A stretch of 23,130 nt of DNA from an uncultured Erysipelotrichaceae bacterium (lineage in GTDB: Bacteria > Bacillota_I > Bacilli_A > Erysipelotrichales > Erysipelotrichaceae): the NCBI GenBank assembly GCA_964401865.1, contig CAYNZZ010000017.1, positions 1 through 23,130 on the forward strand, read 5' to 3'. The position numbers and the translations under genes were made by a program. Of the stretch, positions 1 to 23,130 are shown piece by piece (positions within the stretch are counted from its first letter, which is position 1; each line of letters opens with the position of its first letter). Below the pieces are notes generated by a model. It saw only the letters and a program-made list of their open reading frames with translations, was not told the origin of the DNA and ran no database searches.

Positions 1-680
1 ACACTATTGAATTATCAACAAGACCATTAGAAAACTACATTGGTGATTTAGAAGTTTGGGATAAAGCAGAAAAAGCCCTTGAAAATGCATGTCATAGTGC
101 AGGCAAAGACTGCAAGATCAATCCTGGTGATGGAGCTTTCTATGGTCCAAAACTAGATTTCCACATTCAAGATTCTTTAGGAAGAGTATGGCAATGTGGA
201 ACAATACAATTAGATATGAATTTGCCTGAAAGATTTGATATCAATTATGTTGATGCTGATGGTAATAAGAAACGTCCGTTAATGCTTCATCGTGTTATTT
301 ATGGTTCAATCGAAAGGTTTATGGGTATCTTGATTGAACATTATGGCGGAGCTTTCCCATTATGGCTCGCTCCTGAACAGGTTAAGATAATTCCTGTTCA
401 CCATGAATTACACTTGGATTATGCATTAAAAGTTAAAGAAAAATTAGAAAAATCAGGTTTTAGAGTTTCTGTTGACGATAGAAATGAAAAACTTGGATAT
501 CGTATCAGAGAAGCACAAATGCATAAGATTCCGGTTCAGATTGTTGTCGGCGATGGCGAAATTAATGATGAAACAGTTAATGTTCGTCGTTTCGCATCAA
601 AAGACAGTAAGATTATGAAACTTGATGAGATGGTTGATAGCTTAATTACTGAAAGAGAAGAAAAACTTTATGTTCGTTAG
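1..680 (+). CDS. thrS: threonine--tRNA ligase, C-terminal part (5' end lies outside the window)
   Basis: The frame is open from nt 3 (TIELSTRPLENYIGDLEVWDKAEKALE...GAFYGPKLDFHIQDSLGRVWQCGTIQLD) and continues into the tracked ORF 216-680. This matches the class II catalytic core and the C-terminal anticodon-binding domain (IPVQIVVGDGE...) typical of ThrRS. Stop is TAG at 678-680. Confidence 0.9.
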   Translation, partial: TIELSTRPLENYIGDLEVWDKAEKALENACHSAGKDCKINPGDGAFYGPKLDFHIQDSLGRVWQCGTIQLDMNLPERFDINYVDADGNKKRPLMLHRVIYGSIERFMGILIEHYGGAFPLWLAPEQVKIIPVHHELHLDYALKVKEKLEKSGFRVSVDDRNEKLGYRIREAQMHKIPVQIVVGDGEINDETVNVRRFASKDSKIMKLDEMVDSLITEREEKLYVR

Positions 681-1599
681 AAAGTTTTTCATCCTTGCGA
701 TTAGTTTATTGCTTCTTACTTCATGCAAACCTGTTGCTAATAAAGATAGTCTTAATAACGATATCGATTATGAGTTTAGTATTATCTCTCCGAGTGGTGC
801 TCCAGCTTTATCTTTATTGGATTTTATTGATGATGAAACAATAACTTACGAGATTGTTGATGGATCTGATATATTGGCAGCTGAATTTTCTTCGGGAGAA
901 AAAGATTTTATTATCGCACCTATCAACCTAGGTATGAATTTAATTAATAAAGGTTCAGATTATACTTTAGTTTCAGTTTTGACATGGGGCAATTTATATT
1001 TAGTTAGCACTAATGAACATTTAAATTCCGATAAAGTTGCTGCATTTGGTGAAGCAGCAGTTCCTGGCAAAATTATTAGTACAATTGAAAGTTATTTTGA
1101 AGGTGTGCAAATTGATTATTTTGCATCGGTGCAGGAAGTTTCATCAGCGCTTTTGTCTGGTCAGTATGACACAGCCATCTTAGCTGAACCATTTCTCACT
1201 ATGACTAAAAATCAATGGTCCAGCACTCATGGAGAGGAATTAAACGAAATAGCTAATATTCAGGAAATCTATTCAGGTATTAAAGGACAATCATCTTATC
1301 CTCAAGCTGCCTTATTTGTAAAAACATCACTTTTGAGTTCTGATTTAGAAGCGGTAATGTCTTTTGCGAATAGAATGGATTCTTCTATTGATAAGTATAA
1401 CAATAATGAATCGGCGCTTAATGAACGTATTGATGAGATCGATTTAAGTTTATTGGGTTTCGCTAATAAGGATTTAATCAAACAATCATATAGTCGTATC
1501 GCTTTAGACTTTGTCTATGCCTATGATTGTGTTGATAGCGTTAATACTTTCTTGGATTTGTTTGAAATCGAATTAAAATCATCTACATATATTAAATAA
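670..1599 (+). CDS. ABC transporter substrate-binding lipoprotein (NMT1/SsuA/TauA-like, COG0715-type)
   Basis: The N-terminus MFVRKFFILAISLLLLTSC has a signal peptide and an L-T-S-C lipobox. The body (SPSGAPAL...APINLGMNLINKG...TWGNLYLVS) resembles NitT/TauT-family binding proteins. The start overlaps the thrS stop by 11 nt, and a permease gene follows directly. Confidence 0.7.
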   Translation: MFVRKFFILAISLLLLTSCKPVANKDSLNNDIDYEFSIISPSGAPALSLLDFIDDETITYEIVDGSDILAAEFSSGEKDFIIAPINLGMNLINKGSDYTLVSVLTWGNLYLVSTNEHLNSDKVAAFGEAAVPGKIISTIESYFEGVQIDYFASVQEVSSALLSGQYDTAILAEPFLTMTKNQWSSTHGEELNEIANIQEIYSGIKGQSSYPQAALFVKTSLLSSDLEAVMSFANRMDSSIDKYNNNESALNERIDEIDLSLLGFANKDLIKQSYSRIALDFVYAYDCVDSVNTFLDLFEIELKSSTYIK

Positions 1600-1600
1600 A

Positions 1601-2326
1601 ATGAAAAGAATGCATATTATATCAATCTTGACCATGGTATTAATTTACATTGTTGCATCTAACCTTGTAAATGTGTCTTTTATCTTGCCAAGAATAAGTG
1701 AAATTATGCATTCTTTTTTTGTGATTGTTTTGGATGTCAAATTTTTTTCTGCTGTATTTGCTACTATATATAGGTTTTTAATTGGAGTATCAATCAGCTT
1801 TATCTTGGCATTAGTGTTATCGGTTTTTTCGTTTTATTCGAAGAAATTTAGAGAATTTATGGAACCGATATATATATTTTTAAAAACTATACCAAATATA
1901 ACTTATATTATTGTTTCTATATTATGGTTAGGGAGAAATGGCAGTGTAATACTTGTCAGTTCACTTGTAATATTCCCGATAATGTATAATAGCTTTTTGA
2001 CAGCTTTTGAAAATATTGATCATGAGTTAATGCAAATCACAAGATTATATGACTTTAGTTTTTTATATAAATTAAGGGTTGTCTATCTTCCTTTGATTAA
2101 TAAATCGATGCTATTGGCTTTAAGTAATAGTTTATCTCTTGCGTTTAAAGTATCGGTAATGGCTGAAATATTAGGACAAGTAAGTGTTGGGATAGGTAAA
2201 CAGATATACTTTGCGAAGATAAACTATTTAATGGGTGATGTCTTTGCATGGACAATTATTATAATTATCATATCGGCCATTATTGATTTGATATTTAAAA
2301 TCATAATTAAAAAGATGAGTTATTAA
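1601..2326 (+). CDS. ABC transporter permease (BPD_transp_1, NitT/TauT family-like)
   Basis: 241 aa with about 6 predicted hydrophobic helices and an EAA-loop-like segment (ELMQITRLYDFSFLYKLRVVYLPL). The ATG lies 1 nt after the binding-protein stop. Confidence 0.8.
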   Translation: MKRMHIISILTMVLIYIVASNLVNVSFILPRISEIMHSFFVIVLDVKFFSAVFATIYRFLIGVSISFILALVLSVFSFYSKKFREFMEPIYIFLKTIPNITYIIVSILWLGRNGSVILVSSLVIFPIMYNSFLTAFENIDHELMQITRLYDFSFLYKLRVVYLPLINKSMLLALSNSLSLAFKVSVMAEILGQVSVGIGKQIYFAKINYLMGDVFAWTIIIIIISAIIDLIFKIIIKKMSY

Positions 2327-2338
2327 AGGGAGATTGAT

Positions 2339-2809
2339 ATGCGAAGAATTGATAGAGAAATAAAAAATCCCGCAACAATTAAGGATATTATCAATCGTTG
2401 CCAATACTGCCGAATTGGTTTTAACGATGAAGGTGAAGTTTATATTGTACCTTTAAGCTTTGGCTACGAATTGATCGAAGACAACTATATATTTTATTTT
2501 CATGGTGCTAAAGAAGGTCGGAAAGCTACTTTGATTAGAAAAAGTCCGACTGTCGGCTTTGAATTAGATACTAATTACGCTCTTAATGAATCGACAATCG
2601 CTTGTGGTTTTTCTACAAGCTTTCAAAGCATTATAGGAACGGGCATTATAAGTGAAGTGGTTGATAATGATGAAAAGTTAAAGGGTCTTTCAATTATTAT
2701 GAAACACTATACAGATAAATATAATTGGGAGTACAATAAAAAATTATTTGATGAAGTTATGATTTTTAAACTTCGAGTCTTAAAAATGGACTGTAAAGAA
2801 CATAAATAG
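2339..2809 (+). CDS. pyridoxamine 5'-phosphate oxidase family / Nim-like flavin-binding protein
   Basis: MRRIDREI...CRIGFNDEGEVYIVPLSFGYE...YFHGAKEGRKATLIRKSPTVGFE fits the Pyridox_ox_2/NimA-like split-barrel pattern. SD AAAGGGAG at 2326-2333. Confidence 0.75.
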   Translation: MRRIDREIKNPATIKDIINRCQYCRIGFNDEGEVYIVPLSFGYELIEDNYIFYFHGAKEGRKATLIRKSPTVGFELDTNYALNESTIACGFSTSFQSIIGTGIISEVVDNDEKLKGLSIIMKHYTDKYNWEYNKKLFDEVMIFKLRVLKMDCKEHK

Positions 2810-2824
2810 TTATTCTAGTTTAAA

Positions 2825-2848
2825 AAATATCGGTTTTTACCGATATTT
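2825..2848. terminator. Rho-independent hairpin after the Nim/PNPOx gene; probable ancestral bidirectional terminator shared with proS
   Basis: AAATATCGGT (2825-2834), TTTT loop, ACCGATATTT (2839-2848) form a 10-bp stem. The T-run at the 3' end of the stem on + corresponds to a T-run 3' of the stem on -. Confidence 0.6.
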
Positions 2849-2850
2849 TA
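2843..2850. repeat. Left copy of the 8-bp direct repeat ATATTTTA (candidate target-site duplication)
   Basis: It directly abuts the left terminal inverted repeat. An identical octamer at 3582-3589 abuts the right one. Confidence 0.6.
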
Positions 2851-2865
2851 TAAGGTATTACGAAT
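2851..2865 (+). repeat. Left terminal inverted repeat TAAGGTATTACGAAT
   Basis: 15/15 match to the reverse complement of 3567-3581. Confidence 0.8.
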
Positions 2866-3052
2866 TCGGGGATGGGCACTTTCTACCGATAAATAAAGGG
2901 CTTTCACCAGTTTTGAGGTCTTGAAATTCCTAAAAAGCACGGCAAAATATAATTTCTGGTGTAATGCTTGAAGAGCATCAATTCCAACAGACAATAGAGC
3001 CAAAACAAGAATAACTTCAGTGTGTTTGACTTCTATTTTTCCTTTTGCCACG

Positions 3053-3077
3053 AAAAAAGCAGGGTCCGAAACCCTGC
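3053..3077 (-). terminator. Rho-independent terminator of the small membrane-protein gene
   Basis: GCAGGGT (3059-3065) pairs with ACCCTGC (3071-3077) around a 5-nt loop. On the - strand the hairpin is followed by TTTTTT (complement of A-run 3053-3058), 26 nt downstream of the stop at 3103. Confidence 0.75.
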
Positions 3078-3102
3078 TTCTATTCGACTTATTGGACTTG
3101 GC

Positions 3103-3327
3103 TTACTTCTTTTTTACAAAGAACAAGGGAATTACACCAAATATAATTGCAACGACAAGAGATATCATCGTTTTGAAAAACACCATATGGGTGATACTCT
3201 TAAAGAATATTTCTATCGGTTCTGCTTCTAACTTAATTCTCATGCCAGGGATTGCAAAGCAAATAATCAAATAAGTTGCAATAAAGGCAATCAAAAACAA
3301 CACTATGGATACAGTTTTCTTTTTCAT
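3103..3327 (-). CDS. small two-TM membrane protein (74 aa), function unknown; cargo of the TIR element
   Basis: MKKKTVSIVLFLIAFIATYLIICFAIPG...MISLVVAIIFGVIPLFFVKKK has two hydrophobic helices with lysine-rich ends. SD AAGGAA lies about 10 nt upstream of the ATG at 3327. The tracked ORF starts 7 codons earlier at 3348 with no SD. It has its own terminator. Confidence 0.6.
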   Translation of the reverse strand: MKKKTVSIVLFLIAFIATYLIICFAIPGMRIKLEAEPIEIFFKSITHMVFFKTMISLVVAIIFGVIPLFFVKKK

Positions 3328-3369
3328 ATAAACACATTCCTTTATCAAATATAAGTTTGTCTACTACTT

Positions 3370-3398
3370 AGTATATTCGTAGTGTAGGGGAAAATCAA
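3370..3398 (-). promoter_or_regulatory. Candidate sigma-A promoter for the small membrane-protein gene
   Basis: On the - strand, TTGATT (3398-3393), a 17-nt spacer, then TATACT (3375-3370), about 40 nt upstream of the ATG. Confidence 0.45.
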
Positions 3399-3464
3399 TT
3401 CTCCTGTCATCAATTTTTGCCATATCTGAAGCCCTCTATATACTACTTTATGATACTTACACCC

Positions 3465-3493
3465 AAAATAGCATTTTGCCGTCCTTATGACAA
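3465..3493 (-). promoter_or_regulatory. Second, upstream candidate promoter (extended -10) inside the right subterminal repeat
   Basis: On the - strand, TTGTCA (3493-3488), a 17-nt spacer ending in TGC, then TATTTT (3470-3465). This gives a TGn extended -10. Confidence 0.35.
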
Positions 3494-3535
3494 AATTTTA
3501 CCTTATTTTTAAACTTTAGTCCTTAGAAAGTAGGC

Positions 3536-3565
3536 ATAAATAAAGGGGATTCTCAAAATCCCCCA
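3536..3565 (-). terminator. Rho-independent terminator now serving proS, located inside the element
   Basis: The - strand reads GGGGATT-TTGAG-AATCCCC followed by TTTATTTAT, about 30 nt downstream of the proS stop. Confidence 0.7.
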
Positions 3566-3566
3566 G

Positions 3567-3581
3567 ATTCGTAATACCTTA
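3567..3581 (-). repeat. Right terminal inverted repeat (ATTCGTAATACCTTA on +)
   Basis: Reverse complement equals 2851-2865 exactly. Confidence 0.8.
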
Positions 3582-3589
3582 ATATTTTA
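3582..3589. repeat. Right copy of the 8-bp direct repeat ATATTTTA (candidate target-site duplication)
   Basis: Identical to 2843-2850. It lies directly outside the right TIR, 6 nt from the proS stop codon. Confidence 0.6.
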
Positions 3590-3595
3590 TATGAT

Positions 3596-5290
3596 TTATT
3601 TACTTATTATTGATTGAACTACGCTTATGATATCTTCGATTTTAACTTCTTGAACTTCTTCTTTGCTTCTAAGCTTTAATTCAACATATCCATCATTTAC
3701 TTTTTTACCAACAGTAATTCTTAATGGGATACCAATTAATTCTGAATCATTGAATTTTACACCAGGTCTTTCATCTCTATTGTCTAGCAATACATCAATC
3801 CCTTGTGCTGTTAATTGGTTATATAATTCATTAGCAACTTCAACTTGCCTTTCATCCTTAGTAATAGCGATAATGATTTCAACTGGGTATGGAGCGATAT
3901 TTATAGGCCATATGATACCTTTATCATCGTGATTTTGTTCAACGATGGCTGCCATACACCTGCCTATTCCTATGCCGTAAGAACCCATCCAAACTAAGTT
4001 TGTCTTATTATCTTTATCTAAGTATGTTAAATCAAGGGCTTCAGAATACTTTGTTCCCAGTTTGAATGTATTACCGATTTCAATACCTTTTGTGAAACTT
4101 ATTGGTTTTCCGCAGATTGGACAAACATCTCCGTTGCTAGCTTGTCTAATATCGCCAATCATATGTGGTTCAAAGTCAGCTCTAGAAACGTTGATATAAT
4201 GGTAATCAGTTTTGTTGGCGCCGACAATATAATACTGCATTTTGCTTACTTCATCATCAAGAATGATAGGGCATTTAATATCAATTGGTCCAGCGAATCC
4301 CACTTTGGCATGAGTGACTTCTTCAACAGTTTCATTATCAGCTAAAATAACTTCGCTGACTTGCAAGAATTTTTGAAGTTTTACCTCCGATACTTCTCTA
4401 TCGCCTCTAACCATTACTGCGTAAGGTTTGTTGTCACATAGATATATCAGCGTTTTAACGAATTGTTCTTTTGGCTCATTTAAGAATGCGCATACTTCTT
4501 CGATAGTTCCGGCATTTGGTGTATGTACCATTTCTTTTTCTTTGTAAATTAATGGTGTAGGACGATCAGGATTAATACATTCACATACTTCGATATTTGA
4601 AGTAAAACCACAATGATCACAATATACTACCGTATCTTCGCCGATTGGTGTAATGGCTTGGAACTCTTCGGATAAAAGCCCGCCCATAACACCGGTATCA
4701 GCTTTCACTATACGATAGTCAATACCCATTTCGTCAAATGATTTCTTATATACATCGACCATCTTTTGATACGAAATATCTAGAGCTTGTTTATCGACAT
4801 CGAAACTATAAGCATCTTTCATAACGAATTCTTTTACTCTGATCAATCCAAAACGTGCTCTTGGTTCATCGCGATATTTTGTTTGGAATTGATATAAGTT
4901 AAATGGCATATTCTTGTATGAACGAATCATTGATTTTCCAGCTAGTACAAATAATTCTTCGTGAGTTGGTCCCAATACCATATCTTTATTAGTGCGATCT
5001 TTTAAACGGAAAATACTTGGACCGAAGTTTTTGATTCTTCCAGATTTTTCATAATATTCTTGGGCTATCAGAGCGGGCATTTTAATTTCTTGACAGCCAT
5101 AACTATTCATATGTTTACGTATAATTGACTCAATTTTTTCTTGAACCTTTAATCCTAAAGGCAACATCATATATATTCCGGCGCTAGTCTTTTTAATGTA
5201 ACCGGCTTTTACGAGCAGATTGCCACTCACTGAATCTTCATCTTTAGCATCTTCTCTTAATGTATAAAAATAAGCATCTTTTAATTTCAT
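3596..5290 (-). CDS. proS: proline--tRNA ligase (bacterial type with INS editing domain)
   Basis: 564 aa. MKLKDAYFYTLREDAKDEDSVSGNLLVKAGYIKK..., class II motifs (FRLKDR, YQFQTKYRDEPRARFGLIRVKEF, GSYGIGIGR) and a C-terminal anticodon-binding domain. SD GGAAGGAAA upstream. Confidence 0.95.
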   Translation of the reverse strand: MKLKDAYFYTLREDAKDEDSVSGNLLVKAGYIKKTSAGIYMMLPLGLKVQEKIESIIRKHMNSYGCQEIKMPALIAQEYYEKSGRIKNFGPSIFRLKDRTNKDMVLGPTHEELFVLAGKSMIRSYKNMPFNLYQFQTKYRDEPRARFGLIRVKEFVMKDAYSFDVDKQALDISYQKMVDVYKKSFDEMGIDYRIVKADTGVMGGLLSEEFQAITPIGEDTVVYCDHCGFTSNIEVCECINPDRPTPLIYKEKEMVHTPNAGTIEEVCAFLNEPKEQFVKTLIYLCDNKPYAVMVRGDREVSEVKLQKFLQVSEVILADNETVEEVTHAKVGFAGPIDIKCPIILDDEVSKMQYYIVGANKTDYHYINVSRADFEPHMIGDIRQASNGDVCPICGKPISFTKGIEIGNTFKLGTKYSEALDLTYLDKDNKTNLVWMGSYGIGIGRCMAAIVEQNHDDKGIIWPINIAPYPVEIIIAITKDERQVEVANELYNQLTAQGIDVLLDNRDERPGVKFNDSELIGIPLRITVGKKVNDGYVELKLRSKEEVQEVKIEDIISVVQSIISK

Positions 5291-5316
5291 GATATGTTTC
5301 CTTCCAATTGTAAGAA

Positions 5317-5325
5317 ATTATACCA
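5317..5325 (-). promoter_or_regulatory. Candidate extended -10 (TGGTATAAT) for proS
   Basis: The - strand reads TGGTATAAT about 25 nt upstream of the proS SD. The -35 is weak (TTTAAA-like). Confidence 0.4.
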
Positions 5326-5468
5326 TAATTAATATGATATTTAAATATTTCATATGGTTTAAAAGGTATGCATTCAGTCATATAGCAACTTGTTTAAAAA
5401 TAGATTATTTTATCGTGCATTTTATGTCTTATTGTGCTATCATATTTTAAAAATGAAAGGGAATGAAA

Positions 5469-6971
5469 ATGGCAAAGTACTTTAAAGATGTATCACGTAC
5501 ATTCAATGAATACCTTTTAGTCCCTGGTTATTCATCTCGTGAATGTACTCCAGACAAAGTTGATTTAAGCACTCCTTTAGTAAGATTTAAAAAGGGTGAA
5601 AAGAGTGAAATTGAACTTAAAATACCTATGGTAAGTGCAATTATGCAATCTGTTTCTGATGATAGAATGGCAATAGCGCTTGCTAAAGAGGGAGGGCTAT
5701 CGTTTATATATGGTTCTCAAACTGTTGAGAATCAAGCTGAAATGGTTAGAAGTGTAAAGAATCACAAAGCTGGTTTTGTAATTTCTGATTCTAATATCAA
5801 ACCCGATCAAACATTAAATGAGCTTATTGAATTAGTTGAAAGAACAGGACATTCAACTGTCGCTGTCACTGACGATGGTAAGAATCATGGTAAATTATTG
5901 GGTATTATCACTAGCCGTGATTATCGTTTAGGCCATGTTGATTTAAATGATCCGGTATCTAAATATATGACTAAACTTGAAGATTTGATTTATGGTCATG
6001 TTTCTTTAGATTTAAGCGAATGTAATGATTTAATTTGGGAAAAGAAATTAAATACACTTCCTATCGTTGATGACGAAGGAAGCTTGGTTTACATGGTGTT
6101 TAGAAAAGACTATGATTCACACAAAGATAATCCAAACGAATTATTAGATGAACACAAGAGATTTATCGTTGGTGCTGGTATCAATACTCGCGATTATGAA
6201 ACAAGAGTTCCTGCTTTGGTAAATGCAGGAGTCGATGTGTTATGTATTGATTCATCTGAAGGATATACTGATTTCCAAAAAGATACTATTGCATGGATTA
6301 AAGAGAAATATGACGGCAAGGTGAAAGTTGGCGCAGGTAATGTTGTTGACGCTGAAGGATTTAGATTCTTAGCTGAGGCAGGTGCTGACTTTGTTAAGAT
6401 TGGTATTGGTGGTGGTTCTATCTGTATCACTCGTGAAACAAAAGGTATTGGTAGAGGACAGGCTACTGCTGTAATTCATGTTGCAAAAGCTAGAGATGAA
6501 TATTTTAAAGAAACTGGCATTTATGTTCCAATTTGTTCTGATGGCGGAATCGTATTTGATCATCATATTTCTTTGGCTCTAGGTATGGGTGCTGACTTTG
6601 TAATGTTAGGAAGATATTTCTCTCGCTTTGAAGAGTCTCCAACATCTAAGATTATGATGAATGGTTCATACTATAAAGAGTATTGGGGTGAAGGCTCAAA
6701 TCGTGCTAGAAACTGGCAAAGATATGATTTAGGCGGTCAAAAGAAATTATCTTTTGAAGAGGGTGTAGATTCATATGTTCCTTATGCTGGGTTATTAAAA
6801 GATAATGTTGCCATTACTACATCTAAGATTAAATCAACAATGTGCAACTGTGGTGCTTTGACTATCCCAGAATTCCAAGAAAAAGCTAAATTCACTCTTG
6901 TTTCTTCGACTTCAATTGTTGAAGGCGGAGCACACGATGTTATTGTTAAAAATGCTAACAAGTCTAATTAA
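5469..6971 (+). CDS. guaB: IMP dehydrogenase (IMPDH/GMPR family with CBS pair)
   Basis: [20 protein letters not shown]..., CBS region, catalytic loop [12 protein letters not shown], and C-terminal GGAHDV. The ATG at 5469 has SD AAAGGGA at about 8 nt. The tracked start at 5463 sits too close to the SD. Confidence 0.9.
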
Positions 6972-6992
6972 TTAGCTATATCATATCGAAAG

Positions 6993-7030
6993 AAAAAGCC
7001 AATGATTATTTACCATTGGCTTTTATTTTT
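6993..7030. terminator. Bidirectional terminator between guaB and rnhC
   Basis: GCCAATG (6998-7004) pairs with CATTGGC (7014-7020). An A-run lies upstream and TTTTATTTTTT downstream. The hairpin overlaps the last codons of rnhC. Confidence 0.65.
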
Positions 7031-7860
7031 TCGGTGTTTTTAAAATGCAATTTTGCAACTTTATATAGGTTATTGAAACCATATTTTTCGACATATTTTT
7101 TAGCATCTTCATCTACTAGCGTTCCTGCTCCTTTATGAAACACCATATCATATGTTTTTTCTAATTTTTCCATTGATTTAATAAAAGCATATCTTGCAAT
7201 AATTGAAGCACAAGCAACAGAAATATATTTATCTTCGGCCTTTGTTTCAAAGATTAAATCGTGGAAGACCTCTTTTTCGTCTGCAAGATATCTAAAATAT
7301 GTATCTTTGGCAACGAATTGATCGACATAACAGGCTTTAGGCAGTTTATAACCTTTATGAATTAAGTTGATATATGCTTGATTGTGCATTTTAGTCTTTA
7401 TCTGCACCATATGATTTGACCTTTGAACATGGTTATATTTTTCGTTATCTAAGATAAGCAAAGAATATTTCAATTTAGACATTAGAATAGGAGCTAATTC
7501 TAGTATTTTAGTATCACTTAATTTTTTGGAATCGCATATTTGATATTGTTTTAAAAAGTCTAAATCTTCTTTTAAAACTATACAAGCACACACACATACA
7601 GGGCCAAAATAATCGCCAGTTCCTACTTCATCAGAACCGGCTTGGTCATTTTCTTTTTTAGGAATAAAACCAGAAGCGTAAACAAAAGCGTCTTTGCCTT
7701 GGAAAACAACTTTGTCATTAGTGTAAATACTAATAGTGCAATCTTCAACCTTGATTATTGTATCAATATATTCATTATTGTTGGAAACGATGTATTCTTT
7801 AAGATTTGTTTTTAATTTATTGAGATCATCTTTATTTAGTTTTAAGCTAATTGTGTTCAT
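7006..7860 (-). CDS. rnhC: ribonuclease HIII
   Basis: 284 aa. An N-terminal TBP-like domain is followed by an RNase HII-fold core with GSDEVGTGDYFGPVCVCA and ASIIARYAF. Position next to cvpA-mutS2 matches the Bacillus rnhC-zapA-yshB-polX-mutSB neighbourhood. Confidence 0.9.
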   Translation of the reverse strand: MNTISLKLNKDDLNKLKTNLKEYIVSNNNEYIDTIIKVEDCTISIYTNDKVVFQGKDAFVYASGFIPKKENDQAGSDEVGTGDYFGPVCVCACIVLKEDLDFLKQYQICDSKKLSDTKILELAPILMSKLKYSLLILDNEKYNHVQRSNHMVQIKTKMHNQAYINLIHKGYKLPKACYVDQFVAKDTYFRYLADEKEVFHDLIFETKAEDKYISVACASIIARYAFIKSMEKLEKTYDMVFHKGAGTLVDEDAKKYVEKYGFNNLYKVAKLHFKNTEKIKANGK

Positions 7861-7881
7861 AAAGACATCTTAACACAATTG

Positions 7882-7910
7882 TTGCGAAAAAGGGTTTATT
7901 CTTTTAAAAT
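7882..7910 (+). promoter_or_regulatory. Candidate sigma-A promoter for cvpA-mutS2-uvrC
   Basis: TTGCGA (7882-7887), 17-nt spacer, TAAAAT (7905-7910). Confidence 0.45.
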
Positions 7911-7932
7911 TATTAAGTGAGAGGTGAAATGT

Positions 7933-8574
7933 ATGATTATTCCTGAAAATGCTTATATTATAATCAATATTGCGATTGTAATATTGTATATATTATTTAT
8001 TGTTCAAGCATATAGAAAAGGTTTTTTATATGAGCTTTTGAGTTTTTTTGGTTTTGTAGCAACCTTTTTTGTTTCGTGGTTTTTATCGCCAATTTTATCT
8101 AAACATTTTCCAATTATCACTGTTTTACTTACTGAGGGAGTAACGGATGAACTTTTTAAAGCAATGGTTGTTCCACTTATAAATACTTTAATTTGGTTTG
8201 TAATTATTTTTATTATTGTAAGAATTATTATTTCTTTAATTCTTTCGATCTTTAAATCGATATCAAAGATACCATATTTAGGTTTTGTGAATAGAATTAT
8301 GGGAACGGTGTTTGGGGTTATCAATGCTACCATTTGGGTTATCGTGCTATCGATGATCTTATCATTACCATATTTTACTAATGGCAACGAAGTACGCGAC
8401 AATACACTCATAAAAAATGTTAGCAATTTAGCTGATCAGACCATTATTGTGATTTCTCATAAAATAGATTTTGAAGAAGTCAGTGAGAACTTTGGCGAAC
8501 AGATAGATGATGTTGACGAATTACGTGAACAGTTTACCGAATGGTTAAAAGAACAAGGAATTATTCATGAATAA
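7933..8574 (+). CDS. cvpA: CvpA-family membrane protein
   Basis: Multi-pass hydrophobic protein with an acidic C-terminal tail, in the yshB/cvpA position upstream of mutS2. SD GAGAGGTGA precedes the ATG at 7933. The tracked GTG at 7924 lies inside the SD. Confidence 0.75.
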   Translation: MIIPENAYIIINIAIVILYILFIVQAYRKGFLYELLSFFGFVATFFVSWFLSPILSKHFPIITVLLTEGVTDELFKAMVVPLINTLIWFVIIFIIVRIIISLILSIFKSISKIPYLGFVNRIMGTVFGVINATIWVIVLSMILSLPYFTNGNEVRDNTLIKNVSNLADQTIIVISHKIDFEEVSENFGEQIDDVDELREQFTEWLKEQGIIHE

Positions 8575-10831
8575 TTTAGAATATAGCGGTTTAGAATTAT
8601 CGTCACTGTTATCAATAGTGGCAGGGAACACTAACTTCGAGGCATCTAGGAAAGCTATTTTATCTTTGGAAGTTTCATATAATCCTTTGATTATCAAAAG
8701 AAATATTAATATGACTAAAGAAGCCATGCAGCTTTTAAATCATAATCAGTATGTTAATTTTTATGGAATTGAAGATGTTAGGGAACAACTTTTAAAAGCG
8801 AGTAAAGGCGTATGTTTAAGTACTTATGAATTACTTTTATGTCTAAATTTTCATAAGGCTTGTCATAGAATCAAAAAAGCATTTGAAAAGATCGAAGAAT
8901 TGGATTTATTGAAAGAATATTCTGATGCCATTGATTTAGATAATAATACATTTAATAAAATAGATGAAATTATTGACAGCAATGGCAACATTTTAAAAAC
9001 TGCTAGTTTGAAGTTAGAGTCTTTATACGAAAAAGAAGATATCATCAATCAGGAGCTTAATCAAAAAGCTAAAACATTTATTGATAATCACAATACTTCT
9101 TTACAGGAACAAAATATTTTTTATCGTGATGATCGTTTATCTTTTCTACTTAAAAATTCAGATAAATATAAGTATGATGGACTTTTACACGGACAATCTT
9201 CATCAGGACAAGCGTCATATGTAGAGCCTAAAGAATTCGTTGATTTAAACAATAGCAAGATAGACATTAATGATCAAAAAGATAAAGAAATTGAAAAAAT
9301 ATTGGTAAGTGCCTCTTTTTTGATTTCCAAATGTGCGAGCGCTTATATTCATAATTTTGAAACACTAATAATACTAGATGGTATATTTGCGAAAGCTAGA
9401 TATGGTTATGACAATGCTGGTGTATTAGCTGATATTTCCCACGATAAACATTTATTATTAGAAAATGTTGCTCATCCATTGATTGATGCTAAAAAAGTTG
9501 TTTCTAACACTTATGAATTATCAAATGATTATAAAGGAATATTAATTAGCGGTGCTAATACAGGCGGCAAAACAGTGTCTTTAAAAGTTATCGGTTTATC
9601 GATAATAATGTCGTACTTAGGTATACCACTTTTAGCTTCCAAAGCCATTGTTCCATTATACGATGGTATTTATATTGATATTGATGATAATCAGTCATTA
9701 GAAAGCTCTTTAAGCACATTTTCATCACAACTTGTAAAACTTGATGAGATATTGAATTTGATAAGCAAGAATTCGCTAGTATTGGTTGATGAATTGGGAA
9801 ATGGAACCGATCCAAAACAGGCTCAGGCGCTATCGATTGCTATTGTAGACAAATTCTTACAAAAAGGTGCCGATTTTGTTCTTACAACTCATTTTGACGA
9901 ATTAAAAAATTATGCTTTAAATAATTCCGATATCTTGGTTTCATCAGTTAGTTTCAATGAAGAAAAACTAATGCCAACCTATCACTACATCGAAAATTCA
10001 GTTGGTTCATCTAATGCTTTGAGAATTGCATCCTTTTATTTGAATGATAAAAGCATAGTTGATTTTGCATATAATTATTTAAATAGTAATATATCAAAAG
10101 AAGAAGAGATGTTAAAACAACTAGAAGAAAAAATCAATGAAAATGAACAATTACAAAAAGATTTAGAACTTCAATTAAACGAAAACGAAAAAATAAAAAA
10201 AGATTATGAGAACATGATTAAGAGTTTTAAGGCTGAAAAGGAAGAACTATTAAATCGATATAAAGAAGAACTTAATGAGCAAATTGAAATCAAGATTGCT
10301 GAAATTAATAAGTTAGCTTCATCAAATCTTCATAATAAAAAAGAAATTGTAGATAAAATTAAGGAACATAGACAAGAAATAATATATCAAGATGAAGCTC
10401 AAGAATTGTCTGTTGGCGATAATGTAAGAATAAATGATTCTGAGCAAATAGGTCAGATTGTAGAAATAAGTGGCAATAATGCGGTAATCAATCTAAGAGG
10501 AATGAAAATCAGAGCTAAGTTAAAAGATCTTAAAAAGATGCCGAAGACCAATATCACAAAGACGCATAAGAACAAAGAACGAAAGGCTCGTGTCAATAAA
10601 GAATTAGTTCTTATTGGTATGCGAGTCGAAGAAGCTTTACCTTTGCTGGAAAAGTATCTAGATGATGCTTATGCTGCTAAAATGCCTAATGTGAGAATTA
10701 TACACGGCATAGGGACAGGGACTTTAAGAAAGGCGGTTCATGAAAGACTTAAAAAGACATCTTTTGTAAAGAATTATCATCTTGCCGATTACTATGATGG
10801 AGGTTCAGCTATAACAATAGTTGAATTATAG
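8567..10831 (+). CDS. mutS2: endonuclease MutS2 (MutS domain V ATPase, coiled coil, C-terminal Smr domain)
   Basis: 754 aa. Walker A GANTGGKT, DELGNGTDP, a K/E-rich coiled coil, and Smr (LIGMRVEEALPLLEKYLDDA...IIHGIGTGTLRKAV). Overlaps cvpA by 8 nt. Confidence 0.93.
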   Translation: MNNLEYSGLELSSLLSIVAGNTNFEASRKAILSLEVSYNPLIIKRNINMTKEAMQLLNHNQYVNFYGIEDVREQLLKASKGVCLSTYELLLCLNFHKACHRIKKAFEKIEELDLLKEYSDAIDLDNNTFNKIDEIIDSNGNILKTASLKLESLYEKEDIINQELNQKAKTFIDNHNTSLQEQNIFYRDDRLSFLLKNSDKYKYDGLLHGQSSSGQASYVEPKEFVDLNNSKIDINDQKDKEIEKILVSASFLISKCASAYIHNFETLIILDGIFAKARYGYDNAGVLADISHDKHLLLENVAHPLIDAKKVVSNTYELSNDYKGILISGANTGGKTVSLKVIGLSIIMSYLGIPLLASKAIVPLYDGIYIDIDDNQSLESSLSTFSSQLVKLDEILNLISKNSLVLVDELGNGTDPKQAQALSIAIVDKFLQKGADFVLTTHFDELKNYALNNSDILVSSVSFNEEKLMPTYHYIENSVGSSNALRIASFYLNDKSIVDFAYNYLNSNISKEEEMLKQLEEKINENEQLQKDLELQLNENEKIKKDYENMIKSFKAEKEELLNRYKEELNEQIEIKIAEINKLASSNLHNKKEIVDKIKEHRQEIIYQDEAQELSVGDNVRINDSEQIGQIVEISGNNAVINLRGMKIRAKLKDLKKMPKTNITKTHKNKERKARVNKELVLIGMRVEEALPLLEKYLDDAYAAKMPNVRIIHGIGTGTLRKAVHERLKKTSFVKNYHLADYYDGGSAITIVEL

Positions 10832-10832
10832 T

Positions 10833-12584
10833 ATGAAATTAAGAGATAAATTATCTACACTTCCTAAAAGACCAGGATGCTACTTAATGAAAAACAAGGA
10901 CGGTATCATTATTTATGTTGGTAAGGCGATAAATCTTAAAAACAGAGTTAATTCATATTTTAAGGGTGCTCACGATTATAAGACAACTAAATTAGTTTCT
11001 AATATTGTGGATTTTGATTACATAGTTACTAAAAGTGAAAAAGAAGCCTTGATTTTAGAATATAACTTAATAAAGGAACATGATCCTGAATTCAATATTG
11101 TCTTTAAAGATGATAAGTCATATCCGTACATATTAGTGAGCGATGGTGAAATACCTTATTGTTCAGTTGTTCGTTTAAAAAAGAATAGCAAATATCAAGG
11201 TTATCTTTTTGGTCCTTATCCAGATGTATTAGCAGCAAGAAATACTGTTAATCTAATTAATAAGTTATTTAAGACCAGAAAATGTGAAAAACTTCAAAAG
11301 GATTTGTGTCTTTATTATCACATTGGTCAATGTTTAGGATATTGTAAATATGATGTTGATAAAAATGAGACATCAAAAATTAAAAATAAGATTATTTCTT
11401 TGTTGAATGGCGATACTAGGGATATTAAAAAAGATTTGCATGAAAAAATGATTTCTGCTAGAGATGAATTAAAATTTGAAAAAGCAATTGAATATCGTGA
11501 TTTGATAAACGATCTTGAACACATTGTATTAAAACAGGATGTGCAATTATCAAATAAAGAGTCATTTGATATTTTTGCATACGATATGAAAGATGGATAT
11601 ATTTCAATCGTAGCTTTATTTATCAGGAATGGTCGCATATTAAATTCACATAGCTATTTAGATTATTTAATTGGCGATGCAGAAAGTACTGTTTCGTCAT
11701 ATATTTATCAGTTTTACAGCATTAACTATCATCCTAAAAAGCTATATGTCAGCGCTGATATCTTGCCGTATTTAAAAGATGCCTTTGATTTTGAAGTTTT
11801 GACAGTCACTAGAGGTCATAAAAAAGCGATGTTGAAACAGGCTTCTTTAAATGCCTTGACCTACCTCGAACAAAATAAATCGATAATAGAAAAAAGTGAA
11901 AGCTATTATGATGAAGTTAGCAAAGAATTAAAAAGGATTTTTAGCAAAGAAATCAAACGCATTGAATTGTTCGATAACTCACATACAGCAGGTAAAAATA
12001 CTGTCTCCGCAATGGTTGTTTATGAAGATTTAAAACCATCTAAAAAAGATTATCGTTTATATAAACTTGATGACGGAGCAGACGATATTAAGTCAATGCA
12101 AGAAGTTTTATATCGAAGATATTTTAGGTTGATTAAAGAGAATCTAAAAAAACCTGATTTACTTATTGTTGATGGAGCTAGAACACAAATAAAAATAGCT
12201 AAAGAAATTTTGTCTAGTTTAGATTTAGAAATAGATATTGCAGGTTTAGGTAAAGATGATCATCATAACACATCTTATTTGATGGATAGTAATTATTCTA
12301 AAATTGAAATAAAAAAAGACTCGAATTTATTTTTCTTTTTAACGAATATGCAAGATGAAGTTCATCGCTTTGCGATAACTTATCATCGAAAACTTAGAGC
12401 CAAGTCGATGACAAAGTCAGTGCTTGATGATGTCGAGGGATTGGGTAATAAGCGAAAAGTATTGCTAAGAAGAAAATATTCTAGTATTCTAGCTATGAGA
12501 AAAGCTAGTTTGAACGAATTGGAAACAATTTTGCCTAAGAATGTTGCATCAAATCTATATGAAAAGTTACACAAGGAGGATTAG
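10833..12584 (+). CDS. uvrC: excinuclease ABC subunit C
   Basis: MKLRDKLSTLPKRPGCYLMKNKDGIIIYVGKAINLKNRVNSYF is a GIY-YIG domain. It is followed by a UVR domain (FEKAIEYRDLINDLE), an endonuclease V-like domain and a C-terminal HhH. The ATG at 10833 lies just after the mutS2 TAG. The tracked TTG at 10821 is less likely. Confidence 0.95.
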   Translation: MKLRDKLSTLPKRPGCYLMKNKDGIIIYVGKAINLKNRVNSYFKGAHDYKTTKLVSNIVDFDYIVTKSEKEALILEYNLIKEHDPEFNIVFKDDKSYPYILVSDGEIPYCSVVRLKKNSKYQGYLFGPYPDVLAARNTVNLINKLFKTRKCEKLQKDLCLYYHIGQCLGYCKYDVDKNETSKIKNKIISLLNGDTRDIKKDLHEKMISARDELKFEKAIEYRDLINDLEHIVLKQDVQLSNKESFDIFAYDMKDGYISIVALFIRNGRILNSHSYLDYLIGDAESTVSSYIYQFYSINYHPKKLYVSADILPYLKDAFDFEVLTVTRGHKKAMLKQASLNALTYLEQNKSIIEKSESYYDEVSKELKRIFSKEIKRIELFDNSHTAGKNTVSAMVVYEDLKPSKKDYRLYKLDDGADDIKSMQEVLYRRYFRLIKENLKKPDLLIVDGARTQIKIAKEILSSLDLEIDIAGLGKDDHHNTSYLMDSNYSKIEIKKDSNLFFFLTNMQDEVHRFAITYHRKLRAKSMTKSVLDDVEGLGNKRKVLLRRKYSSILAMRKASLNELETILPKNVASNLYEKLHKED

Positions 12585-12746
12585 ATGTTAGAAAATTTTA
12601 ATGATTATATGTCTTTAATTGCTTTAGTTCTTATGACTTTGATTTCTTTGCGTGTTCTTTTTGGTTTTCTGTTCGACCATAGCGACAGCAATTCGGCTAT
12701 ACGTATCAAAGCTTTAATGAACTACAGTGATAATGAAGATGAATAG
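12585..12746 (+). CDS. 53-aa single-TM membrane peptide (below the ORF-track cutoff)
   Basis: Own translation: MLENFNDYMSLIALVLMTLISLRVLFGFLFDHSDSNSAIRIKALMNYSDNEDE. The ATG directly follows the uvrC TAG. Strong SD AAGGAGGA at 12573-12580. One hydrophobic helix and an acidic tail. Confidence 0.5.
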   Translation: MLENFNDYMSLIALVLMTLISLRVLFGFLFDHSDSNSAIRIKALMNYSDNEDE

Positions 12747-12777
12747 GATTTTTAATTATTTCATTTAATAATGAAAT

Positions 12778-13203
12778 ATGGAAGAAATGTTATATTTATC
12801 AAATGATTATTTTTTAAATGAAAAAGGGGGAAAGGTTGTTTGTAATATCACGCCCCTTTATTTTGTTAGGGAGCAAGCATTACAGTTTGGTTCGTCGATT
12901 GACGGAAGAATTAAAGCGATGACTTTTTATACAGGATATAAAAGTGTTTTGCCATTAGTTATTTCTGACAAGTATCACATCTATTATTTATGTACCAGAT
13001 CTTATAAGGCTAAAGATGCAAAGTTTATCAATTATGATAAATTGCTATATTATGCAAAAATAGATGATAGCACTACAAGATTGTCGTTTATGAATGGAAT
13101 TCAGATCGATATTGATGTTAACTATCGAATTATTAAAAGGCAGTTAAAGATAATAAGAATTTATCTACAAAATTATCATCAAACAACTAAATTTAGATTA
13201 TAA
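12778..13203 (+). CDS. comK: ComK-family protein (short, 141 aa)
   Basis: PLYFVREQALQFGSSIDGRIKA...LPLVIS...IYYLCTRS...TTRLSFMNGIQIDIDVNYRIIKRQL parallels B. subtilis ComK (PLQIVDRSCRFFGSSYAGRKA...PPIMVD...FLFPTLS...TEVTFSNGKTMELPISYNSFENQ). The N-terminal ~45 and C-terminal ~20 residues of canonical ComK are absent. Confidence 0.65.
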   Translation: MEEMLYLSNDYFLNEKGGKVVCNITPLYFVREQALQFGSSIDGRIKAMTFYTGYKSVLPLVISDKYHIYYLCTRSYKAKDAKFINYDKLLYYAKIDDSTTRLSFMNGIQIDIDVNYRIIKRQLKIIRIYLQNYHQTTKFRL

Positions 13204-13214
13204 TAAATGCGGTT

Positions 13215-14360
13215 ATGGAAAAACAAGATTTGATTTTTTTAGTACTTATTATCGTGATTGTTATATTGATAATGATACTTTTTTATATGCTGATTAGCAA
13301 TTTCAAAACAAGAAAAGCCAGTGAAGATTTTAAACGTTTTTTGAAAGATGAGTTAAACATTCATTCAAATAACATACATCAGAGTTCGCTTATTACTAAT
13401 CAATCTATTGGCGATATTAAAAACTCTTTGAATAAAGATATATTGTCTTTTAATAATTATTTGCAAGAAGAATTTAGACAACTAGAAAATCGAACGATAA
13501 ACAGATTAAATAATTTTGAAAATAATCTAAATATTAATCTTAATGAATCATATAAGAATCAAAACGAAACTTTTAATAAGATAAATGAGAAAATGGTCGG
13601 TATTACCGAGACGCAAAAGAATTTAGATTCAATATCGCATGATATCTTAACATTGCAATCACTACTTCAAGATAAAAAGAGTAGGGGAATATTTGGTGAG
13701 ATTGAATTGTATTCTTTACTTGAAAAAGCGTATGGTTTAGATGATAGGTTTTGGAAAAGACAGTATAAATTGTCCAATGGCAATATTGCTGATGCGGTTA
13801 TTATGGGAAATGACAACTTAGGATTGTTGGTAATCGATTCCAAGTTTCCGCTTGACAATTATCGTAAAATGTTTGATAAATCCATTGATAAAGTAGACAG
13901 AGAGTATGCCAGTAAAGCATTTAAAAAGGATGTCATCAAACATATCGATGACATAGCATATAAGTATTTAAATGCTGAAGGTGTCGCTACAGTTGCTTAT
14001 ATGTTTATTCCTGCTGAAGCAATTTATGCAGAGATTAATTCCAATTATCCTGAACTGCTTGATTATTCATTTGGCAAGCATGTATATATGGTTTCTCCAT
14101 CTACTTTGATGGCCTATATCACAACAATTAAGAGTATTCATCTCAATCAAAGAAAAGAACACTATGCTAGAGAAATGATTAATGCTCTTAAAAATCTAAG
14201 CCAGGAATTTCGACGTTTTGAGGAAAGAGAAGGAAAGCTATATCAAGATTTTCAAAAGTTAATTAATGATTTTGAAACTTTAAAAATTACTAGCAATAAA
14301 ATAGTTAAAAGCTTTAATATGATAAATAATGCTACATTTAATGAGAATGAGAGAGGTTAA
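13215..14360 (+). CDS. rmuC: DNA recombination protein RmuC
   Basis: 381 aa with an N-terminal TM helix, a coiled coil, then the RmuC nuclease-like core (RGIFGEIELYSLLEKAYG...ADAVIMG...LLVIDSKFPLDNY...MFIPAEAIY). Confidence 0.9.
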   Translation: MEKQDLIFLVLIIVIVILIMILFYMLISNFKTRKASEDFKRFLKDELNIHSNNIHQSSLITNQSIGDIKNSLNKDILSFNNYLQEEFRQLENRTINRLNNFENNLNINLNESYKNQNETFNKINEKMVGITETQKNLDSISHDILTLQSLLQDKKSRGIFGEIELYSLLEKAYGLDDRFWKRQYKLSNGNIADAVIMGNDNLGLLVIDSKFPLDNYRKMFDKSIDKVDREYASKAFKKDVIKHIDDIAYKYLNAEGVATVAYMFIPAEAIYAEINSNYPELLDYSFGKHVYMVSPSTLMAYITTIKSIHLNQRKEHYAREMINALKNLSQEFRRFEEREGKLYQDFQKLINDFETLKITSNKIVKSFNMINNATFNENERG

Positions 14361-14407
14361 AACGATGGACAAGAGTAAAAATTCTTTGAAAAAAGATATA
14401 TATATAT

Positions 14408-15238
14408 ATGCTTTTTTGGGTAACGTTGTCAGCAACAATTCAAGCAATATCTTTAACTAGTTTTTCAATGCCACAGAAATTATATCCCTCTGGTTTTTCA
14501 GGTATAAGTAGAATTATTTGCGACCTATCTTTGGACTTTTTGAACATCAATCTTCCGTTCGGTGTCGTTTATGTATTATTAAATATCGTTCCGACTATTG
14601 TGGTCTTTAATTCGATTGGAAAACGTTTTACAATTTTCTCTATTGTTCAGTATTTATTAGTTTCAATTTTTTCGGGAATTTTTCCGCCAATAATTAATGT
14701 CAGTGACAAAATATTGTTATCGGTATTTGGTGGTATTATCAATGGTATTGGTGTTGGAATAGCGCTATCTCATAATACCAGCAGCGGTGGCGTTGATTTT
14801 GTGGCTATATATGTATCAAATAAATTTCACCGTTCTATTTGGAATTATGTAATGTATGGCAATATATTTATTCTAACTATTGCTGGTTTGATTTATGGTT
14901 GGGAAAAAGCGCTTTATTCTATTATTTTACAGTTCTGCTCAACACAAATGGTTCAGAAAATGCATAAACGATACACTATGAAAACTATGACTATTATTAC
15001 TAGTAAAGCTGATGAAGTCGTAACCAATGTATTAAAAAATACTCGCCACGGAATTACTGAAATTAAAGCCGAGGGAGCATTTTTACATCAAGATAAAACA
15101 ATGTTATATACAGTTGTAAATTCATTCCAAACCAAAGATGTAATTCACTCTGTTTTGGAAGTGGATAGTAAAGCCTTTATCAATATCCAAGATACTGAAA
15201 GGGTCATAGGTAATTACTATCAAAAGCCGCTTGATTAG
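14408..15238 (+). CDS. YitT-family membrane protein (DUF2179 C-terminal domain); 5' end apparently frameshifted
   Basis: Multi-TM body with GFSGISRI and GGVDFVAIY, and a C-terminal DUF2179-like domain (ITEIKAEGAF...MLYTVVN). The family-like N-terminus MDKSKNSLKKDIYIYAFLG is in another frame from ATG 14365, which has a good SD (GAGAGG). The ATG at 14408 has no SD. Confidence 0.75.
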   Translation: MLFWVTLSATIQAISLTSFSMPQKLYPSGFSGISRIICDLSLDFLNINLPFGVVYVLLNIVPTIVVFNSIGKRFTIFSIVQYLLVSIFSGIFPPIINVSDKILLSVFGGIINGIGVGIALSHNTSSGGVDFVAIYVSNKFHRSIWNYVMYGNIFILTIAGLIYGWEKALYSIILQFCSTQMVQKMHKRYTMKTMTIITSKADEVVTNVLKNTRHGITEIKAEGAFLHQDKTMLYTVVNSFQTKDVIHSVLEVDSKAFINIQDTERVIGNYYQKPLD

Positions 15239-16221
15239 CGAATTTCTAAACCGATTTTCTTTCTAACTTTCATAATTTTCTTATTAGCAATTTTAGATGC
15301 TTTTTCAGCACCGTCTTTTAATATCTCTTCAATCATATTGGAATTAATGATTTCTTGATATCGACTTTGAATTTTGCTAAGTTCATCGACAACTACATCA
15401 GCGACATATTTCTTTAACTCTCCGTATCCTTTTCCTTTAAATTTAGCGACGATGTCTTCCATTGGAATATTTTCTAAAGCTGCGGCTATTTCAATTAAAT
15501 TGTAAAGACCTGGCTGATTAACTTTATCAAGTTTTATTTCGCCTAATGAATCGGTTACGGCTGACATTATTTTTTTTCTAGCTACATTTAAATCATCTAA
15601 TAAGTAAATGCATCCTTTATCGCTGTGCTCGGACTTTGACATCTTTTTACTAGGATCGCTTAATGACATAATACGAGCTCCAACTTTTTCTGCTAGAGGC
15701 TCTGGAATTTTAAAAGTATCGCCATACTTATGATTAAATCTAATTGCGATATCTCTAGTGAGTTCAACATGTTGTTTTTGATCGTCGCCAACTGGTACAA
15801 AATCTGGGTCATATAGCAATATATCGGCTGCCATTAAACATGGATAAGTGAATAAACCAGAAGTAAGATTTGTTTCGCCCTTAGCTACTTTATCTTTGAA
15901 TTGAGTCATACGATTTAGTTCACCTAAATATGTATTACATTGTAAGATGTAGCCTAGTTCTGCATGGGCAGGAACATCATTCTGTAAAAAGATGGTCGAT
16001 TTATTGGGATCTAGTCCACATGCTAAGTATAGTGCGACAGCATCTTTAAGATTTTTTCTTAAATCTTTTGGTTCTTGGTAAACGGTTATGCAGTGTAGAT
16101 TTGCGATGAAAACTATCATCTCATAGTCTTCTTGATATTTTACAAAATTTCTAAGTGCGCCAATATAATTTCCAAGTGTTAATTGGCCGGTCGGTTTGAT
16201 TCCTGATAACATTCTCTGCAT
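15235..16221 (-). CDS. trpS: tryptophan--tRNA ligase
   Basis: 328 aa, class I. SGIKPTGQLTLGNYIG (HIGH region), KMSKS, and DQKQHVELTRDIA. SD GGAGGAAAA precedes the start. Confidence 0.95.
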   Translation of the reverse strand: MQRMLSGIKPTGQLTLGNYIGALRNFVKYQEDYEMIVFIANLHCITVYQEPKDLRKNLKDAVALYLACGLDPNKSTIFLQNDVPAHAELGYILQCNTYLGELNRMTQFKDKVAKGETNLTSGLFTYPCLMAADILLYDPDFVPVGDDQKQHVELTRDIAIRFNHKYGDTFKIPEPLAEKVGARIMSLSDPSKKMSKSEHSDKGCIYLLDDLNVARKKIMSAVTDSLGEIKLDKVNQPGLYNLIEIAAALENIPMEDIVAKFKGKGYGELKKYVADVVVDELSKIQSRYQEIINSNMIEEILKDGAEKASKIANKKIMKVRKKIGLEIR

Positions 16222-16231
16222 GATTTTCCTC

Positions 16232-16428
16232 CAATTAAAAAGGTGTCACCCATGGGACGATTAAGTCGTGGTGCCACCCAATTTTATTCTTTTTGCGATA
16301 ACGAGCATGCCGTTGATAAACTAACGCTTATCAAAACTAGAAGATCCCAATTCGAAATTAAGCTTCCCATTGATTTCACCGTAGTTCAATGTCTCTTTTT
16401 TGAAAGTATATAATTTCTACTTCATCTT
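16232..16428 (-). promoter_or_regulatory. T-box riboswitch leader of trpS (tRNA-Trp)
   Basis: The - strand has AGAGA, distal-loop GGTGAAA, and CGAAU-UGG-GA (candidate UGG specifier at 16349-16347). It also has the T-box AATTGGGTGGCACCACG (16283-16267) and terminator GGTGGCACC...GGTGACACC plus TTTTT (16279-16237). Confidence 0.85.
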
Positions 16429-16435
16429 AACATAC

Positions 16436-16464
16436 ATATTAATCTATTTAGTTTTTAAGTTCAA
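16436..16464 (-). promoter_or_regulatory. Candidate sigma-A promoter of the trpS leader
   Basis: On the - strand, TTGAAC (16464-16459), 17-nt spacer, TAATAT (16441-16436). Confidence 0.45.
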
Positions 16465-16522
16465 TATTTTAACTTTAATTTTCATTATTTATGTTTATAA
16501 TATTTGTAAAGAGGTATTTATC

Positions 16523-16948
16523 ATGATAGTAATTTATACATCACCAGGATGCGCATCTTGTAGAAAAGTAAAAGCGTGGTTGAAGGAAAGAAATTTGCCA
16601 TATGTCGAAAAGAATATTTTTCAAGTGCTGCTTAACAAAACAGAGGTTAAGTATCTTTTAATGCGTTCTGAAAATGGTAGTGATGACATTATTTCGAAAA
16701 GGAGCAAAATCATTCAAGAAAACAACTATGATATAGATAATATGTCAACTAATGAATTGGTTGATTTTATTATTGAAAATCCATCTGTTTTGAGAAGACC
16801 TATTATTTTGAATGATAAGAATTTTCAAATTGGTTATGATTCCGAAGAAATAGATGCCTTTGTACCTGCTGAACTTAGAAAGATTGCTAAATGTGATAAA
16901 GATTGTCCACATTTTGAACATTGTGGAAAACTTAGAAATGAGTGTTAG
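16523..16948 (+). CDS. spx: Spx/ArsC-family redox-sensing transcriptional regulator with a Cys/His-rich C-terminal tail
   Basis: MIVIYTSPGCASCRKVKAWLKERNLPYVEKNIF...LRRPIILNDKNFQIGYDSEEIDAFVP aligns with B. subtilis Spx, including the CxxC at residues 10-13. SD AAAGAGG at 16508-16514. The tracked ORF start at 16400 is an unsupported upstream extension. Confidence 0.9.
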   Translation: MIVIYTSPGCASCRKVKAWLKERNLPYVEKNIFQVLLNKTEVKYLLMRSENGSDDIISKRSKIIQENNYDIDNMSTNELVDFIIENPSVLRRPIILNDKNFQIGYDSEEIDAFVPAELRKIAKCDKDCPHFEHCGKLRNEC

Positions 16949-16951
16949 TTT

Positions 16952-18106
16952 GTGAGTAAAGTTTTAGTTGGTTTATCAGGTGGAGTGGATTCTGCTGTTG
17001 CTGCATATTTATTAAAAGAGCATGGTTATGATGTTACCTGCTGTTTTATGCGTAATTGGGATTCGGCATTGAATAATGATACATTGGGCAACCCCACATT
17101 AAATGATGATATCTGCCCACAAGAAAAAGATTACAATGATGCATTGGCAGTCAGCGAAAAATTAGGCTTGCCTCTATTAAGAGTAGATTATATTGAAGAA
17201 TATTGGAATAATGTTTTTCAGAACTTTATTGATGAATATAAAAAGGGAAGAACACCGAATCCTGATATTTTATGCAACAAATATATTAAGTTTGATGCTT
17301 TTTTAAAATTTGCACTTGAACACGATTTTGACTATATAGCTACTGGTCATTATGTTAAAAAATCTAATATCAATGGAAAAGATTGCCTTTTAAAAGCAGT
17401 TGATACCAATAAAGATCAATCTTACTTTTTAGCACAGATTGCTTATTCAGCTTTAGAAAAGTCGATATTTCCGCTAGGGGATTTAACAAAACAGGAAGTT
17501 AGAAAAATTGCTCATGATTTAGATTTACCAGTTGCTGATAAGAAAGATTCAACGGGAGTCTGTTTTATTGGAGAACGCAATTTTAGAGAGTTTTTAAAGA
17601 ATTATATTCCAATGAAAGAAGGGAAGATTATCGATATCGAAACCAGAGAAGTCATTGGCAATCATCAAGGCGTTTATTACTATACGATAGGTCAGAGAAA
17701 AGGTTTTGGCGTTGGTGGCAATCATGGTCCATATTTTTGTGTAGGTAAAGATGTTTTTAAAAACGAATTATATTTGGCTAGTCAAGATGATAAAACTTGG
17801 CTATATTCTGATGCTTGTTTAGTTAACGGCTTTAATTTCCTTCACCATTTAGATAGTGATGAGTTTGATTGTGTGGCTAAATTCAGATACCGCCAAAAAG
17901 ATATTCCTGTTCATGTTAAATTTACTGATAAAGAGACTTGCTATATCACATCATATGGACTGATGAAAGCAACTACTGTTGGTCAACAAGCTGTTTTATA
18001 TTTAAATGACATCTGTATCGGTGGAGGAGTTATTGATAAAACTTTCTTAGAAGGAAAAGATAAAGATGAATTACTTAAAGAATCATTAGATAATGGAAGA
18101 AAATAA
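16952..18106 (+). CDS. mnmA: tRNA 2-thiouridine(34) synthase MnmA
   Basis: VLVGLSGGVDSAVAAYLLKEHGYDV (PP-loop), TPNPDILCNKYIKF, and DQSYFL. GTG start. Confidence 0.93.
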   Translation: MSKVLVGLSGGVDSAVAAYLLKEHGYDVTCCFMRNWDSALNNDTLGNPTLNDDICPQEKDYNDALAVSEKLGLPLLRVDYIEEYWNNVFQNFIDEYKKGRTPNPDILCNKYIKFDAFLKFALEHDFDYIATGHYVKKSNINGKDCLLKAVDTNKDQSYFLAQIAYSALEKSIFPLGDLTKQEVRKIAHDLDLPVADKKDSTGVCFIGERNFREFLKNYIPMKEGKIIDIETREVIGNHQGVYYYTIGQRKGFGVGGNHGPYFCVGKDVFKNELYLASQDDKTWLYSDACLVNGFNFLHHLDSDEFDCVAKFRYRQKDIPVHVKFTDKETCYITSYGLMKATTVGQQAVLYLNDICIGGGVIDKTFLEGKDKDELLKESLDNGRK

Positions 18107-20237
18107 ATTTGATGAATTATATGGCAGATTTACTCGTCTAATCTATTCTAATGGATTATATTCTGTTTATCGTTTCGAGGATAAACAAGAAGGAGCAATT
18201 ACTGTTACTGGATACATCGACGAAGAAATCGACATAAAAAGCGATTATTTTCTTTATGGTGAATTTATCAATCATCCAAAATTCGGCTTTCAATTTAATA
18301 TTTCTAGAATTAGCAGGTCCTTGCCAAATAGCTATGATGGAATTATTTCATACCTATCGAGTGATATTTTTAAAGGAATAGGTAAGAAAAAAGCGATGAA
18401 AATAGTTGAACATTTTAAAGATGATTGCTTGGCTATCTTAAAGAAAGATCCATATCGAATCGAAGAAGTAGAATTGAATGATAAAGATAAAGAAACAATT
18501 ATTGAAGTTTTCAAAACAGATATGTCCTATGAGGAGACTTTTTATTTTTTAACAACCATAGGTTTAAGTGCGTTAGAAATTAATTTGATAGTCAATAAAT
18601 ATAAGGATAATATCATCGAACTCATTAAAGAAAATCCATATCGACTTTATTTTGATATTAATGGCATCGGGTTTAAAAAAGCAGACGATATTGCTCGCAA
18701 ATTAAATATTGAAAATGATAATCCTTATCGTTTAGTGGCATTAATGTCTTTTGTGGCGTCAGATTTATCATTTAGAACCGGTAACACTTTTCACTACTAC
18801 AATGAACTTTTTAATCATTTTGTAAGATTTGAAAATCATTCTTTGTTTGATATCGCCATCGAAAAAGCAATTGAACAGGAAAAGATTTACTGTGTCAATG
18901 ATAGGTTTTATCATTTTAAAGAATATATTGCCGAAAGAGAAATCGCTAAATTCTTAATTGATTTAAATAATCAGGTTACTGATTTTGAGAGCGATGATTT
19001 ATTAAATGAGGAAATCGAAAGAATTGAAAATGAAGAGTCAATAGTTTACGACGATAAACAGTTTGAAGCTATTAGAGCTTTTTATAGTTACCCAGTATCA
19101 ATTATTATCGGTGGGCCAGGAACTGGTAAAACAACCATTGTAAAGGCAATGGTAAAAAGTATTAAGAAAATATTTCCTTTATATGAGCTGCATATTGTTG
19201 CACCGACTGGTCGAGCAGCAAAAAGAATAGGAGAATTATGTGATGTGAAAGCATCGACAATCCATTCACTTTTAAAGTGGGATAAAGAGAGTAATTCTTT
19301 TACACATGGCATTGATAATCCTTTGTTAATTGATATGTTGATTGTTGATGAGTTTTCAATGGTTGATAACTGGTTGTTCTATAAACTTATTTCTGCTTTA
19401 TATCATGTGAAGAAGATATGTATTATTGGCGATCACAACCAGCTTCCAAGCGTTGGTCCTGGTAACTTATTGCATGATTTGATTACTTCTGATCTATTTC
19501 ATGTTACACATTTAAATCACATTTTTAGACAGAGTGACGGAAGCGGAATAATCTCATTAGCTGATGATATTTTAAATAACGATGTTAATTTCAACCGTTA
19601 TCAAGATGATGTTTTATTTATCGATGATGTATCGATAAATGTTCAGAAAAGATTAGTTGAAATGATTAAAAATAATTTAAATAATGGTTATACACTTGAT
19701 GATATACAGGTCTTATCGCCAATGTATAAGGGAGCTATGGGCATTGATGCATCAAACTCTTTACTTCAGGATACCTTTAATCCTAAAAGTTCTTTTAAAA
19801 ATGAGTATCGTAGTAAATATCGTATTTTTAGGGAGAATGATAAGATACTGCAATTAAAGAATCAAAGTAGTGACGATATATTTAATGGCGATATTGGATT
19901 TATTCAAGCGATCGAGAAGAATTTGAATAAAAATATTATCATTGGGAGATTTGATGATAATTTTATTGAATATGATGAAAGTGAATTAAATAAGATTGCT
20001 CTAGCCTATTGTATATCGGTACATAAATCTCAAGGTAGTGAATATGATATCGTTTATTTCTTGGTATCTAATGAACATCAGATAATGATGTATAAGAAAC
20101 TCATTTACACCGCCATTTCCCGTGCTAGTCATAAGCTAATAATCGTGGGCAGCAAGGAAGCTTTTCTTAAAGGCATAAGTAAAGAAATCAAAAATAGACA
20201 GACTTCACTTATATTGTTTTTAAATCAGTATAGTTAA
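18093..20237 (+). CDS. recD2: RecD2-type ATP-dependent DNA helicase (RecD/TraA family, SF1B)
   Basis: 714 aa. N-terminal HhH region, Walker A GGPGTGKTT, DEFSMVD, GDHNQLPSVGPG, and a C-terminal SVHKSQGSEY...TAISRA. Overlaps mnmA by 14 nt. Confidence 0.9.
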   Translation: MEENKFDELYGRFTRLIYSNGLYSVYRFEDKQEGAITVTGYIDEEIDIKSDYFLYGEFINHPKFGFQFNISRISRSLPNSYDGIISYLSSDIFKGIGKKKAMKIVEHFKDDCLAILKKDPYRIEEVELNDKDKETIIEVFKTDMSYEETFYFLTTIGLSALEINLIVNKYKDNIIELIKENPYRLYFDINGIGFKKADDIARKLNIENDNPYRLVALMSFVASDLSFRTGNTFHYYNELFNHFVRFENHSLFDIAIEKAIEQEKIYCVNDRFYHFKEYIAEREIAKFLIDLNNQVTDFESDDLLNEEIERIENEESIVYDDKQFEAIRAFYSYPVSIIIGGPGTGKTTIVKAMVKSIKKIFPLYELHIVAPTGRAAKRIGELCDVKASTIHSLLKWDKESNSFTHGIDNPLLIDMLIVDEFSMVDNWLFYKLISALYHVKKICIIGDHNQLPSVGPGNLLHDLITSDLFHVTHLNHIFRQSDGSGIISLADDILNNDVNFNRYQDDVLFIDDVSINVQKRLVEMIKNNLNNGYTLDDIQVLSPMYKGAMGIDASNSLLQDTFNPKSSFKNEYRSKYRIFRENDKILQLKNQSSDDIFNGDIGFIQAIEKNLNKNIIIGRFDDNFIEYDESELNKIALAYCISVHKSQGSEYDIVYFLVSNEHQIMMYKKLIYTAISRASHKLIIVGSKEAFLKGISKEIKNRQTSLILFLNQYS

Positions 20238-20259
20238 TTATTATGTTTTAGGTGAAACT

Positions 20260-21204
20260 ATGGAAATTAAAATTGGATTAATAGGATTAGGAACAATAGC
20301 TGATAGAATCCCTAAAGGAATAATTTGTTCAGACAATGGAACTCTTTATGCTGTGGCGTCTAGAAGTTATGAGAAGGCAGTGACTTTTAAAGAAAAATAT
20401 CAGGCTAAAAAAGCTTATGGAAGTTATGAAGAGTTGTTAAATGATAAAGAGATTGATTTAGTTTACATTGCAACGATTAATCAAAGCCATTATGAATTAA
20501 TTAAAAAATGTGTGGATTATGGAAAACATATAATCTGTGAAAAACCCTTGGTTAAGAATTGTGAACAAACTAAGGAAGTTTATGCATATGCATTAAGTAA
20601 AAATATCTTTTTAATGGAAGCACAAAAAGCTTGTTTTACTGCTTTGACAAGAAAGATTATCGCGCTGATTGATAATGATTTAATTGGGAAAATTCAAACG
20701 ATTAATGCTTCTTATTGTACATACGCGAATCATCCAATTAAACACTGGGTGATGGATAGAGAATACGGAGGAGTTATGAAGGATATTGGTGTATATCCTT
20801 TGGCATACGCTAATTTAATCGCTAATTCTAAAATTAAAGATGTTAATGTGCCTTTGATAGAAAAAGTAGGTGAAACCGATGTTAAAGTTCGACTTATGAT
20901 CAAATATGTCAACGGAATTATCGCCAATATAGAGGCAAGTTTTAAAGATGAAATTCATAACTTTGCGATTATCTGCGGTACAAAGGGTAAAATAGTCGTT
21001 GAAAATTTTTGGAAAAATGACATTGCCAAATTGTTTATTGATAACGAAGTTTATGATATTAAAGTTGTTCAAGAATCGGAATTTCAAGCTGAAATCGATC
21101 ATGCTTGTATGTGTGTTGCAAATAATTTAAAAGAAGCTAAATATTATAGTCATTTTGATAGTATTGAGGTCGCTAGAATTGTCGATATCGTCAAAAATAG
21201 TTAA
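20260..21204 (+). CDS. Gfo/Idh/MocA-family NAD(P)-dependent oxidoreductase
   Basis: N-terminal Rossmann IGLIGLGTIADR and an EKP motif (ICEKPL), with a C-terminal alpha/beta domain. SD AGGTGA. Confidence 0.85.
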   Translation: MEIKIGLIGLGTIADRIPKGIICSDNGTLYAVASRSYEKAVTFKEKYQAKKAYGSYEELLNDKEIDLVYIATINQSHYELIKKCVDYGKHIICEKPLVKNCEQTKEVYAYALSKNIFLMEAQKACFTALTRKIIALIDNDLIGKIQTINASYCTYANHPIKHWVMDREYGGVMKDIGVYPLAYANLIANSKIKDVNVPLIEKVGETDVKVRLMIKYVNGIIANIEASFKDEIHNFAIICGTKGKIVVENFWKNDIAKLFIDNEVYDIKVVQESEFQAEIDHACMCVANNLKEAKYYSHFDSIEVARIVDIVKNS

Positions 21205-21228
21205 GTTATAATTGATTTATTATTGATA

Positions 21229-21257
21229 TTTACAAATTATTGATTGTTAGGTAAAAT
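21229..21257 (+). promoter_or_regulatory. Candidate sigma-A promoter of the alaS leader
   Basis: TTTACA (21229-21234), 17-nt spacer, TAAAAT (21252-21257). Confidence 0.5.
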
Positions 21258-21264
21258 GTTAAAG

Positions 21265-21455
21265 TACTTAAAAAAGATGAGTAATTTTGATTTTGTAGTA
21301 TAGAGAAAAGGTGGATGGTGAAAACCTTATGCAAATCGAAATGAAGCTACTTTTTAGTCTGGCTAATAACTAGCGTACATTCTGCGTTAAAGAATAATGA
21401 GTCATAAACAAAGGTGGTACCGCGCTGATTGCGCCCTTGGTAGCACCTTTTTATT
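21265..21455 (+). promoter_or_regulatory. T-box riboswitch leader of alaS (tRNA-Ala)
   Basis: GATGAG K-turn-like motif, AGAGA, distal-loop GGTGAAA, and specifier context GAA-GCU-A (GCT at 21346-21348). T-box AAAGGTGGTACCGCG at 21410-21424. Terminator GGTGGTACCGCGC...GCGCCCTTGGTAGCACC plus TTTTTATTTT. Confidence 0.9.
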
Positions 21456-21467
21456 TTAGGAGGGAAT

Positions 21468-23130
21468 ATGAAAGAACTTAAAGGAAATGAAGTAAGACAA
21501 ATGTTTTTGGATTATTTTGCATCTAAAGGACATATGATTGAACCTGGTGCAAGCTTAATTCCACTTAATGATCCAACTTTGCTATGGATTAATGCCGGTG
21601 TTGCCGCTTTGAAGAAATATTTTGATGGTCGCGAAAAACCACGCAATAATCGTATATGTAATGCACAAAAATCAATTCGTACTAATGATATCGAAAATGT
21701 CGGTAAGACCGCTAGACACCACACATTCTTTGAAATGTTAGGCAATTTTTCGATTGGCGATTATTTTAAGGAAGATGCTCTAAAATTTGCGTGGGAATTT
21801 TTGACAAGTGAAGAATGGATTGGTTTTGATCCTAAAAAATTATATGTAACTGTATATACTGATGACACCGAAGCATATCGTATTTGGACTGAAGAAATTA
21901 AAATTGATCCGAGTCATATTTTAAAGACATATGATAATTTCTGGCAAATTGGTGAAGGACCTAGTGGCCCAGATTCAGAGATTTTCTATGATCGGGGAGA
22001 AAAATATGATCCTCAACACTTGGGTGAAAAATTGTTTTTTGAAGAAATGGAAAACGATCGATATATTGAAGTTTGGAATGTAGTATTTTCACAATATGAT
22101 GCCAAAGAAGGTGTAGATAGAAAAGATTTCAAAGAATTACCACAGAAAAATATTGATACAGGAATGGGCTTAGAAAGACTTGTCGCTCTAATTCAAGATG
22201 GCGAAACAAATTTTGATACCGATTTATTCTTACCTATTATTCATGAAGTCGAAAAACTATCTAAGTATCCTTATGAAGGCGAATATAAAATGGCTTACCG
22301 AGTTATTGCTGATCATATTAGAACTGTTACTTTCGCATTATCTGATGGTGCCACATTCTCTAATGAAGGAAGAGGATATGTTCTTCGTCGTGTTTTAAGA
22401 AGAGCGATGCGTTATGCAAGAGTATTGGGTATTGAAAAGCCATTTATGTACAACTTAGTTGATACAGTATGCGACATTATGAAAGACTTCTACCCATACT
22501 TGTTAGATAAGAAAGAATTTGTTAAAAAACTTATCACGAAAGAAGAAGAAGCTTTCTTACAAACTTTAAATAATGGCGAAAAATTGCTTCAAAATGAAAT
22601 AGAAAAAGCTGAAAACGGTATTTTAAGTGGTGAAGTTATTTTTAAATTATATGATACTTATGGTTATCCAAAAGAAATCACTATCGAAGTTTGTGAAGAA
22701 AAAGGGTTGAAATGTGACATCGACGGTTTCAATGAATGCATGGAACGCCAAAGAAATATGGCAAGAAATTCTCGTGATGCACAAGAATCAATGCATAATC
22801 AAGCCAAGGATTTACTAGATTTAGATACTGAGTTTAAGTTTAGTGGTTATCATAATTTTGACGATAAAGGAATTGTGGTTGCTTTATTTAAAGATGGAAG
22901 GACTATTGACAAACTCGAAGATGAAGGCGATATAGTTTTAAATAATACATGTTTTTATGCTGAAAGTGGCGGGCAAGTAGCTGATACGGGAATTTTATTT
23001 AATGACGAAGTTTCTCTAGAAGTTAAAGATGTCAAAAAAGCTCCTAATGGTCAATTCCTACACCATGTAATCGTTAAAAAAGGTAGTGTAAAAGTAGGTC
23101 AAGAACTCAATGAACAAATCGCTGCTGAAC
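21468..23130 (+). CDS. alaS: alanine--tRNA ligase, N-terminal part (3' end lies outside the window)
   Basis: Own translation: MKELKGNEVRQMFLDYFASKGHMIEPGASLIPLNDPTLLWINAGVAALKKYF...HHTFFEMLGNFSIGDYFK...IDTGMGLERL. The frame stays open to the window end, so it is absent from the ORF track. SD AGGAGGG. Confidence 0.95.
   Translation, partial: MKELKGNEVRQMFLDYFASKGHMIEPGASLIPLNDPTLLWINAGVAALKKYFDGREKPRNNRICNAQKSIRTNDIENVGKTARHHTFFEMLGNFSIGDYFKEDALKFAWEFLTSEEWIGFDPKKLYVTVYTDDTEAYRIWTEEIKIDPSHILKTYDNFWQIGEGPSGPDSEIFYDRGEKYDPQHLGEKLFFEEMENDRYIEVWNVVFSQYDAKEGVDRKDFKELPQKNIDTGMGLERLVALIQDGETNFDTDLFLPIIHEVEKLSKYPYEGEYKMAYRVIADHIRTVTFALSDGATFSNEGRGYVLRRVLRRAMRYARVLGIEKPFMYNLVDTVCDIMKDFYPYLLDKKEFVKKLITKEEEAFLQTLNNGEKLLQNEIEKAENGILSGEVIFKLYDTYGYPKEITIEVCEEKGLKCDIDGFNECMERQRNMARNSRDAQESMHNQAKDLLDLDTEFKFSGYHNFDDKGIVVALFKDGRTIDKLEDEGDIVLNNTCFYAESGGQVADTGILFNDEVSLEVKDVKKAPNGQFLHHVIVKKGSVKVGQELNEQIAAE

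Follow-up and report, generated by a model that had tools for sequence, protein, structure and literature searches.

The window analysed here, a stretch of 23,130 nucleotides from an uncultured Erysipelotrichaceae bacterium, contains a 731-bp block (positions 2851–3581) between the Nim/PNPOx gene (hereafter Nim) and proS. The two ends of this block are inverted repeats of one another: the 15-mer TAAGGTATTACGAAT at 2851–2865 is found as an exact reverse complement at 3567–3581, a repeat finder gives longer arms of 21 nt with 90% complementarity, and a gapped alignment of TAAGGTATTACGAAT-TCGGGGAT with TAAGGTATTACGAATCTGGGGGAT matches 21 of 23–24 nt. The left terminal inverted repeat (TIR), TAAGGTATTACGAATTCGGGGAT at 2851–2873 on the plus strand, is thus perfect over 15 nt and imperfect over about 23 nt, and the right TIR (reverse complement TAAGGTATTACGAATCTGGGGGAT) occupies 3558–3581 on the minus strand. 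The octamer ATATTTTA lies in direct orientation immediately outside both ends, at 2843–2850 and 3582–3589; an earlier note on this DNA had recognised these octamers as well as the 15-nt repeat and its imperfect inward extension, and we confirm all of them. Farther inside, 73 and 84 nt from the element ends, a second and collinear inverted segment of 41 nt pairs 2924–2964 (plus strand, containing ACGGCAAAAT) with 3457–3497 (minus strand) at 73% complementarity. The 15-mer does not recur in the window even when up to 3 mismatches are allowed, and the window holds one copy of the element.

The significance of this arrangement was assessed against 1000 dinucleotide-preserving shuffles of the window, scored for inverted repeats spaced 50–3000 bp apart. 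A perfect 15-nt inverted repeat appeared in 313 of them and is therefore uninformative by itself, just as the earlier note had cautioned. Only 4 shuffles contained an inverted repeat abutted by a direct repeat of 4 bp or more, and with a direct repeat of at least 6 or at least 8 bp the count fell to none of the 1000, so it is indeed the joint placement of TIR and octamer that persuades. The subterminal inverted segment scored 19, compared with 9.8 ± 1.4 in shuffled sequence, where none of 1000 shuffles scored as high. A 10-bp reading of the direct repeat, ATATTTTATA, also fits the sequence, since the opening TA of the left TIR is the same as the two bases that follow the right octamer; however, the left end terminates in ...CCTTA in all three of its known copies (the window and the sequences L125 and P0263, described below), so the TA is part of the element and the duplication is 8 bp.

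An empty site carrying a single octamer had been predicted, and we found it in two contigs of the same species, L104 and L105, reached by way of the ProS protein cluster and its variants. Their flanks are 98.5–99.3% identical to those of the window and the element is missing from them as a unit: the junction ...TTTTTACCGATATTTTATATGATTTATTT... consists of the left flank, one octamer ATATTTTA(TA), and the right flank, and blastn alignments with the window stop at 2852 and resume at 3582 with a 10-nt overlap. In these strains Nim and proS are separated by 47 bp around a single hairpin, which is the compact junction that removal of the element had been expected to leave. The two contigs share a 1-bp deletion in Nim and group together as a separate lineage. 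The sole metagenome match to the predicted empty-site 22-mer, L103, proved to be fortuitous and lies in unrelated coding DNA. The outgroups are also without the block; L021 (85% identity in ProS) and L065, which are more distantly related, have a permease gene, one hairpin, and proS, and in most other Erysipelotrichaceae thrS and proS converge directly. On the filled side, all seven readable block-carrying contigs (L001–L007) are identical over 871 bp, and what is documented is therefore a single insertion event.

Between Nim and proS lies a predicted bidirectional terminator hairpin (2822–2849) that is unchanged in L104 and L105 and older than the insertion. It folds at −14.8 kcal/mol on the plus strand and −12.6 kcal/mol on the minus strand (z about −5), and its 3′ half and T-tract are the sequence into which the element inserted. 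A second, terminator-like hairpin (GGGGGATTTTGAGAATCCCC then TTTATTTAT; 3544–3564, minus strand, −12.9 kcal/mol) sits just inside the right element end and now lies directly downstream of proS.

The core of the element (3083–3363, minus strand) contains a complete small gene, as had been noted from its reading frame. This gene, sm74 (3103–3327, minus strand), encodes a protein of 74 aa that has two transmembrane helices and, in its central loop, an invariant motif; the core adds to the gene a leader of 36 nt and, on the 3′ side, a further 20 nt. A consensus scan places a promoter-like site (TTGATT, 17 nt, TATACT) upstream at 3370–3398 on the minus strand, and a putative intrinsic terminator (GCAGGGTTTCGGACCCTGC then a T-run; 3057–3080, minus strand) folds at −20.9 kcal/mol with z −4.5 and is conserved in L125. 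The sm74 family comprises at least 137 protein clusters, and roughly 2000 index blocks of the assembly collection contain an identical 74-aa protein. It occurs in Clostridia (Pseudoflavonifractor) and in Erysipelotrichia; its carriers are two or more unrelated transposon backbones, a mobilisable element, and prophage-like regions. The protein matches no Pfam, NCBIfam, or PADLOC family, and comparison of its AlphaFold model (mean pLDDT 83) with the PDB gave no significant fold match. Transposons of at least two unrelated backbones are moving this tiny, highly conserved, two-transmembrane protein from one bacterial class to another, and such spread usually signals a selectable function.

Consistent with the earlier reading of the open reading frames, we found no transposase in the block: no ORF exceeds 84 aa, none has a Pfam match, and tblastn with the two IS1595-like transposases of this study gave nothing significant in the 23-kb window and no DDE_Tnp_IS1595 remnant in 2851–3581. 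An ORF of 67 codons across the left arm (2848–3051, minus strand) was considered as a second gene and rejected, as it shows 5 non-synonymous changes against 1 synonymous change relative to L125 and is therefore not constrained; it is without a ribosome-binding site and reads out through the inverted repeat, but it served as a probe for further copies of the element. Rfam searches returned only sub-threshold noise, both for the window at gathering thresholds and for 2750–3700 in E-value mode, and no tRNA or tmRNA genes were found.

Further copies of the element had been anticipated, and the left end is indeed present elsewhere. On the unrelated contig L125, positions 322–590 align with window 3117–2850 at 94.4% identity, covering the left arm and its TIR (the terminus lies at L125 575–589). 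The left arm (2851–3082, 232 bp) is 94–97% conserved in L125, and the homology ends exactly at the element terminus (...CGTAATACCTTA); the flank beyond it differs, as does the cargo, which is another ORF. The sequence P0263 is 97% identical and continues past the terminus into different sequence (LYLH), which points to a third flank. About three copies of this type of end were detected across all collections searched. These second sightings are of the left end only; the right end was seen only in the window element, and for the right arm (3364–3581, 218 bp) no relative was found, the marginal similarity of L125 2349–2395 being reached in 5–10 of 1000 shuffles. Exact scans of 185,579 species-representative genomes and of the IMG/VR viral contigs did not retrieve the 21-nt end pattern TAAGGTATTACGAATYYGGGG, blastn with the complete block matched nothing in plasmid or phage collections, and viral contigs searched for loci related to sm74 and both transposases gave nothing useful. 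A longer copy in which the same ends enclose a transposase, also anticipated, was not found in the collections searched. L125 does encode a distant IS1595-like protein of 536 aa (71.4 bits, below the IS1595 cut-off of 75; 33 against 28 bits for the Zn domain), whose gene lies 47 bp from the terminus, outside it and convergent with the cargo. Neither a matching second end nor a duplication was seen in L125, and a search around the transposase gene gave no convincing inverted repeats.

The same cargo gene is carried in other gut bacteria by a widespread 1961-bp element, here called IS-A (representative, L110 1907–3867), with sm74 as its passenger; 4 of 225 nt differ between the two genes (98% DNA identity), and the core is 95–98% common to the window element, IS-A, and the derivatives of IS-A. 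The 438-aa protein of IS-A is an IS1595-family transposase (NCBIfam transpos_IS1595, 99 bits against a cut-off of 75). Its duplications are 8 bp and AT-rich at five of six distinct sites examined, with 7 bp in L112, and one site lies within an AbiEii gene. Derivatives 887 and 538 bp long lack the transposase but retain sm74; with its passenger gene and this series of internal-deletion derivatives, IS-A illustrates how such cassettes arise. The window element resembles IS-A in its cargo, its 8-bp AT-rich duplication, its short TIRs, and its insertion into an AT-rich intergenic site; it differs in having no transposase and in its 232- and 218-bp arms and TIRs, which cannot be aligned to IS-A. 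The IS-A ends, GTCTCTGTCCGAGATRAGTATTGGT, have no sequence relation to those of the window element, although IS-A is the only IS1595-family element compared. We therefore rejected an origin of the block from IS-A by deletion, as only 3083–3363 aligns and the ends differ, and because the ends are unrelated, IS-A itself is unlikely to be its partner. The element is a mosaic in which cargo and ends have separate histories.

We conclude, with a probability of roughly 0.85, that 2851–3581 is a mobile insertion cassette, transposable but non-autonomous, that carries sm74 and is most likely served in trans by an IS1595-type transposase. Elements of the IS1595 family are reported to generate A/T-rich 8-bp repeats, as ISApl4 does, and to have short inverted repeats (PMC12561309, which cites Siguier et al. 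2009 for the family). Compared with what is expected of a derivative of this family, the window element has a duplication, ATATTTTA, that is 8 bp and A/T-rich, but its TIRs do not match those of IS-A and it contains no transposase remnant. The TIRs and the subterminal inverted segment are likely the transposase-binding ends, and our leading guess for the class of the partner enzyme, and the most likely one, is an IS1595-family DDE (catalytic-triad) transposase. It is possible, though we favour it less, that the element is of the same kind and that its partner belongs to another family with an 8-bp duplication (IS6, IS256, ISL3, IS66, or IS1), sm74 having been gained by recombination with an IS1595-borne copy. 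The mosaic of cargo and backbone and the failure of the ends to align with those of IS-A would both fit such a history, and an 8-bp duplication is not specific to IS1595, being typical also of IS1, IS6, IS256, ISL3, and IS66. However, the only transposase-like gene beside an end of this type is IS1595-like, an IS1595-family element carries the same cargo, and the AT-rich target resembles those of IS-A and ISApl4. A more speculative idea, which we consider unlikely, is that these ends mark a new family of cassettes that exchange their cargo, possibly served by a long (536-aa) and very divergent IS1595-like transposase whose gene lies beyond the inverted repeats, as it does in L125, with sm74 as a selected hitch-hiker such as an immunity, exclusion, or resistance determinant; a selected hitch-hiker would account for the approximately 2000 index blocks and for the crossing of classes on several vehicles.

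Two further explanations were considered. If the block were ancestral in the species, slippage or recombination between the 10-bp repeats ATATTTTATA could have removed it from L104 and L105, as precise loss between short direct repeats gives an identical single-copy junction and these two contigs form a lineage of their own, marked by their shared Nim deletion. We regard this as improbable: the direct repeats abut the TIRs exactly, as a duplication made by insertion would, the outgroups lack the block, the homology with L125 is bounded by the same terminus, and an ancestral block still requires earlier entry by transposition. That no transposition took place at all, and that a gene fragment arrived by illegitimate or homologous recombination, the inverted and direct repeats being a coincidence, is effectively refuted. 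Such a history might be suggested by the frequency of 15-nt inverted repeats in shuffled sequence and by the fact that most homologous loci have only the gene core in common; but neither the TIRs with an adjoining direct repeat of 6 bp or more nor the subterminal segment was matched in any shuffle, and in two independent comparisons, with L104 and L105 and with L125, the insertion boundary coincides with the TIR terminus to the base.

In the preferred reading, that of a cassette mobilised in trans, the supplied transposase most likely would have joined both ends to staggered cuts made 8 bp apart in the AT-rich 3′ flank of the terminator hairpin common to Nim and proS, and gap repair would then have duplicated ATATTTTA. 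The earlier note had called this the footprint of a cut-and-paste insertion; transposition is upheld, but the data fit a copy-based route equally well, and cut-and-paste is not established. Within the element, sm74 would form a self-contained unit with its promoter-like site, ribosome-binding site, and terminator. The original hairpin may still terminate Nim, and the hairpin inside the right end may take over for proS, and the insertion was probably close to neutral.

The window element adds a new case to a known class of elements. A mobile insertion cassette (MIC) consists of two inverted repeats without a transposase gene, a target-site duplication, and one or more passenger genes, and MIC231 is mobilised in trans by its cognate transposase (PMC3913671). 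Like MIC231 of Bacillus cereus and the qnrD and qnrS2 ‘mic’ elements, the window element is bracketed by TIRs, has no transposase inside or nearby, is flanked by a duplication that is single-copy at the empty site, and carries an unrelated passenger, sm74. Its cargo is modular, as that of MICs is, with sm74 in the window and another ORF in L125. The ends of MIC231 are those of IS231 (IS4 family), whereas the ends of the window element match no element found; its host is an uncultured Erysipelotrichaceae bacterium, and its 8-bp duplication is shorter than that of MIC231, which is 10–12 bp. The resemblance to MITEs is that the element is non-autonomous, bounded by TIRs, flanked by a duplication, and intergenic beside a terminator. 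MITEs are typically non-coding, roughly 100–400 bp long, and present in many copies; the window element, by contrast, is 731 bp long, is built around a functional-looking conserved gene, and has about three detected copies of its end. Of the earlier description ‘non-autonomous (MITE-like)’ we therefore retain the first term and prefer ‘mobile insertion cassette’ to the second, as the element carries a gene. For this transposase-less, gene-carrying cassette from an uncultured gut Erysipelotrichaceae bacterium, filled site, empty site, TIRs, and duplication are all documented. For annotation, the 74-aa gene is accessory and outside the conserved locus, and the predicted proS terminator of the block-carrying strain, a terminator-like hairpin, is supplied by the mobile element.

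The left terminal inverted repeat of the block, TAAGGTATTACGAAT (2851-2865), recurs as its reverse complement at 3567-3581, and the direct repeat ATATTTTA lies immediately outside each end (2843-2850 and 3582-3589); reading the sequence thus bore out the 15-nt repeat and flanking octamers of the earlier note. The arms extend imperfectly: a repeat finder gives 21 nt with 90% complementarity, and alignment with one gap pairs TAAGGTATTACGAAT-TCGGGGAT with TAAGGTATTACGAATCTGGGGGAT. The 15-mer has no further match in the window with up to three mismatches allowed. We ran the permutation test that the earlier note had proposed by shuffling the window 1000 times with its dinucleotide composition preserved. 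In 313 of the 1000 shuffles a perfect 15-nt inverted repeat arose within 50-3000 bp, so the repeat by itself is worthless as evidence, as that note had suspected. An inverted repeat with an abutting direct repeat of at least 4 bp arose in 4/1000, and with one of at least 6 or at least 8 bp in 0/1000. Further inward, at distances of 73 and 84 nt from the two termini, lies a pair of collinear subterminal inverted segments (2924-2964 and 3457-3497; 41 nt, 73% complementary, including ACGGCAAAAT), whose alignment score of 19 compares with 9.8 ± 1.4 for shuffled arms and was reached in none of 1000 shuffles. Because this segment is common to both arms, the ends of the block are structured over ~115-125 nt, as are transposon ends with subterminal binding sites.

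In the host, an uncultured Erysipelotrichaceae bacterium, the block is present in all seven contigs that encode an identical Nim protein (100% identity over 871 bp). Variants from other strains fall in the 90%-identity clusters of the ProS and Nim proteins, and we fetched the contigs of two ProS variants, L104 (SRR33454328) and L105 (SRR29026054). Their identity to the window is 98.5% in the Nim flank and 99.2-99.3% in the proS flank; alignment breaks at 2852 and restarts at 3582, the two aligned blocks overlapping by 10 nt. Their junction, ...AAAAAATATCGGTTTTTACCGATATTTTATATGATTTATTTACTTATT..., joins the left to the right flank through one ATATTTTA, and Nim and proS stand 47 bp apart around a single hairpin (2822-2849). 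This is the empty-site allele of the block, with the single octamer and the compact junction that had been predicted for its removal. The block, delimited by inverted repeats, entered as one unit, and 8 bp were duplicated. One match to the predicted empty-site 22-mer, TACCGATATTTTATATGATTTA, was found in JGI metagenomes (contig L103, 2314-2335); we rejected it as an empty site, as it is a chance match inside unrelated coding DNA.

The polarity of presence and absence favours insertion. In L021, a relative with a ProS of 85% identity, the locus comprises the permease gene, a single bidirectional hairpin and proS and lacks both Nim and the block; L065 is arranged similarly, other ORFs occupy the Nim/block position in L022, and thrS and proS are directly convergent in most other relatives. 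Variation is concentrated in the permease-proS gap, a small hotspot. The Nim-like gene itself (2339-2809), absent from L021 and replaced in L022, is a lineage-specific gain located between the ABC permease gene and proS; beyond the species, even its best homologues share only ~62% identity with it (Lachnospiraceae MAGs), and in the block-free L104 and L105 it has a common 1-bp deletion (frameshift).

An exact scan for the 21-nt end pattern gave 0 matches in 185,579 species-representative genomes and 0 in IMG/VR viral contigs, and blastn of the block against plasmid and phage collections gave no match. A 67-codon ORF over the left arm (2848-3051), which runs through the inverted repeat into the flank, was rejected as a constrained gene (5 non-synonymous versus 1 synonymous change against a second arm copy); its non-genuine 67-aa product served as a probe for gene calls on other copies of the arm. 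Two proteins matched the probe: P0263, 71 aa long, at 97% identity, and P0264, 84 aa long, at 91%. On the P0264 contig, L125, positions 322-590 match window 3117-2850 at 94.4% identity, spanning the sm74 terminator, the entire left arm and the inverted repeat; homology stops between ...CCCCGAATTCGTAATACCTTA and TTTGGTCTTCGC, with the same terminus as the window and a different flank. The P0263 translation reads ...RIRNTL and then LYLH; LYLH cannot be encoded by the flank in the window or by that in L125, so P0263 represents a third site. All three copies of the left end (window, L125, P0263) have CCTTA as their final bases, which places the terminus at TAAGG/CCTTA and makes the duplication 8 bp long, not 10. 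The empty site and the L125 copy define the block boundary twice, independently, to the base. The search for further copies thus succeeded for the left end, found again with different flanks, and yielded no second copy of the right arm.

Read on the minus strand from the proS side, the block consists of the right inverted repeat, a terminator-like hairpin (GGGGGATTTTGAGAATCCCC then TTTATTTAT, 3564-3544), a promoter-like site (3398-3370), a ribosome-binding site and the 74-codon ORF sm74 (3327-3103), a strong intrinsic terminator for sm74 (3080-3057, -20.9 kcal/mol), a non-coding arm of ~200 bp and the left inverted repeat. Searches of the block found no Rfam families or tRNA genes, and neither it nor the whole 23-kb window has transposase-like sequence; a complete small gene and no transposase is what had been described from the sequence. 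As defined in PMC3913671, a mobile insertion cassette has inverted repeats and a passenger gene, is flanked by a target duplication and lacks a transposase; the block is such a cassette. The label MITE-like fits less well: MITEs are usually non-coding, short and present in many copies, whereas the block is coding.

The sm74-cluster gene for WP_118428373.1 also lies downstream of a 438-aa protein in three different genomic contexts (L109, L110, L112) and in L102, and this 438-aa protein passes the NCBIfam transpos_IS1595 model (99 bits, cut-off 75). The unit, which we call IS-A, is 1961 bp long, with the 438-aa transposase and sm74 between 25-26-nt inverted repeats, (A)GTCTCTGTCCGAGATRAGTATTGGT (reference copy L110 1907-3867; also L109, L112 and L102 2428-4284, the last interrupting an AbiEii toxin gene). 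Its duplications are AT-rich and 8 bp long (TTATTATA in L102, TATTTTTA in L107, TTTTTTAA in L109, TCTGTTTA in L110, AAAATAAT in L008), except in L112 (7 bp only), and match the behaviour of published IS1595-family elements, in which the inverted repeats are 14 bp long and the 8-bp direct repeats are A/T-rich (PMC12561309). Internal-deletion derivatives of IS-A have lost the transposase and kept sm74 and both inverted repeats (887 bp in L107; 538 bp in L008, L101, L106, L113 and L115).

Only window 3083-3363 can be aligned to IS-A (95-98%), comprising the sm74 gene, in which 4/225 nt differ, a 36-nt leader and 20 nt beyond the 3′ end. The arms (2851-3082, 232 bp; 3364-3581, 218 bp) and inverted repeats do not align to IS-A, and the block falls outside the IS-A lineage. 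L125 is the converse, with a window-type arm from 3117 outwards and other cargo: upstream of the shared arm is a lipoprotein-like ORF fragment of at least 99 aa instead of sm74. Because IS-A has only the cargo in common with the block and L125 only the arm, the block is a mosaic whose ends and cargo have separate histories. The simplest reading of this mosaic is recombination within or adjoining sm74; no site-specific recombination signal was found at the changeover. A stretch just past the sm74 stop codon (3083-3117, ...TCCAATWWGTYGAA...; L110 3725-3745, L125 322-360) is common to the window and IS-A, looser in L125, and coincides with the changeover of cargo and backbone homologies.

Insertion took place in AT-rich sequence on the 3′ side of a terminator hairpin. 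We propose that a DDE transposase acting in trans would bind the terminal and subterminal repeats and make staggered cuts 8 bp apart. Our best guess for this partner, at about even odds (0.5), is an IS1595-type enzyme, because of the 8-bp duplication and AT-rich target, a cargo found also in an IS1595-family element from which such cassettes themselves arise, and a 536-aa IS1595-like gene in L125. The duplication length would also suit a partner from another family making 8-bp duplications, which is possible. The data fit both cut-and-paste and copy-out/paste-in routes.

The L125 gene (637-2247, minus strand) ends 47 bp outside the window-type terminus, and its very divergent product has a C-terminal extension of ~270 aa. 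With 71.4 bits (cut-off 75), 33 bits for the Zn domain (cut-off 28) and 22-27% identity to annotated IS1595 transposases, the gene is a distant IS1595-family relative. It lies outside the terminus and convergent with the cargo, an odd geometry, and no second matching end or duplication was found around it, so we regard it as no more than a lead. Degenerate inverted-repeat-like strings (598-612, minus; 2311-2326, plus) face away from the gene, and 2349-2395 is weakly similar to the right arm of the block.

Host consequences look mild: after insertion, Nim retains its original hairpin and proS appears to gain the end-proximal hairpin of the block as a terminator.

Two by-products are of greater interest, namely the window-type backbone and the broad distribution of sm74 across classes, in which several vehicles take part (IS-A, the window-type cassette, a MobC/relaxase mobilisable element and prophage-like regions with two copies). 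The family is tight (at least 137 clusters, mostly 73-75 aa), with invariant Y19, C23, I26, P27, I31, K32, L33, A35, M48 and K52 and a near-invariant loop, IPGMRIKLEAEP.E.F..SI.HM (window 3103-3327, minus strand; homologues P0001-P0120 and P0131). An AlphaFold model (mean pLDDT 83) places transmembrane helices at 3-24 and 49-72, with a loop and then a short helix (37-46) between them; there was no significant match in Pfam, NCBIfam, PADLOC or PDB folds. Among the members of the 90% cluster is WP_118428373.1, annotated in Pseudoflavonifractor capillosus; the index of the assembly collection lists exactly this sequence in 1960 blocks. L108 (3501-3725 and 4271-4495), L111 and L114 have two sm74 paralogues separated by 0.4-0.7 kb; the surrounding region, which also contains serine recombinase, SocA-like and MazE-like genes, resembles a prophage or integrative element. 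In L117-L124 the homologue P0007 (79% identical) lies in the MobC/relaxase element beside an IS630-like (DDE_3) element, an arrangement conserved across 24 contigs.
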